Of a stretch of DNA of 64,000 nt, positions 1 to 64,000 are shown one piece after another; positions within the stretch are counted from its first letter, which is position 1, and each line of letters opens with the position of its first letter. The stretch is from Escherichia coli O127:H6 str. E2348/69. Its GTDB lineage: Bacteria; Pseudomonadota; Gammaproteobacteria; Enterobacterales; Enterobacteriaceae. The DNA lies in the NCBI RefSeq assembly GCF_000026545.1, contig NC_011601.1; one strand, written 5' to 3'. The notes beneath the pieces were generated by a model. It made no database searches. It was not told the DNA's origin and saw only the letters and a list, made by a program, of their open reading frames with translations. Position numbers and translations under genes: made by a program.

Positions 1-206
1 AAGAAGAATAGTGCTCATAACGACCTACGTTAATTACCTCATTGACGGCATGAAGTGTATCAAAATGAAATGAACAGGATATGTGCGACCACTCACAAAT
101 TAACTTTCAATACTTTCCATGGCATCGTCACCACAATTAAATACCTTTAAGTATCAACAAGTTAAAGTATGAAAATCAGCATAAACCCTGATTTTTGTCA
201 AAAAAA

Positions 207-551
207 ATGACGGGGATAACCATATTTTATGGCGATAACATCATTCGTTATGTGGTTAATACAAAAAAGGGGCTGAGACTATATTTCAAGCAATTACCGG
301 ATAATTACCAGGCAAAATTTGAGTTAAATTTAATGAGTAAGTTCTCAAATTTTATTATAAACAAACCATTTTCAGCGATAAATAATGCGGCACGTCACAT
401 TTTTTCACGCTATTTGTTGGAGAACAAACATTTATTTTATCAATATCTTAAAATTTCGAATACAGGTATTGATCATCTCGAACAATTGATTAACGTCAAC
501 CTTTTCTCTTCTGACAGAATGTCATTTTGTGAATGCAATCGTTTTCCATAA
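207..551 (+). CDS. Hypothetical protein, about 114 aa from ATG at 207 (118 aa if TTG at 195); Asn/Ile/Phe/Lys-rich, in an AT-rich segment; function unknown
   Basis: Open frame in the ORF track; no recognisable family; AT-rich codon composition unlike neighbouring core genes; no obvious strong RBS. Confidence 0.3.
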   Translation: MTGITIFYGDNIIRYVVNTKKGLRLYFKQLPDNYQAKFELNLMSKFSNFIINKPFSAINNAARHIFSRYLLENKHLFYQYLKISNTGIDHLEQLINVNLFSSDRMSFCECNRFP

Positions 552-1069
552 ATTCTTCTCCCCTCATAGGCAACGAATAGCATTTTGTGTTGAGGATCAC
601 AAAACGAATAATTGCTGGTCGCCGCGATAAGGTCAGACGAAGTCAACAAGGAGGATTTTCGCTGTGCTTTACATCAGCGTAGGCCATAGAATGTTGCTTC
701 GTTGACTGTAATGCCGGGTAAATGAGCATTTTTTGATAGTGCGAAAGAACCCTGCGAGGAAAATAAGCATCTATTATTGTTTGTCATGATGACAAGGCAG
801 GCATCAATGAAAGGCTTCTCAATTGCACATATTTTTCACTCTTCAATGCACGCAGTGGTTAACAATCACAATAGAAATATTGATTATTGGACGGTAAAAA
901 TTTAGGTTATAACGCCCAAATGATTCAACGATCGGACAATACCTGCGAACTTACAATTAATGAGAGAAATATATGTATAATTACGACCTTTTAAATGCAA
1001 TATAGACTTAATAACTTCTTACAAAGTCTGTTATTAATACCGTAGATATTCATCTTACCCTGGGCACCA

Positions 1070-1099
1070 AAAGCAAAAACCCGCCGAAGCGGGTTTTTA
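1070..1099 (-). terminator. Rho-independent terminator of rnpB (GC hairpin cccgccgaagcggg followed by a U-run on the minus-strand transcript)
   Basis: Hairpin plus A-run on the plus strand immediately 3' of the RNase P RNA end. Confidence 0.7.
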
Positions 1100-1107
1100 C
1101 GTAAATC

Positions 1108-1484
<377 letters not shown>

Positions 1485-1491
1485 GGCGCGC

Positions 1492-1520
1492 AGTATAGAG
1501 GGTTTGCGCGCCCTTGTCAC
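1492..1520 (-). promoter_or_regulatory. rnpB promoter: -35 GTGACA, 17-bp spacer, -10 TATACT, GC-rich discriminator GCGCGCC before +1 G
   Basis: Hexamers read directly on the minus strand upstream of the mature 5' end; overlaps the 3' end of garK. Confidence 0.55.
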
Positions 1521-2662
1521 CCCGCGTTGCGCATTCCAATCGCCAGTGTCGCGGCGATATTACGTGAAGCACGGCAGATATTGTCATAAGCTCCGCGGAG
1601 TGCTTCGTCTAACGTACCAATGCTGGTCAGTACGCTGAAGACCGCATCAATGCCATGCTGATGTACAACGCCAACATCATTGGTCAGGCTACCCGCAATG
1701 CCAATCACCGGTTTATGGTACTTCTTCGCCACGTTTGCGACACCAATCGGTACCTTGCCGTGAATACTCTGGCTATCAATACGCCCTTCACCAGTGATCA
1801 CCAGCGTACAATCGTGAATATGTTCCTCCAGATTCAGCGCCGTAGTGACGATTTCAATACCACTTTTCAGTTCTGCACCAAGAAACGCCATCAGCGCCGC
1901 GCCCATACCGCCCGCAGCTCCTGCGCCGGGGACATCTTTCACATCAACATGCAGCGCTTTTTTAATGACATCGGCATAGTGAGAGAGGTTATTATCCAGC
2001 TCGACAATCATCGCCTCACAGGCTCCCTTTTGTGGGCCAAAGATGCGCGAAGCACCACTGTCGCCGACTAATGGGTTGGTGACATCACAAGCGACGCGGA
2101 TGACACAATCTTTTAAGCGCGGATCGAGACCGGAAATATCAATATCATTCAGAGTATTAAGACTACCGCCGCCAAAACCAATTTCATTGCCGTTGGCATC
2201 GCATAATTTCGCCCCCAGCGCCTGTACCATGCCTGCGCCGCCGTCGTTGGTGGCGCTGCCGCCAATGCCGATAATAATGTTTGTCGCACCGCTCTCCAGC
2301 GCCTGCAGGATTAACTCACCAGTACCGCGTGAAGTGGTCACGAGTGGATCGCGTTTTTTCGCAGGTACCAGTTCCAGCCCACTGGCCGCCGCCATTTCGA
2401 TAAACGCGGTTTTGCCATCGCCGGAGATCCCCCAACTGGCATTCACTTTCTCGCCCAGCGGCCCTGTAACCCAGGCGTGACGTTCAGCCCCCTGGGTGGC
2501 TGCAATCATCGCTTCCACCGTTCCTTCACCACCGTCGGCAACCGGAACAGAAACATACTGTGCATCAGGAAAAATTTCCCGAAATCCTTTTTCTATCGCC
2601 TGCGCAACCTCGCTGGCAGATAAACTTTCTTTATAAGAGTCTGGGGCGATTACGATTTTCAT
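1517..2662 (-). CDS. garK: Glycerate 2-kinase (381 aa)
   Basis: Translation from MKIVIAPDSYKESL matches recalled GarK; the track ORF (408 aa) has a 27-codon upstream extension that I reject. Confidence 0.9.
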   Translation of the reverse strand: MKIVIAPDSYKESLSASEVAQAIEKGFREIFPDAQYVSVPVADGGEGTVEAMIAATQGAERHAWVTGPLGEKVNASWGISGDGKTAFIEMAAASGLELVPAKKRDPLVTTSRGTGELILQALESGATNIIIGIGGSATNDGGAGMVQALGAKLCDANGNEIGFGGGSLNTLNDIDISGLDPRLKDCVIRVACDVTNPLVGDSGASRIFGPQKGACEAMIVELDNNLSHYADVIKKALHVDVKDVPGAGAAGGMGAALMAFLGAELKSGIEIVTTALNLEEHIHDCTLVITGEGRIDSQSIHGKVPIGVANVAKKYHKPVIGIAGSLTNDVGVVHQHGIDAVFSVLTSIGTLDEALRGAYDNICRASRNIAATLAIGMRNAG

Positions 2663-2758
2663 ACCTATGCCTGTTACCACATGACGCCGGAGGGCGTTTC
2701 TCTTATTCGGCCTGGATTCCAGGCCCGGATTGCAATACGCCATCCGGGCACGACGTCA

Positions 2759-3643
2759 TTAGCGAGTAACTTCGACTTTCGCCAGTTTTTCGTAGTAGCA
2801 CGCCAGGGCGCTATGATCCGCCGTTCCTAAACCATCTGCACGCAGTGCCTGCATCATCTCCATAACCGCAGCTGTGAGCGGCAGTTGCGCGCCGACGCCG
2901 TGAGAAGTATCCAGCGCATTCGCCAGATCCTTAATATGCAGATCAATACGGAAGCCCGGTTTGAAGTTGCGGTCCATCACCATCGGCGCTTTGGCATCCA
3001 GCACGGTACTGCCCGCCAGCCCACCGCGAATTGCCTGATACACCAGATCCGGGTTAACGCCCGCTTTGGTTGCCAACGTTAACGCTTCTGACATCGCAGC
3101 AATATTCAGCGCCACAATGACCTGATTTGCCAGTTTGGTGACGTTACCTGCACCGATTTCCCCGGTATGCACCACGGAACCCGCCATCGCTTTCATCAAA
3201 TCATAGTATTTGTCGAAAATAGCCTTGTCGCCGCCCACCATCACTGACAGCGTACCGTCGATGGCTTTCGGTTCACCGCCGCTCACCGGGGCGTCCAGCA
3301 TATCAATGCCTTTCGCTTTCAGCGCTTCGCTGATTTCACGGCTTGCCAGCGGTGCGATAGAACTCATATCAATCAATACCGTACCTGGCTTCGCGCCTTC
3401 AATAATGCCATTCTCACCCAGCGCCACCTCTTTCACATGAGGGGAGTTTGGCAGCATGGTTATGATGACGTCGCACTGTTCAGCGATCGCTTTAGCCGTA
3501 GAGGCTGTTTCTGCACCTGCAGCAATCACGTCAGCGATAGCTTCTGGGTTACGGTCAGCAACCACCAGCGAGTAACCTGCTTTCAAAAGGTTTTTACTCA
3601 TTGGTTTACCCATAATCCCAAGGCCAATAAAACCAACTTTCAT
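2759..3643 (-). CDS. garR: 2-hydroxy-3-oxopropionate (tartronate semialdehyde) reductase (294 aa)
   Basis: Translation MKVGFIGLGIMGKPMSKNLLKAGY with a Rossmann GxGxxG motif; start chosen at the internal Met to give the recalled 294 aa. Confidence 0.88.
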   Translation of the reverse strand: MKVGFIGLGIMGKPMSKNLLKAGYSLVVADRNPEAIADVIAAGAETASTAKAIAEQCDVIITMLPNSPHVKEVALGENGIIEGAKPGTVLIDMSSIAPLASREISEALKAKGIDMLDAPVSGGEPKAIDGTLSVMVGGDKAIFDKYYDLMKAMAGSVVHTGEIGAGNVTKLANQVIVALNIAAMSEALTLATKAGVNPDLVYQAIRGGLAGSTVLDAKAPMVMDRNFKPGFRIDLHIKDLANALDTSHGVGAQLPLTAAVMEMMQALRADGLGTADHSALACYYEKLAKVEVTR

Positions 3644-3678
3644 AGTCATATCAATCATCTCTCTTATTGCGGTGGTGG

Positions 3679-4449
3679 TTATTTTTTAAAGGTATCAGCC
3701 AGTTTCTGAGTGGCAGAGCGGAAGACGCCGAGATCGCTGCCGACGGCCACAAACGTCGCGCCCCATTCCAGATAACGACGCGCATCAGCCTCGACTGGTG
3801 CGAGGATGCCGCTGGGTTTGCCGTGCGCGCTGGCACGGTTAAAAATGTGCTGAATTGCTTTTTGTACATCCGGGTGCGAGGCATTGCCGAGATGGCCTAA
3901 TGCCGCAGCCAGATCGCTGGGGCCGACGAAGATGCCGTCTACACCTTCGGTAGCGGCAATAGCATCGACGTTATCTACGCCCTGCTGACTTTCTATCTGG
4001 ACCAGAATAGTGATGTTCTTGTTCGACTGAGCGAAATAATCCGCCACGGTGCCAAACATATTGGCGCGGTGAGAAACGGAGACGCCGCGAATGCCTTCCG
4101 GTGGGTAACGAGTTGATGCCACCGCCTGCTCTGCTTCCTCTTTTGTTTCTACAAAAGGAATCAGGAAGTTATAGAAACCGATATCCAGAAGACGCTTAAT
4201 AATTACCGGCTCGTTGGTCGGCACTCGCACTACTGGCGCGCTGGCGCTGCCTTTCAGGGCCATTAACTGCGGAATAAACGTGGAGATATCGTTTGGCGCA
4301 TGTTCACCATCCAGCACCAGCCAGTCAAACCCAGCCAAACCAAGAACTTCAGTGCTAATCGGGTTAGAGAGAGCTGACCAGCAACCAATTTGTACCTGTT
4401 TCGCAGCCAGTGCGGCTTTGAATTTATTCGGGAAAACATCGTTATTCAT
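3679..4449 (-). CDS. garL: 5-keto-4-deoxy-D-glucarate (2-dehydro-3-deoxyglucarate) aldolase (256 aa)
   Basis: Translation and length match recalled GarL; position in the garPLRK operon. Confidence 0.92.
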
Positions 4450-4464
4450 CGCTTATACCTTTGC

Positions 4465-5799
4465 TTATTTCTGCAATTCCATACGTTTAATGTCGCCGAC
4501 TACGAAGAGGTAGCAGACCATCGCCATCAGCGCTGAACATCCCACAAAAACCAGTGCTGCATTGAAGGAGTGCAGTTCACTTACCAGGTAGCCAATCACC
4601 AGTGGAGTGACAATGGAGGCAACATTGCCAAAGACGTTAAAGACGCCGCCGCAGAGGCCAACAATCTCTTTCGGCGCGGTGTCAGAAATCACTGGCCAGC
4701 CCAGCGCACCAAATCCTTTGCCAAAGAAAGCCAGCGCCATCAGCATGACCACCAGCGTGGTGTTGTTGGTGTAGTTACATAAGATGATGGTGGAAGCCAG
4801 CAACATTCCCAGCACAATCGGTAGCTTACGTGCCAGGGTCAGGGACAAACCGCGTTTGATCAGATAATCCGAGAAGACACCTCCCAGCACGCCGCCCGCA
4901 AAGCCACACAGTGCCGGAATCGAGGCGACCAGACCCACTTTCAGAATCGACATGCCTTTTTCCTGCACCAGATAAATTGGGAACCAGGTGAGGAAGAACC
5001 AGGTGATGGTGTTGATAAAATATTGTCCGAAAAATACGCCCAGCATCATGCGGTTAGAGAGCAATTGCTTGATGTAATGCAGTTTGGGACCGCTTGCTGC
5101 CGCACTGCCCGGCTTTTTGTGGTCCATATCGACCACCGCGCCATTTTCTGAGATAAACTTCAGCTCTTCCGCAGACATACGTGGGTGATCTGTCGGGTTA
5201 TGAATCAACTTGATCCACAGCGCCGTCAGCACAAAACCAATCACCCCCATAACGGTGAAGACGTGCTCCCAGCCCCAGGCGAAAGTCAGCCAGCCAAGCA
5301 GCGGCGAAAAGAGCGCCAGCGAGAAATATTGCGCCGAGTTAAAGATGGCGGAGGCAGTACCACGTTCTTTCGTCGGGAACCAGGCGGCGACAATACGGGC
5401 GTTCGCCGGGAATGATGGCGCTTCCGAGAATCCCAGCATAAAGCGCATAAAGAACATGGAGATCCCTGCCCAGGCCAGCGGGAACATATCAACAAAGCCT
5501 TGCAGGAAGGTGAACAGCGACCAGAAAAAGAGGCTGTAGGTGTAAACTTTTTTCGAGCCAAACTTATCAAGCAGCCAGCCGCCGGGAATTTGCATCAGCA
5601 GGTAGGCCCAGCCAAAAGCGGAGAAGATGTAACCCATCGAAACCGCACTTAACTGCAACTCTTTTGCCACTTCGGTACCAGCAATAGACAGCGTTGCACG
5701 ATCGGCGTAGTTAACGGCGGTAACAATAAAAATAATCAGTAATATTAAATAGCGGGTATGCACGCCTTTCTTTTTTTCGTCAACGGTGTCCAACATCAT
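4465..5799 (-). CDS. garP: Galactarate/glucarate/glycerate MFS transporter (444 aa)
   Basis: Multi-pass membrane protein translation; length and operon position match GarP. Confidence 0.9.
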   Translation of the reverse strand: MMLDTVDEKKKGVHTRYLILLIIFIVTAVNYADRATLSIAGTEVAKELQLSAVSMGYIFSAFGWAYLLMQIPGGWLLDKFGSKKVYTYSLFFWSLFTFLQGFVDMFPLAWAGISMFFMRFMLGFSEAPSFPANARIVAAWFPTKERGTASAIFNSAQYFSLALFSPLLGWLTFAWGWEHVFTVMGVIGFVLTALWIKLIHNPTDHPRMSAEELKFISENGAVVDMDHKKPGSAAASGPKLHYIKQLLSNRMMLGVFFGQYFINTITWFFLTWFPIYLVQEKGMSILKVGLVASIPALCGFAGGVLGGVFSDYLIKRGLSLTLARKLPIVLGMLLASTIILCNYTNNTTLVVMLMALAFFGKGFGALGWPVISDTAPKEIVGLCGGVFNVFGNVASIVTPLVIGYLVSELHSFNAALVFVGCSALMAMVCYLFVVGDIKRMELQK

Positions 5800-6173
5800 T
5801 TTATTTACCTCGGGTACTTATGCTGATTTTTATTATTATGGGGAAGGTGTTATTTATGAGTTTCATTTATGCCGTTACGACAATGAACTCGGGAATTAGT
5901 ATAAGCAGCGCGATAATAATAATCATTGTGCAAATGCTAATTTAATTAGTACTATTTAAATATTATTTTGAGCATATGCACATAAGGTTGCGCGCTAAAG
6001 CACAGATTTGCGCTTTACCTTGCCGGGCGGCACTGTAATCCCTGAAATGATTGACATTGATCACATTTCTTCATTTAAACTCCTGACATTCTTATTTCAC
6101 CCAATGAAGTTATTTATTTTTAAATGAGACCAGGTCCTCATTTTAATAGTCCCTGGCTGGAGAATATTGCACA
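5800..6173. promoter_or_regulatory. Divergent garP / garD control region (AT-rich, 374 bp)
   Basis: Long AT-rich intergenic region between divergently transcribed garPLRK and garD; individual sites not resolved by eye. Confidence 0.4.
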
Positions 6174-7745
6174 ATGGCCAACATCGAAATCAGACAAGAA
6201 ACGCCAACTGCGTTTTATATAAAAGTTCACGACACAGATAATGTGGCAATTATTGTTAATGATAATGGCCTGAAAGCAGGAACGCGTTTTCCGGATGGGC
6301 TGGAATTAATTGAACATATTCCCCAGGGGCATAAAGTCGCATTGCTGGACATTCCGGCTAATGGTGAAATTATTCGTTATGGCGAGGTGATTGGTTACGC
6401 CGTGCGCGCAATCTCACGCGGAAGCTGGATCGACGAATCAATGGTTGTACTACCGGAAGCGCCGCCGTTACATACGCTGCCACTGGCAACCAAAGTCCCG
6501 GAACCCTTACCGCCGCTGGAAGGATACACCTTTGAGGGCTATCGCAATGCCGATGGCAGCGTGGGCACCAAAAACCTGCTCGGCATCACCACCAGCGTCC
6601 ACTGTGTGGCAGGCGTGGTGGACTACGTAGTAAAAATCATTGAACGCGATCTGCTACCGAAATACCCGAACGTCGATGGCGTGGTGGGGCTGAATCATTT
6701 GTACGGTTGTGGCGTGGCGATTAACGCACCCGCGGCAGTTGTACCTATTCGTACCATTCACAATATTTCGCTGAACCCTAACTTTGGCGGCGAAGTAATG
6801 GTGATTGGTCTGGGTTGTGAAAAGTTGCAGCCTGAACGCCTACTGACTGGAACGGATGATGTGCAAGCTATTCCAGTAGAAAGCGCCAGCATTGTCAGTT
6901 TGCAGGATGAAAAGCATGTCGGTTTTCAGTCCATGGTCGAGGATATTTTGCAGGTCGCCGAACGCCATTTGCACAAGCTGAATCAACGGCAGCGAGAAAC
7001 CTGTCCGGCTTCAGAACTGGTTGTCGGCATGCAGTGCGGTGGCAGCGATGCGTTTTCTGGCGTAACGGCAAACCCGGCGGTTGGGTATGCGTCTGATCTA
7101 TTGGTGCGCTGCGGCGCAACGGTGATGTTCTCAGAAGTCACAGAAGTGCGTGACGCGATCCATCTGCTGACACCACGCGCAGTGAACGAAGAGGTCGGCA
7201 AACGGCTGCTGGAGGAGATGGAGTGGTACGATAACTATCTCAATATGGGAAAAACCGACCGCAGCGCCAACCCTTCGCCGGGGAACAAGAAAGGCGGTCT
7301 GGCAAATGTGGTGGAGAAGGCACTCGGCTCCATTGCTAAATCGGGTAAAAGTGCAATTGTTGAAGTGCTGTCGCCCGGCCAACGCCCGACTAAACGCGGA
7401 TTAATTTACGCCGCGACGCCAGCCAGCGATTTTGTCTGTGGCACGCAACAGGTGGCTTCGGGTATCACCGTGCAAGTGTTTACGACCGGTCGTGGTACGC
7501 CGTACGGCCTGATGGCGGTACCCGTCATTAAAATGGCGACCCGCACCGAGCTGGCGAACCGCTGGTTTGATTTAATGGATATTAACGCGGGCACTATCGC
7601 TACCGGCGAAGAAACCATTGAAGAAGTGGGCTGGAAGTTGTTCCACTTTATTCTCGACGTCGCCAGCGGGAAGAAGAAAACCTTCTCGGATCAATGGGGA
7701 CTGCATAACCAGCTGGCGGTGTTTAACCCGGCACCGGTGACCTGA
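6174..7745 (+). CDS. garD: Galactarate dehydratase (523 aa)
   Basis: Translation and length match recalled GarD. Confidence 0.92.
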
Positions 7746-7760
7746 TAATTCAATTCGTAT

Positions 7761-7791
7761 TATGCCCGATAGCACACGTTTATCGGGCATA
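7761..7791. terminator. Perfect 10-bp inverted repeat (atgcccgata / tatcgggcat, 9-nt loop) between convergent garD and agaR; probable bidirectional terminator
   Basis: Read directly from the sequence; sits in the 51-bp garD-agaR intergenic gap. Confidence 0.5.
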
Positions 7792-7796
7792 TTGAG

Positions 7797-8621
7797 TCAC
7801 AGCGAAGACGCGTGATCCCCGACCAGAATCACTTCAACTCCAGCCTTTCGCAGTCCTTCCAGACTATCCGCAGGAATGCCTTCATCAACAATGATCATGT
7901 CGATACGTTGAGTATCAATGATCTTATGTAAACTGGAACGATTGAACTTACTGGAATCGGTGACCACGATGATCCGTTCCGCAACTTCGCACATCCGACG
8001 GTTTAAACGGGCTTCATCTTCATTATGCGTGCTGACGCCGCGCTCCAGATCGATCGCATCTACACCAAGAAACAGCATATCGAAGTGGTAATTTTGCAGC
8101 GATTGCTCAGCCTGATCACCGTAAAAAGATTGCGACTGACGGCGCAAATGCCCCCCGGTCATCAGCAGCTCAACGCCTTCCGCTTCCAGCAACGCATTAG
8201 CCACGTTCATACCGTTGGTCATCGCAATTACGTCAGTGTGCTTGCGCATCAGACAAGCAATCTCAAAAGTGGTGGTCCCGGAGTCGAGGATCACCCGATG
8301 ACCAGGCTGAATCAACTCAACGGCAGCTTTCGCAACGCTGCGTTTCATCGCGGTGTTCAGCGCGCTTTTATCTTCCACTGATGGCTCGACTGACGGCGTT
8401 GTGCTATCGCAGATCAACGCGCCACCATAGGCACGCACAGCGATCCCCTGCTTTTCCAGAAACGCCAGATCGTTGCGGATCGTCACAGTAGATACACCAT
8501 ACAACGCCGATAGATCATTAACTTGCACACTTCCTTGCTGGCGCAGGCGTTGAATGATCTGCTCTCGTCGCTCACTGGTGCCTGTCACTCGCTTCTCGCC
8601 TGAAGCGTCGGTATTACTCAT
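7797..8621 (-). CDS. agaR: DeoR-family repressor of the aga regulon
   Basis: Translation shows an N-terminal HTH and a DeoR-type C-terminal domain; sits divergent from kbaZ; the ORF is 274 aa and the precise start is uncertain. Confidence 0.88.
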
Positions 8622-8869
8622 AGTAAGTCCTTTCGTAAAACTTTCGTTTCATTTCGTTTTGCCTATTAACGCCTTTCTATTAAGCAAATGCAAGCCCACC
8701 TTACCCATTGGCGCAAGCTACTCTCGTTTCAGTGGCTTTCATTATGTTTCTTTTGTGAATCAGATCAGAAAACTATTATCTTTCGTTTTATTTTTATCTC
8801 ACCATGACGCAGTATCAACTGAAACAAAACGAAAGATTAATATCGCAGTAATCTGAACTGGAGAGGAAA
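8622..8869. promoter_or_regulatory. agaR / kbaZ divergent promoter region with repeated CTTTCGTTT-type motifs (candidate AgaR operators)
   Basis: Motifs seen at about 8631-8662, 8714-8722, 8779-8800 and inverted at 8822-8838; consistent with published AgaR operator repeats. Confidence 0.5.
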
Positions 8870-10150
8870 GTGAAACATCTGACAGAAATGGTGAGACAGC
8901 ACAAAGCGGGCAAAACAAATGGGATTTATGCCGTTTGTTCCGCACATCCGCTGGTGCTGGAAGCTGCAATCCGCTACGCCAGTGCAAACCAAACGCCGTT
9001 ACTGATTGAAGCAACCTCCAATCAGGTGGACCAGTTCGGCGGTTATACCGGAATGACGCCCGCCGATTTTCGCGGCTTTGTTTGTCAGCTCGCCGACTCG
9101 TTGAATTTCCCGCAGGATGCGCTGATTCTGGGTGGTGACCATCTGGGGCCAAACCGCTGGCAAAACCTGCCTGCCGCTCAGGCAATGGCCAATGCCGATG
9201 ATTTGATTAAAAGCTACGTGGCGGCAGGATTCAAAAAAATTCACCTTGATTGCAGCATGTCCTGTCAGGACGATCCGATTCCCTTAACTGATGACATCGT
9301 GGCTGAACGCGCCGCCCGTCTGGCGAAAGTGGCGGAAGAAACCTGTCTTGAACACTTTGGCGAAGCCGATCTGGAGTATGTCATTGGTACCGAAGTGCCG
9401 GTGCCTGGCGGCGCGCATGAAACCTTAAGCGAGCTGGCGGTCACCACGCCGGATGCCGCCCGCGCCACGCTGGAAGCCCATCGTCACGCTTTTGAAAAGC
9501 AGGGTCTGAATGCCATCTGGCCACGCATTATTGCCCTGGTGGTTCAACCCGGCGTCGAATTCGATCACACCAACGTTATTGATTATCAGCCCGCCAAAGC
9601 GACCGCCTTAAGCCAGATGGTCGAAAACTACGAAACGCTGATTTTCGAAGCGCACTCTACCGATTATCAAACACCGCAATCGCTGCGCCAGCTGGTGATT
9701 GACCACTTTGCCATTCTGAAAGTTGGCCCGGCGCTGACCTTTGCTCTGCGTGAAGCTCTGTTCTCTCTGGCGGCGATTGAAGAAGAACTGGTGCCAGCAA
9801 AAGCCTGTTCTGGTCTGCGTCAGGTGCTGGAAAACGTGATGCTCGACCGCCCGGAATACTGGCAAAGCCACTACCACGGTGACGGCAACGCGCGTCGTCT
9901 GGCGCGTGGTTATAGCTACTCGGATCGCGTGCGCTATTACTGGCCGGACAGCCAGATTGATGACGCTTTCGCTCATCTGGTTCGTAATCTGGCGGATTCA
10001 CCAATTCCGCTGCCGCTGATCAGTCAGTATCTGCCGCTGCAGTACGTGAAAGTTCGCTCCGGCGAGCTGCAGCCAACGCCACGGGAACTCATTATCAACC
10101 ATATTCAGGACATCCTGGCGCAGTACCACACAGCCTGTGAAGGCCAATAA
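8870..10150 (+). CDS. kbaZ: Tagatose-6-phosphate kinase-like / tagatose-bisphosphate aldolase non-catalytic subunit (426 aa, GTG start)
   Basis: Translation [27 protein letters not shown]; GGAGAGGA RBS upstream of the GTG. Confidence 0.88.
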
Positions 10151-10172
10151 GCAAAACAAAGAGGAACACGCT

Positions 10173-10646
10173 ATGCCAAATATTGTTTTAAGTCGGATTG
10201 ATGAACGCTTGATTCACGGTCAGGTCGGCGTTCAGTGGGTCGGATTTGCGGGGGCAAATCTGGTGCTGGTAGCCAACGATGAGGTTGCCGAAGATCCGGT
10301 ACAACAAAACCTGATGGAAATGGTACTGGCAGAAGGGATCGCCGTACGTTTCTGGACGCTGCAAAAAGTCATCGACAACATTCATCGCGCCGCCGATCGA
10401 CAGAAAATCCTGCTGGTTTGTAAAACACCGGCCGATTTCCTGACGCTGGTGAAAGGTGGCGTTCCGGTGAATCGCATTAACGTTGGCAATATGCACTACG
10501 CCAATGGCAAGCAACAAATCGCCAAAACGGTTTCTGTGGATGCGGGTGATATCGCAGCATTTAACGACCTGAAAGCCGCTGGGGTGGAATGCTTCGTTCA
10601 GGGCGTCCCGACAGAGCCTGCTGTGGACCTCTTTAAATTACTTTGA
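10173..10646 (+). CDS. agaV: PTS N-acetylgalactosamine-specific IIB component (157 aa)
   Basis: Translation MPNIVLSRIDERLIHGQVG (mannose-family IIB); AGAGGA RBS; the upstream 12-codon extension in the track is rejected. Confidence 0.88.
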   Translation: MPNIVLSRIDERLIHGQVGVQWVGFAGANLVLVANDEVAEDPVQQNLMEMVLAEGIAVRFWTLQKVIDNIHRAADRQKILLVCKTPADFLTLVKGGVPVNRINVGNMHYANGKQQIAKTVSVDAGDIAAFNDLKAAGVECFVQGVPTEPAVDLFKLL

Positions 10647-10656
10647 GGGATTCATC

Positions 10657-11442
10657 ATGGAAATCAGTCTGTTGCAGGCATTTGCGTTGGGCATTATCGC
10701 CTTTATCGCTGGCCTGGATATGTTTAACGGCTTAACCCATATGCACCGCCCGGTGGTCCTCGGCCCGTTGGTCGGACTGGTACTTGGCGATCTGCATACC
10801 GGTATTTTAACCGGCGGTACGCTGGAACTGGTGTGGATGGGGCTGGCCCCGCTGGCAGGCGCACAACCGCCTAACGTGATTATCGGTACTATCGTCGGCA
10901 CGGCGTTTGCCATTACTACTGGCGTGAAACCCGATGTCGCGGTCGGTGTCGCCGTACCTTTCGCTGTCGCAGTACAGATGGGGATTACCTTCCTGTTCTC
11001 GGTGATGTCCGGCGTGATGTCCCGATGCGACCGGATGGCGGAGAACGCCGATACTCGCGGCATTGAACGCGTGAACTATCTGGCACTGCTGGCACTCGGC
11101 ACTTTCTATTTTCTCTGCGCTTTCCTGCCTATCTACTTCGGCGCGGAACATGCAAAAACCATCATTGATGTCCTGCCGCAACGATTAATCGACGGCCTCG
11201 GCGTCGCGGGCGGCATCATGCCAGCAATCGGTTTTGCCGTGCTGCTGAAAATCATGATGAAAAACGTCTACATCCCCTACTTCATCCTGGGCTTTGTTGC
11301 CGCAGCCTGGCTCAAGTTACCGGTGCTGGCTATTGCTGCCGCTGCGCTGGCGATGGCGATGGCGCTCATCGACCTGCTGCGTAAATCTCCTGAACCGACT
11401 CAACCTGCGGCACAGAAAGAGGAATTTGAAGATGGCATCTAA
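10657..11442 (+). CDS. agaW: PTS N-acetylgalactosamine-specific IIC component, full length (261 aa)
   Basis: Polytopic mannose-family IIC translation; uninterrupted frame. Confidence 0.85.
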   Translation: MEISLLQAFALGIIAFIAGLDMFNGLTHMHRPVVLGPLVGLVLGDLHTGILTGGTLELVWMGLAPLAGAQPPNVIIGTIVGTAFAITTGVKPDVAVGVAVPFAVAVQMGITFLFSVMSGVMSRCDRMAENADTRGIERVNYLALLALGTFYFLCAFLPIYFGAEHAKTIIDVLPQRLIDGLGVAGGIMPAIGFAVLLKIMMKNVYIPYFILGFVAAAWLKLPVLAIAAAALAMAMALIDLLRKSPEPTQPAAQKEEFEDGI

Positions 11443-12310
11443 TCAAACCACCCTGCCGAACGTCAGCGAAAATGAAGAAACACTGCTGACTGGCGTCAAT
11501 GAAAACGTGTATGAAGATCAGAGCATTGGCGCGGAGCTGACGAAAAAAGATATCAACCGCGTCGCCTGGCGTTCCATGTTGTTACAGGCTTCTTTCAACT
11601 ACGAACGTATGCAGGCTTCCGGCTGGCTGTACGGCCTGCTGCCAGCACTGAAAAAGATCCACACTAATAAACGCGACCTGGCGCGCGCTATGAAGGGGCA
11701 TATGGGTTTCTTCAATACCCATCCGTTTCTGGTGACGTTTGTTATCGGCATTATCCTTGCGATGGAGCGTTCTAAGCAGGACGTTAACAGTATTCAGAGC
11801 ACCAAAATTGCCGTCGGTGCGCCGCTCGGCGGGATTGGCGATGCGATGTTCTGGCTAACGCTACTGCCGATTTGTGGCGGGATTGGTGCAAGCCTCGCGC
11901 TACAAGGCTCTATTCTTGGCGCTGTCGTCTTTATTGTGCTGTTCAACGTGGTACACCTGGGGCTGCGTTTTGGTCTGGCGCATTATGCTTACCGCATGGG
12001 CGTGGCGGCGATTCCACTCATTAAAGCGAATACCAAAAAAGTCGGCCATGCTGCGTCTATCGTTGGGATGACGGTAATCGGCGCGCTGGTGGCAACCTAT
12101 GTTCGTTTAAGCACCACGCTGGAAATCACAGCGGGCGACGCAGTGGTTAAGTTACAGGCTGATGTTATCGACAAACTGATGCCTGCCTTCTTACCGCTGG
12201 TCTACACCCTGACCATGTTCTGGCTGGTACGCCGCGGCTGGAGTCCGCTGCGCCTGATTGCAGTGACCGTGGTTCTCGGCATCGTCGGTAAATTCTGCCA
12301 TTTCCTTTAA
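11432..12310 (+). CDS. agaE: PTS N-acetylgalactosamine-specific IID component (292 aa)
   Basis: Translation from MASNQTTLPNVSENEE; the ATG overlaps the agaW stop by 11 nt (translational coupling). Confidence 0.85.
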   Translation: MASNQTTLPNVSENEETLLTGVNENVYEDQSIGAELTKKDINRVAWRSMLLQASFNYERMQASGWLYGLLPALKKIHTNKRDLARAMKGHMGFFNTHPFLVTFVIGIILAMERSKQDVNSIQSTKIAVGAPLGGIGDAMFWLTLLPICGGIGASLALQGSILGAVVFIVLFNVVHLGLRFGLAHYAYRMGVAAIPLIKANTKKVGHAASIVGMTVIGALVATYVRLSTTLEITAGDAVVKLQADVIDKLMPAFLPLVYTLTMFWLVRRGWSPLRLIAVTVVLGIVGKFCHFL

Positions 12311-12327
12311 ATACAATGAGGTATTAG

Positions 12328-12762
12328 ATGTTAAGTATTATTTTGACAGGGCATGGCGGATTTGCCAGCGGCATGGAAAAAGCAATGAAGCAAATTCTCG
12401 GTGAGCAATCGCAGTTTATCGCCATCGATTTTCCGGAAACCTCAAGCACCGCGCTGCTTACATCGCAGCTTGAAGAGGCCATCGTCCAACTGGATTGTGA
12501 AGACGGCATTGTTTTTCTGACGGATTTGCTGGGCGGCACGCCGTTTCGCGTAGCTTCAACGCTGGCGATGCAAAAACCGGGCTGTGAAGTGATCACAGGG
12601 ACCAATTTACAACTGCTACTGGAGATGGTGCTGGAACGCGAAGGGTTAAGCGGTGAAGAGTTTCGTGTGCAGGCGCTGGAGTGTGGACACCGTGGGCTAA
12701 CCAGTCTGGTGGACGAACTTGGTCGCTGCCATGAGGAATGTCCGGTCGAGGAAGGAATATGA
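12328..12762 (+). CDS. agaF: PTS IIA component of the aga system (144 aa)
   Basis: Mannose-family IIA translation (MLSIILTGHGGFASG). Confidence 0.85.
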   Translation: MLSIILTGHGGFASGMEKAMKQILGEQSQFIAIDFPETSSTALLTSQLEEAIVQLDCEDGIVFLTDLLGGTPFRVASTLAMQKPGCEVITGTNLQLLLEMVLEREGLSGEEFRVQALECGHRGLTSLVDELGRCHEECPVEEGI

Positions 12763-13892
12763 CACACGTTCTGCGCGCCAGAAGGCTGCTGACTGAAGAG
12801 GGATGGTTCGATAACCATCAGTTGCGTATTGCTGACGGTGTAATCGCAGCAATCGAACCGATTCCAGTGGGCGTGACTGAACGCGATGCGGAACTGCTCT
12901 GCCCCGCTTACATCGACACCCATGTACACGGTGGTGCGGGCGTTGATGTAATGGATGACGCGCCGGATGCGCTCGACAAGCTGGCAATGCACAAAGCACG
13001 CGAAGGTGTCGGCAGTTGGTTACCGACCACCGTAACCGCGCCGCTTAATACCATTCATGCGGCGCTGGAACGTATTGCTCAACGTTGCCAACGCGGCGGA
13101 CCTGGTGCTCAAATACTGGGGAGTTATCTCGAAGGACCGTACTTCACGCCGCAGAATAAAGGCGCGCATCCGCCGGAGCTGTTTCGCGAGCTGGAAATTG
13201 CCGAGCTGGATCAATTGATTGCCGTTTCTCAGCACACCTTGCGCGTGGTGGCGCTGGCACCGGAAAAAGAAGGGGCATTGCAGGCCATCCGCCATCTTAA
13301 ACAGCAAAACGTAAGGGTGATGCTGGGGCATAGCGCGGCGACCTGGCAACAAACCCGCGCCGCGTTTGATGCTGGTGCCGACGGCCTGGTGCATTGCTAT
13401 AACGGGATGACAGGTTTACATCACCGCGAACCGGGAATGGTTGGCGCGGGATTAACGGACAAGCGCGCCTGGCTGGAACTGATAGCCGATGGTCATCATG
13501 TGCATCCGGCGGCGATGTCGCTGTGTTGTTGCTGTGCGAAAGAGAGAATCGTGCTGATCACCGACGCGATGCAGGCAGCCGGGATGCCGGATGGTCGCTA
13601 TACGTTATGTGGCGAAGAAGTGCAGATGCACGGTGGCGTTGTCCGTACCGCGTCCGGTGGGCTGGCGGGCAGTACGCTGTCTGTCGATGCGGCAGTGCGC
13701 AACATGGTCGAGTTGACGGGCGTAACGCCTGCGGAAGCCATCCATATGGCGTCGCTGCATCCGGCGCGTATGCTGGGTGTTGATGATGTTCTGGGATCGC
13801 TTAAACCGGGCAAACGCGCCAGCGTCGTTGCGCTGGATAGCGGGCTGCATGTGCAACAAATCTGGATTCAGGGTCAATTAGCTTCGTTTTGA
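12759..13892 (+). CDS. agaA: N-acetylgalactosamine-6-phosphate deacetylase, full length (377 aa)
   Basis: Translation from MTHVLRARRLLTEEGW, NagA-like amidohydrolase; ATGA overlap with the agaF stop. Confidence 0.85.
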   Translation: MTHVLRARRLLTEEGWFDNHQLRIADGVIAAIEPIPVGVTERDAELLCPAYIDTHVHGGAGVDVMDDAPDALDKLAMHKAREGVGSWLPTTVTAPLNTIHAALERIAQRCQRGGPGAQILGSYLEGPYFTPQNKGAHPPELFRELEIAELDQLIAVSQHTLRVVALAPEKEGALQAIRHLKQQNVRVMLGHSAATWQQTRAAFDAGADGLVHCYNGMTGLHHREPGMVGAGLTDKRAWLELIADGHHVHPAAMSLCCCCAKERIVLITDAMQAAGMPDGRYTLCGEEVQMHGGVVRTASGGLAGSTLSVDAAVRNMVELTGVTPAEAIHMASLHPARMLGVDDVLGSLKPGKRASVVALDSGLHVQQIWIQGQLASF

Positions 13893-14039
13893 TGGTTTGC
13901 TCCTTTATTGGGCCTTCACTTCCCCCGTAAGACCTTTCTTTTTCTTTCGTTGTGCTCTGTGCAGGGTATCGGATGCGACGCTGACGCGTCTTCTTTGACC
14001 TACGGTACGCCGCATCCGGCAATCGGTGCACATAGCGAC

Positions 14040-14240
14040 GTCATCACGCAATCCTTTAATCTTCCCTTGTCTTTTCTTTCAATGATCACAAATTTCGGTT
14101 TATTTCTTTTTTCTCCGTTGAACTTTCAGTTTCTTTTCTATAGATTTTAATCAACGAAAGAAATCACCAAGTGAAATGAAACGAAAGGCAAGCGAAAGCG
14201 ACAACGCCGACGTCAAGTTCATCAGACTAAGGATTGAGTT
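14040..14240. promoter_or_regulatory. agaS promoter region with repeated TTTCGGTTT / TTTCAGTTT / CGAAAG motifs (candidate AgaR operators)
   Basis: Same motif family as in the agaR-kbaZ region, clustered immediately upstream of agaS. Confidence 0.45.
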
Positions 14241-15395
14241 ATGCCAGAAAATTACACCCCTGCTGCTGCCGCAACCGGTACATGGACTGAAGAAGAGATC
14301 CGCCATCAGCCTCGCGCATGGATCCGTTCACTCACCAACATCGACGCGCTACGTTCCGCGCTCAATAACTTCCTTGAACCGTTACTGCGCAAAGAGAATC
14401 TGCAAATCATCCTGACCGGAGCCGGAACCTCGGCATTTATCGGCGACATCATCGCGCCGTGGCTCGCCAGCCATACCGGTAAAAACTTCAGCGCCGTACC
14501 AACCACCGATCTGGTCACCAATCCAATGGACTACCTGCACCCAGCTCATCCGCTACTGTTGATCTCCTTCGGTCGATCCGGCAACAGCCCGGAAAGCGTC
14601 GCCGCCGTGGAACTGGCAAATCAATTTGTACCAGAATGCTATCACCTGCCGATCACCTGCAACGAAGCGGGCGCTCTTTACCAAAACGCGATCAACAGCG
14701 ACAACGCGTTTGCCCTGCTGATGCCCGCAGAAACGCACGATCGCGGCTTCGCGATGACCAGCAGCATTACCACCATGATGGCCAGCTGCCTCGCGGTTTT
14801 CGCACCTGAGATGATCAACAGCCAAACCTTCCGCGACGTGGCGGATCGTTGCCAGGCGATCCTGACCTCACTGGGCGATTTCAGCGAAGGTGTGTTTGGT
14901 TACGCACCGTGGAAACGGATCGTTTATCTCGGCAGCGGTGGCTTACAGGGCGCAGCACGCGAGTCGGCGCTGAAAGTACTGGAACTGACAGCGGGTAAAC
15001 TGGCGGCCTTCTATGATTCCCCGACCGGATTCCGTCATGGCCCGAAATCGCTGGTCGATAACGAAACGCTGGTGGTGGTATTTGTCTCCAGCCACCCTTA
15101 CACCCGTCAGTATGATCTTGATCTGCTGGCAGAACTCCGCCGCGATAACCAGGCAATGCGCGTAATCGCCATCGCCGCGGAAAGCAACGACGTTATTGCC
15201 GCCGGTCCACATATCATCCTGCCGCCGTCCCGTCACTTTATCGACGTTGAGCAGGCATTTTGCTTCCTGATGTACGCCCAGACATTTGCACTGATGCAGT
15301 CGCTGCACATGGGTAATACGCCGGATACCCCATCAGCCAGTGGCACCGTTAACCGCGTGGTGCAAGGCGTAATCATTCATCCGTGGCAGGCATAA
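14241..15395 (+). CDS. agaS: Galactosamine-6-phosphate deaminase/isomerase, SIS-domain protein (384 aa)
   Basis: Translation and length match recalled AgaS. Confidence 0.9.
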   Translation: MPENYTPAAAATGTWTEEEIRHQPRAWIRSLTNIDALRSALNNFLEPLLRKENLQIILTGAGTSAFIGDIIAPWLASHTGKNFSAVPTTDLVTNPMDYLHPAHPLLLISFGRSGNSPESVAAVELANQFVPECYHLPITCNEAGALYQNAINSDNAFALLMPAETHDRGFAMTSSITTMMASCLAVFAPEMINSQTFRDVADRCQAILTSLGDFSEGVFGYAPWKRIVYLGSGGLQGAARESALKVLELTAGKLAAFYDSPTGFRHGPKSLVDNETLVVVFVSSHPYTRQYDLDLLAELRRDNQAMRVIAIAAESNDVIAAGPHIILPPSRHFIDVEQAFCFLMYAQTFALMQSLHMGNTPDTPSASGTVNRVVQGVIIHPWQA

Positions 15396-16268
<873 letters not shown>

Positions 16269-16434
16269 TCATTAGTTTTTTATGATTTATCCCAATGTAC
16301 TTCCCGATTAATATCGGGGAGTGCCTTAATGGTAAAGGAGATAACTAAACCTTAATAAATACATCAGTAAAATATCGCAACAATAATATATTTAAAAAAA
16401 TTATATTATTCAACTTTATGGTGAGGATCACACA

Positions 16435-16911
16435 ATGAGCAGTCCAAATATTCTCTTAACCCGTATTGATAACCGTCTGGTTCACGGTCAGGTTGGCGTG
16501 ACCTGGACATCCACCATCGGTGCAAATCTGCTGGTAGTCGTGGATGATGTTGTCGCTAACGATGATATTCAACAGAAATTAATGGGTATTACCGCGGAAA
16601 CCTACGGCTTTGGCATTCGTTTCTTTACTATCGAAAAAACCATTAACGTCATCGGCAAAGCTGCACCGCATCAGAAGATCTTCCTGATTTGCCGCACGCC
16701 ACAAACGGTACGTAAATTGGTAGAAGGTGGCATTGACCTGAAAGATGTCAACATCGGCAATATGCATTTCTCGGAAGGGAAAAAGCAAATCAGCAGTAAA
16801 GTTTATGTCGATGACCAGGATCTCACGGACTTACGTTTTATTAAACAACGTGGCGTGAATGTTTTCATTCAGGACGTCCCTGGCGATCAAAAAGAACAAA
16901 TCCCTGACTAA
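16435..16911 (+). CDS. agaB: PTS galactosamine-specific IIB component (158 aa)
   Basis: Mannose-family IIB translation, paralogous to agaV. Confidence 0.9.
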   Translation: MSSPNILLTRIDNRLVHGQVGVTWTSTIGANLLVVVDDVVANDDIQQKLMGITAETYGFGIRFFTIEKTINVIGKAAPHQKIFLICRTPQTVRKLVEGGIDLKDVNIGNMHFSEGKKQISSKVYVDDQDLTDLRFIKQRGVNVFIQDVPGDQKEQIPD

Positions 16912-16949
16912 ATCTAAAATCGCCTTAATATTGGTTTGAGGTAATAAAA

Positions 16950-17753
16950 ATGCATGAAATAACCCTACTCCAGGGATTATCCCTGGCGGCGTTAGTTTTC
17001 GTTCTGGGGATTGATTTTTGGCTGGAAGCCTTATTTTTATTCCGCCCGATAATCGTTTGTACCCTTACAGGTGCTATTCTCGGTGATATTCAGACTGGCT
17101 TAATTACCGGTGGCCTGACAGAGTTGGCTTTCGCCGGATTAACCCCTGCAGGTGGTGTTCAGCCGCCCAACCCTATTATGGCGGGTCTGATGACCACCGT
17201 CATTGCATGGTCTACGGGCGTTGATGCCAAAACGGCAATTGGTCTTGGCCTGCCGTTTAGTTTGTTAATGCAGTACGTCATTCTGTTCTTCTATTCCGCT
17301 TTCTCATTATTTATGACCAAAGCCGATAAATGCGCGAAAGAGGCGGATACGGCAGCGTTTTCCCGACTTAACTGGACAACGATGCTCATCGTTGCTTCAG
17401 CGTATGCGGTGATTGCTTTCCTCTGTACTTACCTGGCACAGGGGGCGATGCAGGCGCTGGTGAAAGCGATGCCCGCCTGGCTGACCCACGGCTTTGAAGT
17501 GGCTGGCGGTATTCTGCCTGCCGTTGGTTTTGGCTTGCTGCTGCGCGTAATGTTCAAAGCGCAATATATCCCTTACCTGATCGCCGGTTTCCTGTTCGTT
17601 TGCTACATCCAGGTCAGCAACCTGTTGCCGGTTGCCGTGTTGGGCGCAGGCTTTGCGGTGTATGAGTTTTTCAATGCGAAATCCCGGCAGCAAGCGCAAC
17701 CGCAGCCCGTTGCCAGTAAAAATGAAGAAGAGGACTACAGCAATGGGATCTGA
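16950..17753 (+). CDS. agaC: PTS galactosamine-specific IIC component (267 aa)
   Basis: Polytopic IIC translation. Confidence 0.9.
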   Translation: MHEITLLQGLSLAALVFVLGIDFWLEALFLFRPIIVCTLTGAILGDIQTGLITGGLTELAFAGLTPAGGVQPPNPIMAGLMTTVIAWSTGVDAKTAIGLGLPFSLLMQYVILFFYSAFSLFMTKADKCAKEADTAAFSRLNWTTMLIVASAYAVIAFLCTYLAQGAMQALVKAMPAWLTHGFEVAGGILPAVGFGLLLRVMFKAQYIPYLIAGFLFVCYIQVSNLLPVAVLGAGFAVYEFFNAKSRQQAQPQPVASKNEEEDYSNGI

Positions 17754-18534
17754 AATCAGTAAAAAAGATATCACCCGTCTGGGCTTTCGTTCGTCACTGC
17801 TACAAGCAAGCTTTAACTACGAAAGGATGCAGGCGGGCGGTTTTACCTGGGCGATGTTGCCGATCCTGAAAAAGATTTATAAGGACGACAAACCGGGCCT
17901 AAGCGCGGCGATGAAAGATAACCTCGAATTTATTAATACCCACCCTAATCTGGTCGGATTCCTGATGGGGTTATTAATTTCGATGGAAGAAAAAGGAGAA
18001 AACCGCGACACCATTAAAGGCCTCAAAGTGGCGCTGTTTGGCCCAATCGCCGGGATTGGCGATGCGATTTTCTGGTTTACCTTGTTGCCAATTATGGCGG
18101 GGATTTGCTCATCGTTTGCCAGTCAGGGGAACCTGTTGGGGCCGATTCTATTTTTCGCCGTTTACCTGCTTATCTTCTTCCTGCGCGTCGGCTGGACCCA
18201 CGTCGGTTATTCAGTCGGCGTGAAGGCGATCGATAAAGTGCGAGAGAACTCGCAGATGATTGCTCGTTCGGCAACCATCCTCGGGATCACGGTAATCGGC
18301 GGGCTGATCGCTTCGTATGTGCATATTAACGTGGTGACATCGTTTGCCATCGACAGTACCCACAGCGTCGCGCTGCAGCAGGATTTCTTCGATAAAGTCT
18401 TCCCGAACATTTTACCGATGGCCTACACCCTGTTGATGTATTACTTCCTGCGGGTGAAAAAAGCGCATCCGGTGCTGTTAATCGGCGTGACTTTTGTGCT
18501 CTCTATTGTTTGTTCTGCATTCGGCATTTTGTAA
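17743..18534 (+). CDS. agaD: PTS galactosamine-specific IID component (263 aa)
   Basis: Translation from MGSEISKKDITRLGFRS; overlaps the agaC stop by 11 nt. Confidence 0.88.
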   Translation: MGSEISKKDITRLGFRSSLLQASFNYERMQAGGFTWAMLPILKKIYKDDKPGLSAAMKDNLEFINTHPNLVGFLMGLLISMEEKGENRDTIKGLKVALFGPIAGIGDAIFWFTLLPIMAGICSSFASQGNLLGPILFFAVYLLIFFLRVGWTHVGYSVGVKAIDKVRENSQMIARSATILGITVIGGLIASYVHINVVTSFAIDSTHSVALQQDFFDKVFPNILPMAYTLLMYYFLRVKKAHPVLLIGVTFVLSIVCSAFGIL

Positions 18535-19302
18535 ATGGAACGAGGCACTGCGTCTGGTGGTGCCTCTTTACTAAAGGAATTTCATCCTGTGCAACCCCTT
18601 CAACAAGTTGAAAACTATACGGCGTTAAGTGAACGTGCCAGCGAATATTTATTGGCCGTGATCCGTAGCAAACCGGATGCCGTGATTTGCCTGGCGACCG
18701 GAGCCACGCCATTACTGACGTATCATTATCTGGTAGAAAAAATCCAGCAGCAGCAGGTTGATGTCAGCCAGCTCACCTTCGTCAAGCTCGACGAATGGGT
18801 GGATCTGCCATTAACGATGCCTGGTACCTGCGAAACTTTCCTTCAACAGCATATCGTGCAGCCGCTGGGGCTACGTGAAGACCAGCTCATCAGCTTTCAC
18901 TCCGAAGAGATAAATGAGACAGAGTGCGAACGGGTAACGAACCTGATTGCGCGCAAAGGCGGTCTGGATTTATGCGTTCTCGGATTGGGGAAAAACGGTC
19001 ATCTTGGGCTGAACGAACCGGGAGAAATCCTGCAACCGGCCTGCCATATCAGTCAACTTGATGCCAGAACACAGCAACATGAGATGTTAAAAACCGCGGA
19101 CCGTCCCGTGACTCGTGGGATCACCTTAGGCCTGAAGGATATTCTCAATGCCAGCGAAGTTTTGTTACTGGTGACTGGCGAAGGAAAACAGGATGCGACA
19201 GAACGTTTTCTCACGGCTAAAGTCTCCACCGCTATCCCGGCTTCATTTTTATGGCTGCATAACTATTTCACATGCATGATTGATGAAATGTGTCGTCGTT
19301 AA
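18535..19302 (+). CDS. agaI: Putative galactosamine-6-phosphate deaminase/isomerase, NagB-like (255 aa)
   Basis: NagB/6-phosphogluconolactonase-like translation; ATG directly abuts the agaD stop. Confidence 0.85.
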   Translation: MERGTASGGASLLKEFHPVQPLQQVENYTALSERASEYLLAVIRSKPDAVICLATGATPLLTYHYLVEKIQQQQVDVSQLTFVKLDEWVDLPLTMPGTCETFLQQHIVQPLGLREDQLISFHSEEINETECERVTNLIARKGGLDLCVLGLGKNGHLGLNEPGEILQPACHISQLDARTQQHEMLKTADRPVTRGITLGLKDILNASEVLLLVTGEGKQDATERFLTAKVSTAIPASFLWLHNYFTCMIDEMCRR

Positions 19303-19351
19303 CTCGCCAGGTAAAGGTGTTGTAGCGCTATTCCTGCTGCGACGCCTGTAA

Positions 19352-20215
19352 TCACTCTCCCTGCTGCTCCAGCGCATACTTATACAGCGCATTTTTCTTC
19401 ACGCCGTGAATTTCTGCGGCCAGCGCTGCCGCTTTTTTCAGCGGCAGTTCTGCCTGTAGCAGCGCCAGCGTGCGCAGGGCATCAGCAGGCAGGTCATCTT
19501 CCTGCGCTTTATGGCCTTCGACAATCAGCACCATTTCGCCTTTGCGACGGTTTTCATCTTCTTTTACCCACGCCAGCAGCTCGCCAACGGACGCGCCGTG
19601 AATGGTTTCCCAGGTTTTGGTTAGCTCACGCGCCAGAACCACGTAACGGGATTCGCCTAATACCGCAACGATATCTTCCAGGCTATCTAACAGACGGTGG
19701 GTAGATTCATAAAAAATCAGCGTGCGCGGCTCCGCTTCAATAGCTTTTAGCGCATCACGGCGGCCTTTTGATTTGGCAGGTAAAAAGCCTTCATAACAAA
19801 AACGATCGGATGGTAAACCCGCGGCGCTTAACGCAGTGATAGCAGCACACGGCCCTGGTAGCGGCACCACGCGAATCCCCGCTTCACGACAGGTACGCAC
19901 CAGATGGTAGCCAGGATCGTTAATTAGCGGCGTTCCGGCATCGGAAACCAGCGCAATGTTTTGCCCCTCTTGCAGCTTCGCCAGCAGCGTTTCGGCTTTT
20001 TGTTGTTCGTTATGGTCGTGCAGCGCAAACAACCGGGCATTAATCCCAAAATGTTGCAGCAATAAACCGGTGTGACGCGTATCCTCGGCGGCAATCAGAT
20101 CAACGGCCTGTAATACCTCTAATGCACGCTGGGTGATATCCGCCAGATTGCCGATTGGCGTCGGTACAATGTAAAGCTGCCCCTGAGAATTATCCGCCGA
20201 TTGGTGTTGTTTCAT
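19352..20215 (-). CDS. rsmI: 16S rRNA C1402 2'-O-methyltransferase
   Basis: Translation and length (287 aa) match recalled RsmI (YraL). Confidence 0.9.
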
Positions 20216-20279
20216 TGTGTCGTCCGTATTGCCGATTTAATATTGAGCATTGCGTAAAAAAAATATCACTGGATACATT

Positions 20280-22316
20280 ATGGTACCCTCAACATTTTCT
20301 CGTTTGAAAGCCGCGCGTTGTCTGCCTGTTGTTTTGGCAGCCCTGATTTTCGCCGGTTGTGGCACCCATACTCCCGATCAGTCCACTGCTTATATGCAGG
20401 GCACGGCGCAGGCTGATTCTGCCTTTTACCTGCAACAGATGCAGCAAAGTTCTGATGATACCAGGATCAACTGGCAATTACTCGCCATTCGTGCACTGGT
20501 GAAAGAAGGTAAAACCGGGCAGGCGGTTGAGTTGTTTAACCAACTACCGCAAGAACTGAATGATACTCAGCGTCGCGAGAAAACACTGCTGGCGGCAGAG
20601 ATTAAACTGGCGCAGAAAGATTTTGCTGGCGCGCAAAACTTGCTGGCGAAAATCACACCTGCCGATTTAGAACAAAACCAGCAAGCCCGTTACTGGCAGG
20701 CAAAAATCGATGCCAGCCAGGGGCGTCCTTCTATTGATTTACTGCGTGCGTTAATTGCTCAGGAACCGCTGCTCGGTGCGAAAGAAAAGCAGCAGAATAT
20801 TGACGCCACATGGCAGGCGCTCTCCTCCATGACTCAGGAGCAGGCGAATACGCTGGTGATCAACGCCGACGAAAATATTCTGCAAGGCTGGCTGGATTTG
20901 CAGCGCGTCTGGTTTGATAACCGTAACGATCCTGACATGATGAAAGCTGGCATCGCCGACTGGCAGAAACGTTATCCGAACAACCCGGGCGCGAAAATGC
21001 TGCCAACGCAGTTGGTTAACGTAAAAGCGTTTAAACCCGCATCGACCAACAAAATCGCCCTGCTGTTGCCACTGAATGGCCAGGCAGCGGTATTTGGTCG
21101 CACTATTCAGCAAGGCTTTGAAGCGGCGAAAAATATCGGCACTCAGCCAGTGGCGGCTCAGGTAGCTGCCGCACCTGCCGCAGACGTAGCAGAACAACCT
21201 CAGCCGCAAACCGTGGATGGCGTTGCCAGCCCGGCACAAGCCTCGGTTAGCGATCTGACCGGTGAACAACCTGCGGCCCAGCCGGTGCCTGTAAGCGCCC
21301 CGGCGGCAACCACCGCAGCGGTAAGCGCACCTGCGAATCCATCCGCAGAGCTGAAAATCTACGATACATCATCACAACCACTTAGCCAGATCTTAAGCCA
21401 GGTTCAACAGGATGGCGCGAGTATTGTGGTCGGTCCGTTGCTGAAAAATAACGTTGAAGAGTTGCTGAAGAGCAACACCCCGCTGAACGTGCTGGCACTG
21501 AACCAGCCGGAGAACATCGAAAACCGTGTCAATATTTGTTACTTCGCGCTTTCACCGGAAGACGAAGCGCGCGATGCAGCGCGTCATATTCGTGACCAGG
21601 GTAAACAAGCGCCGCTGGTGCTGATCCCACGCAGTTCATTGGGCGACCGCGTAGCCAATGCGTTTGCGCAAGAGTGGCAGAAACTGGGCGGCGGCACCGT
21701 TCTGCAACAAAAATTTGGTTCCACCAGCGAATTACGCGCGGGTGTTAACGGCGGTTCTGGTATTGCTTTAACGGGTAGCCCGATTACTCCCAGAGCGACA
21801 ACCGACTCCGGCATGACGACCAACAATCCAACGCTGCAAACCACGCCAACCGATGACCAGTTCACCAATAATGGCGGTCGTGTCGATGCGGTGTACATTG
21901 TGGCAACGCCGGGTGAAATCGCTTTTATCAAACCGATGATCGCCATGCGTAACGGTAGCCAGAGCGGTGCAACGCTGTACGCCAGTTCCCGCAGCGCACA
22001 AGGCACCGCAGGCCCGGATTTCCGTCTGGAGATGGAAGGCTTGCAGTATAGCGAAATCCCGATGCTGGCAGGCGGTAATCTGCCGTTAATGCAGCAGGCG
22101 CTCAGCGCGGTGAACAACGATTATTCTCTGGCTCGCATGTATGCGATGGGCGTCGATGCCTGGTCGTTGGCAAATCATTTCTCACAAATGCGCCAGGTTC
22201 AGGGTTTTGAAATCAACGGTAATACCGGAAGCCTGACGGCAAACCCGGATTGCGTGATTAACAGGAAGTTATCATGGCTACAGTACCAACAAGGTCAGGT
22301 AGTCCCCGCCAGTTAA
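20280..22316 (+). CDS. lpoA: Outer-membrane lipoprotein activator of PBP1a (678 aa)
   Basis: Translation from [28 protein letters not shown] (lipobox); the 10-codon upstream extension is rejected. Confidence 0.9.
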
Positions 22317-22669
22317 CCACCAAACAGACCGGCGATGCGTGGGAAGCACAAGCGCGTCGCTGGCTGGAAGGCAAAGGACTACGGTTTATCGCCGCTAACG
22401 TGAACGAGCGTGGCGGCGAGATCGATCTGATAATGCGTGAAGGCCGGACCACCATTTTTATCGAGGTGCGTTACCGCCGCTCTGCGCTTTATGGCGGCGC
22501 GGCAGCCAGTGTGACCCGCAGCAAACAACACAAATTATTACAGACTGCCCGCTTGTGGCTCGCGCGTCATAATGGGAGTTTTGATACTGTGGATTGCCGG
22601 TTCGATGTGGTAGCCTTCACCGGGAATGAGGTTGAGTGGATTAAGGATGCCTTTAATGACCACTCATAA
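22274..22669 (+). CDS. yraN: UPF0102 family protein YraN (131 aa)
   Basis: Translation; overlaps the 3' end of lpoA by 43 nt. Confidence 0.85.
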
Positions 22670-22688
22670 TTAAGGTTTAAGGATTAGC

Positions 22689-23279
22689 GTGCAAGAAAGA
22701 ATTAAAGCTTGCTTCACTGAAAGCATTCAAACTCAAATTGCGGCGGCAGAGGCGCTTCCGGATGCCATCTCCCGTGCAGCCATGACGCTGGTTCAGTCTC
22801 TGCTCAATGGCAACAAAATCCTCTGTTGTGGTAATGGAACTTCCGCTGCCAATGCACAGCATTTTGCTGCCAGCATGATCAACCGTTTCGAAACGGAGCG
22901 GCCCAGCTTACCTGCCATTGCACTAAATACTGATAATGTTGTCTTAACGGCGATTGCCAACGATCGCTTACATGATGAAGTGTATGCAAAACAGGTGCGG
23001 GCGCTGGGTCATGCGGGAGATGTATTGTTAGCCATTTCCACCCGTGGCAACAGCCGCGATATTGTAAAAGCGGTAGAAGCTGCCGTTACGCGTGATATGA
23101 CCATTGTGGCATTAACCGGCTATGACGGCGGTGAACTTGCAGGTTTGTTAGGGCCACAGGATGTGGAGATCCGCATTCCTTCGCATCGTAGTGCTCGCAT
23201 TCAGGAAATGCATATGCTGACGGTAAATTGCCTGTGCGATCTGATCGATAACACGCTTTTCCCTCACCAGGATGTTTAA
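22689..23279 (+). CDS. diaA: DnaA initiator-associating protein, SIS domain (196 aa, GTG start)
   Basis: Translation [16 protein letters not shown]. Confidence 0.9.
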
Positions 23280-23288
23280 GGAGAATAC

Positions 23289-23864
23289 ATGAAGGCATTA
23301 TCGCCAATCGCAGTCCTTCTTTCCGCGCTGCTGTTGCAAGGTTGTGTTGCCGCTGCCGTAGTGGGTACCGCTGCTGTAGGTACCAAAGCCGCAACTGACC
23401 CACGCAGTGTCGGCACCCAGGTGGACGATGGTACCCTGGAAGTGCGCGTGAACAGCGCATTGTCGAAAGACGAACAAATTAAGAAAGAAGCGCGCATTAA
23501 TGTAACGGCCTATCAGGGCAAAGTGCTACTGGTTGGGCAGTCACCAAACGCTGAACTTTCGGCTCGCGCCAAACAGATTGCTATGGGCGTAGACGGTGCC
23601 AACGAAGTGTATAACGAGATTCGTCAGGGCCAGCCGATTGGTCTGGGCGAAGCGTCTAACGATACGTGGATCACCACCAAAGTACGTTCGCAGCTGTTAA
23701 CCAGCGACCTGGTGAAATCGTCCAACGTGAAAGTGACCACCGAAAACGGTGAAGTGTTCCTGATGGGGCTGGTGACTGAACGTGAAGCGAAAGCGGCGGC
23801 AGATATTGCCAGCCGGGTAAGCGGCGTGAAGCGGGTAACTACGGCGTTTACGTTTATTAAATAG
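23289..23864 (+). CDS. dolP: Outer-membrane lipoprotein with dual BON domains (191 aa)
   Basis: Translation MKALSPIAVLLSALLLQGC (lipobox); also known as YraP. Confidence 0.9.
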   Translation: MKALSPIAVLLSALLLQGCVAAAVVGTAAVGTKAATDPRSVGTQVDDGTLEVRVNSALSKDEQIKKEARINVTAYQGKVLLVGQSPNAELSARAKQIAMGVDGANEVYNEIRQGQPIGLGEASNDTWITTKVRSQLLTSDLVKSSNVKVTTENGEVFLMGLVTEREAKAAADIASRVSGVKRVTTAFTFIK

Positions 23865-23877
23865 CAGCCCTTGTAAT

Positions 23878-23961
23878 GCCTGATGCGACGCTTGCAGCGT
23901 CTTATCAGGCCTACAACGATGCAAACCGTAGGTCGGATAAGGCGTTTACGCCGCATCCGAC
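23878..23961. repeat. REP/BIME element (two inverted REP units)
   Basis: gcctgatgcgacgcttgcagcgtcttatcaggcctac followed by an inverted copy gtaggtcggataaggcgtttacgccgcatccgaca. Confidence 0.8.
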
Positions 23962-23976
23962 ATGTTTTCCCTCAAA

Positions 23977-25023
23977 TCAAACCAACAGCGCCAGCCCGCC
24001 GACAATCACACCAGACACTGCCACCATCGCCCCCGTCAGCCATAAGGCTTTCGCCGGAAACGCTTTACGCAACATTATCAGCGACGGCAAACTCACCGCC
24101 GGGAGCGTCATCAACAATGCCAGCGCCGGAGCGGTTCCCATACCTGCCAGCATCATCGTTTGTACAATCGGAATTTCTGCTGCCGTGGGAATGACAAACA
24201 AGCATCCCGCTACCGCTACCGCCATCGCCACCACCCACATCAGGCTGTTATCGACAGCACCATCGGCATGGGGGAATAACCAGACGCGAGCGGCACCCAA
24301 CACCAGTACTGCAAGGATGTAAACCGGGATCGTACTCCAGAAAAGCGTCCATAGCGCCCTGCCCCAGCGGCTAAAAAAACCGCCCTGTGATTCCGGTATG
24401 TCAATTTCGACCGGTGCCTGCGTTTGCGGTGTTTCACGCACCCATTTTTGCACCAGCGTCGCAATCAGCAACACCATCACCAGCCCCGCCACCAGACGAA
24501 TCGCCGCAAAACCCCAGCCGAGGACGAACCCCATAAACACCAGCGTCGCCGGGTTTAACAACGGATTCCCCATCCAGAATGCCAGCGCACCGCCCATCGA
24601 CACCTGTTGGCGACGCATTCCCGCCGCGACCGGAGCCGCACAGCAGGTACACATCATGCCCGGCAGAGAAAACAGCGTTCCCAGCAACGTGCCGCGAAAG
24701 CGCGATTGCCCAAGCGTACGCAACAACCAGTCACGCGGGATCAGCACCTGAATCAACGAACCGAGGATCACCCCCAGCACCGCCGCTTTCCATACCGCGA
24801 GAAAATAGATCATCGCGTAATCCAACGCCGCCTGCCACGGATTAGCATCTGCCTGCGCAAGGATAGATTTACCGATACTGTGGGTTTCGGCAGCAGTAAA
24901 CGCTTTGCCGTAGTAAGGTTGCCATTTCACATACCAGAGACCGGCAATGACAACGAGAAAGAAAAGCGCGGGTTTCCACCACTGAATGGGCGTTGCCGCC
25001 TGAGATGAAGACTGACCAGTCAT
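23977..25023 (-). CDS. yraQ: Putative inner-membrane permease YraQ (about 346 aa)
   Basis: Polytopic translation; gene order. Confidence 0.85.
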   Translation of the reverse strand: MTGQSSSQAATPIQWWKPALFFLVVIAGLWYVKWQPYYGKAFTAAETHSIGKSILAQADANPWQAALDYAMIYFLAVWKAAVLGVILGSLIQVLIPRDWLLRTLGQSRFRGTLLGTLFSLPGMMCTCCAAPVAAGMRRQQVSMGGALAFWMGNPLLNPATLVFMGFVLGWGFAAIRLVAGLVMVLLIATLVQKWVRETPQTQAPVEIDIPESQGGFFSRWGRALWTLFWSTIPVYILAVLVLGAARVWLFPHADGAVDNSLMWVVAMAVAVAGCLFVIPTAAEIPIVQTMMLAGMGTAPALALLMTLPAVSLPSLIMLRKAFPAKALWLTGAMVAVSGVIVGGLALLV

Positions 25024-25095
25024 AGCATTCCCCAGGAATAAGTTATGATAATTGAGCGCGTGAATATTACGCTCACTATCAATTCTTGGGAATAA

Positions 25096-25731
<636 letters not shown>

Positions 25732-25772
25732 ATTGCCTCCCCCCGGTATGTGTACTCATGTTTAACTATAGG

Positions 25773-26195
25773 TTACCGTTGCCAGACCAGTTTTTTACCA
25801 AAGCCCAGCGTGTTGTCGGTGAATTTGATTTCATCGAGCCGGATTTCCCATACCGGGGCCGACAGCATTCTGGCAACCGGAAAGCGACGATTGTACGCCT
25901 TGCGTGCGAGGTCGCTTTCCTCGCCTTCCAGTCTGCGGATCTCACCTTTAAACTGCACGCCGCGAATTAACGCTACCGTTTTCGGCTGACCGTTTACCGT
26001 TCCGGCAATTGCCGCCTGCGGCCCGCTCATCTGCGCATGACGCGTTTTTTCTTCCGTCAAAATGTAGAAGGCGACTTTCTGCGCATCAAAAAGATAAAAA
26101 GCATTGGCGCACCACAGTTCCCCTTCCTGCTGCACACACCAGGTGACAACATGTTGTTTTGCCAGCCAACGGCTGATGGCGGTGAGTGTTTCCAT
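25773..26195 (-). CDS. yhbP: UPF0306 family protein YhbP (140 aa here)
   Basis: Translation [28 protein letters not shown]; may be slightly shorter than the K-12 protein (unverified). Confidence 0.8.
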
Positions 26196-26245
26196 TGCTG
26201 TTCTCTTTTATACTGTGGGCCTGACCTTAACATGCGACGCAGACG

Positions 26246-26548
26246 ATGACACCCTGGTTTCTTTACTTGATCCGTACCGCCGACAATAAGCTTTATACCG
26301 GGATCACCACGGATGTCGAACGCCGCTATCAGCAGCACCAAAGCGGCAAAGGGGCGAAAGCACTGCGCGGGAAGGGAGAACTAACGCTGGCGTTTTCCGC
26401 ACCAGTGGGCAATCGTTCGCTGGCGTTACGGGCAGAATATCGCGTTAAGCAACTGACCAAACGGCAAAAAGAGCGTCTGGTAGCGGAAGGTGCAGTGTTT
26501 GCAGAACTGTTGAACAGCCTGCAAACCCCGGAGATTAAAAGCGATTGA
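26246..26548 (+). CDS. yhbQ: GIY-YIG nuclease superfamily protein YhbQ (100 aa)
   Basis: Translation [31 protein letters not shown]. Confidence 0.9.
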
Positions 26549-27038
26549 AGTGCTCGTGATACTCAACCAGACCAGTTACACCGTTCAGCGCGTCATCCGC
26601 TAAACGATGTACCTGGAAGGCACTTTCAGTGCCCGGCCAGCGGCAACGCAGATCGTGATGTGCCGCCAGTTCAAAGCCGAAACGGCTGTAAAGCGCCGGA
26701 TCGCCCAGCGTCACCACTGCGGCATAGCCGAACTCATTAAGCGAATCGAGTCCTTCATAGACCAGTTGGCGTGCCAGCCCCTGTCCACGGTATTTTTCAT
26801 CTACCGCCAACGGTGCCATGCCGACCCATTGCAGGTCTTCGCCCTGCACATCAACCGGACTAAATGCCACATAGCCAATGACCTGACCTTCGTCATCTGT
26901 CGCCACCAGCCCCAGCGTCAGAAAGCCATCTTCACGCAGATCGTGAACCAGCTTCGCTTCCGCATCACTTTCGAATGAACGACGCAGCAGGGCATCAATA
27001 CCCGGCGCATCAATGGGAATTTCTACTCGAATTAGCAT
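26535..27038 (-). CDS. yhbS: GNAT-family N-acetyltransferase YhbS (167 aa)
   Basis: Translation; 3' end overlaps yhbQ convergently by 14 nt. Confidence 0.88.
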
Positions 27039-27556
27039 GGTTCACCTACCGATGTCTGTTTGGTTTCAGGCGCGGTTTTCATTCCCGCCTCAACAAAATC
27101 CGCCAGTTGCAGCAGCATCATGCGTAAGGCTTTCGGCATTTGCTCCAGTTCAATGGCGTCCATCAGGTTTTTCACATACAGCCCCAGCTCCGTATCGCCT
27201 TCAATCACCAGCCGACGCTGGAAGAAGAGCGTATCCGGATCTTGTTTACGCGCCGCAATCATCAGCAGATCGCTGGCGTCGGCACTAAAACTCACATCAG
27301 CTTGCGCGTTCTGGCTAACGACCAGTTTGCCATTCACCACCGAGGTAAACCATTGCAGGTCAATATCACGCACATGAATACTTAACCAGCGGCCTTCGAG
27401 AAACTCCAGCTCGCCATCATCCAGCGCCTGACGGAATTGCCAGCTTAAGACCTGCTCTAGAACCTGGCGTTTTAGCGCAAATGGCGTCAGTTTTACCGGT
27501 ACACTCAACAGAGATGGCCCCAAATGCACAATACGGGAACGCAGTTTATCCAACAC
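27032..27556 (-). CDS. ubiT: SCP2-domain protein, anaerobic ubiquinone biosynthesis accessory factor (about 174 aa from GTG; ORF open to 27580)
   Basis: Translation ...LDKLRSRIVHLGPSLLSVPVKLTPFALKRQ; start ambiguous between ATG at 27580 and GTG at 27556. Confidence 0.8.
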   Translation of the reverse strand: MLDKLRSRIVHLGPSLLSVPVKLTPFALKRQVLEQVLSWQFRQALDDGELEFLEGRWLSIHVRDIDLQWFTSVVNGKLVVSQNAQADVSFSADASDLLMIAARKQDPDTLFFQRRLVIEGDTELGLYVKNLMDAIELEQMPKALRMMLLQLADFVEAGMKTAPETKQTSVGEPC

Positions 27557-27764
27557 GAGTTTTACTCCCTGTTTCAACAATCATCCTATTTTGCCATATC
27601 AGAAAAATAACATAGCGGTATAAATCAACAATTCCATATGAAATTGCTGCTACCACCAATACAACTTTAACTGCCTTAAATCAAAAATTGTCGCTGCAAG
27701 GTTAACTAAAATCCCAGTTCGTTAACATTTTTGCGTTTTGATAGCGCACCCTTCAGGAAAAATT

Positions 27765-28760
27765 ATGGAGCTGCTCTGCCCTGCCGGAAATCTCCCGGCG
27801 CTTAAGGCGGCCATCGAAAACGGCGCAGATGCTGTTTATATCGGGCTAAAAGATGATACCAATGCCCGTCACTTCGCCGGCCTTAACTTTACCGAGAAAA
27901 AATTGCAGGAAGCGGTGAGTTTTGTCCATCAACATCGCCGCAAACTTCACATCGCGATTAACACTTTTGCGCATCCGGACGGTTACGCCCGCTGGCAGCG
28001 CGCCGTGGATATGGCGGCGCAGCTGGGTGCCGACGCGCTGATCCTCGCCGACCTCGCCATGCTGGAGTACGCCGCCGAGCGTTACCCGCATATTGAACGT
28101 CACGTATCGGTGCAGGCTTCGGCGACCAATGAAGAGGCGATTAACTTTTATCATCGCCATTTTGACGTTGCCCGCGTGGTGCTGCCGCGCGTGTTGTCGA
28201 TTCATCAGGTGAAACAACTGGCACGGGTCACACCTGTACCACTGGAAGTCTTTGCTTTCGGCAGCCTGTGCATTATGTCGGAAGGTCGTTGCTATCTGTC
28301 GTCGTATTTGACGGGTGAGTCGCCCAACACTGTGGGCGCGTGTTCTCCGGCCCGTTTCGTGCGCTGGCAGCAAACGCCGCAGGGGCTGGAATCCCGCCTG
28401 AACGAAGTGCTGATCGACCGTTATCAGGACGGCGAAAACGCAGGTTATCCGACGCTATGTAAAGGGCGTTATCTGGTGGACGGCGAGCGCTATCACGCGC
28501 TGGAAGAACCAACCAGTCTCAATACCCTGGAACTGCTGCCGGAGTTAATGGCGGCGAATATTGCTTCGGTGAAAATTGAAGGCCGCCAGCGTAGCCCGGC
28601 GTATGTCAGCCAGGTGGCGAAAGTCTGGCGTCAGGCTATCGACCGTTGTAAGGCCGATCCGCAAAACTTCGTACCGCAAAGCGCGTGGATGGAGACGCTC
28701 GGGTCGATGTCCGAAGGCACGCAAACTACCCTTGGCGCGTATCACCGTAAATGGCAGTGA
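27765..28760 (+). CDS. ubiU: U32-family protein required for O2-independent ubiquinone biosynthesis (331 aa)
   Basis: Translation from MELLCPAGNLPALKAAIENGADAVYIG; also known as YhbU. Confidence 0.88.
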   Translation: MELLCPAGNLPALKAAIENGADAVYIGLKDDTNARHFAGLNFTEKKLQEAVSFVHQHRRKLHIAINTFAHPDGYARWQRAVDMAAQLGADALILADLAMLEYAAERYPHIERHVSVQASATNEEAINFYHRHFDVARVVLPRVLSIHQVKQLARVTPVPLEVFAFGSLCIMSEGRCYLSSYLTGESPNTVGACSPARFVRWQQTPQGLESRLNEVLIDRYQDGENAGYPTLCKGRYLVDGERYHALEEPTSLNTLELLPELMAANIASVKIEGRQRSPAYVSQVAKVWRQAIDRCKADPQNFVPQSAWMETLGSMSEGTQTTLGAYHRKWQ

Positions 28761-28768
28761 GAAAAGCA

Positions 28769-29647
28769 ATGAAATATTCTTTAGGGCCGGTGCTATGGTA
28801 CTGGCCAAAAGAGACGCTGGAAGACTTTTATCAGCAGGCCGCCGCCAGCAGCGCAGACGTGATTTATCTTGGTGAAGCGGTCTGTAGCAAACGCCGGGCA
28901 ACCAAAGTTGGCGACTGGCTGGAGATGGCAAAATCGCTCGCCGGAAGTGGCAAGCAGATTGTGCTCTCCACGCTGGCGCTGGTGCAGGCATCCTCCGAAC
29001 TGGGCGAACTGAAACGCTATGTTGAGAACGGTGAGTTTCTGATTGAAGCCAGCGATCTCGGCGTGGTGAATATGTGCGCTGAACGCAAACTGCCGTTCGT
29101 CGCCGGGCACGCGCTGAACTGCTACAACGCGGTGACGCTGAAAATATTGCTCAAACAGGGCATGATGCGCTGGTGTATGCCGGTGGAGCTTTCCCGCGAC
29201 TGGCTGGTGAATCTGCTTAATCAGTGCGATGAGTTGGGCATTCGCAACCAGTTTGAAGTGGAAGTCCTGAGCTACGGTCATCTACCTCTGGCCTACTCCG
29301 CCCGCTGCTTTACCGCGCGTTCGGAAGACCGCCCGAAAGATGAGTGTGAAACCTGCTGCATTAAATATCCGAACGGGCGCAACGTACTGTCGCAGGAAAA
29401 CCAACAAGTGTTTGTACTCAACGGCATTCAGACCATGAGCGGCTACGTTTACAACCTCGGTAACGAGCTGGCATCCATGCAGGGGCTGGTCGATGTGGTC
29501 CGCCTGTCACCGCAGGGTACTGACACTTTCGCAATGCTCGATGCCTTCCGCGCTAATGAAAATGGCGCTGCGCCACTACCGTTAACGGCAAACAGCGATT
29601 GTAACGGCTACTGGCGGCGACTGGCCGGGCTGGAGCTGCAAGCGTAA
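28769..29647 (+). CDS. ubiV: U32-family protein, partner of UbiU (292 aa)
   Basis: Translation from MKYSLGPVLWYWPKETLEDFY; also known as YhbV. Confidence 0.88.
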   Translation: MKYSLGPVLWYWPKETLEDFYQQAAASSADVIYLGEAVCSKRRATKVGDWLEMAKSLAGSGKQIVLSTLALVQASSELGELKRYVENGEFLIEASDLGVVNMCAERKLPFVAGHALNCYNAVTLKILLKQGMMRWCMPVELSRDWLVNLLNQCDELGIRNQFEVEVLSYGHLPLAYSARCFTARSEDRPKDECETCCIKYPNGRNVLSQENQQVFVLNGIQTMSGYVYNLGNELASMQGLVDVVRLSPQGTDTFAMLDAFRANENGAAPLPLTANSDCNGYWRRLAGLELQA

Positions 29648-29727
29648 GTATATAGCTCACTTTGTTAACAACTTTAACTACTCTTTAATGCAGTATTAAA
29701 GATTAATCGGTAACAAAGTGAGCTGTT

Positions 29728-30735
29728 ATGACTGATAAAACCATTGCGTTTTCGCTACTCGATCTGGCCCCCATCCCCGAAGGTTCTTCAGCGCGGGAAG
29801 CGTTCTCCCACTCTCTCGACCTCGCCCGTCTGGCTGAAAAGCGCGGCTATCATCGCTACTGGCTGGCAGAACACCACAATATGACCGGCATTGCCAGTGC
29901 TGCAACGTCGGTGTTAATTGGCTATCTGGCGGCGAATACCACCACGCTGCATCTGGGGTCTGGCGGCGTGATGTTGCCTAACCACTCACCGTTGGTGATC
30001 GCCGAACAATTCGGCACGCTCAATACGCTCTATCCGGGGCGAATCGATTTGGGGCTGGGCCGCGCGCCGGGTAGCGATCAGCGAACCATGATGGCGCTGC
30101 GTCGTCATATGAGCGGCGATATTGATAATTTCCCCCGCGATGTCGCGGAACTGGTGGACTGGTTTGACGCCCGCGATCCCAATCCGCATGTGCGCCCAGT
30201 ACCAGGCTATGGCGAGAAAATCCCCGTGTGGTTGTTAGGATCCAGCCTTTACAGCGCGCAACTGGCGGCGCAGCTTGGTCTGCCGTTTGCGTTTGCCTCA
30301 CACTTCGCGCCGGATATGTTGTTCCAGGCGCTGCATCTTTATCGCAGCAACTTCAAACCGTCGGCACGGTTGGAGAAACCGTATGCGATGGTGTGCATCA
30401 ATATTATCGCCGCCGACAGCAACCGCGATGCTGAATTCCTGTTTACCTCAATGCAGCAAGCCTTTGTGAAGCTGCGCCGCGGCGAAACCGGGCAACTGCC
30501 GCCACCGATTCAAAATATGGATCAGTTCTGGTCGCCGTCCGAACAGTATGGTGTGCAGCAGGCGCTGAGTATGTCGCTGGTGGGCGATAAAGCGAAAGTG
30601 CGTCATGGCTTGCAGTCGATCCTGCGCGAAACCGACGCCGATGAGATTATGGTTAACGGGCAGATTTTCGACCACCAGGCACGCCTGCATTCGTTTGAGC
30701 TGGCGATGGATGTGAAGGAAGAGTTGTTGGGGTAG
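29728..30735 (+). CDS. yhbW: Luciferase-like (LLM-class) monooxygenase YhbW (335 aa)
   Basis: Translation and length. Confidence 0.88.
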
Positions 30736-30745
30736 TGTGTTTTAA

Positions 30746-30849
30746 CGTAGGAAGCCTTATCCGAGATGGCAACGCTGTCCTACGTAGGCCTGATAAGCGA
30801 AGCGCATCAGGCATTGTGTAGGCAGCAGAAATGTCGGATAAGGCACCGC
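30746..30849. repeat. REP/BIME cluster between yhbW and mtr
   Basis: gtaggcctgataagcgaagcgcatcaggc and flanking degenerate REP units. Confidence 0.7.
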
Positions 30850-30852
30850 TGA

Positions 30853-32097
30853 TTACTGATACACCGGCAGCACATTAAAGCTCGATAAGATATGGACCAG
30901 TGCGTTGCCAACGCCAAATACCAGAATCAGCATAATCATCGGCTTGCCGCCCCATACACGGAATTTCGGGCTACCAAAGCGTTTACGCGATGCGCGGGCC
31001 AACAGCGCCGGAACAATTGCCGCCCAGATGGTAGCCGCTAAGCCAGCATAACCAATGGCGTACAGGAATCCGTTAGGAAACAGCAGGCCACCCACAACAG
31101 GCGGGGCAAAGGTCAGCAACGCTGTTTTCAAACGGCCCATAGCCGAGTCGTCAAAACCAAACAGGTCTGCCAGATAGTCAAACAGGCCCAGCGTTACGCC
31201 GAGGAACGAACTCGCTACCGCAAAGTTTGAGAACACGACCAGTAGAAGATCCAGACTACGGCTGTTCAGTACGCCGCTTAACGCCTGTACCAGCACATCA
31301 ATATTACCGCCCTTCTCGGCGATACCGATAAACTCCGGACGCGGGATGTTACCCATCGTCGCCAGCAACCAGATGGTATACAGCGCCAGCGCCATCAGCG
31401 TACCATACACCAGGCATTTCACGATGGTTTTCGGATCTTTGCCGTAATACTTCATCAGGCTCGGTACGTTACCGTGATAACCAAACGATGCCAGACAGAA
31501 CGGCAGCGTCATCAACAGATACGGTGCATAAGACGCATTGCTTTCGGCGACGTTGAACAATGTCGCAGGCTGCACATGCCCCAGCAGGCTACCGAAGGTG
31601 AGGAAGAAGGTAATGACTTTCGCCCCCAGCACAATCGCTGTCATGCGACTGACGGCTTTGGTGCTCAACCACACCACAAACGCCACCAACAGTGCAAAAC
31701 CAAAACCCGCTGCCCGTGCCGGGACGTTCAATGACATCTCTGCGAAGGTATGATGCAGAATCGAACCGCTGGCAGAAATATAGGCGTAAGTCAGGATGTA
31801 GAGCACAAAGGCAATGGAAATGCCGTTGACCACGTTCCAGCCTTTGCCCAGCAAATCTTTGGTGATGGTGTCAAAGCTCGAACCGATTCGGTAATTCAGG
31901 TTAGCTTCCAGAATCATCAAGCCGGAATGCAGCATACAGAACCAGGTGAAAATCAGCGCCGCCATTGACCAGAAGAACCACGCCCCGGACATGACCACTG
32001 GCAGAGAAAACATCCCTGCGCCAATAATGGTGCCGCCGATAATCACCACGCCGCCAAGCAGCGACGGTGACGTTTGGGTGGTGGTTAGTGTTGCCAT
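30853..32097 (-). CDS. mtr: Tryptophan-specific permease (414 aa)
   Basis: Translation and length match recalled Mtr. Confidence 0.92.
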
Positions 32098-32175
32098 GAG
32101 GGCTTCTCTCCAGTGAAAAATAGTGCGACTGCGTTGTTATGCATTGCACTGTACCAGTACATGAGTACAAAAAAC
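32098..32175 (-). promoter_or_regulatory. mtr promoter region; GTACTCATGTACTGGTACAG resembles TrpR/TyrR-type operator sequence
   Basis: Palindromic GTAC-rich motif immediately upstream of mtr; mtr is known to be TrpR/TyrR regulated; exact boxes not resolved. Confidence 0.35.
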
Positions 32176-32208
32176 AGAAAAAAAGCCCCGATGGGTAAAA
32201 TCGGGGCT
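32176..32208 (-). terminator. Rho-independent terminator downstream of deaD (gccccgat...atcggggc plus U-run)
   Basis: Hairpin and T-run on the minus-strand transcript. Confidence 0.7.
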
Positions 32209-32250
32209 GTATATATTATTTTACAGATTGTGTTCGCTGTTCAGCGATGA

Positions 32251-34140
32251 TTACGCATCACCACCGAAACGACGACGACCGGTAGAGTCATCACGACGCG
32301 GTGCGCGGCCTTCACGACGTTCGCCGCTAAAACGACGCCCATCACCACGCCCCCCTTCACGGCGTTCACCGCTGAAGTTACGACCGCCTTCACGACGTTC
32401 GCCACCGAAACCACGACCACCGCCACGACGCTCACCGCCAGTATGCGGCTGTGCATCGCCCAGTAACTGCATGTTCATCGGCTTGTTGAGAATGCGAGTA
32501 CGCGTAAAGTGTTGCAGCACTTCACCCGGCATACCTTTCGGCAGTTCGATGGTGGAGTGAGAAGCAAACAGCTTGATGTTACCGATGTAACGGCTGCTGA
32601 TGTCGCCTTCGTTAGCAATCGCGCCAACGATATGACGAACTTCAACACCATCATCGCGGCCCACTTCAATACGGTACAACTGCATATCGCCAACATCACG
32701 ACGTTCGCGACGCGGACGATCTTCACGGTCGCCACGCGGGCCACGGTCGTTACGATCGCGCGGACCACGGTCATCACGGTCACGGAATTCACGTTTCGGA
32801 CGCATCGGCGCATCTGGCGGAACAATCAGAGTACGTTCACCCTGTGCCATTTTCAGTAGTGCGGCTGCCAGAGTTTCGAGATCCAGCTCTTCACCTTCGG
32901 CAGTCGGCTGAATTTTGCTCAGCAGTGCACGGTATTGATCCAGATCGCTGCTTTCCAGCTGCTGCTGTACTTTAGCGGCAAATTTTTCCAGACGACGTTT
33001 GCCCAGCAGTTCTGCGTTCGGCAGTTCTACTTCCGGAATGGTCAGCTTCATGGTGCGTTCGATGTTGCGCAGCAGACGACGCTCACGGTTCTCAACGAAC
33101 AGCAGTGCACGACCAGCACGACCTGCACGACCGGTACGACCGATACGGTGAACGTAAGACTCAGAATCCATCGGGATATCGTAGTTAACCACCAGGCTGA
33201 TACGCTCAACGTCCAGGCCACGGGCTGCAACGTCGGTCGCAATCAGGATGTCCAGACGACCATCTTTCAGGCGTTCCAGTGTCTGCTCACGCAGCGCCTG
33301 GTTCATGTCACCGTTCAGCGCGGCGCTGTTGTAGCCGTTACGCTCAAGAGCTTCTGCCACTTCCAGAGTCGCGTTTTTGGTACGAACGAAGATAATCGCC
33401 GCATCAAAATCTTCCGCTTCCAGGAAACGTACCAGTGCTTCGTTTTTACGCATACCCCAGACAGTCCAGTAGCTCTGGCTGATGTCAGGACGGGTAGTCA
33501 CGCTGGACTGAATGCGCACTTCCTGCGGCTCTTTCATAAAGCGGCGGGTAATGCGACGAATCGCTTCCGGCATGGTTGCAGAGAACAGAGCGGTCTGATG
33601 ACCTTCCGGGATCTGCGCCATAATGGTTTCAACGTCTTCGATGAAGCCCATGCGCAGCATTTCGTCAGCTTCATCCAGAACCAGACCGCTCAGTTTAGAG
33701 AGGTCCAGAGTGCCACGTTTCAGGTGGTCCAGCAGACGGCCCGGAGTACCGACAACGATCTGCGGCCCCTGACGCAGGGCGCGTAATTGCACGTCATAAC
33801 GTTGGCCGCCGTACAGGGCAACCACGTTTACGCCGCGCATGTGTTTAGAGAAATCCGTCATTGCTTCAGCAACCTGTACCGCCAGTTCGCGGGTCGGTGC
33901 CAGCACCAGAATCTGTGGTGCTTTCAGCTCAGGATCAAGATTCTGCAGCAGAGGTAAAGAGAATGCTGCAGTTTTTCCGCTCCCCGTCTGGGCCATACCC
34001 AGAACGTCGCGGCCATTCAGCAGATGTGGAATACACTCTGCCTGAATTGGAGATGGTTTTTCGTAACCCAGATCGTTAAGGGCTTCAAGGATAGGAGCCT
34101 TCAGGCCCAGATCTGCAAAAGTGGTTTCGAATTCAGCCAT
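32251..34140 (-). CDS. deaD: Cold-shock DEAD-box ATP-dependent RNA helicase (629 aa) with Arg/Gly-rich C-terminal tail
   Basis: Translation from [33 protein letters not shown]; DEAD and SAT motifs present; the 22-codon upstream extension is rejected. Confidence 0.92.
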
Positions 34141-34319
34141 GTAGTACGTGTGCCTCAAAATTAATGGCGGCCAGTCTACATAACTCATCATGAAATTGAT
34201 CAGCAATTTTCATTGAAAAGTGTGAACCGGCTCAAAGTAGGTGTATTAACGAACAACAACGCCCTCACCCGTTAAGGTGATGGCAATCAAAAAAGATTAC
34301 GGGCTGATGTGTACGTCAG
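34141..34319 (-). promoter_or_regulatory. Long deaD 5' untranslated leader
   Basis: 179-nt non-coding gap between the nlpI stop and the deaD start on the same strand; deaD is known to have a long leader. Confidence 0.4.
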
Positions 34320-35204
34320 CTATTGCTGGTCCGATTCTGCCAGGTCATCTTGGTCCTGGCCCAGGAGCGATAATTCCAACAATGCGTATCGGTGCTCAAC
34401 AAAGTTATGAACGTTGTTGGCAACCGCCAGTTTGAACAGTGCCGTGGCGCTGTCCAAATCCCCCAGACTTAGGTAGTACTTACCTAAATAGAAGTTGGTT
34501 TCACTGAGATGCTCAGCGAGCGAGGTGTTATCCGTTGCGTCCGCCTTGAGCCTTTCCATTAACGTTTGTTCGCTAATGTTGCCCAGGTAGAACTCGACAA
34601 TGTTCCATCCCCACTGTTCCTTATCCGATTTTTCGAAGTGCTGTTTCAACACTTCTTTAGCCTGCTTCTCATCGAGCTTCTGCTCGGCGAGATAAAGCCA
34701 CAGACTACGGAAAGGATCATTGGGATCGTCTTGATAAAACGCCAGCAGATCATCTTGCGCTAACTTGTCACGACCGCCGTAATATAATGCGATCCCGCGA
34801 TTCAAGTGCGCGTAGTTGTAAGTTGGATCAAGCTCAAGTACAGAATCAAACGCTTCATAGGCAGCATCAAAATTGCCTGCCTGCGTTAAATATATGCCTA
34901 AGTAATTGAATACTTCAGGCATATCCGGTCGGATTGCCAGCGCTTGCGAAAAATCGTTACGCGCTAATGCCCTCAGACCGAGACTATCATACAACACTCC
35001 GCGCTCATATAAAAGCTGTGCGCGTTCGTCATCGGTTAAAGCCCGACTGGCAAGGATCTGTTCCATACGTGCCAGAATCACTTCCTGCTGTAAAGTCGGT
35101 TGCAATGGTACCGCGAGGACTTCACTTTTACGCCAGGAAGTATTACTGCATCCTGCAAGCGTAAGTGCTGTCGCAACGAAACACCAGCGCAAAAAAGGCT
35201 TCAT
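34320..35204 (-). CDS. nlpI: TPR-repeat outer-membrane lipoprotein (294 aa)
   Basis: Translation [20 protein letters not shown] (lipobox). Confidence 0.92.
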
Positions 35205-35312
35205 TTCCCACTCCCGAAGACCACGGTTGAATGAACGTCCTGTTCCCGGTTGCTAACAAGGCGTCCTGCCCGGTTAAAAGCCCCCCGCCGCAGCGGAGGG
35301 CAAATGGCAACC

Positions 35313-37448
35313 TTACTCGCCCTGTTCAGCAGCCGGAGCTTCCAGTGCTGCAGCAGGTTGAGACTGCTCAGTCGCTTCTTTAATGCTCAGACGGATACGG
35401 CCCTGGCGATCAACTTCCAGCACTTTCACCGGTACTTCCTGACCCATCTGCAGGTAATCGGTCACTTTCTCAACGCGTTTATCAGCGATTTGAGAGATGT
35501 GGACCAGACCTTCTTTACCGCCACCAATGGCAACAAATGCGCCAAAGTCAACGATACGGGTCACTTTACCATTGTAGACGCGGCCCACTTCGATTTCTGC
35601 AGTGATCTCTTCGATACGACGAATCGCGTGTTTCGCTTTCTCGCCGTCGGTCGCTGCGATCTTCACAGTACCGTCATCTTCAATTTCGATGGTGGTGCCG
35701 GTTTCTTCGGTCAGAGCACGGATTACAGAACCGCCTTTACCGATAACATCTTTGATCTTGTCCGGGTTGATCTTGATGGTATGGATACGCGGTGCGAACT
35801 CAGAGATATCGCCACGCGGCGCGTTGATCGCCTGTTCCATTACCCCCAGTATATGCAGACGCGCACCTTTAGCCTGGTTCAGTGCAACCTGCATGATCTC
35901 TTTGGTGATACCTTCAATTTTGATATCCATCTGCAATGCAGAGATACCGTCACGGGAACCCGCAACTTTGAAGTCCATATCGCCCAGGTGATCTTCGTCG
36001 CCCAAAATGTCAGACAGTACAACGTAGTTGTCGCCTTCTTTCACCAGACCCATTGCGATACCCGCAACGGCGGCTTTGATTGGCACACCTGCGTCCATCA
36101 GCGCCAGAGACGCGCCGCACACGGAAGCCATAGAAGAGGAACCGTTGGATTCGGTGATTTCAGACACAACACGTACGGTGTACGGGAATTTGTCCATATC
36201 CGGCATTACTGCCAGCACGCCGCGCTTCGCCAGACGACCGTGACCAATTTCACGACGCTTCGGAGAACCGACCATGCCGGTTTCGCCTACGGAGTACGGA
36301 GGGAAGTTATAGTGGAACAGGAAGGTATCAGTACGTTCGCCCATCAGTTCATCAAGAACCTGCGCGTCACGAGCGGTACCCAGCGTTGCGGTAACCAGCG
36401 CCTGCGTTTCACCACGGGTGAACAGCGCAGAACCGTGAGTACGCGGCAGCACGCCAGTACGCACATCCAGACCACGGATCATATCTTTTTCACGACCGTC
36501 GATACGCGGTTCGCCTGCCAGTACGCGGCTACGAACAACGTTTTTCTCAATAGCGTGCAGAATTTCACCCAGTTCGTTTTCGTCCAGGGTTTCATCTTCA
36601 GCAAGCAGCGTCGCGATAGTTTCAGATTTGATGACATCAACCTGCGCATAACGCTCTTGTTTGTCGGTGATGCGGTAAGCATCGCTCAGACGAGCTTCAG
36701 CCAGTGCAGCAACGCGCGCGTTCAGCGCTTCGTTTACCGGCTCCGGCTGCCAGTCCCAACGCGGTTTACCGGCTTCTTTCACCAGTTCATTGATGTTCTG
36801 AATAACAACCTGCTGTTGTTCATGACCGAACACCACTGCGCCCAGCATTTGGTCTTCGCTCAGCAGTTCAGCTTCAGATTCAACCATCAGCACGGCAGCT
36901 TCTGTACCGGCAACAACCAGGTCCAGTTTGCTCTCTTTCAGTTCGTCCTGAGTCGGGTTCAGTACGTACTGGTCATTGATGTAACCTACACGGGCAGCAC
37001 CATTCGGGCCATTGAACGGAATACCAGACAGAGACAGTGCTGCGGAAGCACCAATCATCGCGACGATATCCGGGTTAACCTGCGGGTTAACAGAAACCAC
37101 GGTGGCGATAACCTGAACTTCGTTGACGAAGCCTTCCGGGAACAGCGGGCGAATCGGGCGGTCAATCAGACGCGCGATCAGGGTTTCGCCTTCGCTTGGG
37201 CGGCCTTCACGACGGAAGAAGCTACCCGGGATACGACCAGCAGCGTAGGTACGCTCCTGATAGTTAACGGTCAGCGGGAAGAAGTCCTGACCTGGTTTGG
37301 CTTTTTTCTGACCAACAACGGTAACAAATACCGCGGTGTCATCCATGCTAACCATAACAGCGGCAGTAGCCTGACGAGCCATCATGCCGGTTTCCAGAGT
37401 CACGGTGTGTTGGCCGTACTGGAATTTACGAACGATCGGATTAAGCAA
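35313..37448 (-). CDS. pnp: Polynucleotide phosphorylase (711 aa) with UUG start codon
   Basis: Translation (M)[20 protein letters not shown]; TTG at 37446-37448 gives the canonical 711-aa product. Confidence 0.92.
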
Positions 37449-37479
37449 TGTAATATCCTTTCTCTTTCTTAGACAGTAC

Positions 37480-37680
37480 CTTACGGTACTGGTGTTAATA
37501 CCCGATCTTCTGCGCATCCTCGCGACTAATGACAACCCTAACCCAGCTCTATGTGGGTAAAGCCTCTCATTAGCCGCGCGAACCTCTGCAACGGAAGATC
37601 ATTCATAGCAACAATACATTAGTTTCCAGTGAATTGCTGCCGTCAGCTTGAAAAAAGGGGCCACTCAGGCCCCCTTTTCT
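37480..37680 (+). ncRNA. sraG: Candidate SraG (PsrO) small RNA in the rpsO-pnp intergenic region
   Basis: Placed from recalled K-12 location (plus strand between pnp and rpsO); ends not determinable by eye; the bidirectional hairpin at 37657-37674 could serve as its terminator. Confidence 0.3.
37650..37680. terminator. rpsO terminator (ggggccactcaggccccc hairpin with A-run and T-run on either side)
   Basis: Perfect GC hairpin just downstream of the rpsO stop. Confidence 0.8.
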
Positions 37681-37694
37681 GAAACTCGCAAGAA

Positions 37695-38060
<366 letters not shown>

Positions 38061-38112
38061 TTAAGCGGCAGTATTCTACTCGTAGCGACCTGTTATCGCA
38101 AGACGGTTAACA

Positions 38113-39057
38113 TTACGCCGGGTATTCAACCACCAGGCGACGAGGCGCAACGCGGCCTTCATCGTCAATTTCGCCCATACCGATAAACTTGCCGTTCTCA
38201 CCCTCTGTAACGCGAACCAGTCCTTCCAGCGGCGCACCGGATGTACGAACTGGGTTACCATTTTTGAAGTAAACAGAAGACGTTAACGGAAGATTCACCA
38301 CCGGGTAGTCCGAAGCTGGACTGTCCATTGGCATCAGTAATGGATCAAGTAACTCCGCAGCCGGAATATCCTGCTGTTCGGCTTGCTCAACCAGTTCACG
38401 CAGATGTTCCAGGGTCACCATCCGTTCAACCGGATATTTACTTACCGCCAGACGACGCAAGTAAATAACATGCGCGCCACAACCGAGTTTTTCGCCGAGA
38501 TCGTCAATGATAGTGCGGATATAAGTGCCTTTTGAGCAGTGAATTTCCAGCTCCAGCTCATTGCCTTCATGGCGAATAAACAGCAATTCATAAACGGTAA
38601 TCGGGCGCGCTTCACGCGGAACTTCAATGCCCTGACGCGCGTATTCGTACAGTTTTTTGCCCTGATATTTCAGTGCTGAATACATCGAAGGGATCTGTTC
38701 GATATCGCCACGGAAGGTATCCAGCGCCGCCGCCAGTTGCTCTGCACTAAAGGTTACCGGACGTTCTTCAACGATTTGTCCGTCGGCATCAGAAGTATCG
38801 GTACGCTGTCCAAGACGCGCAATGACCCGATAGCGTTTGTCGGAGTCCAGCAGATACTGGGAAAACTTCGTCGCTTCCCCGAGGCAAATTGGCAACATGC
38901 CGGTCGCCAGCGGGTCCAGCGCACCGGTATGCCCGGCACGGTTGGCGTTATAAATCCGTTTCACTTTTTGCAGCGCATCGTTGCTGGACATCCCCTGCGG
39001 TTTATCCAGCAACAAAACGCCGTTAATGTCGCGACCGCGACGACGAGGACGACTCAT
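38113..39057 (-). CDS. truB: tRNA pseudouridine-55 synthase (314 aa)
   Basis: Translation and length. Confidence 0.92.
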
Positions 39058-39458
39058 TAGCCCTCCTTGCTGTCGTCCGGGTTAACACGACGTTCTTCGT
39101 CATGTTTGACCACGCTGGTCACCAGGTTTGACATGCGCATCCCTTCAACCAGAGAGTTGTCGTAGAAGAAGGTCAGTTCCGGCACGATACGCAGGCGCAT
39201 CGCTTTCCCCAGCAGGCTGCGGATGAAACCAGAAGCTTCCTGCAACGCTTTGATGCCCGCTTTAACCGCGTCTTCATCTTTGTCGTTGAGGAACGTCACA
39301 TATACTTTGGCATACGCCAGGTCGCGAGACATTTCGACACCGGAAACGGTGGTCATCATGCCCAGACGAGGATCTTTAATTTCACGCTGCAGGATGAGAG
39401 CGATCTCTTTTTGCATTTCCTGCGCTACGCGCTGCGGGCGACCAAATTCTTTCGCCAT
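39057..39458 (-). CDS. rbfA: Ribosome-binding factor A (133 aa)
   Basis: Translation from [23 protein letters not shown]; the upstream extension is rejected. Confidence 0.9.
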
Positions 39459-39473
39459 AATAAATTCTCCTGA

Positions 39474-39500
39474 CAAAAAAGGGGCTGTTAGCCCCTTTTT
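39474..39500 (-). terminator. Hairpin plus U-run between infB and rbfA (internal attenuator/terminator-like structure)
   Basis: ggggctgttagcccc flanked by A- and T-runs. Confidence 0.4.
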
Positions 39501-39535
39501 AAAATTAATTTCAGGTGGAAGGGCTGTTCACGTTG

Positions 39536-39604
39536 GCCTGATAAGACGCGCCAGCGTCGCATCAGGCAATCCATGCAGGATGCGACATAAACGCCTTATC
39601 CTGC
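39536..39604. repeat. REP/BIME element between infB and rbfA
   Basis: gcctgataagacgcgccagcgtcgcatcaggc plus a second REP-like unit. Confidence 0.75.
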
Positions 39605-39621
39605 ATGGAACCCTAAAAACC

Positions 39622-42294
39622 TTAAGCGATGGTACGTTGGATCTCGATGATTTCGAATACTTCGATCACATCGCCAGTGCGGACATCGTTGTAGTTCTTA
39701 ACGCCGATACCACATTCCATACCGTTACGGACTTCGTTAACGTCATCTTTGAAGCGTCGCAGGGACTCCAGCTCGCCTTCGTAGATAACCACGTTGTCGC
39801 GCAGAACGCGGATCGGGTTGTGACGTTTAACCACACCTTCGGTAACCATACAACCTGCGATGGCACCAAATTTCGGTGATTTGAACACGTCACGAACTTC
39901 CGCCAGACCGATAATCTGCTGTTTCAGTTCCGGAGACAGCATACCGCTCATCGCCGCTTTCACTTCGTCGATCAGGTTATAGATGACGGAGTAGTAACGC
40001 AGATCCAGGCTTTCCGCTTCAATCACTTTACGTGCAGAGGCATCAGCACGTACGTTGAAGCCAACCAGGATGGCGTTGGACGCCGCAGCCAGGGTAGCGT
40101 CGGTTTCGGTGATACCACCTACGCCAGAACCGATGATCTTCACTTTAACTTCGTCAGTAGACAGTTTCAGCAAGGAGTCGGAAATTGCTTCCACAGAACC
40201 CTGTACGTCTGCCTTCAGGACGATATTCACTTCGTGAACTTCGCCTTCGGTCATGTTGGCGAACATGTTCTCGAGTTTAGATTTCTGCTGACGCGCCAGT
40301 TTAACTTCGCGGAATTTACCCTGACGATAGAGTGCAACTTCACGCGCTTTCTTCTCGTCACGTACGACGGTAACTTCATCACCCGCAGCCGGTACGCCGG
40401 ACAGGCCGAGGATTTCCACCGGAATGGACGGACCCGCTTCCAGCACTTCCTGACCCAGTTCGTTACGCATTGCACGAACACGACCGTATTCGAAGCCACA
40501 CAGAACGATATCGCCCTTGTGCAGAGTACCTTCACGTACCAGAACGGTAGCAACCGGACCACGACCTTTATCGAGGAAGGATTCGATAACCGCACCGCTC
40601 GCCATACCTTTACGTACCGCTTTCAGCTCCAGAACTTCCGCCTGCAGCAGGATAGCATCCAGCAGTTCATCAATACCGGTACCCGCTTTTGCAGATACGT
40701 GTACGAACTGGCTTTCGCCGCCCCACTCTTCTGGCAGGATGCCGTACTGGGAGAGTTCGTTCTTAACGCGATCCGGATCGGCTTCTGGTTTATCGATTTT
40801 GTTCACAGCAACCACCACCGGAACACCCGCCGCTTTCGCGTGCTGGATAGCTTCGATGGTCTGCGGCATTACACCGTCGTCTGCAGCAACAACCAGGACT
40901 ACGATGTCCGTTGCCTGCGCACCACGTGCACGCATTGAAGTAAACGCGGCGTGCCCCGGGGTGTCCAAGAAGGTGATCATGCCGTTTTCAGTTTCAACGT
41001 GGTATGCACCAATGTGCTGGGTAATGCCGCCCGCTTCGCCAGAGGCCACTTTCGTTGAACGAATGTAGTCCAGCAGAGAGGTTTTACCGTGGTCAACGTG
41101 ACCCATGATGGTCACAACCGGCGCGCGCGGTTCAGCCGCAGCACCCGTGTCACGGTCGCTCATTACCGCCTCTTCCAGCTCGTTTTCACGACGCAGGATA
41201 ACTTTGTGGCCCATCTCTTCAGCAACCAGCTGTGCGGTTTCCTGATCGATAACCTGGTTGATGGTTGCCATTGCGCCCAGTTTCATCATCGCTTTGATGA
41301 CCTGAGAGCCTTTAACCGCCATCTTGTTCGCCAGTTCGCCAACGGTGATGGTTTCGCCGATCACAACGTCACGGTTAACGGCCTGAGCTGGCTTCTGGAA
41401 GCCTTGCTGCAGCGAAGAGCCTTTACGTTTTCCGCCCTTACCGCCACGTACTGCTGCGCGAGCTTCTTCACGATCAGCTTTTGATTCAGCGTGTTTGTTG
41501 CCTTTCTTCGGACGCGCTGCTTTCGCGTTACGACCACGGCCGCGGCCGCCTTCGACTTCACGATCGCTTTCGTCTTCTGCCTGGCGAGCATGTTGAGAAG
41601 TAGTGACGTGATAATCGCTGGAATCTTCAGTCGGTTCCGCGTTATCAGTCCATTTGTTTTCTTCCGCCATACGACGTGCTTCTTCAGCAACGCGACGTGC
41701 TTCTTCTTCGAGTTTACGACGCGCTTCTTCTTCGGCTTTACGCTTGAGCTCTGCAGCTTCCTGCTCACGGCGGGCTTTTTCAGCCTGGGCGTTTTTAGTC
41801 ATATCGTCTTGTTGATTGCTCACTTTGTCTTTTTCCGCAGCTTCACGTTTCGCTTGTTCAGCAGCTTCACGCTTAGCTTGTTCTGCGGCCTCACGTTCAG
41901 CTTTTTGTTGCGCCTCGCGTTTAGCCGATTCTTCTGCCTCACGACGGGCTTGCTCTTCCGCTTCACGCTGCGCTTGCTCTTCCGCTGCAAGGCGCTCAGC
42001 CTCTTGCGGATCGCGTTTCACAAAGGTGCGTTTCTTGCGGACTTCGATTTGTACCGATTTGCTTTTTCCACCGGTACCAGGAATGTTAAGGGTGCTGCGT
42101 GTTTTACGTTGCAGCGTCAATTTGTCCGGGCCTGAATTTTTCTGATTCAGGTGGTCAATCAAAGTCTGTTTCTCTTGTGCAGACACAGAGTCGTCAGCAG
42201 ACTTCCGGATACCTGCATCAGCAAATTGCTGTACCAGGCGTTCCACGGAGGTCTGTCGCTCTGCGGCCAGCGTTTTAATCGTTACATCTGTCAT
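39622..42294 (-). CDS. infB: Translation initiation factor IF-2 (890 aa)
   Basis: Translation [20 protein letters not shown]... with GTP-binding motifs; repetitive Glu/Ala/Lys/Arg N-terminal region. Confidence 0.95.
41800..41823 (-). other. Internal in-frame initiation codons of infB: GUG at codon 158 (IF2-beta) and AUG at codon 165 (IF2-gamma)
   Basis: Codon positions counted from the translation (V158, M165); function assigned from established knowledge of IF2 isoforms. Confidence 0.5.
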
Positions 42295-42318
42295 GCTGTT
42301 CCTTCCTGCTACAGTTTA

Positions 42319-43806
<1,488 letters not shown>

Positions 43807-43833
43807 CGCGGGCTTTTCACCTCATCCAGACTA

Positions 43834-44298
43834 TTAAAAGTGGGGAACCAGGTTCGCCTTCTGGATATTACTCAGCGCGAACACTTCATCTTTACCTTCG
43901 ACGGTAACTGTGATCATTTCACCGTCTACCGCTTTGATAACGCCCTGCCATTTACGACGGTTTTGTACCGCCATACGGAGAACCAGAGTCACCTCTTCTC
44001 CGACAAAACGGGCGTAGTGTTCAGCCGTGAACAGTGGGCGATCGAGACCCGGTGAGGAGACTTCCAGGTTATAAGCAACGGTGATGGGGTCTTCAACATC
44101 CAGCACAGCACTTACCTGGTGGCTCACATCAGCACAATCATCAACATTGATGCCATCTTCACTATCAATATAGATGCGCAGTGTGGATGTGCGACCGCGA
44201 ATAAATTCGATGCCAACCAGTTCAAAACCCAGGGCCTCAACTGGCGCAGTAATCATCTCTGTTAATTTTTGCTCTAATGTGGACAAGCCCACCCCCAA
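43834..44298 (-). CDS. rimP: Ribosome maturation factor RimP (ORF 154 aa; true start possibly the TTG at codon 5, giving 150 aa)
   Basis: Translation ...[27 protein letters not shown]. Confidence 0.88.
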
Positions 44299-44344
44299 GA
44301 CATAAAAAAAGGGCCTAAAGCCCAGTTATTCTGTAGTCAGATAA

Positions 44345-44370
44345 CAAAAAACCCCGATAAATCGGGGCTT
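44345..44370 (-). terminator. Hairpin plus U-run between metY and rimP (partial terminator/attenuator of the metY-nusA operon)
   Basis: ccccgataaatcgggg hairpin with flanking A-run and T-run. Confidence 0.5.
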
Positions 44371-44492
44371 TATATAACTGAACCCTATAACCGCAACTGC
44401 GGTCTGGAGCACTTTCCAGAAGGATTTTTTCAAATCCCACTACGAAGGCCGAAGTCTTCACAGTATATTTGAAAAAGGACTCTAAGGGAAAG

Positions 44493-44569
<77 letters not shown>

Positions 44570-44830
44570 CCTGAAACATGGCAAATTCTACTCGTTTTGG
44601 GTAAAAAATGCAAATACTGCTGGGATTTGGTGTACCGAGACGGGACGTAAAATCTGCAGGCATTATAGTGATCCACGCCACATTTTGTCAACGTTTATTG
44701 CTAATCACGTGAATGAATATCCAGTTCACTTTCATTTGTTGAATACTTTTACCTTCTCCTGCTTTCCCTTAAGCGCATTATTTTACAAAAAACACACTAA
44801 ACTCTTCCTGTCTCCGATAAAAGATGATTA

Positions 44831-44866
44831 AATGAAAACTCATTTATTTTGCATAAAAATTCAGTG
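44831..44866 (+). promoter_or_regulatory. Two adjacent ARG boxes (ArgR operator) upstream of argG
   Basis: aaTGAAaactCATTtatt and tTGCATaaaaATTCAgt resemble the ARG-box consensus TGAAT-N4-ATTCA; about 50 bp upstream of the argG ATG. Confidence 0.5.
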
Positions 44867-44901
44867 AGAGCAGAAATCCAGGCTCATCATCAGTTAATTA
44901 A

Positions 44902-46260
<1,359 letters not shown>

Positions 46261-46267
46261 TTCGACA

Positions 46268-47893
46268 TCAACCCTGCCCTTCAGGGGTGGGGTTACCTTG
46301 ATTATCCTCTGTAAACTCCTTTCTGAGCATCACATAATCGAAAACATCATGGTTTGCATCCACAACCCGTGAGTCTCCTTTATAGTGTGCAATCACTTCC
46401 TCAAGCGTTTGCGGCTGTTCCGGCTTTGTTACCCCCATCCACGCATTAATAAGGTAATTATTGTAAGCTGTCGAAAAGATGTTGTTTTCCGTTGTGCGAT
46501 CCACGCCATCCCCAAGAACGGGGCTATACCAGATAAACATCGGGACATGATATGCCTGCTGGCTAGCCTCCCTGCCTCCATGAAAATAGACGTTCTTCTT
46601 CGTAGGGTCGCGTTCCAGGCCGTGGTCGGCAAAATACATGACCGAGGCGCGGCGATCTTTTAATAATTCAAAAACCTGACCTAGCAAACTATCTGTGTAA
46701 TGAATGGAGTTGTCATAGCAGGCATCCTGATCGTCCTGCGGTTGAAACACGGCGCTGGATTGCGGATAGGCGCTACAAGCCGGTTCATGGCTTCCATTTA
46801 AATGAAGAACAATCAGTTTCTTTTGCTGCGTCTTTTGCTGTAACGCTTGCGATAAATGCGGCAACAACAATTCATCAAATCCTCTGACATAGACTGTTTC
46901 CATGGCGCGCATGGCGATACTGGTAACTGCTGTACCATTCTCCCGAAAAGCGGATTGCGAGCTTAGCCAGAAAGTCTGAAATCCTGCTTGATTAGCCATA
47001 TTAATAATGTTGTCCGGGTAATTATGAATGTCATGACTCAAAACAGAATCAGCAGTTAAAGAAAGGGGAACCGACAGCGCAGTGTAAGGTGCACCGCTTA
47101 TTGCTTGATTAAACAGTTTGATCTGTTTTCTTTGTGCTTCGACTTGCGGTGTCGTAGAGCGTGTATATCCATACAAAGACATATTGTCGACACGTACAGA
47201 CTCCCCCACAATCAACACGTAGGTATCAATACCTGTATCCCTGACTGATAATTGAAAATACGGCACCGTGTTTGCAATTGAGAGTAATCTTTGATGCTCT
47301 TTCGCTGCTAAAGCAAAATAATTGAGATTGAAAAACGGTGTATAGGTAGCAAATCGCGACGCTAGTATATATGGACTGAACGCTTTTTTATTTTTTGCAT
47401 CTTTATAAGCAAATTGACAAGCGGAAAATAAACTGCCCGAAATGACAATCAGCAATAATATTCCTGTCACTTTTTTCGTCGGCAAGGAAACATCATATTT
47501 TATTATTACTGCCAAAAAAAGAAGGGATAAAAAGGCAAAAGCACATAGATAAGGGATATACATCCCCAGCATTTTGACAACTTCATCCGGATCACTCTGC
47601 AGCACACTAATCGCAAATCCATCATTGAAAGTTGTACCAAAGGTACACCATGAATAGAGGCTAATACTCATGTCTGCCGCTGTCAGTAACACAAATGGTG
47701 TGGCAACAAGCAGGCGAAGCGGAAGGGATGATATACGTTTAACAACCAGGATGGTCAGAACGAAAAACAGCAATCGCTGAACCATATGCGCTCCGGAAGA
47801 GGCGACTAAGTTCGTAATACCAAAAACAATAACACAAAGATACAACAACCAATGAGATTTAAAACTTCTAACAAATTTGTTGAATACTGTCAT
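46268..47893 (-). CDS. yhbX: Putative inner-membrane phosphoethanolamine-transferase/sulfatase-family protein (541 aa; ORF open to 47917)
   Basis: N-terminal transmembrane segments plus a sulfatase-like domain in the translation. Confidence 0.85.
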   Translation of the reverse strand: MTVFNKFVRSFKSHWLLYLCVIVFGITNLVASSGAHMVQRLLFFVLTILVVKRISSLPLRLLVATPFVLLTAADMSISLYSWCTFGTTFNDGFAISVLQSDPDEVVKMLGMYIPYLCAFAFLSLLFLAVIIKYDVSLPTKKVTGILLLIVISGSLFSACQFAYKDAKNKKAFSPYILASRFATYTPFFNLNYFALAAKEHQRLLSIANTVPYFQLSVRDTGIDTYVLIVGESVRVDNMSLYGYTRSTTPQVEAQRKQIKLFNQAISGAPYTALSVPLSLTADSVLSHDIHNYPDNIINMANQAGFQTFWLSSQSAFRENGTAVTSIAMRAMETVYVRGFDELLLPHLSQALQQKTQQKKLIVLHLNGSHEPACSAYPQSSAVFQPQDDQDACYDNSIHYTDSLLGQVFELLKDRRASVMYFADHGLERDPTKKNVYFHGGREASQQAYHVPMFIWYSPVLGDGVDRTTENNIFSTAYNNYLINAWMGVTKPEQPQTLEEVIAHYKGDSRVVDANHDVFDYVMLRKEFTEDNQGNPTPEGQG

Positions 47894-48312
47894 CCAGAAA
47901 TCCAAGTTCACAACCAATATAAATAATTATCAACAATGTTCAATTTTATATCAGACATGTTTTTCAACTCTGATCCATATCAGACCGAAACACTGTTAGT
48001 TTTTTCTTTTTAAATGATGCGGCCATTGTTCTCAGTAATTAAATAACATTATCAATGCGTCTCTAAACATTACGCAGAACGTAGCCATCAGTAGTTATAC
48101 TGACAGGAGCAGGATGGTTTATCGAGAAGTAAACATATCCGTATTCGTACCGGAACTGGAGTTGACACAATAAAGTGCCAATTATGTCAGCAGAAGGAAA
48201 AAGTTTATAACTAAGGCGTACCGGCACCATCGTTTCAAAGTACCAGCTACGAGTAAAGCAACTGGACGAGATACAGATACCTGACAACCATTCCTCAGAC
48301 CAGGACCAAAAC

Positions 48313-48337
48313 GAAAAAAGACGCTTTTCAGCGTCTC
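48313..48337 (-). terminator. Rho-independent terminator of the secG-leuU operon
   Basis: agacgcttttcagcgtct hairpin followed by a U-run on the minus-strand transcript. Confidence 0.75.
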
Positions 48338-48349
48338 TTTTCTGGAATT

Positions 48350-48436
48350 TGGTACCGAGGACGGGACTTGAACCCGTAAGCCCTATTGGGCACTACCACC
48401 TCAAGGTAGCGTGTCTACCAATTCCACCACCTCGGC
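48350..48436 (-). tRNA. leuU: tRNA-Leu (GAG), 87 nt
   Basis: Reverse complement reads GCCGAGGTGGTGGAATTGGTAGACACGCTACCTTGAGGTGGTAGTGCCCAATAGGGCTTACGGGTTCAAGTCCCGTCCTCGGTACCA. Confidence 0.95.
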
Positions 48437-48450
48437 ACGGATACTACTTT

Positions 48451-48783
48451 TTAGTTCGGGATATCGCTGGTCGGCTTAGCCGGAGCAGCTGGCTGAGTTT
48501 GTTCGGTTTTCGCCGGCGCACTCAGGTTTTCCCATTCGCTACCTTTATTGGTTTTATTGCTATTGATGTTACCCAGCACCAGACTGATGATGAAGAATAA
48601 CGTTGCCAGCAGCGCCGTCATGCGGGTCATGAAGTTACCAGAACCACTTGAACCAAACAGCGTAGCGGAAGCGCCTGCTCCGAAGGAGGCTCCCATATCA
48701 GCGCCTTTACCTTGCTGCAGCATGATCAGACCAACAAGGCCAATTGCCACAATAAGGAAAACTACTAAAAGAGCTTCGTACAT
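48451..48783 (-). CDS. secG: Protein-export membrane protein SecG (110 aa)
   Basis: Translation from MYEALLVVFLIVAIGLVGLIMLQQGKG; the upstream extension is rejected. Confidence 0.92.
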   Translation of the reverse strand: MYEALLVVFLIVAIGLVGLIMLQQGKGADMGASFGAGASATLFGSSGSGNFMTRMTALLATLFFIISLVLGNINSNKTNKGSEWENLSAPAKTEQTQPAAPAKPTSDIPN

Positions 48784-49010
48784 AATTAACCTGTTCCTTG
48801 CGGAGTTGCCGCGTACCAATGCTTCAACCAATAAAGCGGGAGTTTTTAATCTTTCCCACTGAAGCGGGTGTGAATACTAACCAAAGCGAATGACCTTCGC
48901 AAGGGCAATTTTATTGCATTGTATCAACTGCGGAAAAAAACAGCAAAACCGATGTGTTCGCTGAGAAAAAAGGCGACAATCGCCGCCTTTTTAGCCAGTT
49001 ATCTAACGCT

Positions 49011-50348
49011 TTAAACGGCTTTTACTGCATCGGCGATGCGGTGTGCAAATTCAGTCACCTGCGCTTCGTCTTCGCCTTCCACCATCACGCGAATTAACGG
49101 TTCGGTGCCGGATTTACGCAACAGCACACGTCCACGGCTACCCAGCGCCGCTTCAACTTCTGCGGTCACAGCTTTGACTGATTCATGCTCCAGCGGATCG
49201 CCGCTACCTGCGGTGTAACGCACGTTTACCAGGATTTGCGGGAACATTTTCATGCCGCTGCAAAGGTCGTGCAGGCTCATATGATTACGCGCCATCGCCG
49301 CCAGCACCTGCAAACCAGCAACGATGCCGTCACCGGTAGTGGTTTTATCCAGCAGGATCACATGACCGGAATTCTCTGCACCGATACGCCAGCCTTTCTC
49401 CTGCATTTTTTCCAGTACGTAGCGGTCACCCACTTTCGCGCGCGCAAATGGAATTCCTAACTGTTTCAGCGCCAGTTCAAGCCCCATGTTGCTCATCAAT
49501 GTACCCACAGCGCCACCACGCAGCTGGCCCTGACGAAGACCTTCACGCGCGATGATATACATAATCTGGTCGCCATCGACTTTATTGCCTTCATGGTCAA
49601 CCATAATCACGCGATCGCCGTCGCCGTCGAAGGCAATACCGAGATCCGCTTTTTCAGCCAGCACACGAGCCTGGAGCGCGCGAACGTCGGTAGCCCCCAC
49701 TTCGGCATTGATGTTTACACCGTTCGGCTCACAACCGATAGCGATAACGTTCGCTCCCAGTTCACGCAGCACGTTCGGCGCGATGTGATAAGTCGCACCG
49801 TTTGCACAATCCACCACAATCTTCAGTTCACTGAGGCTAAGTTCGTTTGGGAACGTGGCTTTGCAAAACTCGATATAGCGACCCGCAGCATCAACGATAC
49901 GGCTGGCTTTACCCAGTTCTGCCGAATCAACACAGCTGATCTCTTTTTCCATTTCCGCTTCGATGGCCTCTTCTACTGCATCCGGTAGTTTGGTGCCGTC
50001 GATAGAGAAAAATTTAATGCCATTATCGTAGAACGGGTTATGCGATGCAGATATCACAATTCCGGCCTCTGCGCGGAAGGTACGCGTCAGATAAGCCACG
50101 GCCGGTGTTGGCATCGGACCAGTGAAGAGTGCGGAAAGGCCCGCAGCCGCCAGACCCGCTTCCAGTGCTGACTCCAGCATGTAGCCAGAAATACGCGTGT
50201 CTTTACCAATGATGATCTTACGGGAGCCGTGGCGCGCCAGCACTTTACCCGCGGCCCAACCCAGCTTAAGCACAAAATCAGGGGTGATCGGCGCATCCCC
50301 TACACGACCACGAATCCCATCGGTACCGAAATATTTACGATTACTCAT
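49011..50348 (-). CDS. glmM: Phosphoglucosamine mutase (445 aa)
   Basis: Translation [17 protein letters not shown] with the phosphoserine motif [10 protein letters not shown]. Confidence 0.95.
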
Positions 50349-51189
50349 AGCGTTTGTTTTCCTTTGCAGACAGAGTGGCTTCCACCACCCGCATCGCTTC
50401 TACGGTTTCTTTGACGTCATGAACACGAATGATGTGCGCGCCTTGCATAGCGGCAATGACCGCACAAGCCAGACTACCGCTCAGACGCTCGGACGGCCCC
50501 ACGTTCAGCAGCTGCCCAATCATCGATTTTCGTGACATACCCACCAACAGCGGCAGGTTGAAATGGTGAAATTCAGCCAGGCGCGCCAGTAATGAATAGT
50601 TATGGGAGAGATTTTTACCGAAACCGAATCCGGGGTCGAGCAACAATTTCTCTTTTGCGATACCCGCCTGCTCGCAACGTGCTATTTGCTCAATAAAGTA
50701 GCGATTCACTTCTGCAAAGACATCGTCATACTTCGGGGCTTCCTGCATGGTCTTTGGATTTCCCTGCATATGCATCAGACAAACCGGTAAACCGGTTTCT
50801 GCAGCTGCCTCCAGAGCCCCTGGTTCGGAAAGGGAGCGGATATCGTTAATAATGTGAGCGCCAACTTTCGCTGACTCACGGATGACTTCTGGTTTGGATG
50901 TATCGACCGAGATCCAGACTTCGAAGCGTTGAGCAATTGCCTCAACCACAGGAATAACACGTTGCAACTCTTCTTCAACGCTAACTTCCGCCGCTCCTGG
51001 GCGCGTGGACTCGCCACCAACGTCAATGATCGTCGCGCCAGCGTTGATCATCAGATTCGCATGTTTCACCGCATCTATCAGCGAGTTATGCGTACCGCCA
51101 TCCGAAAAGGAATCAGGCGTGACGTTGAGGATCCCCATTACGTGAGGATGGCTAAGGTCCAGTGAAGTGCCCTGGGCAAAGAGTTTCAT
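50341..51189 (-). CDS. folP: Dihydropteroate synthase (282 aa)
   Basis: Translation from [32 protein letters not shown]; 8-nt overlap with the glmM start. Confidence 0.92.
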
Positions 51190-51278
51190 GGTGTTATCCC
51201 TGGTATGAATTGATAAGAAAAAACCCCGGAGCACGCCCCGGGGTTTTCGGTACAAATACAGTCATCTGATGCGGGAAC

Positions 51279-53213
51279 TTATTTGTCGCCTAACTGCTCT
51301 GACATGGTGTTACCCGGGTTCGGCGTACGCGGTTCATCAACCGGACGAGGAGCCTTTGGACTACCATTGTCGCCAGAATTGTTAGAAGCGCCTGGTTCTT
51401 CCCAGCCCGCTGGCGGACGTACATCGCGACGTGCCATCAGGTCATCAATCTGCGGTGCGTCGATAGTCTCATATTTCATGAGAGCATCTTTCATCGCATG
51501 CAGAATATCCATATTGTCGGTCAGAAGCTGACGCGCACGATTATAGTTACGCTCAATCAGTGCTTTCACTTCCTGGTCGATGATACGTGCAGTTTCATCG
51601 GACATATGTTTCGCTTTCGCTACGCTACGGCCGAGGAACACTTCACCTTCTTCTTCCGCGTACAGCAGTGGACCCAATTTCTCAGAGAAGCCCCACTGAG
51701 TCACCATGTTACGTGCCAGGTTGGTCGCAACTTTAATATCGTTGGACGCACCGGTAGAAACATGTTCCGGCCCGTAGATGATCTCTTCTGCCAGACGACC
51801 ACCGTACAGCGTAGAAATCTGGCTTTCCAGTTTCTGACGGCTGGCGCTGATTGCGTCGCCCTCAGGCAAGAAGAAAGTCACACCCAGCGCACGACCGCGT
51901 GGGATAATCGTCACTTTGTGCACCGGATCGTGTTCCGGCACCAGGCGACCGATAATTGCGTGACCCGCTTCGTGGTAAGCCGTCGATTCTTTCTGCGCTT
52001 CCGTCATCACCATGGAGCGACGTTCCGCACCCATCATGATTTTGTCTTTCGCTTTCTCGAACTCAACCATCGACACAACGCGTTTGTTGCCACGAGCAGC
52101 GAACAGTGCCGCTTCGTTCACCAGGTTCGCCAGGTCAGCACCGGAGAAACCAGGAGTACCACGGGCAATGATTGCCGCGTCGATATCGGGTGCCAATGGT
52201 ACGCGACGCATGTGAACCTTCAGGATCTGCTCACGACCGCGAACATCTGGCAAGCCAACCACAACCTGACGGTCGAAACGGCCAGGACGCAGCAGCGCTG
52301 GGTCGAGAACGTCCGGACGGTTAGTCGCGGCGATAACGATGATACCTTCGTTACCTTCGAAGCCATCCATCTCAACCAGCATCTGGTTCAGAGTCTGTTC
52401 ACGTTCATCGTGACCACCGCCCAGACCTGCGCCACGCTGGCGGCCTACGGCGTCGATTTCATCGATAAAGATGATGCACGGTGCCGCTTTCTTCGCCTGT
52501 TCGAACATGTCACGAACACGGGATGCACCCACACCGACGAACATTTCTACGAAGTCAGAACCGGAGATAGTAAAGAACGGAACTTTCGCTTCGCCTGCAA
52601 TCGCTTTCGCCAGCAGCGTTTTACCGGTACCCGGAGGACCGACCATCAGGACGCCTTTCGGGATCTTACCGCCGAGTTTCTGGAAGCGGCTCGGCTCGCG
52701 CAGATACTCAACCAGTTCAGCAACTTCTTCTTTTGCTTCGTCGCAGCCCGCAACGTCAGCAAAGGTCGTTTTGATCTGATCTTCAGTCAGCATGCGCGCT
52801 TTGCTCTTACCAAACGACATGGCACCTTTGCCACCGCCGCCCTGCATTTGACGCATGAAGAAGATCCAGACACCAATCAGCAACAACATCGGGAACCAGG
52901 AGATGAAGATAGAAGCCAGCAGGCTTGGTTCTTCAGGCGGTTCACCGACAACCTTGACGTTCTTGGTCAACAGGTTATCCAGTAATTTCGGATCCTGAAC
53001 CGGAATGTAAGTGGTATAACGGTTACTATCTTTCTTGGTAACGTTGATTTCACGTCCGTTGATACGCGCTTCACGAACCTGGTCGTTATTGACCTCTTGT
53101 AGGAAGGTAGAGTAATCCACCTTACGGCCATTAGACTCGCTGGGCCCAAAGCTCTGGAATACTGACATCAGCACAACGGCAATGACCAGCCAGAGTATTA
53201 GGTTTTTCGCCAT
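51279..53213 (-). CDS. ftsH: ATP-dependent zinc metalloprotease FtsH (644 aa)
   Basis: Translation from [22 protein letters not shown] with AAA Walker motifs and HEAGH zinc site. Confidence 0.95.
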
Positions 53214-53312
53214 GTCACTCAAGGGATTAACCTCTTATTACAACTGTGTTAAAAACAGCGTCAGGATACTCTATATCCAGCATCTTTCAAACTTTCGTCT
53301 GAAATCTCCCGG

Positions 53313-53942
53313 TTAGGGTTTACGCCCGGTCGCTACAATATACACTTCCCGCGAACGTGCACGAGAAGAGTCCGGCTTACGAACTTTGACCTTCGTAAAC
53401 AGGGAGCGAATTTCCCTTAGATACTCATCGAAACCTTCGCCCTGGAACACCTTCACTACAAAACTGCCACCTGGCGCTAATACATCACGACACATTTCTA
53501 GCGCCAGTTCCACCAGATACATGGCACGGGGGATATCCACCGCCGGTGTTCCGCTCATGTTTGGTGCCATATCGGACATGACAACCTGGACTTTGCTGTC
53601 GCCAACGCGCTCCAGCAGTGCTTTCATCACCAGTTCATCACGAAAATCGCCCTGAAGAAAGTCCACACCAACGATAGGATCCATAGGTAAAAGATCGCAA
53701 GCGATGATGCGGCCTTTGCCGCCAATTTGGGTGACCACATATTGTGACCAACCACCCGGAGCAGCACCAAGGTCGACAACCGTCATTCCCGGTTTAAAGA
53801 GTTTGTCACTTTGCTGTATTTCATCAAGTTTAAACCAGGCACGGGAACGTAACCCCTTTTTCTGTGCCTGTTGAACATATTTATCGCTAAAGTGTTCCTG
53901 AAGCCAGCGGCTGGAGCTGGCAGAACGCTTCTTACCTGTCAT
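53313..53942 (-). CDS. rlmE: 23S rRNA U2552 2'-O-ribose methyltransferase (209 aa)
   Basis: Translation [41 protein letters not shown]. Confidence 0.93.
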
Positions 53943-54067
53943 TTAACTTTCCCATGGGGATAACTCATCGTAACCAATTGCGTAAATTTTTACGCGCCTA
54001 TTTGGTGATATATGGGAGATGGCGGTAGAATGACCCGTTTTCAATCCCAACGTAAGCAAAAAATACG

Positions 54068-54361
54068 ATGAATCTGAGTACTAAACAAAAACAGCACCTG
54101 AAAGGTCTGGCACATCCGCTCAAGCCAGTTGTTCTGCTTGGCAGTAATGGTTTGACCGAAGGGGTGCTGGCCGAGATTGAACAAGCGTTAGAGCACCATG
54201 AACTCATCAAGGTGAAAATCGCCACCGAAGATCGCGAAACTAAAACCTTGATCGTGGAAGCTATCGTGCGCGAAACCGGCGCCTGTAATGTACAGGTCAT
54301 CGGTAAAACGCTGGTGCTTTATCGCCCAACTAAAGAACGTAAAATCTCGCTGCCACGCTAA
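54068..54361 (+). CDS. yhbY: CRM-domain RNA-binding protein YhbY (97 aa)
   Basis: Translation MNLSTKQKQHLKGLAHPLKPVVLLGSNGLTEGVLAEIEQALEHHELIKVK. Confidence 0.92.
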   Translation: MNLSTKQKQHLKGLAHPLKPVVLLGSNGLTEGVLAEIEQALEHHELIKVKIATEDRETKTLIVEAIVRETGACNVQVIGKTLVLYRPTKERKISLPR

Positions 54362-54448
54362 GATTATCCTAAAGTTACACACATTTGCTGTGTAAAACGA
54401 GGGGTTTTCCGCAGGCAGGAGAGCAAAATGCCACGCTCTGTTCGTTGA

Positions 54449-54475
54449 TAAAAGGCCGCATAGCGGCCTTTTTCC
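54449..54475. terminator. Bidirectional terminator between convergent yhbY and greA
   Basis: aggccgcatagcggcct hairpin flanked by AAA and TTTTT. Confidence 0.75.
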
Positions 54476-54516
54476 TTTCTTTACAATACATCAACATCTT
54501 GAGTATTGGGTAATTC

Positions 54517-54993
<477 letters not shown>

Positions 54994-55240
54994 TTGTTAT
55001 ACCTCTTGAATATTCCTGATGGGGCAAGTCTTCACCCACCCCGGCTGTTCGGCCTGCCCGGCATAACTCCTCACCGGGACCAGAAGCAAAAAAATACCGA
55101 CCCGGGTACAAGTCCCAGGTCAGCTACAATTCACATTTTGATAGTCATTTTACCCTGAAGTTCCCGAAGGGTCATCGTTTACTTTATAGGGCGTTGCGCC
55201 GTAGTATGACGGCTCGATTCCAGGTTGTTAGCGCGAGATT

Positions 55241-56674
55241 ATGCGATTTTCCAGATTTATCATCGGATTGACCAGCTGTATAGCGTTCAGTGTTCAGGCC
55301 GCAAATGTTGATGAGTACATTACTCAACTCCCCGCTGGTGCCAACCTTGCCCTGATGGTGCAAAAAGTCGGCGCGTCGGCCCCCGCTATTGATTACCACA
55401 GTCAGCAGATGGCGCTGCCCGCCAGTACGCAGAAAGTGATTACTGCACTGGCGGCGTTGATTCAACTCGGCCCCGATTTTCGTTTTACCACGACGCTTGA
55501 AACCAAAGGCAATGTGGAAAACGGCGTACTTAAGGGTGACTTAGTGGCGCGATTTGGTGCCGATCCGACGTTAAGACGTCAGGATATTCGCAATATGGTC
55601 GCGACTTTGAAAAAATCTGGCGTCAACCAAATCGATGGCAATGTGTTGATAGATACCTCCATTTTCGCCAGCCACGATAAAGCCCCCGGCTGGCCATGGA
55701 ATGACATGACACAATGCTTTAGCGCTCCGCCTGCCGCCGCCATAGTTGACCGCAACTGTTTCTCCGTCTCGCTCTACAGTGCCCCAAAACCTGGTGATAT
55801 GGCTTTTATACGCGTGGCATCTTATTACCCCGTTACGATGTTCAGCCAGGTACGCACCCTCCCCCGTGGTTCTGCCGAAGCGCAATACTGCGAGCTGGAT
55901 GTGGTGCTAGGCGACCTGAACCGCTTTACGCTGACCGGATGCCTGCCACAACGTTCTGAGCCGCTCCCGTTGGCTTTTGCCGTGCAGGATGGAGCCAGCT
56001 ATGCCGGTGCAATTCTGAAAGATGAGTTAAAACAGGCAGGTATCACCTGGAGCGGAACACTGCTGCGCCAGACTCAGGTTAACGAACCTGGAACGGTAGT
56101 TGCCAGTAAACAGTCGGCCCCGCTGCACGATCTGCTTAAGATTATGCTGAAAAAGTCGGACAACATGATCGCCGATACGGTTTTCCGCATGATAGGCCAT
56201 GCGCGCTTCAATGTGCCTGGAACATGGCGGGCCGGGTCGGACGCCGTGCGTCAGATCCTGCGCCAGCAAGCCGGTGTCGATATTGGAAACACCATTATTG
56301 CCGATGGTTCAGGGCTTTCGCGGCATAACCTGATTGCCCCCGCCACCATGATGCAGGTGCTGCAATACATTGCCCAACACGACAATGAACTTAACTTTAT
56401 CTCCATGCTGCCGCTGGCGGGCTATGACGGCTCTTTGCAGTACCGTGCAGGTCTGCATCAGGCGGGCGTGGATGGAAAAGTCTCAGCGAAAACCGGTTCG
56501 TTGCAGGGGGTATATAACCTGGCGGGATTCATTACCACAGCGAGCGGGCAACGAATGGCGTTTGTGCAATATCTTTCTGGCTATGCAGTAGAACCGGCGG
56601 ATCAGCGTAATCGCCGTATTCCGTTGGTACGTTTTGAAAGCCGTTTGTATAAAGATATTTACCAGAACAATTAG
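55241..56674 (+). CDS. dacB: D-alanyl-D-alanine carboxypeptidase/endopeptidase PBP4 (477 aa)
   Basis: Translation with signal peptide and the STQK active-site motif. Confidence 0.93.
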   Translation: MRFSRFIIGLTSCIAFSVQAANVDEYITQLPAGANLALMVQKVGASAPAIDYHSQQMALPASTQKVITALAALIQLGPDFRFTTTLETKGNVENGVLKGDLVARFGADPTLRRQDIRNMVATLKKSGVNQIDGNVLIDTSIFASHDKAPGWPWNDMTQCFSAPPAAAIVDRNCFSVSLYSAPKPGDMAFIRVASYYPVTMFSQVRTLPRGSAEAQYCELDVVLGDLNRFTLTGCLPQRSEPLPLAFAVQDGASYAGAILKDELKQAGITWSGTLLRQTQVNEPGTVVASKQSAPLHDLLKIMLKKSDNMIADTVFRMIGHARFNVPGTWRAGSDAVRQILRQQAGVDIGNTIIADGSGLSRHNLIAPATMMQVLQYIAQHDNELNFISMLPLAGYDGSLQYRAGLHQAGVDGKVSAKTGSLQGVYNLAGFITTASGQRMAFVQYLSGYAVEPADQRNRRIPLVRFESRLYKDIYQNN

Positions 56675-56683
56675 TCTAAAGAG

Positions 56684-56709
56684 AAACCCCGGCACATGGC
56701 CGGGGTTTT
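56684..56709. terminator. Bidirectional terminator between convergent dacB and obgE
   Basis: ccccggcacatggccgggg hairpin with A-run and T-run flanks. Confidence 0.75.
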
Positions 56710-56714
56710 GCTGA

Positions 56715-57902
<1,188 letters not shown>

Positions 57903-58868
57903 TCATTCGCCTGCGCGGGGTTGCGATACCACCGTTGTATGCTTACGTAATCCGCCCCAAATACGATGACCAATGGCGGAATACATCGCGCCCGCAACCA
58001 CGACAAACGCACCGAGATAACCTAAAAGGTTTAACATCGGTCTGGCGAAGAAATCGGGCCAGGCCAGTGATAAAAGATCTGAAAAAAACAGCGTAAACAG
58101 TGGGGTGAGCGTGATGATCGCGCTCACCTGCGCTGCCTGCCAGCGAGCCATCGCTTCCGCCAGGGCGCCATATCCTACCAATGTATTCAGTCCGCAAAAA
58201 ATTAAACATGCGAGCTGCCAGTGGCTAAGCTGCGCTATCACTCCAGGATCTGCCAGAGGGAAGAGCGCAATTGTACATAAAGTGTACAGTAAAAACAGGA
58301 TCTGCGGTGAGGCCAGCCGACGCAATAAAACCTTTTGCGCCACGCCATAACTCACCCAAACCGTCGCCGCACCGACCCCAAAGATAACTCCCCAGGTGTA
58401 ATCGGTGAGCTTTGTAAATATCTCGACCAGACTGGTGTTAAAAAACATCACCAGGCCGCTCAGGAGCATCAATGCCCCTACAACCTGAGTGCTGCGCATT
58501 TTCTCTTTCAGGATAAATACGCTGGCAACCATCATGCCAACTGGCGAGAGTTGCCCAATCACCTGCGAAGCGGTCGGACTCAGGTATTGCAAGGATGAGC
58601 TGAACAGGATGAAGTTCCCAAACAGCCCGGCGGTCGCCACTGCCAACAAAATCAACCAGCGTGGCTTACGAAACACGCGTAATGGCGGCAACCTCTTCTT
58701 CACCGCAAGAATGGCACCAAGGCCAATACTCGCCATCAAGAAACGGTAAAACACGATTGTCGGAGGTTCCATCACCTCCAGCACCTGCTTCATTGCGATT
58801 GGCAACGCCCCCCAGCAAATTGCTGTGGTGAGCGCCAAAAGAATGCCAATGCCTGCCTGCTGCTTCAT
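57903..58868 (-). CDS. yhbE: EamA/DMT-family inner-membrane transporter YhbE (321 aa)
   Basis: Polytopic translation; gene order. Confidence 0.88.
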   Translation of the reverse strand: MKQQAGIGILLALTTAICWGALPIAMKQVLEVMEPPTIVFYRFLMASIGLGAILAVKKRLPPLRVFRKPRWLILLAVATAGLFGNFILFSSSLQYLSPTASQVIGQLSPVGMMVASVFILKEKMRSTQVVGALMLLSGLVMFFNTSLVEIFTKLTDYTWGVIFGVGAATVWVSYGVAQKVLLRRLASPQILFLLYTLCTIALFPLADPGVIAQLSHWQLACLIFCGLNTLVGYGALAEAMARWQAAQVSAIITLTPLFTLFFSDLLSLAWPDFFARPMLNLLGYLGAFVVVAGAMYSAIGHRIWGGLRKHTTVVSQPRAGE

Positions 58869-58938
58869 ACCGTATTCCCTGCAAAGCGCATTTGCGAATT
58901 AACGTCGCACCATGCGCATTTTTACCGGTTATCGAATG

Positions 58939-58967
58939 TAAAAAGCCCCGCAACGTGTTGCGGGGCT
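58939..58967 (-). terminator. Rho-independent terminator downstream of rpmA
   Basis: gccccgcaacgtgttgcggggc hairpin followed by a U-run on the minus-strand transcript. Confidence 0.8.
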
Positions 58968-58994
58968 TTCATCCGTTACCGGGACGCGAAAAAC

Positions 58995-59620
<626 letters not shown>

Positions 59621-59842
59621 TCAGAGTGCGCTATAAATATTCACAATAGGGCGCGAATATTACGCAAAACGCACGCCTTTGACAAGTGCTACAGTCAATA
59701 CACGAAGAAAAAAAACACAACTTGTACGGTAACGTTTATCTGTGCCATTTTTTCAGTACAATCACCCTATATTCCTAACCATAAACCCTAAGTTGCCTTT
59801 GTTCACAGTAAGGTAATCGGGGCGAAAAGCCCGGCTTTTGCG

Positions 59843-60814
59843 ATGAATTTAGAAAAAATCAATGAGTTAACCGCGCAAGATATGGCGGGTGTTAATGCGG
59901 CAATCCTTGAGCAGCTTAATTCCGACGTCCAACTGATCAATCAGTTAGGCTATTACATCGTCAGCGGCGGCGGTAAACGTATTCGTCCGATGATTGCTGT
60001 ACTGGCTGCACGAGCTATTGGCTATGAGGGAAATGCGCATGTCACCATTGCTGCCCTGATCGAGTTTATCCACACGGCGACTCTGCTACACGACGACGTT
60101 GTGGATGAATCAGATATGCGCAGGGGTAAAGCTACCGCCAACGCCGCATTTGGCAATGCCGCCAGCGTGCTGGTAGGCGATTTTATTTATACCCGCGCGT
60201 TCCAGATGATGACCAGCCTCGGTTCACTCAAAGTGCTGGAAGTCATGTCAGAAGCCGTAAACGTCATCGCAGAAGGTGAAGTTCTGCAACTGATGAACGT
60301 TAACGATCCGGACATCACTGAAGAAAACTACATGCGCGTTATCTACAGCAAGACTGCGCGTCTGTTTGAGGCTGCCGCGCAGTGTTCCGGGATTCTGGCT
60401 GGCTGTACGCCGGAGGAGGAGAAAGGCTTGCAGGATTATGGGCGCTATCTCGGCACTGCTTTCCAGTTGATCGACGATTTACTCGATTACAATGCCGATG
60501 GCGAACAGCTAGGTAAAAACGTCGGCGACGATCTGAACGAAGGTAAACCGACGCTGCCGCTGCTGCATGCGATGCATCATGGCACACCAGAACAGGCACA
60601 AATGATTCGTACCGCCATCGAACAGGGTAACGGTCGCCATCTTCTGGAACCGGTTCTGGAAGCAATGAACGCTTGTGGCTCTCTTGAATGGACGCGTCAG
60701 CGTGCCGAGGAAGAAGCAGACAAAGCCATCGCAGCGTTACAGGTGCTCCCGGACACCCCGTGGAGAGAAGCACTTATCGGCCTCGCGCACATCGCTGTTC
60801 AACGCGATCGTTAA
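59843..60814 (+). CDS. ispB: Octaprenyl diphosphate synthase (323 aa)
   Basis: Translation with the two polyprenyl synthase DDxxD motifs. Confidence 0.93.
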   Translation: MNLEKINELTAQDMAGVNAAILEQLNSDVQLINQLGYYIVSGGGKRIRPMIAVLAARAIGYEGNAHVTIAALIEFIHTATLLHDDVVDESDMRRGKATANAAFGNAASVLVGDFIYTRAFQMMTSLGSLKVLEVMSEAVNVIAEGEVLQLMNVNDPDITEENYMRVIYSKTARLFEAAAQCSGILAGCTPEEEKGLQDYGRYLGTAFQLIDDLLDYNADGEQLGKNVGDDLNEGKPTLPLLHAMHHGTPEQAQMIRTAIEQGNGRHLLEPVLEAMNACGSLEWTRQRAEEEADKAIAALQVLPDTPWREALIGLAHIAVQRDR

Positions 60815-61047
60815 TCCCCTCCCCTCATCCCGCGCAGTGCGCGGGATGATTCCAGTAAATTCCATAAAAACACTTACTCAGCTCTATAACTCCTGAAAAA
60901 CAGGGCCGTGTATCTTTATATATTCTGAATATTCACACTCTTTACAGGAACTTTTTAGAGCAATAGGCCATCAGGAGTATAGTGATGCTCGACAGAAACA
61001 GAAGAAGTGTTCTGAATGAAAGCGACTAACTTAAGGAGTGAGGAAAG

Positions 61048-61326
61048 ATGGAAAGTAATTTCATTGACTGGCATCCCGCTGACATCATTGCAGGTTTGCG
61101 CAAGAAGGGAACGTCAATGGCGGCGGAGTCTCGCAGAAATGGTTTGAGTTCCTCAACGCTGGCGAACGCATTATCACGCCCATGGCCGAAAGGAGAGATG
61201 ATTATTGCGAAAGCCCTGGGAACTGACCCCTGGGTTATCTGGCCATCACGCTACCATGATCCGCAGACCCATGAGTTTATCGACAGAACGCAGTTGATGC
61301 GTAGCTACACTAAACCGAAAAAATGA
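61048..61326 (+). CDS. sfsB: Ner-like DNA-binding transcriptional regulator (92 aa)
   Basis: Translation MESNFIDWHPADIIAGLRKKGTSMAAESRRNGLSSSTLANAL; also known as nlp. Confidence 0.9.
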   Translation: MESNFIDWHPADIIAGLRKKGTSMAAESRRNGLSSSTLANALSRPWPKGEMIIAKALGTDPWVIWPSRYHDPQTHEFIDRTQLMRSYTKPKK

Positions 61327-61337
61327 GTGGTCTGGCG

Positions 61338-61358
61338 GTAGCCCCGCGAACGGGGCTG
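61338..61358. terminator. Hairpin between convergent sfsB and murA (agccccgcgaacggggct)
   Basis: GC hairpin seen in sequence; no strong U-run. Confidence 0.4.
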
Positions 61359-61373
61359 CCAGCTCTCAGACAA

Positions 61374-62633
<1,260 letters not shown>

Positions 62634-62687
62634 TTAGTTTGTTCTCAGTTAACAATTCATATCCGCTACCGGCGAATCGCCCATAGC

Positions 62688-62942
62688 TCAAAAGCCGTTC
62701 AGTTTGCGATCGCGCGCCCACTCCGCAGGGGTATACGCTTTGATCGACACAGCATGAATGCGGTTATCCGCAATATATTCCATCAGCGGGCCATAGACCG
62801 TCTGCTGTTTTTTAACCCGACTCATGCCGTCAAACAACTCACCCACGGCAATAACCTGAAAGTGGCTGCCATCGCCGGAAACGTGGACTTCCTGGAGGGA
62901 GAGAGCGTTCATCAACACGCTCTGAATTTCATTATTTTCCAT
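62688..62942 (-). CDS. ibaG: BolA-family acid-stress protein (84 aa)
   Basis: Translation from [30 protein letters not shown]; also known as yrbA. Confidence 0.9.
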
Positions 62943-63101
62943 GGGATCTTCAATCATCAGTTAATAAATCAGCGAAACATCTTAGAGCAAAGTTGCGCTG
63001 GCATAAATAAGCAAAAAGCCTCGCTGATAAATCAGACAAGGCTCGACTTGCAGGCAGGTTTGCCGGACAGGCGGTTAACGCCATATCCGGCCTGAAAAAA
63101 T

Positions 63102-63394
63102 TTAACGAGGCAGAACATCAGCAGGCAAATTATACAATTTCGCCAGGGTATACACTTTGTCGTTGACCCCCTGAAGCGTCACATTGTTGCCCTGCTTTTT
63201 CGCCAGATCGATAAGATGGAGCAGCAGTGCCAGTCCCCCCGTATCCACGCGAGACACACGGCTAAGATCGATGCTGGTAATCCCCTTCACCGCTTCCTCA
63301 CGTATTTCCCAAAGCGGTAGCAGAACGTCCTGATCCAGCTCTCCGGATAACGCCAGCGTGTCACCCGTCTGCATCCAGCTCAGTGACTCGCTCA

Positions 63395-63395
<1 letters not shown>
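63102..63395 (-). CDS. mlaB: STAS-domain component of the Mla phospholipid transport system (97 aa)
   Basis: Translation from MSESLSWMQTGDTLALSGELDQDVLL; the 32-codon upstream extension is rejected. Confidence 0.9.

Positions 63396-64000
<605 letters not shown>

Follow-up and report, generated by a model that had tools for sequence, protein, structure and literature searches.

The tdcA-rnpB interval of Escherichia coli E2348/69: tdcR, deletion scars of yhaB and yhaC, and a single predicted rnpB terminator

Introduction

The closest described counterpart of the region examined here is the tdcA-tdcR-yhaB-yhaC-rnpB interval of E. coli K-12 MG1655 (b3118-b3123), in which the genes, their order and their orientation are the same as in E. 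coli O127:H6 E2348/69. In MG1655 yhaB and yhaC are both present, and a tandem array of a 113-bp unit (3.5 copies, 96% matches) overlaps the 3′ end of rnpB; yhaC and an array of about 113 bp at rnpB were what the first-pass annotation of the E2348/69 sequence had expected of K-12, and correctly so. Reed and Altman reportedly described, in 1983, 113-bp repeats flanking the M1 RNA gene on its 3′ side. TdcR is annotated as a transcriptional activator, and according to accounts of the work of Schweizer and Datta in 1989 and of Hagewood et al. in 1994, tdcR is said to have acted in trans from a plasmid.

Genome-scale studies have touched the same interval from three sides. A Footprint-seq preprint assigns to yhaB a 'novel CRP site' for which it estimates a Kd of 3.8 nM (PMC12871828, Table 1), an FNR ChIP-chip study lists 'yhaB' as a target together with a 24-mer (PMC1802558), and yhaB-yhaC has been classed as a young operon of phylostratum 9 (PMC12218254).

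The DNA considered here is a window of 64,000 nucleotides of the E2348/69 chromosome, of which the first 1107 are at issue; these match the E2348/69 genome at 100% identity. The strain belongs to phylogroup B2. With a probability of about 0.92, bases 1-1107 are the tdcA-tdcR-rnpB interval of E2348/69, from which yhaB and yhaC have been deleted. Nothing in it is new or unusual: it consists of tdcR, the deletion scars of yhaB and yhaC, and a single rnpB terminator, and it lies in a published genome that annotates it correctly.

Layout of the interval

The low GC content that first drew attention to this segment is real: in 300-bp windows it lies at 0.30-0.41 across bases 1-1200, against 0.50-0.63 in most later windows. 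The interval may be divided into three parts, namely a tdc control region (1-615), which precedes the tdc operon and is conserved and AT-rich by ancestry, a stretch that changes in length between lineages (616-1072), and the predicted rnpB terminator (1073-1100). In the RefSeq record of E2348/69 the first six codons of tdcA, which encodes a LysR-type activator and is the first gene of the tdc operon, occupy 1-18 on the minus strand, the gene starting at 18 (ATG, complement of 16-18). The divergent tdcA-tdcR control region at 19-332 was characterized by pattern search and multi-genus alignments. At 333-551 on the plus strand lies tdcR (72 aa, WP_012579004.1), followed at 552-806 by tdcR-yhaB intergenic DNA that BLAST against K-12 and outgroups also finds in K-12. 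The class A RNase P RNA gene rnpB fills 1108-1484 on the minus strand, as given by RefSeq and by Rfam RF00010, whose model matches from position 1 to 367 of 367 with 319.7 bits (gathering score 100), and garK, garR and garL come after it in the RefSeq record.

On the plus strand an open reading frame at 195-551 exists as originally described, with 118 aa from TTG 195 or 114 aa from ATG 207, and the stretch of about 550 bp behind it is indeed without a sizeable ORF, none longer than 58 aa being found on either strand between 552 and about 1107. The product had been considered impossible to place in any family, which was wrong. The 118-aa product scores 173 bits on the TdcR equivalog NCBIfam NF008507 (PRK11424), for which the cutoff is 100, with profile positions 1-72 of 72 aligned to residues 47-118, and RefSeq annotates tdcR in the same place. 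Its position is also that of tdcR in K-12, divergent from tdcA and upstream of the tdc operon. The 'unrecognised' ORF at 195-551 is tdcR with an upstream extension. Other resources are silent on it: with Pfam the 118-aa ORF gives nothing significant (top match DKNYY, E = 0.098), PHROGs returns no match for TdcR, YhaB or YhaC, and the AlphaFold2 model of TdcR reaches a mean pLDDT of 48 from a 5-orthologue alignment too shallow to inform it.

Two CRP sites at fixed spacing and the status of tdcR

The pattern TGTG-N7-TCACA occurs at two places in the 64-kb window, both of them near-consensus CRP sites and both in this interval: TGTGCGACCACTCACA at 82-97 and TGTGTTGAGGATCACA at 586-601. The site at 82-97 is presumably the one that belongs to the tdc promoter. 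That at 586-601 is identical in sequence to the CRP site that the Footprint-seq preprint assigned to yhaB (PMC12871828). Inside the tdcR ORF, an FNR-box-like sequence at 481-504, with TTGATTAACGTCAA at 486-499, differs by one mismatch from the 24-mer of the ChIP-chip target (PMC1802558). Multi-genus alignments further reveal conserved DNA blocks in the control region at about 186-206, 215-239 and 284-296, for which we infer a regulatory role.

The distance between the two CRP sites is 504 bp here and 503-507 bp in 20 other spacers, and it is fixed even in genera whose intervening sequence barely aligns. From the second site to rnpB, the distance is 506 nt here and ranges from 63 to 535 nt across species. 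No ORF on either strand is common to these genera that might explain the fixed spacing, and inspection by eye found no convincing conserved -10 element at the second site on either strand. It may be observed in passing that tdcR, near-neutral as a protein, lies nonetheless between two CRP sites held at conserved spacing.

The evolution of tdcR is unlike that of its neighbor. Between E. coli and other Escherichia its dN/dS is 0.38-0.84 (0.38-1.12 over all computable pairs), against 0.009-0.032 for tdcA in the same genomes. Variable columns are spread evenly over the three codon positions of tdcR (28/27/28 of 72, six sequences), unlike those of tdcA (8/6/115 of 312, five sequences), and 11 tdcR alleles within E. 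coli carry 14 nonsynonymous and 3 synonymous changes, approximately the neutral expectation. The frame is also broken in several ways. The start codon is ATA instead of ATG in E. albertii and Citrobacter, the tdcR of SCPM-8794 contains an in-frame stop, PGAP calls a pseudogene in strain AVS0750, and the Ser25-to-stop allele of that strain (TCA to TAA, window position 406) is matched exactly by a 61-nt probe in 558 of the 5426 complete E. coli genomes. Taken together, the sequence evolution of tdcR argues for what would be a very weak constraint at the protein level.

From this a different account of tdcR can be drawn, namely that it is not maintained as a coding gene and would be either a by-product of a length-constrained tdc cis module or a young, barely constrained peptide. 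Besides the substitution patterns and the broken frames, this account has in its favor that the ORF is not shared across genera and the spacing from CRP site to CRP site nonetheless is, and that sites for FNR and CRP are situated within the tdcR ORF or next to it. The main evidence against it is the activity in trans attributed to plasmid-borne tdcR; moreover, the frame of 72 codons is open and free of indels in four Escherichia lineages, and the blocks HLFYQY and SFCECNRF are invariant in the protein. A literature search for evidence of tdcR translation returned nothing relevant. On balance the account is possible, at somewhat below even odds.

The fixed spacing of the CRP sites combined with the weak constraint on tdcR suggests a DNA module, and not a protein, as the unit that is conserved. 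Stated in full, and tentatively, the proposal is that the approximately 0.5 kb between the CRP sites would be an ancient, length-constrained tdc cis module of Escherichia, Citrobacter, Enterobacter, Lelliottia and Pseudocitrobacter, in which tdcR would be an Escherichia-only, near-neutral ORF, broken in roughly 10% of the E. coli genomes sequenced, and not a conserved activator. If this is true, the CRP site assigned to yhaB belongs to tdc control or to some minus-strand transcript, and not to yhaB. The lead is modest, and it is relevant to studies of tdc regulation and of the CRP regulon: a textbook activator gene appears to be under almost no selection at the protein level, in DNA that keeps its CRP sites about 504 bp apart across genera.

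Deletions in yhaB and yhaC relative to K-12

BLAST against MG1655, expressed in the coordinates of the K-12 locus (L003), resolves the segment into four colinear pieces. Bases 1-900 correspond to 1049-1957 of the K-12 locus at 94.8% identity and comprise the start of tdcA, the control region, tdcR, the intergenic DNA and yhaB codons 1-34. Bases 901-963 correspond to 2685-2747 (93.7%), that is, nucleotides 270-332 of yhaC; bases 962-1096 to 3560-3698 (89.9%), the 3′ end of yhaC and its downstream flank; and bases 1067-1500 to 4176-4609 (99.8%), the last repeat unit and rnpB. Missing here are three segments of the K-12 locus: 1958-2684 (727 bp), 2748 to about 3560 (about 812 bp) and about 3684-4180 (about 497 bp). 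The first two absences take out most of yhaB and yhaC, and the third takes out the REP cluster and the repeat array.

What is left of the two genes lies on the plus strand. A 5′ remnant of yhaB with 31 codons, recognized as a pseudogene by PGAP and in the alignments, occupies 807-899 and carries a further 9-bp deletion that is absent from K-12 and from other collapsed alleles. An internal yhaC fragment follows at 901-963 (902-964 in the PGAP pseudogene annotation), and a 3′-end remnant of yhaC, whose start is set by the K-12 alignment, at 962-1005 with the TAG stop at 1003-1005. In place of intact yhaB and yhaC frames there are fragments of 93, 63 and 44 nt only. As for the products in K-12, YhaC scores 887 bits on the YhaC family NF007262 and yields no more than sub-threshold hints of pentapeptide repeats in Pfam (E = 0.14). 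A weak NCBIfam match of YhaB to Bud32 was dismissed (16.5 bits, cutoff 125).

We infer the following order and mechanism. Two internal deletions would have fused yhaB codon 34 to the 63-bp piece of yhaC, and this in turn to the yhaC 3′ end; the two junctions display little or no microhomology. The third junction, found by junction alignment in the yhaC-terminator spacer (1006-1072), lies inside CCAAAAGCAAAAAC at 1067-1080, a 14-mer common to the degenerate distal copy and the rnpB-proximal copy of the K-12 repeat, and it therefore fits recombination or slippage between direct repeats.

The first two junctions are common in the species. A 206-nt probe (870-1075) that spans both and ends inside the shared 14-mer is matched over its full length in 1062 of 5426 complete E. 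coli genomes (19.6%); in other genomes it matches only piecewise within yhaC. The third junction was seen as a single piece in a single place in six sampled genomes with the collapsed allele. Of the 5426 genomes, 5370 contain bases 1-900, tdcR included, with a coverage of at least 80%. The 113-bp unit of K-12 varies in number: it matches between 1 and 9 places per genome across E. coli, and a near-complete extra copy is found in 3649 genomes. Among the 5395 genomes with a match to the unit, 1746 (about 32%) have no place covering at least 80% of it. Among the matches listed, these genomes without an extra copy match only 54-62% of the unit, which amounts to the rnpB end and the terminator. The 113-bp repeat is a copy-number-variable locus, and its single-copy layout is common, since about one-third of the genomes lack an extra unit.

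The comparison could also be read in the opposite direction: the compact layout would be ancestral, and K-12 would have become longer when yhaBC was inserted and the repeat expanded. Several relatives are compatible with this. The distance from the second CRP site to rnpB is only 63-105 nt in Enterobacter, Lelliottia and Pseudocitrobacter, Salmonella and C. werkmanii have one copy of the terminator, and E. whittamii, E69 and SCPM-8794 are devoid of yhaBC. Against it stand the three colinear yhaB/yhaC fragments found here at 90-95% identity, including the internal 63-bp piece of yhaC. Because a lineage that never had the genes cannot yield fragments of them, an ancestral compact state is viable for the copy number of the repeat only, and as an explanation of the whole layout it is unlikely. 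Judged from the alignments, the segment is the remainder after deletions and not an acquisition.

rnpB, its terminator and the 113-bp repeats

Transcription of rnpB on the minus strand is predicted to end at a single Rho-independent terminator at 1073-1100. A terminator scan places it 8 nt past the end of rnpB, read from 1100 to 1073, with a 12-bp stem that includes 6 GC pairs and is GC-rich in its core, capped by a UUCG loop and followed by the U-rich tail TTTTGG; RNA folding agrees with the scan (-26 kcal/mol, z = -3.1), and an A tract on the far side makes the terminator look two-way. Just upstream of rnpB a promoter-like site, recognized by consensus match, extends from 1520 to 1492 on the same strand (GTGACA, 17 nt, TATACT; 10 of 12 consensus matches). 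When Rfam was run on bases 1-3000 at E values up to 1, RNase P was the sole family found, together with sub-threshold matches that correspond to the terminator hairpin and were rejected as an additional RNA family.

The single-copy state of the terminator motif is supported by a search of the whole window, in which CCCGCCGAAGCGGGTTTTT occurs once, at 1080-1098, even when 3 mismatches are allowed. Tandem Repeats Finder likewise detects no repeat in bases 1-1600. The first-pass annotation was right on both points. A K-12-type array, defined by at least two head-to-tail copies of the 113-bp unit, is not present here. In a Tandem Repeats Finder comparison of relatives, E. whittamii proved to have 2.2 copies and SCPM-8794 3.2 copies of a 118-121-bp unit in tandem, and no array was found in E. 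albertii, E69, Salmonella arizonae or C. werkmanii. Since arrays are patchy among relatives, the single-copy state of the repeat could be old and not the result of a collapse. A literature search on the rnpB repeats returned nothing relevant.

Extent of tdcR and origin of the AT-rich DNA

The start of tdcR in RefSeq is at 333 (72 aa) and not at 195 or 207. That the longer form of 114-118 aa is the true gene product is highly improbable. The frame is open from 195 in E2348/69 and K-12 alike, against which the plus-strand extension (195-332) is interrupted by stops in E. albertii, E. whittamii, E69 and SCPM-8794, that is, in all the non-coli Escherichia sequences, and in Citrobacter. These stops are the reason why the extension is not regarded as conserved coding sequence. 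RefSeq and the NCBIfam profile both use 72 aa, and the extension overlaps the DNA blocks at 215-239 and 284-296 that are kept as far as Citrobacter and Enterobacter and look more binding-site-like than codon-like.

The origin of the DNA itself was approached through relatives: a conserved 26-mer from rnpB, scanned in genome contigs, gave 120 Enterobacterales loci. In Escherichia, Citrobacter, Enterobacter, Lelliottia, Pseudocitrobacter and Superficieibacter, tdcA adjoins rnpB. Bases 1-615 align to C. werkmanii at 67% and, at 78-82%, to four other Escherichia lineages, E. albertii and E. whittamii among them; homology to the other Escherichia species stops at about 615. The GC content of the tdcA-rnpB spacer is 0.36 here and 0.33-0.40 in 16 other spacers from six genera. 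As the orthologous spacer is equally AT-rich in all genera checked, AT-richness is ancestral. Horizontal acquisition of bases 1-615 is refuted by this ancestral composition and by the synteny in Escherichia and Citrobacter.

Least credible of all is the initial reading of the segment as strain-specific or horizontally acquired DNA with a novel gene, for which the low GC, an ORF without significant Pfam or PHROGs match and the young yhaB-yhaC operon (PMC12218254), absent from three other Escherichia lineages, might have spoken, against the near-universal presence of bases 1-900 in E. coli, the synteny of bases 1-615, a spacer equally AT-rich in genera that have no tdcR ORF, the identity of the ORF as tdcR, and a loss of about 2 kb relative to K-12 with nothing gained. 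Nor are the marks of a genomic island found: in place of extra DNA with signatures of mobility or insertion there is about 2 kb less than in K-12; no integrase or transposase ORF, no tRNA and no flanking direct repeat is present; and the composition does not depart from that of the orthologous region in relatives.

One part of the initial reading survives. The layout is lineage-specific and departs from K-12 in being without yhaB, yhaC and the array; the notion of acquired DNA fails on the colinear yhaB/yhaC remnants and on the near-universal tdcR. If any DNA was once acquired, it may be yhaBC, most of which E2348/69 has lost: E. whittamii, E69 and SCPM-8794 have no yhaBC, only a 5′ piece of yhaB exists in E. 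albertii, and the operon has been classed as young, so that the possibly acquired DNA is the very part mostly lost here. The first-pass annotation would have taken the segment as ordinary had the ORF aligned to YhaB or YhaC and had K-12 displayed the same single-copy layout. Taken literally, neither is the case: the ORF shows no alignment to YhaB or YhaC, and K-12 has more than one copy. The locus is ordinary for another reason. More generally, horizontal transfer is poorly supported by low GC and an unfamiliar small ORF beside a landmark gene; here a regulatory spacer owes its AT-richness to ancestry.

Comparison with described systems

The difference from K-12 comes down to a common deletion allele of two genes without assigned function and to variation in the copy number of a long-described repeat. 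Compared with the 113-bp repeats attributed to Reed and Altman, the rnpB-adjacent unit is kept in E2348/69, where it comprises the final ~50 nt of the rnpB gene together with the terminator hairpin and the motif CCAAAAGC, and there are no extra copies. The spacers of Enterobacter, Lelliottia, Pseudocitrobacter and Citrobacter differ from that of E2348/69 in having neither a tdcR open frame nor yhaBC remnants, and in the distance from the second CRP site to rnpB, which is 63-105 nt in the first three genera and 277-409 nt in Citrobacter as against 506 nt here. In other respects they are as here: AT-rich, with two CRP-type sites 503-507 bp apart, conserved blocks on the side of tdcA and a single rnpB terminator.

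Conserved CRP site spacing in the tdcA-rnpB spacer

A pattern search across the 64-kb window retrieved only two CRP-type sequences (TGTG-N7-TCACA), at 82-97 (site 1) and 586-601 (site 2), which lie 504 bp apart. This distance is 503-507 bp in 20 other tdcA-rnpB spacers of Enterobacteriaceae, and despite such constancy no ORF common to the genera was found in the spacers compared. Site 2 corresponds to a novel CRP site that has been assigned to yhaB and whose Kd is estimated at 3.8 nM (PMC12871828), and it is kept in genera that lack yhaB.

Length variation between site 2 and the rnpB terminator

In the tdcA-rnpB spacers compared (from loci L004-L123), the part that varies in length runs from CRP site 2 to the rnpB terminator (window 602-1072). 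In Enterobacter, Lelliottia and Pseudocitrobacter this stretch spans 63-105 nt; the non-coli Escherichia have 183-535 nt here, and K-12, in which it contains yhaBC, REP elements and repeats, has about 2.6 kb. E2348/69 carries a collapsed allele, in which yhaB-yhaC is mostly deleted relative to K-12, and its yhaB remnant (window 807-899) shows an extra in-frame 9-bp deletion (CCCGYCAAT) that is found neither in K-12 nor in other collapsed-allele genomes (L124 and L125, 807-908).

Tandem arrays related to the 113-bp unit of K-12 occur downstream of rnpB in E. whittamii (L104; period of 121 bp, 2.2 copies) and in ‘E. coli’ SCPM-O-B-8794 (L029; period of 118 bp, 3.2 copies), and the repeat therefore extends to Escherichia lineages beyond E. 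coli. A second AT-rich trough (GC 0.34) is present at window positions of about 5700-6150, farther into the gar gene cluster.

Evolution of tdcR

The tdcR gene (window 333-551) shows a near-neutral pattern of change. In comparisons of E. coli with other Escherichia, dN/dS is 0.38-0.84 for tdcR and 0.009-0.032 for tdcA, with tdcR substitutions affecting the three codon positions about equally (28/27/28). Of the changes seen among E. coli alleles, 14 are nonsynonymous and 3 synonymous, and the start codon has been lost in E. albertii. At codon 25 (window 406), strain AVS0750 (L125) has a TCA-to-TAA nonsense allele, flagged by PGAP as ‘internal stop’, and an exact 61-nt probe for this allele finds matches in 558 of the 5426 complete genomes of E. 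coli. Judging by their strain names, several carriers may belong to ST131.

The tdcR ORF also encloses an FNR-box-like sequence, TTGATTAACGTCAA, at window 481-504. An FNR ChIP-chip target named ‘yhaB’ has a predicted FNR site (PMC1802558), from which this FNR-box-like sequence differs by one base.

Follow-up and report, generated by a model that had tools for sequence, protein, structure and literature searches.

What does the missing prlF-yhaV toxin-antitoxin module say about the history of the garD-agaR junction in Escherichia coli O127:H6 str. E2348/69? We examined this junction in a window of 64,000 nucleotides from the E2348/69 chromosome (NC_011601.1), and the coordinates below refer to this window unless another locus is named. 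The original prediction placed the end of garD at 7745 and the end of agaR, on the opposite strand, at 7797, and both positions agreed with the open reading frames and with profile matches. The garD gene, encoding galactarate dehydratase (523 aa), occupies 6174-7745 on the + strand, as indicated by TIGR03248 (939.6 bits), the RefSeq annotation of E2348/69 and alignment with K-12. The agaR gene, encoding the aga repressor (274 aa), runs convergently on the - strand at 7797-8621 (NF040755, 463.6 bits; NF007316, 574.4 bits). Between the two genes lies the predicted 51-bp spacer (7746-7796), in which neither the open reading frame list nor tblastn revealed prlF-yhaV. The 1.8 kb around the junction are 100% identical in the chromosome NZ_CP059840.2 of the enteropathogenic strain E2348/69.

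PrlF-YhaV is a type II toxin-antitoxin module according to the passage of PMC11598369 that cites Schmidt et al. 2007. In K-12 MG1655 the order is garD, 148 bp, prlF, yhaV, 54 bp, agaR, which bears out the arrangement given by the original prediction and which is tabulated with identical spacings in PMC5120126. The predicted absence from E2348/69 also held. Using PrlF and YhaV as tblastn queries, we obtained no match in the 64-kb window. At the locus itself, neither the YhaV toxin (PF11663, searched with K-12 YhaV) nor the PrlF antitoxin (PF15937) was detected by tblastn, and the K-12 left spacer and promoter were absent from the alignment. For the rest of the genome, a chimeric query made of an E2348/69-specific yhbX anchor and the K-12 prlF-yhaV coding sequence was run by sensitive blastn against every complete E. 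coli genome. The three E2348/69 / O127:H6 chromosomes ranked first with one place each, which was the anchor only, and B2 control strains such as NC101 and NGF1 gave two places. No prlF-yhaV DNA was found in these three chromosomes by this search, which excludes DNA copies down to roughly 65-70% identity and has remote protein homologues outside its reach.

Apart from the cassette, the E2348/69 and K-12 loci share the same convergent flanks, which are 97-98% identical, and the same neighbourhood, with garPLRK on one side and kbaZ-aga on the other. Compared with occupied E. coli in general, garD and agaR of E2348/69 are 97-99% identical and lie in the same surroundings. When the junction was aligned, homology with K-12 and with the occupied B2 strain E02 stopped exactly at the garD stop codon (7743-7745, the left edge of the allele-specific segment) and resumed within agaR at TCCCCGACC, position 7816. 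These boundaries were read by eye and with anchored regular expressions; default MAFFT gap placement was poor. The interval between the two edges measures 70 bp in E2348/69 (7746-7815); in K-12 it consists of 1006 unrelated bp that carry prlF-yhaV (L001 2347-3352). The divergence runs past the agaR stop codon to 7815, which the original prediction had missed, and the last agaR codons are therefore allele-specific too. AgaR ends in …LVGDHASSL (274 aa) in E2348/69, with the final residues D-H-A-S-S-L encoded at 7800-7817 on the - strand, compared to …LVGE (269 aa) in K-12. In contrast to K-12, E2348/69 is without prlF, yhaV, the prlF promoter and both K-12 hairpins, and has the 70 bp with a hairpin of its own instead. 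The 51-bp spacer sequence was not found on either side of the K-12 cassette, and the occupied allele is not the empty allele plus an insert that splits the old spacer. This suggests that the two alleles replace one another and that no simple insertion took place, and for this reason we call the relationship xenologous.

The original prediction had left two readings side by side, an ancestral empty site or a scarless deletion. If a K-12-type ancestor in phylogroup B2 had lost prlF-yhaV by a deletion that left no scar or almost none, this would fit the occupied state of nearly every E. coli, of the type strain of E. albertii and of two further Escherichia lineages. It would also fit the flanks, which are almost identical in the empty B2 strain UTI89 and the occupied B2 strain E02 and host-type right up to the heterology. 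However, such a deletion would have to leave behind 70 bp that do not occur in the occupied allele and give AgaR five additional residues, and it could not create a sequence 86-88% homologous to two other cassette-free junctions, those of contig L120 and of a pathogenicity-island copy described below. A real deletion is found in HH97 (L005 3245-3340), where about 780 bp were lost from early prlF into the agaR stop codon. That event kept the 148-bp left spacer, the prlF promoter and ~64 nt of prlF, and it removed the stop codon of agaR, which is annotated as truncated. The sequence of E2348/69 already contradicts a deletion, which we regard as extremely improbable; the ancestral reading is the half of the prediction that stands, and it draws its support from the junctions of outgroups.

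The outgroup survey, in which one genome per species was searched with AgaR, returned 80 loci. The garD and agaR genes were convergent and adjacent in at least 41 species from 12 non-Escherichia genera (Klebsiella, Kluyvera, Citrobacter, Raoultella, Enterobacter, Salmonella (arizonae, diarizonae), Lelliottia, Kosakonia, Trabulsiella, Pluralibacter, Pseudocitrobacter and Phytobacter), mostly with gaps of 36-250 bp. No match to PrlF or YhaV was found in the garD-agaR gaps of these species, and each gap has its own hairpin or REP-like sequence. The cassette was present in only three of the surveyed loci, the Escherichia representatives, where the gap measures 1002 bp each time. They comprise the type strain of E. 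albertii, Escherichia sp. MOD1-EC7003 and a divergent lineage, labelled E. coli E69, with flanks of 92% identity. A blastn-short search of the 80 enterobacterial loci with the 70-bp segment gave no homologue outside the E. coli island copies. An AgaR-tail similarity in Yersinia massiliensis and one MAG, obtained by tblastn through the agaR stop, was unsupported by the DNA and was treated as chance. In Buttiauxella, the garD-agaR interval (L050 5857-8313; L074 5847-9346) holds an MFS transporter and a LysR regulator, and in B. noackiae also a Fic-domain protein. The garD-agaR junction accepts different inserts in different genera.

A closer relative of the E2348/69 junction came from a metagenome scan for the hairpin pattern, in which 13 of 24 matches were unrelated AT-rich terminators from other organisms. 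One match, contig L120 (OLIF01000030.1, a metagenome contig), is E. albertii, with identities to the type strain of 98.4% for garD, 99.0% for agaR and 99.3% for the kbaZ region. The contig lacks the cassette. The junction in L120 (6712-6792) is 86% identical to that of E2348/69 and has the same hairpin arms, and its AgaR ends in GEHASSL. The divergence of this junction matches that of the flanks between E. coli and E. albertii (garD 88.5%, agaR 88.8% identical), as expected for vertical descent. The evidence for cassette-free E. albertii comes from this one metagenomic contig, and judged by these sequences E. albertii is, like E. coli, apparently polymorphic for the cassette.

A second cassette-free junction occurs in E. 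coli itself, where a decayed garD'-agaR'-kbaZ' copy adjoins malX in a pathogenicity island of about 448 genomes. Examples are ECONIH1 (L004 10929-13570, in which agaR' is intact with 274 aa), DEF2 (L006 10700-13935) and UTI89 (~1,094,700). At 88% identity to that of E2348/69, the island-copy junction shares the 11-bp arms, contains 11 additional bp, has another loop and gives AgaR the tail GELASSL. The copy is a mosaic: the 5' part of garD' is ~78% identical to everything, its 3' part matches E. coli at ~90%, and agaR' and native agaR share 97-99% identity. The hairpin loop of L120 is the exact reverse complement of the island-copy loop, as if the palindrome had flipped. Another metagenome contig, L109, was considered as a native E. 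coli locus with an island-type junction; over the final 420 bp it shares 99% identity with the UTI89 island copy, and its garD has an internal stop, and it was left out as probably a chimeric assembly or a recombinant.

The paralogous island copy could in principle have removed the cassette from the native site by gene conversion. Its agaR' is similar enough to native agaR for recombination, UTI89, IHE3034, UM146 and NU14 are among the best matches listed for it, and UTI89 has an empty native site as well. Against this, the native junction is unlike every island copy seen, from which it differs by its 88% identity, an 11-bp indel, another loop and GDHASSL rather than GELASSL. The 448 island-copy matches fall in the 80-90% identity band, with one record at 90-95% and none higher. 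Moreover, E2348/69 has no island copy, and UTI89 has kept its two versions distinct. Gene conversion from the island is, in our view, very unlikely.

Collectively, the outgroup, L120 and island-copy junctions suggest that a cassette-free junction with a 274-aa AgaR is the ancestral Escherichia state. As would be expected of an allele that was never occupied, the E2348/69 junction is homologous to that of E. albertii L120 at a divergence similar to that of the flanks. We consider it highly probable that the cassette-free junction of E2348/69 is the original Escherichia allele and not the product of a deletion, and that the K-12-type arrangement is a xenologous replacement. With an ancestral empty site, the 274-aa AgaR would be the ancestral form and the 269-aa protein of K-12 a by-product of the cassette allele.

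How common the two alleles are was then read from 5426 complete E. coli genomes, 5362 of which have the garD-agaR region. DNA of prlF-yhaV was present in 5168/5426 (about 95%), almost always as a single copy (5189 places in all). The E2348/69-type junction was present in 187/5426, with one copy each and at least 99% identity over an 87-bp query (7738-7824). The sum of 187 and 5168 is 5355, compared to 5362 genomes with the region, and in essence each state excludes the other. The 187 carriers include UTI89, S88, APEC IMT5155, BEN2908, the type strain ATCC 11775 and E2348/69, all of which we take to belong to phylogroup B2. Since empty and occupied B2 strains have nearly identical flanks, the direction of the latest swap within B2 is unreadable from them. 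The E2348/69 lineage may have carried the cassette-free allele without a break, or it may have regained it from other E. coli by the same kind of recombination. In the Nissle derivative EcN_Sk (L087, B2), the GarP, GarD, PrlF, YhaV, AgaR, KbaZ and AgaV proteins are identical to those of K-12 and the 1002-bp cassette segment is 100% identical; these identities indicate a multi-kb import from a K-12-like donor.

The mobility of the occupied allele is seen when its divergence is compared with that of its flanks. Between K-12 and the E. albertii type strain, where garD and agaR are 88.5% and 88.8% identical, the cassette segment is 97.4% identical (2.6% different). The E. albertii cassette is closer still to that of the B2 strain E02, with 13 mismatches per 1002 bp (1.3%). 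Between the E69 lineage and K-12, the cassette is 96.1% identical (3.9% different) and the flanks are 92% identical. A cassette that differs by 1.3-2.6% between flanks that differ by about 11% in the E. coli/E. albertii comparison points to the cassette allele as the horizontally spreading one. Judged by these divergences, the cassette appears to be far more recent than its host species. The DNA flanking the E. albertii cassette is of the E. albertii type up to the heterology, which suggests that the allele was exchanged alone, with crossovers in the conserved final ~100 bp of garD and in the few dozen bp at the end of agaR. A low-divergence tract that seemed to include ~100 bp of garD and 85 bp of agaR in E. 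albertii was withdrawn, as comparison with the cassette-free L120 showed these flanks to be E. albertii-type or conserved in all Escherichia.

Short-tract exchange of the garD-agaR junction between species clearly occurs, and it could also have worked in the opposite sense, by importing a cassette-free allele into B2 from another Escherichia species and replacing an ancestral occupied allele there. The E2348/69 junction would then be of the pre-insertion type but foreign. The B2-type occupied allele (E02) differs from that of K-12 by 2.5%, about the A-to-B2 genome distance, which fits a long residence of the cassette in B2. An import has no known donor, however, with the E. albertii junction 14% and the island type 12% different, and the flanks carry no foreign SNPs. 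The 87-bp junction query was also at least 99% identical in all 187 matching genomes. We therefore judge such an import unlikely, although somewhat less so than the deletion or the gene conversion.

Sequence similarity links the K-12-type allele to Pseudocitrobacter. The garD-side hairpin of K-12, AAAACATGGCCTTAGTGCCATGTTTT, agrees at 25/26 positions with the empty junction between garD and agaR in Pseudocitrobacter faecalis. The closest YhaV proteins outside Escherichia (81-83% identical) are encoded on Pseudocitrobacter-like contigs. The longest of these, L092 (cassette at 4515-5503), has the order garD-prlF-yhaV-agaR, with garD 92.6% and garP 95% identical to P. faecalis. A diverged prlF-yhaV (81-83% aa) lies directly downstream of garD in L092, L093 and L096; in L092 and L093 agaR bounds it on the other side, and in L096 it is followed by a PfkB kinase and a DeoR-family regulator. 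On the Pseudocitrobacter-like contigs, the same hairpin occurs to the left and to the right of the cassette, and its 20-nt core, ACATGGCCTTAGGGCCATGT, forms a direct repeat that could mediate precise gain or loss. The left spacer of these contigs is 76% identical to the K-12 left spacer. The shared garD-side hairpin and left spacer suggest that the K-12-type allele is related to the Pseudocitrobacter type rather than to the spacer of Escherichia. At the DNA level, the cassette of E. coli is about 22% diverged from the Pseudocitrobacter-like one, roughly as core genes are. This divergence suggests that the donor is unsampled or the transfer old; being core-gene-like, it would also allow an old cassette somewhere within the Escherichia lineage, with homogenisation across species as a recent event.

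Under the favoured reading of an ancestral empty site, the 51-bp spacer and the last six agaR codons would be the original garD-agaR junction, surviving in E2348/69 and 186 other complete genomes. The K-12-type segment of 1006 bp, which brings a terminator hairpin of its own on the garD side, the prlF promoter with prlF and yhaV, another hairpin and a shorter end of agaR, would have replaced the old 70 bp and spread in E. coli, E. albertii and other Escherichia lineages. This spread would be due to homologous recombination, the crossovers falling in the conserved ends of the two flanking genes. A further step, which we advance only as a tentative possibility, is that the prlF-yhaV segment is a selfish replacement allele that sweeps through Escherichia by very short-tract recombination, biased towards gain by the penalty for loss of the antitoxin, with the B2 junction as a pre-sweep relic. 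The last ~100 bp of garD and the last agaR codons would serve as its anchors, and it would cross the boundary between E. coli and E. albertii in either direction. If this were true, the locus would offer a natural setting in which to measure how addiction drives the spread of alleles on chromosomes.

The E2348/69 spacer contains the perfect inverted repeat that the original prediction had described, but its arms are 11 nt (100% complementary) and not 10 bp. The hairpin occupies 7761-7791, with arms at 7761-7771 and 7781-7791 and a 9-nt loop. Folded as RNA, the + strand gave -19.2 kcal/mol (z = -5.2, with 0/200 shuffles as good) and the - strand gave -16.1 kcal/mol (z = -3.1). The structure resembles a bidirectional intrinsic terminator in that its stem-loop is stable, symmetrical and G+C-containing and lies just past the stop codons, 15 nt from that of garD and 5 nt from that of agaR, and in that the E2348-type arms are conserved as the loop drifts. 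Unlike such a terminator, it has no U-tract 3' of the stem on either strand, where the tails are UUGAGUCAC and AUACGAAUU. A consensus terminator scan of 7500-8100 returned 0 terminator-like sites and a promoter scan nothing relevant; a terminator function is putative. No Rfam match to the junction was obtained at E <= 1. The hairpin is not a dispersed repeat of the REP/BIME-like kind, since the 87-bp junction query found exactly one place per genome in the 187 genomes. All 11 arm pairs are invariant in four junction sequences of three distinct types (E2348, island and E. albertii) that differ by 12-14% overall, and the loop differs. Being invariant, the arm pairs provide no covariation support. 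From its position, the hairpin is probably the shared 3'-end structure of the garD and agaR transcripts. At the point where both convergent transcripts end, it would act as a weak terminator in the two directions or by blocking 3' exonucleases. The outer 7 bp of the stem (ATGCCCG / CGGGCAT) are common to the K-12 hairpin between yhaV and agaR, which could reflect partial homology of the right-hand part.

The presence or absence of prlF-yhaV is an already-described kind of E. coli polymorphism, and variable toxin-antitoxin modules in B2 have been published. Chromosomal toxin-antitoxin modules are horizontally transferred cassettes between core genes according to the passage of PMC5120126 that cites Ramisetty & Santhosh 2016 and Fiedoruk et al. 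2015. The prlF-yhaV locus is like the cassettes treated in the relevant passages of PMC5120126, PMC3464220 and PMC4513841 in having a promoter and two genes between core genes and in being missing from some lineages. In counter-selection work on UTI89, yhaV was among the MG1655 toxins tested, which were chosen from toxins reported absent from UTI89 (Khetrapal et al. 2015, PMC4513841). The type II toxin-antitoxin set is reduced in B2 strains, E2348/69 among them (Norton & Mulvey 2012, PMC3464220), and in a mouse model of urinary-tract infection CFT073 deleted for sohA(prlF)-yhaV showed no significant defect in colonisation (PMC3464220). For the annotation of E2348/69, the present analysis means one K-12 toxin-antitoxin module fewer, consistent with the published reduced B2 set. 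What it adds is the probable direction of evolution at garD-agaR, with the empty site as the old allele and the K-12 arrangement as the derived, horizontally spreading one, together with a clear movement of the cassette between species. With flanks that stay host-type, the locus is a clean case of a chromosomal toxin-antitoxin cassette crossing species, and it bears on the debate over such modules as selfish elements.

Three other regions of the window also drew our attention. Between rnpB and tdcR (807-964), the annotation consists of short pseudogene fragments only. The aga cluster at 8870-19302 looks complete, with agaW, agaE, agaF and nagA (agaA) annotated as intact; in K-12, the corresponding part of the cluster presumably carries a deletion. 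Beyond it, agaI and rsmI are directly adjacent, separated by 49 bp (19303-19351), an arrangement shared by 1835/5425 genomes. K-12 and most other genomes have extra DNA at this position, which makes it a second empty-site polymorphism, 11.5 kb from garD-agaR. In K-12, we take this extra DNA to be the yraHIJK fimbrial operon.

Follow-up and report, generated by a model that had tools for sequence, protein, structure and literature searches.

The arrays of CTTTCGTTT-type motifs between agaR and kbaZ and upstream of agaS in E. coli O127:H6 E2348/69 are, with high confidence, operator sites for the DeoR/GlpR-family repressor AgaR, whose gene occupies 7797–8621 of the window (the 64,000-nucleotide stretch of DNA that was analysed, to which all positions refer). 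This assignment is drawn from the sequence and from its conservation. A first-pass annotation had read the arrays as a multi-operator set of AgaR, and matches to the AgaR consensus, identity with K-12, and published AgaR binding at three promoters bear it out. The operator set is already in the literature, and the finding is thus correct but ordinary, a rediscovery. The genes behind these operators allow E. coli to use two gut sugars, N-acetylgalactosamine (GalNAc) and galactosamine (GalN).

AgaR and its published target promoters

AgaR consists of an HTH_DeoR domain (residues 18–74) and a DeoRC domain (residues 89–247), as assigned by Pfam. The protein shares 267 of 269 residues with AgaR from K-12; the HTH is identical, as are residues 1–122. 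The agaR–kbaZ region is 99% identical to that of K-12; four differences separate the two, none of them within a box. Upstream of agaS, the operator part is also nearly identical to K-12, with differences in the boxes only at 14098 (T to G) and at one base at 14162. The K-12 operators at the promoters of agaR (P_R), kbaZ (P_Z), and agaS (P_S) are the closest known system, with the same locus, a repressor of identical HTH, and the same consensus matches.

AgaR binds the promoters upstream of agaR, kbaZ (agaZ), and agaS (PMC3668189, citing Ray & Larson 2004, Mol Microbiol 51:813). GalNAc induces P_Z and P_S, GlcNAc does not, and deletion of agaR renders agaA and agaS constitutive (PMC3668189). 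Loss of agaR function likewise leads to higher agaV expression in E. coli C (PMC9628945). The published cases of derepression by GalNAc or GalN, or by loss of agaR, come from strains other than E2348/69, namely E. coli C, EDL933, and K-12 fusions; which compound acts as the physiological inducer is still regarded as unclear (PMC4694137).

E. coli possesses many DeoR-family paralogues, and the boxes might in principle be bound mainly by one of these (GatR or GlpR) or by NagC, with AgaR acting only indirectly. We consider this most improbable. In 73 loci, the motif always lies at a fixed distance from agaR, the literature reports direct binding by AgaR, and a synthetic promoter that carries an isolated site is repressed in an AgaR-dependent manner; the lack of induction by GlcNAc also speaks against another regulator (PMC3668189).

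Organization of the aga locus

The window matches E. coli O127:H6 E2348/69 with 100% identity (7700–9000 compared). We followed the RefSeq/PGAP annotation of this strain for the gene map, in which the locus coordinate equals the window position plus 4301. On the plus strand, garD (6174–7745) is followed by the oppositely oriented agaR (7797–8621, minus strand, 274 amino acids; PGAP annotation). The first operon comprises kbaZ (8870–10150), agaV (10173–10646), agaW (10657–11442), agaE (11432–12310), agaF (12328–12762), and agaA (12759–13892, named nagA by PGAP). The second operon, agaS-kbaY-agaBCDI, begins with agaS (14241–15395, plus strand) and continues with kbaY (15408–16268), agaB (16435–16911), agaC (16950–17753), agaD (17743–18534), and agaI (18535–19302), after which rsmI lies on the minus strand. 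The RefSeq annotation agrees with the gene names given in the first-pass annotation for agaR, kbaZ, agaVWEF, agaA, agaS, and the rest. AgaS acts as a GalN-6-P deaminase/isomerase, and its promoter P_S has been described (PMC3668189).

Two segments known from K-12 are missing at the borders of this locus. The prlF-yhaV toxin–antitoxin module, which occupies the garD/agaR gap in K-12, is absent at 7745–7797, and because of this absence the C terminus of AgaR is five residues longer than in K-12 (...VGDHASSL). The yraH-J fimbrial operon, which follows agaI in K-12, is also missing, and rsmI directly follows agaI in E2348/69.

All 13 of 13 aga reading frames are open, and their proteins align over the full length with orthologues. 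The annotation carries no pseudogene flags in the aga cluster of E2348/69, whereas agaW and agaA are annotated as pseudogenes in K-12, which matches the 2.3-kb deletion in the K-12 aga cluster (PMC3668189); agaW, agaE, agaF, and agaA are intact in E2348/69. The agaVWEF-agaA block is thus intact, as had been claimed. Furthermore, agaC and agaI are intact in E2348/69, unlike in EDL933. Residue 91 of AgaF is a glycine; in the O157:H7 of the 2006 spinach outbreak, the Aga-negative allele is reportedly G91S. The gene content of E2348/69 matches the Aga+ Gam+ type of E. coli C, and the intact frames point to a functional pathway. A literature search on the GalNAc phenotype of E2348/69 gave nothing usable.

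The agaW gene features an in-frame 6-nucleotide tandem duplication (GGCGAT GGCGAT, ∼11348–11359) that is not found in strains A25 and 042. The PTS IIC protein is thereby longer by two residues (261 amino acids compared with 259 in A25 and 042).

Clustering of the motif at the two aga control regions

The interval 8622–8869 corresponds exactly to the gap between the starts of agaR and kbaZ. Within this divergent region, TTTCGTTT occurs exactly at 8642, 8652, and 8781 (plus strand) and at 8827 (minus strand), in line with the claim of at least four copies in both orientations; a further exact copy lies upstream of agaS at 14179 (minus strand). The four words that had been quoted for a similar cluster at 14070–14200 were all found by direct reading, namely TTTCGGTTT (14093–14101), TTTCAGTTT (14124–14132), CGAAAGAAA (14155–14163), and AACGAAAGG (14180–14188).

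The bare 8-mer is not significant across the window (7 matches versus 3.8 expected; 9 of 100 shuffles reach 7). The clustering at both aga regions, however, is significant. When one mismatch to TTTCRTTT is allowed, the 248-bp agaR–kbaZ region contains 12 matches and the 348-bp agaA–agaS gap contains 11, versus 0.9 expected in each case, and neither count was reached in 300 mononucleotide shuffles of the respective region itself. Among all 250-bp windows of the 64 kb, the agaR–kbaZ and agaS-upstream regions rank first and second for TTTCRTTT-like words, with top densities of 13 and 10, followed by a third-best value of 3 and a mean of 0.66.

The 24-nucleotide AgaR consensus is reportedly WRMMTTTCRTTTYRTTTYNYTTKK, from the work of Ray and Larson in 2004. 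Searching the 64 kb for this string with up to three mismatches, a check proposed with the first-pass annotation, yielded five matches versus 0.05 expected, all of them located in the two aga regions and two of them perfect. A full-text literature search returned no match to the consensus string itself; we take the string as right because the perfect matches and the specificity of the matches support it. Each operator is a run of NTTTY units in 5-bp phase, i.e. two 10-bp direct repeats of the TTTCRTTTYR type. The sites have been called “palindromes” (PMC4694137); the boxes described here are direct repeats.

Both regions are AT-rich, with GC contents of 0.36 and 0.44, and AT-rich 250-bp windows average 1.94 matches, compared with 0.66 for the rest. 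It could therefore be argued that the T-rich repeats are AT-rich DNA of a kind common in promoters (UP-element-like tracts, for instance, or sites for nucleoid proteins such as H-NS or Fis), and that they cluster through low-GC composition. The shuffles, however, preserve the composition of the regions themselves and never reach the observed counts. In addition, the boxes keep their C and G positions base for base from Yersinia to Escherichia, whereas AT-rich spacers drift, and the consensus is almost confined to the aga promoters across 1.5 Mb of orthologous DNA. Together with the published genetics that link these promoters to AgaR, this makes a purely compositional origin hardly credible, and binding of AgaR to the boxes is the reading followed below.

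Operators and predicted promoters between agaR and kbaZ

The operator closest to agaR, O1 (AAACTTTCGTTTCATTTCGTTTTG, 8638–8661, plus strand), matches the consensus without mismatch and consists of two 10-bp direct repeats, TTTCGTTTCA followed by TTTCGTTTTG. It spans the predicted transcription start of agaR and shows a mean conservation of 0.93 at 8641–8660 (73 orthologues). An AgaR site taken from P_kbaZ has been given as CTTTCGTTTCATTT(T)CGTTT with 20 nucleotides (PMC8667592, Table S3); it corresponds to the 19-nucleotide O1 core at 8641–8659, with one extra T printed in the paper. Placed at +1 of a synthetic promoter, this AgaR site represses (PMC8667592).

We placed P_R (8665–8693, minus strand) by two conserved blocks, 8664–8681 and 8684–8696, found in 22 genera. 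The predicted promoter comprises a −35 element TTGCAT (8688–8693), a 17-nucleotide spacer, and a −10 element GTTAAT (8665–8670), with the start near 8658. Its spacer contains a conserved CCTTTCTATT box (8672–8681) with a mean identity of 0.87.

On the kbaZ side, O2 (8733–8756, plus strand; core CTTTCATTATGTTTCTTTT at 8736–8754) differs from the consensus at two positions, shows a mean conservation of 0.97, and abuts a CRP-like site (TGTGAATCAGATCAGA, 8754–8769, plus strand) with one mismatch to TGTGA-N6-TCACA. The latter is kept as TGTGAAACAGATCGGA in other genera with a mean identity of 0.84, scored as 8755–8770, i.e. one base off. By themselves, sites with one mismatch to TGTGA-N6-TCACA are not rare by chance (4 found versus 2.1 expected). 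The center of the CRP-like site would lie at about −61.5 from the predicted P_Z start, which corresponds to the geometry of a class I CRP promoter.

The predicted −10 element of P_Z is TATCAA (8813–8818, plus strand), with the start near 8823 and a weak −35 element under O3. We derived this −10 element from a conserved CAGTAT(Y)AA block and from its distance to the CRP center. O3 (CTTTCGTTTTATTTTTA, 8780–8796, plus strand) covers the predicted −35 region of kbaZ, and O4 (8815–8838, minus strand; core GAAACAAAACGAAAG at 8821–8835; three mismatches) covers the predicted kbaZ start; their mean conservation is 0.96 and 0.94, respectively. O3 and O4 form a 16-nucleotide inverted repeat with 94% complementarity that brackets the predicted core promoter.

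A consensus σ70 scan found no plus-strand promoter for kbaZ or agaS and did not call P_R. Two minus-strand candidates from the same scan, which lie far upstream of agaR, were not adopted. The promoter hexamers given here and below are weak matches, and the start sites were likewise placed through conservation alone, so that both are best read as predictions.

Operators and predicted promoter upstream of agaS

Upstream of agaS, the predicted promoter P_S (14118–14146, plus strand) comprises a −35 element TTGAAC (14118–14123), a 17-nucleotide spacer, and a −10 element TAGATT (14141–14146), with the start near 14153. OS1 (14089–14112, plus strand; core TTTCGGTTTATTTC at 14093–14106) lies upstream of the −35 element and differs from the consensus at two positions; in other genera and in other E. 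coli its sequence is TTTCGTTTTATTTC. OS2 (CTTTCAGTTTCTTTTC, 14123–14138) lies in the P_S spacer, and the ATTGAAC-TTTCGATTTCTTTTCTATAGATTT block that joins the −35 element and OS2 is conserved in ∼20 genera. OS4 (TGCCTTTCGTTTCATTTCACTTGG, 14167–14190, minus strand) matches the consensus perfectly, lies at about +14 to +37 of the predicted start, and is kept as GAAACGAAACGAAAG in ∼20 genera.

The remaining boxes are confined to fewer species. OS3 (CAACGAAAGAAAT, 14152–14164, minus strand) lies at the predicted agaS start and is of uncertain function; it is present in E. coli and E. albertii, has a similar counterpart (AACGAAAGAAAC) in Pseudocitrobacter, and is not conserved in other genera. A box at 14191–14198 is not conserved outside Escherichia.

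The conserved order upstream of agaS is GATCACA-N3-TTTCGTTTTATTTC, ATTGAAC-TTTCGATTTCTTTTCTATAGATTT, and GAAACGAAACGAAAG. Two species in which another gene directly precedes agaS provide a natural negative control, and none of the conserved blocks is found there. The GATCACA motif at 14084–14090, just upstream of OS1, is conserved in ∼20 genera and could be a CRP half-site or part of an AgaR-protected region.

The CTTTC run downstream of agaA

An intrinsic terminator follows agaA (13910–13951, plus strand), with a stem GGGCCTT.../...AAGACC and the U-tract TTTCTTTTTCTTTCG. Compensatory changes occur in all five of the five predicted base pairs of the hairpin across 16 genera, and in every genus examined a U-rich CTTTC run follows the GC-rich hairpin. 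The K-12 hairpin folds with −10.2 kcal/mol, compared with −3.5 kcal/mol for the version of E2348/69, in which the stem is broken by an A at 13932. A search against Rfam returned no known RNA element in 8400–14400.

The CTTTC boxes at 13934–13952 (CTTTCTTTTTCTTTCGTTG) lie outside the two regions named in the first-pass annotation. For these distal boxes only, one could envisage a remote AgaR site that forms a loop with the agaS promoter. Many genera have kept the T-rich CTTTC run, and a perfect 12-nucleotide inverted repeat, formed by TTTCTTTCGTTG (13941–13952) and CAACGAAAGAAA (14152–14163) at a distance of 199 nucleotides, would fit such a loop. However, the run always lies directly 3′ of the co-varying GC-rich hairpin, as in the anatomy of an intrinsic terminator, the K-12 hairpin folds with −10.2 kcal/mol, and the partner box at 14152–14164 is not conserved outside Escherichia. 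We therefore consider a remote operator unlikely and have rejected it on the evidence of the hairpin and its covariation. A better explanation for the boxes is a U-tract belonging to the agaA terminator, to which the CTTTC run is reassigned here; the inverted repeat may have arisen by chance or may mark a distal operator.

A palindromic element of the REP/BIME-like type (CGGATGCGACGCTGACGCG...CGCCGCATCCGGCA) occupies 13970–14050, between the agaA terminator and the agaS promoter, and E2348/69 and K-12 have different sequences in its second half.

Conservation of the operator geometry in Enterobacterales

We scanned one genome per species for AgaR and obtained 80 orthologous loci (1.51 Mb). These include loci from Escherichia, Citrobacter, Klebsiella, Raoultella, Enterobacter, Kluyvera, Salmonella (arizonae and diarizonae), Yersinia, Serratia, Buttiauxella, Pantoea, Mixta, and others. 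The gene order agaR <> kbaZ-agaVWEF(A)-agaS-kbaY is kept in almost all 80 loci. With up to two mismatches, WRMMTTTCRTTTYRTTTYNYTTKK matches these loci 193 times, of which 125 matches fall into the agaR–kbaZ gap, 67 lie upstream of agaS (counted within 260 nucleotides of the gene), and a single one lies elsewhere.

The length of the agaR–kbaZ gap is 245–251 bp in 71 of 73 loci. Its median identity to E2348/69 is 0.74 and very uneven along the gap: the spacer at 8697–8734 and the segment at 8838–8858 show mean values of only 0.29 and 0.51, versus 0.87–0.97 for the boxes (73 loci). The region upstream of agaS is conserved in a similarly patchy manner. The spacing between the anchor TTTTGYGA at the O2/CRP junction (8751) and the O3 core is exactly 29 bp in all 69 of 69 loci, and O3 and O4 are 50 bp apart in 61 of 69. 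The distance from the P_R −10 anchor to O2/CRP is 87–90 bp in 65 of 69 loci, while the intervening sequence is unconstrained.

These fixed distances, together with a spacer that is conserved in length and free in sequence, suggest an oligomeric repressor that binds cooperatively or bridges its sites. Such binding is known for other members of the DeoR/GlpR family.

In Citrobacter sp. NCU1, the sequence aligned to 8815–8830 contains O4 with a 20-bp CAAAA/AAAAC repeat expansion, which resembles slippage on the 5-bp repeat and places about two extra helical turns between O3 and O4.

Substitutions private to E2348/69

Two substitutions in the agaA–agaS gap occur in none of the 5,423 other complete E. 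coli genomes searched. The first, G to A at 13932, affects the agaA terminator stem; among 5,426 complete genomes, the exact 35-mer is present in three assemblies alone, all of E2348/69. The second, T to G at 14098, lies in the OS1 core and results in TTTCGGTTT instead of TTTCGTTTT; the exact 33-mer of OS1 with G14098 is found in 3 of 5,426 genomes, again all E2348/69 assemblies. The further E. coli sampled and almost all other genera have a T at position 14098, and OS1 of E. albertii also deviates from the consensus. As a whole, the agaA–agaS gap is at most 97.4% identical to any of the 5,423 other complete genomes.

Compared with the otherwise near-identical strain A25, the block from agaE to agaS (∼11400–15400) shows about 20–35 differences per kb. 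The coding sequences of agaE, agaF, agaA, and agaS carry 20–32 differences per kb and the agaA–agaS gap 34 per kb, whereas agaR, kbaZ, agaV, agaB, and agaC carry only 0–2 per kb. We rejected local selection on the agaA–agaS regulatory DNA as the default explanation because the flanking coding sequences are equally diverged from A25. The simplest reading of this 2–3% diverged block would be a recombinant import.

Both substitutions together might weaken the control of P_S by AgaR and allow transcripts from P_Z to read through into agaS-kbaY-agaBCDI, so that the second operon would be slightly rewired, but we regard this as doubtful. The changes at 13932 and 14098 may equally well be neutral passengers of the recombination block.

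Comparison with other repressors

GlpR, a member of the same family, binds several operators over core promoters of the glp regulon, including a divergent region and with a CRP site alongside, as in the aga locus. The half-sites of GlpR form a palindromic 20-bp consensus, whereas in the AgaR boxes, pentamers of the TTTCR type are repeated directly, and their sequence is unrelated. DeoR also acts through multiple separated sites in the deo operon, and its repression may bridge distant sites via an oligomeric repressor. The DeoR sites are 16-bp palindromes that lie hundreds of base pairs apart. Bridging by AgaR is only suggested, through the rigid spacing of its sites.

The streptococcal regulators AgaR, AgaR1, and AgaR2 share the name and a role in GalNAc/GalN utilization with AgaR of E. 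coli (PMC5018945, PMC4694137). However, AgaR1 and AgaR2 belong to the GntR family (PMC4694137) and are not homologous to the DeoR-type AgaR of E. coli; their operators are expected to differ from those described here.

Model for AgaR control and its implications

In the proposed mechanism, four to five boxes in the agaR–kbaZ divergent region and three to five boxes upstream of agaS would bring AgaR to the core elements of three promoters or next to them, namely P_R, P_Z (kbaZ-agaVWEFA), and P_S (agaS-kbaY-agaBCDI). At P_R, autoregulation would result from the spacer box together with O1, which would cover the start (about −2 to +18). At P_Z, O2 would adjoin the CRP site, O3 would cover the −35 element, and O4 would cover the start, with the inverted O3/O4 pair bracketing the core promoter. 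At P_S, OS1 would precede the promoter, OS2 would fall within the spacer, and OS4 would lie past the start.

Without inducer, AgaR would occupy the boxes and probably block RNA polymerase. We infer occlusion from the positions of the boxes and from the published repression by a site at +1. Growth on GalNAc or GalN would relieve repression, and P_Z would also require cAMP-CRP.

A reader working from sequence only can thus recover a real, experimentally defined operator set; nothing is added by this on the regulation by AgaR. Three by-products are of modest value: a phylogenetic footprint that resolves the three aga promoters to single bases in ∼70 Enterobacterales species and shows a very rigid geometry of operators, CRP site, and promoters; the reassignment of the CTTTC run; and the two private substitutions. 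If the two private substitutions do affect the second operon, enteropathogenic E2348/69 would show a higher basal expression of the GalN branch. Both changes are testable for an effect on amino-sugar gene expression in this gut pathogen.

Follow-up and report, generated by a model that had tools for sequence, protein, structure and literature searches.

We analyzed a window of 64,000 nucleotides from Escherichia coli O127:H6 str. E2348/69 (NC_011601.1), in which agaI and rsmI converge on each other across a gap of only 49 bp (positions 19303–19351; Table 1). The agaI reading frame closes with a TAA codon at 19300–19302, and rsmI, on the minus strand, with a TGA codon at 19352–19354. The initial annotation had put the ends of the two genes at 19302 and 19352 with a 49-bp convergent gap between them, which agrees with both the ORF stops and the RefSeq annotation. 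A 2.1-kb query spanning the junction was 100% identical to E. coli E2348/69, where the RefSeq genes and gap match ours. Both genes were assigned with NCBIfam equivalog models (NF007291 and NF011570), and models of the same kind also confirmed agaC and agaD, which adjoin agaI.

Table 1. Features at the agaI-rsmI junction of E. coli E2348/69 (positions are those of the window).
Feature	Position	Strand	Evidence
agaI, galactosamine-6-phosphate isomerase, 255 aa / 768 nt	18535..19302	+	ORF; NCBIfam NF007291, 465 bits; RefSeq E2348/69; tail comparison
Allele-specific 99-bp segment (agaI tail, spacer, last codon and stop of rsmI)	19260..19358	.	Local alignments to K-12
Convergent intergenic spacer, 49 bp, unoccupied yra site	19303..19351	.	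ORFs; RefSeq; same gap in SMS-3-5, 042 and E. albertii
Hairpin, 16-bp stem, 7-nt loop, without U-tract	19312..19350	+	MFE −20.3 kcal/mol, z −2.45; conserved
rsmI, 16S rRNA C1402 2'-O-methyltransferase, 287 aa / 864 nt	19352..20215	-	ORF; NCBIfam NF011570, 627 bits; C-terminus comparison

In K-12, by comparison, the annotation of strain BW25113 places the four genes yraH, yraI, yraJ and yraK between agaI and rsmI. The statement in the initial annotation that a fimbrial operon of about 6 kb occupies this site in K-12 is thus upheld, with a size of about 5.5 kb, and agaI and rsmI are separated there by yraHIJK rather than adjacent, the alternative that it had allowed for. The yraHIJK operon is one of 12 chaperone-usher operons in K-12 and belongs to type gamma1 (PMC8174762; PMC3032704). 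E2348/69 has the same chromosomal site in its unoccupied form, and its 64-kb window is without homology to Yra at either the DNA or the protein level.

Local alignments showed that homology between the window and K-12 breaks off at 19259 and restarts at 19359, such that 99 bp in the window (19260–19358) stand against 5,484 bp in K-12. The flanks are approximately 98% identical to K-12 right up to these sharp breakpoints (19259/19260 and 19358/19359), with no gradual rise in divergence towards the junction. The two alleles also differ in the last 43 bp of agaI and in the last codon and stop of rsmI. Because the breakpoints fall just inside agaI and rsmI, the ends of both proteins are altered: AgaI ends in LWLHNYFTCMIDEMCRR in the window (255 aa) and in LWLHSNFICLINT in K-12 (251 aa), while RsmI ends in EQQGE (287 aa) and EQQG (286 aa), respectively. 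The AgaI tail LWLHNYFTCMIDEMCRR is found in the empty allele only. According to its annotation, the K-12 segment contains the four fimbrial genes only. Its GC content is 29% in the 500 bp of the 5' regulatory region and 44–50% in the genes, compared with 51–57% in the flanks. No direct repeats are present at the ends of the K-12 segment, and the best end-to-end match is an 8-nt inverted word.

We searched the window for traces of the operon. At 49 bp, the interval between agaI and rsmI contains no usher gene (PapC_N/Usher/PapC_C), and YraJ gave 0 tblastn matches anywhere in the window. Tblastn searches with YraH, YraI and YraK for a PapD chaperone, fimbrial subunits or pseudogene remnants were equally without a match in the 64 kb, as were blastn searches with both Yra-type islands (the second type is described below). 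No meaningful repeats were found around the junction, and it carries none of the marks of a mobile island or excision scar (direct repeats, an integrase or transposase, a tRNA anchor). The spacer is also single-copy within the 64-kb window and lacks an Rfam match, and in this respect does not resemble the multicopy REP/BIME palindromes. All of these searches bear out the earlier statement that remnants, repeats and scars of mobile elements are lacking here.

The spacer contains a hairpin for which a consensus structure of −25.95 kcal/mol, with 16 pairs and one compensatory pair, was obtained from six Escherichia sequences. When it was examined as an intrinsic terminator, a G+C-rich stem-loop was found at 19312–19350, and no U-run was found 3' of the stem, where the plus strand reads TGTAATCAC. 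A promoter and terminator scan returned nothing within 19303–19351, and an Rfam scan of 19150–19500 gave no match at E ≤ 10. The hairpin probably acts as a stem-loop at the 3' end, or as a weak terminator, of the converging agaI and rsmI transcripts alike. The K-12 terminator hairpin between yraK and rsmI shares the words GCGTTGC/GCAACGC with the hairpin of the empty allele. We did not take this as a sign of homology: since each hairpin is palindromic, the shared words count as a single 7-mer match, for which the chance expectation is roughly 0.1.

The distribution of the two states was surveyed in 5,426 complete E. coli genomes. The contiguous agaI-rsmI junction was found in 1,835 of them, about a third, and the yra segment in 3,523, in every case at least 95% identical to K-12 and in some interrupted by insertion sequences (IS). 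In two genomes this site is occupied by a yra-like operon of a highly divergent kind, and by subtraction about 66 fall into neither class. Among named strains, the site is empty in E2348/69, SMS-3-5 and 042, the latter two having the same layout as the window (768-nt agaI, 49-bp gap, 864-nt rsmI), and it is occupied in K-12, HS, LY180, O111:H8 and O157:H7. We take E2348/69 to belong to phylogroup B2, SMS-3-5 to F, 042 to D, K-12 and HS to A, LY180 and O111:H8 to B1, and O157:H7 to E. The resulting pattern, in which B2, D and F lack yra and A, B1 and E carry it, is drawn from this handful of named strains and not from all 5,426 genomes. It agrees with published phylogroup-linked fimbrial differences, according to which Yra was gained by the E/B1/A lineage, a gain obtained by reconstruction in one of these studies (PMC6896753), while Sfm and Ycb were lost in G/B2 (PMC6896753; PMC11565901; PMC4128348).

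The two divergent operons, in strains 18KM2445 (NZ_CP151004.1, operon locus 2900–8976) and MEW (NZ_CM192120.1), represent a second Yra type at the agaI-rsmI site. Their usher shares 57% identity with K-12 YraJ and 84% with the usher of Escherichia sp. MOD1-EC7003, and the operon is preceded by a 1-kb upstream region. Both genomes are true E. coli, with an RsmI protein identical to that of K-12.

Several yra-carrying strains have an operon that is no longer intact. IS1203 interrupts it in O157:H7 strains and IS1 or IS3 in others, and some copies are partly deleted, which suggests that the cryptic yra operon decays frequently. Strain EC25 (NZ_CP035123.1) matches agaI and only 167 bp at the start of the yra segment, with the rsmI side of the query unmatched, which suggests a larger deletion or rearrangement that takes out rsmI.

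Other members of the genus were reached through an AgaI scan of one genome per species, which yielded six loci; E. fergusonii, E. marmotae, E. ruysiae and clade I are not among them. Empty junctions homologous to the 99 bp of the window occur in E. albertii (89% identity), Escherichia sp. E1V33 (92%) and 'E. coli' E69 (84%), and the gap in E. albertii is likewise 49 bp. The divergence of these junctions roughly tracks that of their flanks, from which it follows that they are copies of a single allele dating back at least to the origin of the genus. Occupied junctions are found in E. whittamii, where yra lies at the same position and is 84% identical to K-12, and in Escherichia sp. MOD1-EC7003, where a four-gene operon of the same layout shares 54–64% protein identity with K-12. 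Compared with K-12, synonymous divergence (dS) in E. whittamii is 0.43–0.55 in the flanks and 0.67–0.88 in the yra genes; in MOD1-EC7003 it is 0.47–0.79 in the flanks and saturated in the yra genes. Since dS in yra is at least as high as in the flanks, the occupied alleles must also be old. Neither allele is younger than the genus. In all occupied alleles (K-12, E. whittamii and MOD1-EC7003) RsmI is 286 aa long and the agaI tail AT-rich; in all empty alleles RsmI is 287 aa long and AgaI has the tail DEMCRR. The rsmI gene tree is discordant with the accepted species tree, with E. whittamii and MOD1-EC7003 farther from E. coli than E. albertii is. This indicates that the tree has been affected by recombination, which weakens outgroup reasoning at a single locus.

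Outside Escherichia, the closest relatives of the YraJ usher share 55–70% identity with it. Five of the six that were looked up lie in a fimbrial-chaperone-usher-fimbrial operon adjoining rsmI-lpoA-yraN-diaA-dolP. A Citrobacter murliniae-type contig, Klebsiella oxytoca and a further genome have the operon directly convergent on rsmI. In Salmonella enterica subsp. salamae operon and rsmI are separated by two genes, and in a metagenome scaffold, whose rsmI is 83% identical to that of E. coli, the operon converges on rsmI and has agaI on its other side. The sixth usher, from Citrobacter braakii, is encoded at a different locus. The left neighbours of the rsmI-adjacent operons vary, being the gat cluster, the aga cluster or other genes. 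Junctions that lack fimbrial genes were also found: rsmI converges with garD in a Siccibacter-type and one other enterobacterial contig, and with agaI in Trabulsiella, where only a REP-like palindrome (GCCGGATAAGGCG) lies between the two genes. The usher tree is discordant with the species tree. In it the type of K-12 and E. whittamii is sister to the C. murliniae type, and the type of MOD1-EC7003 and 18KM2445 stands on a separate branch; each of the two Escherichia types has its nearer relatives among the ushers of other genera rather than in the other Escherichia type, which shows horizontal movement.

The gene ends were also compared across genera. All AgaI tails are homologous up to the motif TC[LM]x[DN], and past it neither Escherichia allele class resembles the tails of Trabulsiella or of contig L021 from another member of the Enterobacteriaceae. 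The RsmI C-terminus was tried as a marker of polarity and discarded: QQGE, with which RsmI of the empty allele ends, is widespread in other genera and present even in the Yra-bearing Citrobacter contig, and the K-12-type end TTACCCCTG is found in Trabulsiella and K. oxytoca as well.

The reading that we prefer, with a probability of about 0.75, is that the spacer is the unoccupied allele of the yraHIJK site and was inherited as such by E2348/69, with no deletion in this strain or in B2, and that the occupied state is derived within E. coli (A/B1/E), likely via recombination in the flanks. The initial annotation had left the choice between insertion in K-12 and deletion in E2348/69 to an alignment across phylogroups; for E. 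coli, the empty junction appears to be the older common state (B2, D, F, E. albertii and other Escherichia lineages) and yra the derived one (A/B1/E). The ancestor of A/B1/E would have received a segment made up of a diverged agaI tail, yraHIJK, the terminator hairpin and the rsmI stop. Homologous recombination in the flanking agaI and rsmI with DNA of another, yra-carrying Escherichia lineage would most likely account for this transfer. We infer this route because the junction is without a mobile-element signature. The allele-specific gene ends, together with the second Yra type in true E. coli with a K-12-identical RsmI, also point to flanking recombination, and the yra genes of E. whittamii at the same junction support an exchange at this site. 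In the empty allele, the spacer would merely separate the converging genes, and its hairpin would probably mark or stabilise their 3' ends.

An alternative reading places the loss within E. coli: the ancestor would have had the order agaI-yraHIJK-rsmI, and the operon would have been deleted towards B2, D and F, or one deletion allele would have spread, so that the window would show a genuine deletion compared with the ancestral E. coli. Several observations speak for such an ancestor: the occupied allele is old, as yra synonymous divergence between K-12 and E. whittamii is no lower than that of the flanks; the occupied sites of E. whittamii and MOD1-EC7003 share the K-12 junction type; and Yra-type operons lie beside rsmI in at least four lineages outside Escherichia, in one with agaI on the left. 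We nevertheless regard it as improbable, since B2, D, F, E. albertii, E1V33 and E69 have in common a single homologous empty allele whose divergence tracks the flanks; an allele that predates E. coli cannot have arisen through several losses within it. The lack of any yra remnant in the window and the gain in the E/B1/A lineage inferred in the published reconstruction (PMC6896753) count against it as well. That the operon is missing through a collapsed or misjoined assembly can practically be dismissed, with the contiguous junction present in 1,835 independent complete genomes, including SMS-3-5 and 042.

The preferred reading, in which E2348/69 inherited an empty site older than E. coli, leaves room for different histories at the level of the family. 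The linkage of Yra and rsmI is likely older than Escherichia, to judge from its phylogenetic spread, and the operons beside rsmI in Citrobacter, K. oxytoca, S. enterica subsp. salamae and E. whittamii mean that an ancient deletion may lie at the origin of the empty allele. Conversely, the empty state could be primitive for the whole family, with the rsmI-adjacent Yra-type operons being later insertions or transfers into a favoured site downstream of rsmI and the empty allele never having been filled. The convergent rsmI-garD pairs of the Siccibacter-type and the other enterobacterial contig, the rsmI-agaI pair of Trabulsiella with its REP-like element, and the horizontal movement evident from the mismatch between usher and species trees are all in keeping with this view. 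It is nonetheless rather doubtful, in that five of six sampled Yra-family ushers outside E. coli adjoin rsmI, though with different left neighbours, and an old linkage followed by losses is a more parsimonious account than several independent insertions at one spot in the absence of any site-specific machinery.

As a tentative generalisation, the position downstream of rsmI might be viewed as a long-lived, multi-allelic fimbrial 'slot' across the Enterobacteriaceae, filled with divergent Yra-type cassettes or empty, kept across species and swapped by flanking recombination, perhaps with diversifying or balancing selection acting on surface structures. Escherichia alone holds at least two Yra cassette types, with the 57% usher identity noted above. 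O-antigen clusters are cassette-like loci that are exchanged by homologous recombination in conserved flanking genes. The present site resembles them in its conserved flanks (rsmI, and opposite it agaI or gatR) and in its alternative, deeply divergent contents, with no integrase, IS or direct repeats; unlike at O-antigen loci, one common allele of the agaI-rsmI site is simply empty, and exchange by flanking recombination is here a proposed rather than an established process.

The absence of yra from E2348/69 is a real and ordinary gene-content polymorphism. The lack of the cryptic Yra fimbriae in B2 strains and their gain by the A/B1/E lineage have already been reported (PMC6896753; PMC11565901), and the multi-allelic slot beside rsmI is the sole mildly new aspect. 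In the passages concerned, the earlier studies (PMC6896753; PMC11565901; PMC4128348) give presence and absence; added here are the reading that E2348/69 itself underwent no deletion, the exact anatomy of the junction including the altered AgaI and RsmI ends, the E. albertii junction, and the rsmI-adjacent Yra operons of several other genera. The latter offer useful background for studies of how fimbrial repertoires evolve, or for use of the locus as a phylogroup marker.

The window differs from other strains at neighbouring loci as well. The gene yhbO, encoding a deglycase of the DJ-1/PfpI family, is absent at 25741–25776, between yraR (25096–25731) and yhbP (25773–26195), where 36 bp in the window correspond to 641 bp of K-12 (the yraR-yhbO spacer and yhbO). 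E. albertii has a homologous yhbO-less junction, and yhbO is present in SMS-3-5, 042 and K-12. Out of 5,424 matching E. coli genomes, at most about 100 match the yhbO-less junction at 99% or more. The prlF-yhaV toxin-antitoxin pair, which lies between garD and agaR in SMS-3-5 and 042 and also in K-12, is absent from E2348/69, where garD and agaR are 50 bp apart (window about 7746–7796, converted from record positions 621258–621308). The aga/gam cluster is complete in E2348/69, with agaV, agaW, agaE, agaF and nagA/agaA annotated as intact (window about 9000–14000; record 615162–620184), and a deletion in the corresponding part of the cluster is known from K-12.

Follow-up and report, generated by a model that had tools for sequence, protein, structure and literature searches.

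Absence of yhbO between yraR and yhbP in Escherichia coli E2348/69: a probable old deletion allele shared with other Enterobacteriaceae

Introduction

YhbO belongs to the DJ-1/PfpI family, and its annotated role as a deglycase is debated. The gene is RpoS-dependent in Escherichia coli K-12 and O157:H7, and its product contributes to stress survival (PMC2907692) and has methylglyoxalase activity (PMC11987610).

A closely related, described arrangement is that of K-12. In the K-12-like genome used here for comparison (L001), yhbO, a gene of 519 nt, is located between yraR and yhbP on the opposite strand, shares 21 nt with the 3′ end of yhbP, and leaves a divergent intergenic region of 127 nt towards yraR. 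Two small elements can be seen in this arrangement. The yraR leader of yhbO-positive loci contains a conserved short stem, CAGA-caat-TCTG, just before the ribosome-binding site (L001:2241–2262); in Kosakonia the stem reads GCAGA-ttca-TCTGC, which by eye looks like a compensatory change. A terminator-like hairpin (CGGCTGGTAACCAGCTG with a T-rich tail) is found just after the yhbP stop (L001:2804–2820, minus strand), inside the coding sequence of the opposite-strand yhbO.

Here, we analyze the same locus in a stretch of 64,000 nucleotides from E. coli O127:H6 str. E2348/69, referred to below as the window, in which yhbO is missing. In the searchable literature, we found no description of this deletion; genome annotations show it implicitly.

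Results

Organization of the yraR–yhbP junction

In the window, yraR (25096..25731, minus strand; ATG at 25731–25729) encodes an intact NAD(P)H-binding protein of 211 aa, and yhbP (25773..26195, minus strand; TAA at 25775–25773) encodes a protein of 140 aa. According to the initial annotation, the yraR start at 25731 is only 41 nt away from the yhbP stop at 25773 on the same strand, and these coordinates are exact: the spacer (25732..25772, minus strand) comprises 41 nt. The permease gene yraQ (23977..25023, minus strand) follows 72 nt downstream of yraR, and yhbQ (26246..26548, plus strand) diverges from yhbP, with an intergenic region of 50 nt between them. The RefSeq record of E2348/69 is 100% identical to the window and annotates yraQ, yraR, yhbP, and yhbQ without yhbO. 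The neighborhood is tightly packed, the 3′ ends of yhbQ and yhbS overlapping convergently by 14 nt (26535–26548) and yhbS and yhbT (ubiT) overlapping by 7 nt on the same strand (27032–27038).

The absence of yhbO between yraR and yhbP, also noted in the initial annotation with reference to the opposite-strand gene of K-12, is borne out by the alignment and by homology searches. No YhbO-like sequence was found by tblastn in the 64-kb window (no match below E = 1), and no member of the DJ-1/PfpI/YhbO family (TIGR01382) was found at the locus, the K-12 YhbO scoring 233.6 bits with the same model. The flanks are orthologous and collinear with those of yhbO-positive genomes and 97–99% identical to them on either side as far as the junction. 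On the yraR side, homology between the window and K-12 ends exactly at the ATG, and on the yhbP side it restarts at the Lys codons 135–136. The 41-nt spacer thus replaces about 625 nt of the yhbO-positive genomes (yhbO and the yraR–yhbO intergenic region); gone with yhbO are the divergent yraR/yhbO control region and the seven terminal codons of yhbP. The terminator-like hairpin of K-12 lies in the segment missing from the window, and the stem of the yraR leader is likewise absent from the window spacer. Further downstream, yraQ encodes 348 aa in the window and 346 aa in K-12; a 6-nt indel with clustered mismatches is located inside the gene (24208–24217).

The suggestion that YhbP is shorter here than in K-12 also proved right, as it has 140 rather than 147 aa, that is, seven residues fewer, with a different stop. 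It ends in KKLVWQR, whereas the K-12 protein ends in KKMIWLRDSGTEQA (also written GFGKKMIWLRDSGTEQA), so that the altered C-terminal tail is LVWQR in the window and MIWLRDSGTEQA in K-12; alignment to K-12 thus revealed there neither the 41-bp spacing nor an identical YhbP C-terminus. The window YhbP passes the NCBIfam equivalog model NF002900 (260.9 bits against a cut-off of 176) and covers positions 4–143 of the 150 positions of the profile, only the tail being missing. Since the length of YhbP varies in the tail, from 141 to 147 aa among genera, the loss of seven residues is probably neutral. The TAA codon of yhbP could have been made by the junction, or it could be an ancestral yhbP stop brought nearer by an in-frame loss.

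Distribution of the junction in E. coli

Presence of the junction in complete E. coli genomes was assessed by megablast counts with a 121-nt probe spanning the junction and a separate yhbO probe. The locus was found in 5424 out of 5426 genomes; the yhbO-less junction is present in 106 out of 5426, in all cases with at least 99% identity over the 121 nt, and the yhbO probe matches 5318 genomes, the sum (5318 + 106 = 5424) fitting mutually exclusive sets. The statement that yhbO is lost genome-wide is based on these counts together with the search of the 64-kb window.

The comparison with K-12 by itself would allow a recent deletion specific to E2348/69, or even an assembly artefact. The probability of this is practically negligible, given that the identical junction is seen in 106 independently assembled complete genomes and that the same type of junction occurs in E. 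albertii and E. whittamii. The oddity at the level of one strain, implied by the initial annotation, thus gives way to what appears to be an old allele common to these 106 E. coli genomes and to other species.

Carriers of the junction include E2348/69, CFT073, Nissle 1917, ABU 83972, ATCC 25922, LF82, NRG 857C, and MP1, all of which we take to belong to phylogroup B2 (ST15, ST73, ST135). One and the same YhbP (WP_000449449.1) is encoded by every yhbO-less E. coli locus that was retrieved. Other strains presumably of phylogroup B2 keep yhbO, among them those of ST131, the allele of locus L004 being identical in EC958, JJ1886, and SE15.

A separate observation concerns yhbO itself, which in E. 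coli forms two allele classes, the K-12 type and the ST131/B2 type, about 8% apart over nucleotides 171–519 of the gene, the 5′ third of the gene and the flanking genes differing between the classes by at most 3%. This divergence (L001:2530–2878 compared with L003–L005) is as deep as that between Escherichia species.

Junctions in other species and the direction of change

In order to place the junction in a broader context, 80 YhbP loci from GTDB species representatives were scanned. Most genera have yhbO in the interval from yhbP to yraR, which measures approximately 600–635 nt, mostly 626 nt. The gene is kept in Salmonella, Enterobacter, Lelliottia, Leclercia, Kosakonia, Pseudescherichia, and Klebsiella indica, as well as in Citrobacter amalonaticus, C. 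sedlakii, and C. werkmanii. Overall, it occupies the same site in about 50 species from more than 15 genera, with the same orientation, overlapping or abutting the end of yhbP, and the yraR–yhbO intergenic region can be aligned throughout across the yhbO-positive loci. Such constant geometry in most Enterobacteriaceae indicates that the presence of yhbO is ancestral and its absence derived.

The yhbO-less junctions are of several forms. Type A is found in E. whittamii and E. albertii, with a 42-nt spacer and a 140-aa YhbP ending in LVWQR, and further E. albertii contigs carry the same adjacency of yhbP and yraR. Types B and B′ are represented by 12 Citrobacter loci, with YhbP of 142 or 146 aa and a spacer of 32–39 nt. 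In the tight junctions of Yokenella, Trabulsiella, and Enterobacter soli the gap between yhbP and yraR is 3–4 nt, and Klebsiella spallanzanii has a separate junction type with a gap of 90 nt.

An alternative scenario reverses the direction, so that the yhbO-less state would be ancestral and other lineages would have gained yhbO by insertion between yraR and yhbP. It would account for the spacer having no significant similarity to yhbO-positive sequence (see below) and for the tight yhbP–yraR operons of some genera. We consider it highly improbable, as the same orientation and geometry of yhbO, with an alignable intergenic region, is seen in about 50 species including Salmonella, Enterobacter, Kosakonia, and Klebsiella indica, and the yhbO-less junctions are of several unrelated kinds, which is what repeated losses would produce.

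The tight junction is a second yhbO-less junction shared between genera, being present in Yokenella, two Trabulsiella species, and Enterobacter soli (L061, L063, L066, L085). YhbP there ends in WLRQE (WQRQE in Yokenella), with AGGAG inside the last yhbP codons; the Enterobacter representatives other than E. soli all keep yhbO. The yraQ–yraR–yhbO block as a whole has undergone repeated losses: E. albertii (L011, L089–L094) lacks yraQ as well as yhbO, Escherichia sp. MOD1-EC7003 (L009) lacks most of yhbO together with yraR and yraQ, and in Kluyvera species yhbP has neither yhbO nor yraR beside it.

Shared origin of the junctions and extent of the allele

The spacers of types A, B, and B′ can be aligned to one another, and CTATAGTTA directly follows the end of yhbP in 15 out of 15 junctions. 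Between yhbP and yraR of the yhbO-positive loci, this motif is absent even if one mismatch is allowed, except for CTATCGTTA in two Pseudescherichia loci. Identity at fourfold sites between the window and the yhbO-less Citrobacter is 0.35–0.45, and hence a neutral 9-mer would stay identical with P ~1e-4 per pair. From these comparisons we conclude that types A, B, and B′ probably descend from one old deletion.

To delimit the allele, we considered sites that separate yhbO-less from yhbO-positive loci within Escherichia. According to the resulting SNP table, the yhbO-less block comprises about 74 nt (25717..25790, minus strand), consisting of the spacer and the only flanking sites that separate the alleles. 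On the yraR side, these are 25717, 25719, and 25720, in codons 4–5 (GTT TTA vs. GTA CTG, synonymous), and on the yhbP side 25776, 25780, 25787, and 25790, in the last yhbP codons. Beyond approximately 15 nt on either side, the flanks of CFT073 and LF82 are those of yhbO-positive B2 genomes; the left flank of the window differs from those B2 flanks only at 25573, 25606, and 25624, and these sites do not track the yhbO status.

Such a pattern would fit an old allele whose flanks were homogenized within lineages, or old transfers that were later trimmed likewise. In the scenario that we propose, the deletion allele would have arisen once from the ancestral yhbO-positive arrangement and then persisted in lineages or moved between them by homologous recombination, and recombination would have made the flanks uniform to within about 15 nt of the junction. 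A recent introgression with E. whittamii or E. albertii as the donor was considered and rejected, as the flanks are only 90–96% identical and the 3′ half of the spacer differs; with five to seven differences between species in that half, recent transfer is not indicated.

The same junction might instead have arisen independently in E. coli B2, E. albertii, E. whittamii, and Citrobacter via recurrent site-directed deletion. The region does lose genes often, as exemplified by E. albertii without yraQ and by one Escherichia representative without yhbO, yraR, and yraQ. Independent events, however, would not regenerate the spacer, whose sequence is absent from yhbO-positive genomes; the breakpoints have no direct repeats, and the allele-linked synonymous changes in yraR codons 4–5 are common to three Escherichia species. 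Recurrent deletion is thus very unlikely, and a single origin is the preferred reading.

Origin of the spacer

Several approaches were applied to relate the spacer to yhbO-positive sequence. Pairwise local alignment of the 41 nt yields z ~2.5, with the best match in the yraR-proximal part of the intergenic region; nhmmer with a profile of the 15 spacers finds no match in yhbO-positive loci, and alignment of the spacer to the yhbO-positive profile by hmmalign is uninformative. By eye, the spacer admits two incompatible and about equally good alignments, one to the intergenic region and the other to the sequence just after the yhbP stop.

No direct repeats that could have served as microhomology flank the K-12 segment. 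One long-range repeat, CGTTGCGCCTG and CGTTACGCCTG, 653 nt apart, does not fit, as deletion between its copies would remove the yraR start. In a check for the scar of a mobile element or a repeat, the junction was seen once per genome, and the Rfam search yielded one sub-threshold chance match, inside yhbP.

Selection on yraR after the loss of its upstream region

In the window, yraR is devoid of its native upstream region as known from K-12, including the ribosome-binding site and the small conserved stem preceding it. In its place, a Shine–Dalgarno sequence GGAGG (25736..25740, minus strand), 4 nt before the yraR ATG, can be read from the sequence; it differs from the AAGGAG region of K-12 and is common to E. 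albertii and E. whittamii. Between yhbO-less lineages, dN/dS is 0.014–0.03 for yraR and 0.013–0.065 for yhbP, and such strong purifying selection on both genes implies that yraR is still expressed.

One could suppose that yraR fell silent and has been decaying since its promoter was deleted, as the lost region included the conserved hairpin and the ribosome-binding site. This supposition is extremely unlikely: all carriers have an uninterrupted open reading frame, the YraR protein does not differ from that of B2 strains with yhbO, the dN/dS values across yhbO-less species contradict decay, and the new GGAGG site is strong.

A short out-of-frame open reading frame, starting with the ATG at 25759, runs over the yraR start (25729–25759, minus strand). 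As the spacer of E. albertii and E. whittamii differs in length by one base, this frame is not maintained there relative to yraR, and the reading frame is probably meaningless.

Transcription of yraR

The yhbP and yraR genes are on the same strand, with a short gap and no intrinsic terminator between them, which is the configuration expected of an operon fusion. No terminator-like site was found in or near the spacer, and the predicted RNA fold of the spacer region is no more stable than those of shuffled controls (z = 0.19). In Yokenella, Trabulsiella, and Enterobacter soli, the ribosome-binding site of yraR is inside yhbP, and these tight junctions in three genera show, by analogy, that a yhbP–yraR operon would be viable. 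Given the lack of a terminator and of a stable fold, the GGAGG site, and the viable tight arrangements elsewhere, read-through from the yhbP promoter is our preferred mechanism of yraR expression and its likeliest source, with somewhat better than even chances. Under this mechanism, yraR would be the second gene of a yhbP–yraR(–yraQ) unit, translated from the new GGAGG. The yhbP promoter, from which the yhbP–yraR transcript would start, must be located within or next to the 50-nt yhbP–yhbQ intergenic region; a scan with the consensus yielded no sigma-70-like promoter for yhbP. The yraQ gene may belong to the same transcription unit as yraR; a promoter-like site is observed at 25123–25095.

The second candidate is a promoter in the spacer. 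CCTATAGTTAA (25762..25772, minus strand), beside the yhbP stop, contains a –10-like TATAGT (25770–25765) and is a candidate element of a yraR promoter, with a predicted transcript start at about 25757–25759. We compared it with the sigma-S –10 consensus KCTAYRCTTAA (Weber et al. 2005, in the form quoted in PMC5650638). Against the consensus so quoted, CCTATAGTTAA matches at nine out of 11 positions, a degree of similarity whose frequency is at the chance level (77 matches in the window vs. 67 expected), and some Citrobacter match at ten out of 11. The features in common are C at –13, T at –12, A at –11, T at –7, and the downstream TAA, whereas G replaces C at –8 and the first position in the window is C rather than K.

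If this element were the –10 box, read by sigma-S or sigma-70 without need for a –35 box, yraR might be transcribed mainly from its own promoter. Several observations speak for this possibility: CTATAGTTA is invariant across 15 loci despite near-saturated synonymous sites, three Escherichia species have the initial 19 nt of the spacer in common without any difference (P ~7e-4 against fourfold sites), the nine to ten matches to the quoted consensus include C at –13 and TAA at –6 to –4, and the element is at a constant distance of 38–45 nt from the ATG. Yet the consensus matches occur at chance frequency, there is neither a –35 box nor an extended –10/TG element, the motif in Citrobacter overlaps the last codon and the stop codon of yhbP, a possible reason for part of its conservation, and a promoter would not fit into the junctions of Yokenella, Trabulsiella, and Enterobacter soli, where yraR is nonetheless kept. 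As the main source of yraR transcripts, the spacer promoter is therefore a possible but doubtful candidate.

Read-through and the spacer promoter are not mutually exclusive, and the –10-only promoter could contribute in addition to read-through or instead of it. As for the claim of the initial annotation that any yraR promoter must lie inside yhbP, its premise holds, as the native upstream region of K-12 is gone. The necessity does not follow, since co-transcription from the yhbP promoter is the simplest alternative, and the only conserved promoter-like element, TATAGT, is in the spacer. The literature search yielded no usable report of a transcript start for yraR in yhbO-less strains.

Discussion

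Combining these data, we read the locus of the window as an old deletion allele of yraR–yhbO–yhbP that would have had a single origin, persisted in lineages or been exchanged between them, and left yraR to be expressed via the yhbP unit; we assign this reading a probability of roughly 0.7. It is ordinary gene loss, that is, a presence/absence polymorphism with operon fusion as its consequence, which has an unusual cross-species history. The unusual features are the small junction block, common to species and genera and set in lineage-typical flanks, and the conserved motif at the junction.

A bolder interpretation would regard the yhbO-less 74-nt block as a trans-species structural allele, maintained in, or passed repeatedly between, lineages of Escherichia and Citrobacter amid freely recombining flanks, and carrying its own selected –10 box that restored the expression of yraR once yhbO had been deleted. 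Together with the two classes of yhbO, it would suggest that a stress gene involved in methylglyoxal detoxification has long been under balancing selection or under selection that depends on the niche. We consider this interpretation speculative and rather unlikely.

In practical terms, the widely used strains E2348/69, CFT073, Nissle 1917, LF82, and ATCC 25922 are naturally devoid of YhbO, and K-12 data on carbonyl stress or general stress call for a check before they are applied to these strains. The yraR gene provides a compact natural case of a gene kept under selection after the loss of its promoter. The same small deletion allele in different species backgrounds may be useful for studies of recombination tract lengths and of structural polymorphism in Enterobacteriaceae. 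The general understanding of gene loss is unchanged, as this is a documented case and not a new principle.

Comparison with known systems

Of the arrangements considered, the yraR–yhbO–yhbP locus of K-12 (b3152–b3154) has yraQ, yraR, yhbP, yhbQ, yhbS, and ubiT collinear with those of the window, on the same strands, at about 97% identity. The differences are that K-12 has yhbO, the 127-nt divergent control region, and a 147-aa YhbP, whereas the window has the 41-nt spacer, another ribosome-binding site, and a 140-aa YhbP.

The junction of E. albertii and E. whittamii resembles that of the window in the 140-aa YhbP ending in LVWQR, the TAA stop, the following CCTATAGTTAAACATGAGT, then GGAGGCAAT and the ATG, and in the allele-linked synonymous yraR codons GTT TTA. 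It differs in the spacer, which has 42 nt and five to seven differences in its 3′ half (about 10–15% divergence of the spacer), and in the flanks, which are species-typical and 94–96% (E. whittamii) or about 90% (E. albertii) identical to the window.

In the yhbO-less junction of Citrobacter (the freundii complex and others), yraR likewise starts 32–39 nt after yhbP, and CTATAGTTA is present at the yhbP end, but YhbP has 142 aa (ending in WLRDL) or 146 aa (ending in WLREQAGVL), the TAG within the CTATAGTTA motif serves as the yhbP stop, and the remaining spacer has diverged.

Finally, as in the general class of operon fusions by deletion, two same-strand genes are joined without an intervening terminator, and the downstream gene loses its native promoter. 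The window differs from this class in that its allele appears to be old and cross-species rather than of laboratory or recent origin, and in that co-transcription is here a predicted consequence.

Follow-up and report, generated by a model that had tools for sequence, protein, structure and literature searches.

The 80-bp spacer that separates ubiV from yhbW carries an inverted repeat whose downstream arm covers the ribosome-binding site (RBS) of yhbW, and the stress-induced promoter of yhbW is probably located inside this repeat. The explanation that we favour, with slightly less than even confidence, is that the resulting hairpin hides the ribosome site solely on RNA reading through from the upstream ubiUV operon, as in the fold-back inhibition of IS10 and IS50. 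By analogy, the element would be a case of transcript-isoform-specific RBS sequestration, a kind of element that is already known. No rival explanation accounts as well for the anchoring of one arm to the RBS, the anchoring of the other to the promoter and the G·U-biased pattern of change within the stem.

An inverted repeat in the ubiV-yhbW spacer

The spacer extends from the ubiV stop codon (29645-29647) to the yhbW ATG (29728). An initial inspection of the DNA (i.e. the sequence-only reading) had described a 14-bp repeat with a nested 8-bp hairpin upstream of yhbW and a right arm ending 3 nt before the yhbW ATG. Both the sequences and this distance were confirmed. The outer arms, AGCTCACTTTGTTA (29654-29667) and TAACAAAGTGAGCT (29711-29724), are 14 bp in length, 100% complementary and 43 nt apart. 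Nested within them is the perfect 8-bp inner hairpin TCTTTAAT-GCAGT-ATTAAAGA (29682-29702), which was scored by a repeat finder as 11-nt arms with 91% complementarity. Inclusion of one G·U pair lengthens the outer stem to 16 bp (29652-29667 and 29711-29726), one base short of the AUG. The features of the spacer, including the candidate promoter elements, are as follows.

29645..29647, + strand: ubiV stop codon TAA, closing the ORF at 28751-29647 (ubiV annotation in matching genomes); the extended stem starts 5 nt downstream.
29652..29671, + strand: candidate class II marbox/soxbox ATAGCTCACTTTGTTAACAA in forward orientation over the -35 region, matching 11/14 specified positions of AYNGCACNNWNNRYYAAAYN.
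29654..29667, + strand: left arm (anti-RBS if transcribed), with the stem reaching 29652 via one G·U pair; 29655-29667 is nearly invariant among 41 distinct orthologous sequences.
29670..29683, + strand: spacer of fixed length and free sequence from the left arm to the -10 block, with information mostly <1 bit and equal length in 42/42 sequences.
29682..29702, + strand: inner hairpin/palindrome, with a conserved core at 29684-29689 and 29695-29700.
29691..29696, + strand: candidate -10 hexamer CAGTAT, 19 bp downstream of the candidate marbox.
29702..29706, + strand: predicted start of the MarA/SoxS/Rob-dependent yhbW transcript, in the loop, as judged from the position of the candidate -10 hexamer.
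29711..29724, + strand: right arm with an SD-like GUGAG/GAG (29718-29722), the stem reaching 29726; its distance to the ATG is fixed in all taxa.
29728..30735, + strand: yhbW CDS, a luciferase-like flavin monooxygenase (PF00296).

This was the sole perfect inverted repeat of at least 14 nt with a loop of at most 100 nt in the window (i.e. the whole 64-kb stretch of DNA analysed). A mean of 0.01 such repeats was obtained in 100 first-order Markov simulations of the window, and the repeat exceeds chance expectation. The arm sequence was present in the window at the yhbW-upstream site only. A 121-nt RNA spanning the repeat folded at -31.5 kcal/mol (z = -4.16), with 0/200 shuffles folding as well. 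The spacer was found in 5423 of 5426 complete E. coli genomes, where it carries no annotation, and strain K-12 has the same repeat with one SNP located outside of it.

Conservation of the two arms across genera

Junctions between ubiV and yhbW were gathered from genome contigs, contigs encoding YhbW orthologues and metagenomes, giving 42 distinct sequences. Both arms were detected in Escherichia, Salmonella, Citrobacter, Enterobacter, Klebsiella, Kluyvera, Cronobacter, Franconibacter, Atlantibacter, Buttiauxella, Pluralibacter and Superficieibacter. The conservation that the sequence-only reading had proposed to check in orthologous regions thus holds for both arms in at least 12 genera of the Enterobacteriaceae. 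The arms are conserved as sequence (i.e. GCTCACTTTGTTA and TAACAAAGTGAGC), and the loop that they enclose varies in length from 43 to 161 nt. In the 42 sequences, the left arm has a constant spacing to the conserved -10-like block TTTAATGCAnTATTAAA; the right arm has a constant distance of 3 nt to the ATG in all taxa compared. Insertions of 80-160 nt are tolerated directly downstream of the -10 block, and the long-range stem is retained in the consensus fold of the insertion-bearing species.

The upstream edge of the left arm is a second site of insertion, with ERIC or REP elements located directly upstream of the arm in E. albertii, Salmonella and one E. coli isolate. Conservation restarts exactly at the left arm after these elements, and the sequence upstream is unconserved. 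The E. albertii insertion (L006:2150-2430) comprises ~280 bp including an ERIC/IRU element, and that of Salmonella (L082:1320-1430) is a REP/BIME-like pair; neither insertion disrupts the arms or the promoter block. The distance from the ubiV stop to the stem is 5 nt in E. coli and 3-7 nt in most taxa.

Providencia has no ubiV upstream of yhbW and keeps a right-arm-like RBS with the left arm absent, an arrangement that agrees with a left arm acting on ubiUV-derived RNA. A right-arm-like sequence is also kept in Erwinia, where the left arm is likewise absent. Candidate left-arm equivalents in Providencia, Erwinia, Acerihabitans and Aeromonas were rejected as weak duplexes (raw energies of -12 to -16 kcal/mol) that are unlike the left arm.

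A candidate activator-dependent promoter within the repeat

The yhbW gene is a member of the MarA/SoxS/Rob/RamA regulon and a multicopy suppressor of rpoE essentiality. RamA of K. pneumoniae binds the yhbW promoter in EMSA and activates it 6.9-fold in vitro on a 261-bp fragment (PMC4310594), yhbW of Salmonella is RamA-dependent (PMC3139621), and YhbW of E. coli was the protein most strongly induced by vanillin (~77-fold) and was reported to be a SoxS-regulon member (PMC6561319). The primers of the RamA study map exactly to the K. pneumoniae locus, with only 41 bp of the fragment preceding the left arm. A 20-bp marbox and a core promoter are too long for these 41 bp, indicating that the RamA-dependent start would lie within or beyond the arm.

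The best match to AYNGCACNNWNNRYYAAAYN, a confirmed soxbox/marbox consensus (PMC2064960), in the spacers of both E. coli and K. pneumoniae was located at 29652-29671, in forward orientation and with 11/14 specified positions in each case. In absolute terms this match is weak, with 3 mismatches in the 20-mer and a background of 1.9 hits per kb. With the 15-mer definition gcannwwntgnnaaa, the left arm matched at 7/10 positions, a score that is common (22 hits per kb). We infer from these matches that the left arm is the best candidate for a MarA/SoxS/Rob site. The candidate marbox is centred at 29661.5, corresponding to -41 to -44 relative to the predicted start, and CAGTAT follows 19 bp downstream; the reported range for the centres of class II marboxes is -36 to -55 from the start (PMC12052159). 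The genome screen in that study, which allowed 2 mismatches, missed this putative marbox.

A29692 and T29696 were invariant in 41/41 sequences and position 29693 was occupied by all four bases. The invariant A and T of CAnTAT would be the signature of a -10 hexamer in which the two critical positions are fixed. Together with a variable spacer of fixed length (17 nt), the marbox-like arm and the geometry of the Klebsiella RamA fragment, these invariant bases argue for a start in the loop, and the regulated yhbW transcript most likely starts at ~29702-29706 and lacks the left arm. The presence of ERIC/REP insertions up to the arm and of 80-160-nt insertions after the -10 block agrees with an in-loop start. 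The sequence-only reading had placed the repeat in the yhbW 5' leader. Both the existence of the stem and its conservation are borne out, but this putative promoter architecture would put the regulated start downstream of the left arm. If the in-loop start is correct, then the finding that was named in that reading as counting against sequestration (i.e. a start downstream of the left arm) applies to this transcript.

A scan for consensus sigma-70 promoters, requiring an A at position 2 of the -10 and at least 9/12 matches, returned none, as expected of an activator-dependent promoter. TTGTTA/TTTAAT was considered as a possible -35/-10 pair with a 16-bp spacer and was rejected as it lacks the -11 A; such a promoter would likewise start in the loop, leaving the in-loop conclusion unchanged. 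Published start-site and ChIP supplements for E. coli, Salmonella and Klebsiella contained no yhbW entry or matching coordinates (PMC12052159, PMC10268841, PMC5684230, PMC6131387, PMC3415461, PMC4782308), and in the supplements of the RamA study yhbW appears solely in the gene list and primer tables, with no start site (PMC4310594). A 12-nt exact match, ACAACTTTAACT, was observed between 27661-27672 (i.e. the ubiT-ubiU intergenic region, a divergent promoter region) and 29668-29679 in the variable spacer. It widens to 22 nt at 86%, and with an E-value of ~0.2-0.5 the match is probably due to chance.

Predicted folding and access to the ribosome-binding site

Access to the SD was predicted by partition-function folding of E. 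coli RNAs. In a read-through RNA containing both arms, the SD had a P(unpaired) of 0.00, and the arm-arm duplex was estimated at ~-22 kcal/mol for a stem of 14-16 bp. The proposal that the long stem, if transcribed, would sequester the SD thus agrees with the prediction. RNAs starting at 29696-29706 had P(unpaired) values of 0.82-0.89 for the SD, and a start at 29708 gave 0.63. Folding of the leader, which had been suggested as a check, therefore produced a strong stem where both arms are present but an open SD in the predicted RNAs that start in the loop. A similar difference was predicted across taxa, with P(unpaired) of the RBS at ≤0.14 for the read-through RNA in 13/14 and a largely open RBS (~0.5-0.75) for starts after the -10 block in 10/14. 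The K. pneumoniae RNA folded with a z of -4.6. A weak local hairpin, AUCGGUAACA...UGUUAUGACUGAU, was predicted in RNAs with in-loop starts (29706-29736), with the SD-like AAGUGAGC in its 8-nt loop.

In the mechanism that we propose, the spacer would have a dual use, as a promoter element in DNA and a translational block in RNA. The left arm and its flanks (29652-29671) would form a divergent marbox/soxbox that overlaps the -35 region, with CAGTAT (29691-29696) as the -10. The yhbW mRNA produced from this promoter, starting at ~29702-29706, would have a 5' UTR of ~22-26 nt with no left arm and an open RBS. Transcription is assumed also to enter yhbW from the upstream ubiUV operon, which is anaerobically expressed and FNR-activated; a scan of 29300-29900 detected no terminator-like sites between ubiV and yhbW. 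In the read-through RNA, the left arm would pair with the right arm, burying the SD and abutting the AUG, such that yhbW would be transcribed but poorly translated. If the start is indeed inside the loop, the stem can act only on ubiUV-derived RNA. A possible rationale is that expression of the anaerobic ubiUV operon would then not yield an O2-dependent flavin monooxygenase as a side product. More tentatively still, a marbox that becomes an anti-SD once transcribed from upstream could constitute a promoter-selective translational insulator, conserved in the Enterobacteriaceae and bracketing an ~80-nt 5'-UTR element in many genera.

Substitutions within the stem

Covariation statistics on the arms were not significant (86% of cells were paired and shuffles reached the same level) because both arms are nearly invariant. 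Of the suggested check on conservation and covariation, the first half was borne out, in that pairing is conserved and its changes are G·U-biased, but formal covariation was not significant. Substitution events in the 12-bp stem core were counted by parsimony on an approximate NJ tree constructed from 300 nt. Fifteen changes from Watson-Crick to G·U pairs were observed along with one full compensation (i.e. A-U to G-C in Mangrovibacter), for which G·U intermediates were present in Franconibacter and in sequences L008 and L153. There were six disruptions, every one a transversion, and no A·C-type transitions in the stem core on this tree. Transitions would be divided about evenly between the G·U and A·C types if only DNA mattered. 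G·U-type transitions occurred in five columns and A·C-type transitions in none, giving p ~0.03 at one event per column; the value is ~3×10⁻⁵ if all 15 G·U events are independent, a count that rests on a rough tree whose 300 nt may overstate independence. As a G·U bias is informative solely for sense-strand RNA, the bias and the compensated pair favour pairing in RNA over a palindrome in DNA.

Uncompensated mismatches or a bulge were present in Cronobacter, Enterobacter sp. Ag1, Mangrovibacter and 'Klebsiella' sp. BIGb0407. The Mangrovibacter arms contain the only fully compensated pair (GCTCGC/GCGAGT) but have two mismatches as well. In the inner hairpin, the 29687/29697 pair changed from A-T to C-G in several separate lineages.

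Other classes of element

The sequence-only reading had also raised the possibilities of a ubiUV terminator or a protein operator. The first of these was rejected; the stem is followed by GUUAUGACUG rather than a U-tract, 0 terminator-like sites were found in 29300-29900 and the stem encloses >100 nt in other genera. The operator proposal survives in part, in that no other sequence of the spacer is a better candidate for MarA/SoxS/Rob binding than the left arm, but the outer arms do not resemble the palindromic operator of a dimeric factor, for which a spacing of 43 to 161 nt is neither fixed nor short. The inner palindrome (29684-29700), with its fixed spacing and one covarying pair, may be an operator.

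A dispersed repeat or MITE (e.g. REP or ERIC/IRU) was excluded, as each E. coli genome has a single locus. The median count of 2 'places' in these genomes did not reflect a second genomic copy but the self-match of the palindrome on the minus strand, which scores 48.2 bits in K-12 and 47.3 bits in the window and so straddles the estimated ~47.7 bits for an E-value of 0.01. Rfam 15 gave no hit at gathering score; the sole hit at a permissive threshold was a spurious microRNA hairpin (25 bits versus a gathering score of 56).

Alternative functions of the repeat

The alternative that survives best, although we regard it as unlikely, is that the stem serves the ubiUV mRNA, either as a 3' exonuclease protector or as an RNase III processing site, or that it couples yhbW translation to ubiV termination through ribosomes that stop 5-7 nt upstream and melt the left arm. 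A stable 16-bp stem would suit such roles, and the constraint on sense-strand RNA fits them equally. With the stem beginning 3-7 nt past the ubiV stop in most taxa, terminating ribosomes could indeed melt it, turning the block into translational coupling. The right arm is, however, anchored to the ATG of yhbW and not to ubiV, even where the loop extends to 100-160 nt. Furthermore, 110-280 nt of REP/ERIC sequence separates the ubiV stop from the left arm in Salmonella, E. albertii and one E. coli isolate, and retention of the arms in these cases argues against stop-codon proximity as essential.

MarA-type proteins bind asymmetric 20-bp sites as monomers, the site being described as non-palindromic (PMC12052159), and both arms could accordingly be DNA sites for a monomeric AraC/XylS-type regulator (i.e. 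MarA, SoxS, Rob or RamA) or for another protein, with RNA pairing being incidental. One site would activate at -35 and the other, reversed and at ~+12, would act as a brake or decoy. This explanation, which we consider distinctly improbable, draws on the marbox-like character of the arms (3 mismatches to the 20-mer on the + strand and 4 on the - strand) and on their conservation as sequence and not via covariation. A degenerate marbox would not, however, be expected to hold its 'N' positions identical in two copies across genera. The one-sided transitions are all G·U-compatible on the sense RNA, a property that is meaningless for DNA recognition, and the right arm follows the ATG and not the promoter when 80-160 nt are inserted.

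A constitutive yhbW leader, with a start upstream of 29652 and a stem that always sequesters the SD until a factor opens it, is very unlikely. Its attractions are the strong predicted structure, the conserved pairing and the fact that no published start site was found that contradicts an upstream start. Upstream of the left arm, the RamA-activated Klebsiella fragment is too short for a marbox and core promoter, and the sequence there is unconserved and broken by ERIC or REP. The variable spacer of fixed length and the invariant A/T of CAnTAT resemble promoter DNA rather than RNA, and no Rfam family matched.

Equally improbable is a functionless complementarity, in which the arms are conserved separately (the left as promoter, the right as RBS) and recurrent intrastrand template switching during replication keeps a quasi-palindrome symmetrical; the 75% self-complementarity of the E. 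coli element over 77 nt and a perfect 38+38-nt palindrome in E. coli isolate 602, of the sort typical of quasi-palindrome correction, are in keeping with this process, but it yields perfect Watson-Crick pairs and leaves unexplained both the one-sided, G·U-compatible changes on the sense strand and the clade-wide persistence of G·U states (e.g. in Klebsiella and Kluyvera). The isolate 602 palindrome (L098:150-380, NZ_OW968111.1) is arranged around a single central base and looks like a template-switch mutation; in this isolate, ubiV and the left arm are also separated by an inserted ERIC/IRU element.

Comparison with known systems

In IS10 and IS50, fold-back inhibition protects the transposase gene from external promoters. 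Davis, Simons and Kleckner reportedly described this inhibition of read-through transcripts for IS10 in 1985, and work from the Reznikoff laboratory reportedly did so for IS50. These elements resemble the yhbW spacer in having an inverted repeat with the downstream arm over the RBS; at yhbW, the right arm holds GUGAG and ends 1-3 nt before the AUG, placing it over the SD. The resident promoter of IS10/IS50 starts between the arms, as is predicted from the sequence for yhbW, and only RNA from outside carries both arms and is translationally silent, as we propose for yhbW. The systems differ in that yhbW is a chromosomal stress-regulon gene and not a transposase gene, that its outside transcription would come from one specific neighbouring operon (i.e. 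ubiUV) and that its upstream arm seems also to serve as an activator (marbox) site. This apparent double role of an anti-RBS arm is the unusual aspect of the element, and we know of no other described marbox that is complementary to the RBS of its own gene.

The candidate promoter resembles class II MarA/SoxS/Rob (RamA) promoters in having a forward marbox-like 20-mer over the -35 region, with a centre within -36 to -55 of the predicted start, and in that yhbW, an established member of the regulon, is bound and activated directly by RamA in Klebsiella. It differs in that the putative marbox is divergent, with 3/14 specified positions mismatched. Intercistronic stems that sequester an RBS are also known to enforce translational coupling, as in MS2 coat/replicase and ribosomal-protein operons. 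The yhbW stem is similarly placed between co-directional cistrons, hides the downstream RBS and has the upstream stop close by, but the downstream gene would have its own strong inducible promoter inside the stem-loop, as predicted here, and the proximity of stop and stem is lost in Salmonella and E. albertii.

If fold-back inhibition of read-through RNA does operate at yhbW, it would be a chromosomal case of a design known until now chiefly from insertion sequences, in which one DNA segment serves as a promoter element but, if transcription comes from upstream, yields an RNA silencing the gene that follows. Such an arrangement could explain how packed, terminator-less operons avoid unwanted co-expression and would add a testable layer to the mar/sox/rob regulon. 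Detection of read-through yhbW mRNA by RNA-seq would then not imply the presence of YhbW protein.

Lineage-specific inserts in the yhbW 5' UTR

In Klebsiella, Kluyvera, Cronobacter, Franconibacter, Atlantibacter and relatives, the stretch from the -10 block to the right arm contains a conserved element of ~80 nt (L094:1410-1490 in K. pneumoniae; also L002, L007, L085, L088, L093, L095 and L100-L171), which E. coli, Salmonella, Citrobacter and Enterobacter lack. The element reads GCAGCTTTTCTGGC-[hairpin tip, variable]-GCCAGGCTGGAAGAAGACCTTCAATCTGATGACnnnGCTG. All 72 metagenome matches to a 27-nt core of this element were in the ubiV-yhbW context, indicating that it is locus-specific and not a dispersed repeat. 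No Rfam family was found for the element, which may be an undescribed 5'-UTR regulatory RNA of yhbW. The Klebsiella-type element is also an open frame of 27 codons, MQLFW...ARLEEDLQSDDDAVAK, with a UGA stop within the right arm (L094:1407-1490; e.g. L100, L102, L107, L111 and L145). An upstream ORF was rejected as a conserved gene; the 'start' varies (ATG, GTG, TTG, CTG, ACG, CCG, TCG or TTA), and in Cronobacter, Franconibacter, Atlantibacter and L002 the frame is interrupted, making a conserved peptide unlikely. Mangrovibacter (L097:1420-1470) has a different 5'-UTR insert with a strong hairpin, GGGCAGATG-CTAAAAC-CATCTGCCC, that is followed by a T-rich stretch and resembles a terminator or attenuator.

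Follow-up and report, generated by a model that had tools for sequence, protein, structure and literature searches.

Tandem periodicity inside a gene can belong to the protein or to an element laid over the reading frame, and this locus raises that question twice. The window analyzed here, a 64,000 nt stretch of Escherichia coli O127:H6 str. E2348/69 (contig NC_011601.1), carries periodic DNA at the 3′ end of deaD (csdA) and in the N-terminal part of infB, both on the minus strand. Are these coding repeats, at which level are they maintained, and do they change length between strains?

Two genes with in-frame repeats

The local gene order in the ORF list (mtr, deaD, nlpI, pnp, rpsO, truB, rbfA, infB, nusA) is that of E. 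coli, and the assignment of the two genes to DeaD and IF2, made in a preliminary description of the window from its letters and open reading frames, proved right on two counts. A 411-nt query from the deaD 3′ end and a 441-nt query covering the infB repeat each returned matches in 5,425/5,426 complete E. coli genomes, labeled deaD and infB by RefSeq, respectively. The Pfam architectures agree with these labels. DeaD presents DEAD, Helicase_C, DeaD_dimer, DbpA and DeaD_C, each over its cut-off: the helicase core is present (PF00270, 177 bits; PF00271, 111.8 bits), next comes the dimerization domain (PF25399, 64.7 bits, residues 374-443) and then a DbpA-type RNA-binding domain (PF03880, 73.6 bits, residues 489-558) that matches PDB 5B88, ‘ATP-dependent RNA helicase DeaD’, with an E value of 7e-51. 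Helicase core, dimerization domain, DbpA-like RNA-binding domain and tail thus stand in the same order as in E. coli DeaD/CsdA. The mechanical deaD frame runs on to a TTG at 34206 (32251-34206, minus), which is not the real start. IF2 presents two copies of IF2_N along with IF2_assoc, GTP_EFTU, EF-G_D2, IF-2 and GTP_EFTU_D2; PF00009, PF11987, PF03144, PF22042, PF04760 (two stretches) and PF08364 all exceed their cut-offs. Its N-terminal 317 aa match, over their whole length, the sequence deposited for PDB 3JCJ chain f (1-317 on 1-317, E 1.3e-183), and the N1 subdomain matches PDB 1ND9.

Table 1. Coordinates of the genes, repeat units, internal start codons and neighboring RNAs (positions are those of the window)
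Feature	Position	Strand	Extent or remark	Evidence
deaD (csdA) CDS	32251..34140	minus	629 codons + stop	translation, Pfam, RefSeq annotation of matching genomes
DeaD Arg/Gly-rich repeat array, four units	32266..32439	minus	codons 568-625	codon layout, TRF, Pfam, motif shuffles
DeaD repeat unit 1	32407-32439	minus	11 residues	codon layout
DeaD repeat unit 2	32374-32406	minus	11 residues	codon layout
DeaD repeat unit 3	32329-32373	minus	15 residues	codon layout
DeaD repeat unit 4	32266-32328	minus	21 residues	codon layout
Conserved terminal GGDA + stop codon	32251..32265	minus		translation, codon layout
infB CDS	39622..42294	minus	890 codons + stop	translation, Pfam, RefSeq annotation
IF2 repeat block 1	41836..42003	minus	codons 98-153; seven 8-residue (24-nt) units	codon layout, TRF, lag-24 identity
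IF2 repeat block 2	41659..41739	minus	codons 186-212; KAEEEARR / KLEEEARR / VAEEARR / MAEE	TRF periods 21, 24
GTG codon 158, IF2-2 internal start	41821..41823	minus		codon read here; start role from 10.1101/2021.11.18.469101
ATG codon 165, IF2-3 internal start	41800..41802	minus		codon read here; start role from 10.1101/2021.11.18.469101
SraG sRNA	37507-37678			Rfam gathering-level match
S15 (rpsO) leader	37908-38022			Rfam gathering-level match
naRNA4	39535-39605		just downstream of infB	Rfam gathering-level match
rimP leader	44304-44404			Rfam gathering-level match
tRNA	44496-44569			Rfam gathering-level match

Translation and codon layout place imperfect GERREGGR-type repeats at the deaD 3′ end exactly where they had been described, on the minus strand and in frame (Table 1). 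The units are of the GERR(E/G)GGR type, each opened by [GS]GERR and closed by Phe, and PF12343 (DeaD_C) covers residues 568-629 over model positions 1-62 of 62 (45.6 bits versus a cut-off of 23.3). Tandem Repeats Finder (TRF) reports a period of 33 at 32344-32439 (2.9 copies, 71% matches, score 101). Among 20000 residue shuffles of the tail, 70 (0.35%) reached the observed three copies of GERREG and 92 (0.46%) the two copies of GERREGGR. The deaD repeat is real but degenerate.

The infB repeats had been put at about codons 95-160. Seven octads do lie there in frame, at codons 98-153 (in order EAERLAAE, EQAQREAE, EQARREAE, ESAKREAQ, QKAEREAA, EQAKREAA and EQAKREAA), but that range omits a second block at codons 186-212. 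TRF finds a period of 24 in two stretches of block 1, at 41829-41903 (3.1 copies, 82%) and 41930-41986 (2.4 copies, 84%). The isoforms of IF2 begin at codons 1, 158 and 165 (10.1101/2021.11.18.469101). Block 1 ends 12 nt (four codons) upstream of GTG158, and ATG165 follows seven codons beyond GTG158; lying upstream of both internal starts, block 1 is therefore confined to the full-length isoform IF2-1, and block 2 is found in all isoforms. The nucleotide-level tandem periodicity claimed for both genes is strong in infB block 1, where identity at lag 24 is 0.70 versus 0.38±0.04 in codon-shuffled sequence (z 7.7, 0/5000), with a z of 3.6 in block 2. It is weak in deaD, where identity at lag 33 is 0.49 versus 0.40±0.04 (z 2.2) and the 33-nt periodicity over the whole tail has no significance when all lags are allowed (733/5000 shuffles), because the units differ in length.

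Two further stretches of DeaD have low complexity or repeat structure. One, at ~32720-32820 (residues ~441-475), lies between the dimerization and RNA-binding domains, overlaps TRF hits at 32796-32819 and shows indel differences relative to Klebsiella-like and Enterobacter-like sequences. The other, a TRF array of period 9 at 33106-33142 (4 copies, 88% matches), encodes GRAGRAGRA right after helicase motif VI and is another short coding repeat.

Length differences between strains and genera

The repeats had been called prone to in-frame length variation between strains. Such variation was found in both genes, always in multiples of 3, but ‘prone to’ is too strong for regions that keep their standard length in 97% (deaD) and 99% (infB) of complete E. 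coli genomes. All changes involve whole units, their junctions show microhomology or chimeric units, and every variant record fetched holds an intact CDS.

For deaD, 40 of the 5,425 matches were sampled at even spacing (every ~90th record); 38 were of exactly the query length, the exceptions being the two lowest-ranked matches. Synthetic queries with one unit deleted or inserted were used so that variant alleles would rank first, which worked well for infB. The deaD version was less clean: standard alleles were also split into two pieces, and the resulting figure of ~162/5,425 complete genomes (~3%) with a tail length variant may miss other rare small indels. Nearly all of these variants are a +12 nt allele, a tandem duplication that turns REGG into REGGREGG and gives a 633-aa DeaD (strain MSB1_7C). 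Used as a query, this allele matched ~160 genomes at ≥99%, strain 042 among them, and 40/40 among the matches listed were 100% identical over 423 nt; such sequence identity suggests a single inherited allele, present at about 3%. Two more variants occur in one genome each. Strain FXCREC035 lacks 132 nt, with 44 codons lost between two copies of GCGTCGTG and a 585-aa product, and strain K56-43-un lacks 33 nt, exactly one unit, as found by the synthetic one-unit deletion query. A 1-nt length difference in H323 was rejected as a tail variant, since it sits in the mtr-deaD intergenic region.

With the standard infB query, identity was 90-95% in 51 genomes and 80-90% in 2, and the count of length variants, about 49/5,425 (~0.9%), roughly matches these 53. 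Block 1 is shorter by 24 nt in 6 genomes, longer by 24 nt in 8 and longer by 48 nt, or two units, in 1, strain OkiPb01695. Block 2 is shorter by 24 nt in 29 genomes of one strain series (Esc1-29/CNR20191027), shorter by 21 nt in 4 records (3 strains) and longer by 21 nt in 1 genome, that of strain CMZE046. The variant CDS encode 882, 883, 897, 898 or 906 aa and are all annotated as intact infB. Unit-by-unit DNA comparison of three sampled −24 alleles gave three different junctions, and in three sampled +24 alleles different units had been duplicated or different chimeric units created, with at least 7 distinct events among the 15 genomes that vary in block 1. Over both blocks, the junction sequences point to at least ten independent events, none of them widespread. 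The window itself shows no difference from E. coli IF2 (Domains I-II and isoforms IF2-1/2/3): it shares the 890 aa, GTG158, ATG165 and N1 (PDB 1ND9), in contrast to the ~1% of other genomes whose 882-906 aa products have lost one unit or gained one or two.

In one older assembly of E. coli Nissle 1917 (NZ_CP007799.1), the infB repeat query found four matching places and what seems to be a unit-length difference, at 94.7% identity. The repeat has its standard length in other Nissle assemblies, and the record itself was probably misassembled.

That the length variants as a class are sequencing or assembly artefacts we regard as unlikely. Several are singletons (deaD −33 and −132; infB +48 and +21), and public fragment proteins include frameshifted tails resembling homopolymer errors, but the deaD +12 allele stands in ~160 independent assemblies including that of strain 042, the block 2 −24 allele in 29 assemblies, all of the Esc1-29/CNR20191027 series, and the infB −21 change in three strains, with exact units and clean junctions in every case. 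Some of the singletons could be assembly errors.

On the coding strand, the window deaD allele has a six-G run at 32350-32355 (GAAGGGGGGCGT) where K-12 has GAAGGTGGCCGT. Our own translation after deletion of one G from the GAAGGGGGGCGT run gives exactly the Val-rich frameshifted tail of one public fragment protein (P0007), and in a second (P0008) a comparable shifted tail begins one residue before that point. Both shifted tails are probably homopolymer sequencing errors but could be real frameshift alleles.

Between genera, the C-terminal 149 aa of DeaD were compared with sequences from Klebsiella, Enterobacter, Serratia, Hafnia, Proteus and metagenome fragments. The protein search returned mostly fragments, many of them frameshifted, a collection suited to comparing tail length and composition and not to a clean species tree. 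Past the conserved ...NMQLxGDA motif, the tails of other Enterobacterales run for 50-89 residues with 1-5 GERR units and an R+G fraction of 0.43-0.62, and most intact ones keep the RRRFG(G)DA ending. In these sequences, tail composition and terminal motif are conserved between genera, and unit number is not.

Protein repeat or nucleic-acid element

If the DNA repeats were under selection of their own, units should resemble each other beyond what their protein dictates. With the protein held fixed and codons redrawn from each gene's own usage, unit-to-unit DNA identity was 0.49 observed versus 0.52 expected in deaD (z −1.4) and 0.70 versus 0.66 in infB (z +1.8; a second infB test gave +1.2). 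Since the protein repeat together with codon usage accounts for all the likeness between units, the periodicity is a by-product of the amino-acid repeat written with biased codons. Comparison with K-12 bears out the earlier statement that these are coding repeats, in frame. Over the final 309 nt of deaD the two strains differ at 6 nucleotides, all synonymous (the six-G run versus GGTGGC in K-12 is part of this difference), and the tail protein is identical, with the same full-length match to PF12343.

Synonymous diversity among E. coli is much higher at the deaD 3′ end (32150-32560) than in the infB repeat region (41620-42060). Genomes at least 99% identical to the window number 970/5,425 for deaD versus 5,263/5,425 for infB, and K-12 is 97.6% and 99.5% identical to the window at the two places, respectively.

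A reading of the periodic DNA as an element that overlaps the genes but is non-coding or acts at the RNA level, be it a repeat array, an sRNA or a regulatory RNA for IF2-2/IF2-3 initiation, is highly improbable on this evidence. It can draw on the TRF arrays seen at the DNA level, on the 12 nt that separate the end of block 1 from GTG158 and on the 3′ end of deaD, where a 261-nt region of the RNA folds slightly better than its shuffles (z −2.0, 7/200), mainly through a predicted G·U-rich hairpin across the stop codon (32231-32274, minus). There may thus be a minor RNA-level contribution around that stop codon. Yet the infB repeat RNA has no extra fold stability relative to shuffles (z −0.34), and an Rfam search of 29000-46000 returned no family overlapping either repeat while finding five known RNAs nearby (Table 1). 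Synonymous sites vary between units and between strains with the protein unchanged, the resampling accounts for the likeness between units, and the copy-number changes leave the sequence beside GTG158 intact. We consider an element of this kind largely refuted. The five RNAs are all expected in this region of E. coli.

Could the repeats instead be contingency loci, hypermutable tracts whose copy number switches frequently and adaptively as in phase-variable genes? The recurrence of independent infB unit changes (the seven or more block 1 events among 15 variant genomes) and a deaD length allele common to ~160 genomes are what such loci might leave behind. The units that come and go, however, measure 12, 21, 24 and 33 nt, all divisible by 3, and on/off switching is therefore impossible; only ~0.9% (infB) and ~3% (deaD) of the 5,425 genomes differ in length, unit DNA identity is only 70-88%, and the identity of the +12 deaD allele over 423 nt in 40/40 among the matches listed speaks for one inherited event. 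We judge this extremely improbable.

The opposite-strand frames at 32228-32560 (+, 110 aa) and 41491-42135 (+, 214 aa), although both stand in the mechanical ORF list, are almost certainly not overlapping genes, their translations being mirror-image low complexity (Pro/Arg/Ser-rich and Phe/Leu-rich) of the kind expected from reverse complements of CGT/GGT/GAA/GCN codons, which cannot form stops, with TTG or GTG starts and with strain variation that is synonymous in the deaD frame.

Proposed roles of the tail and the linker

We are confident in reading the deaD and infB repeats as protein-coding low-complexity sequence kept by selection on the protein and not on DNA or RNA, the former most likely as a tethering tail and the latter most likely as a helical spacer, with slippage of whole units tolerated. 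Both genes are housekeeping and cold-shock-linked, and protein-level selection would retain their repeats.

In DeaD, the last ~62 residues would form a disordered, net-positive Arg/Gly/Glu tail of degenerate GERR(E/G)GGR..F units, in line with the Pfam name for DeaD_C, ‘C-terminal disordered region’. The only solved structure of the DeaD C-terminus, PDB 5B88, covers about 482-564; it ends at about residue 564 and the tail has therefore never been resolved. Judged by composition and literature, the tail most likely serves as a tether that binds RNA non-specifically and increases the affinity of the dimeric helicase for RNA locally; it may also promote self-association. CsdA C-terminal truncations impair low-temperature function, and RNA-dependent foci are formed by bacterial DEAD-box proteins that carry such tails. 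Disordered tails rich in RGG/RG are known from eukaryotic RNA-binding proteins and DEAD-box ATPases, and the DeaD tail resembles these in being a low-complexity Arg/Gly end on an RNA-binding/helicase core (63% R+G, net charge +8, interspersed Phe). It differs from them in the acidic residues of its GERR(E/G)GGR unit and in its single RGG tripeptide: by eye we counted one RGG, three RG and six GR in the tail, and found no canonical RGG box (di-/tri-RGG clusters) there. We know of no arginine methylation system in E. coli. A review by Iost and Dreyfus (PMC1616957) proposes that the C-terminal extensions of E. coli DEAD-box proteins bind RNA at secondary sites and so keep the core close to its substrate.

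In IF2, the Glu/Ala/Lys/Arg octads would be part of one long charged helix of the ER/K (single alpha-helix) type that bridges the N1 subdomain at the N-terminus and the ribosome-binding core, most likely as a semi-rigid spacer; composition, prediction and literature all enter into this proposal. ER/K single alpha-helices (SAH domains) are known, for example, in myosin VI/X and caldesmon. The IF2 stretch shares with them its 55% of charged residues and the significant E(i)-K/R(i+4) spacing, and an uninterrupted helix of ~120 residues without a hydrophobic seam is predicted for it. Acidic(i)-basic(i+4) pairs number 18 versus 8.3±2.1 in shuffles (0/20000), and AlphaFold2 run on the single sequence predicts one helix over residues 96-216, with pLDDT >90 for ~110-210, although a charged Ala-rich sequence is readily predicted helical. 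Unlike those domains, which balance E, K and R, it is Glu/Ala-rich, with Ala at 25% and net charge at −7, and its helix is a predicted one. By simple helix geometry, each octad would amount to ~1.2 nm of helix length.

In PMC12297416, Domain I of IF2 is described as tied to the core via a long flexible linker and as binding NusA. According to Ghosh et al., growth at 15 °C depends on the IF2 N-terminal region, which in the cold also drives condensation with RNA; they regard this region as disordered throughout, with a degree of helical content, and find that its disordered lengths vary widely over 39,197 bacterial IF2 sequences, with a median of 320 aa (10.1101/2025.02.02.631968). The linker of the window is the region called flexible or disordered in these two sources, and the predicted ER/K-type spacer fits both the ‘long flexible linker’ and the helical content reported.

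The direct DNA repeats of 21-33 nt formed by the units would explain why whole units are gained and lost: occasional replication slippage or unequal exchange would add or remove them. Such changes keep the frame and their products are tolerated, which would leave length polymorphism at low frequency among E. coli strains and larger differences from genus to genus. One could speculate further that octad number in IF2-1 determines how far the NusA-binding N1 can reach from the ribosome-bound core, and that RNA tethering or condensation in the cold is tuned by how many GERR units DeaD has, both numbers acting as selectable ‘length dials’ as opposed to products of neutral slippage. We think this very unlikely; if true, natural unit gains and losses would be selectable for cold adaptation or transcription-translation coupling.

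The original observation on this window is confirmed and its interpretation supported. Both regions are already-described features of two textbook proteins, with nothing new in kind; what is added, modestly and at a descriptive level, is how common the in-frame length alleles are and how independently they arose. For annotation, it would be wrong to label the segments that TRF flags here as non-coding repeats, CRISPR-like arrays or antisense genes. For biology, the natural length alleles of deaD (~3%) and infB (~1%) could aid the study of disordered regions in cold adaptation and condensates.
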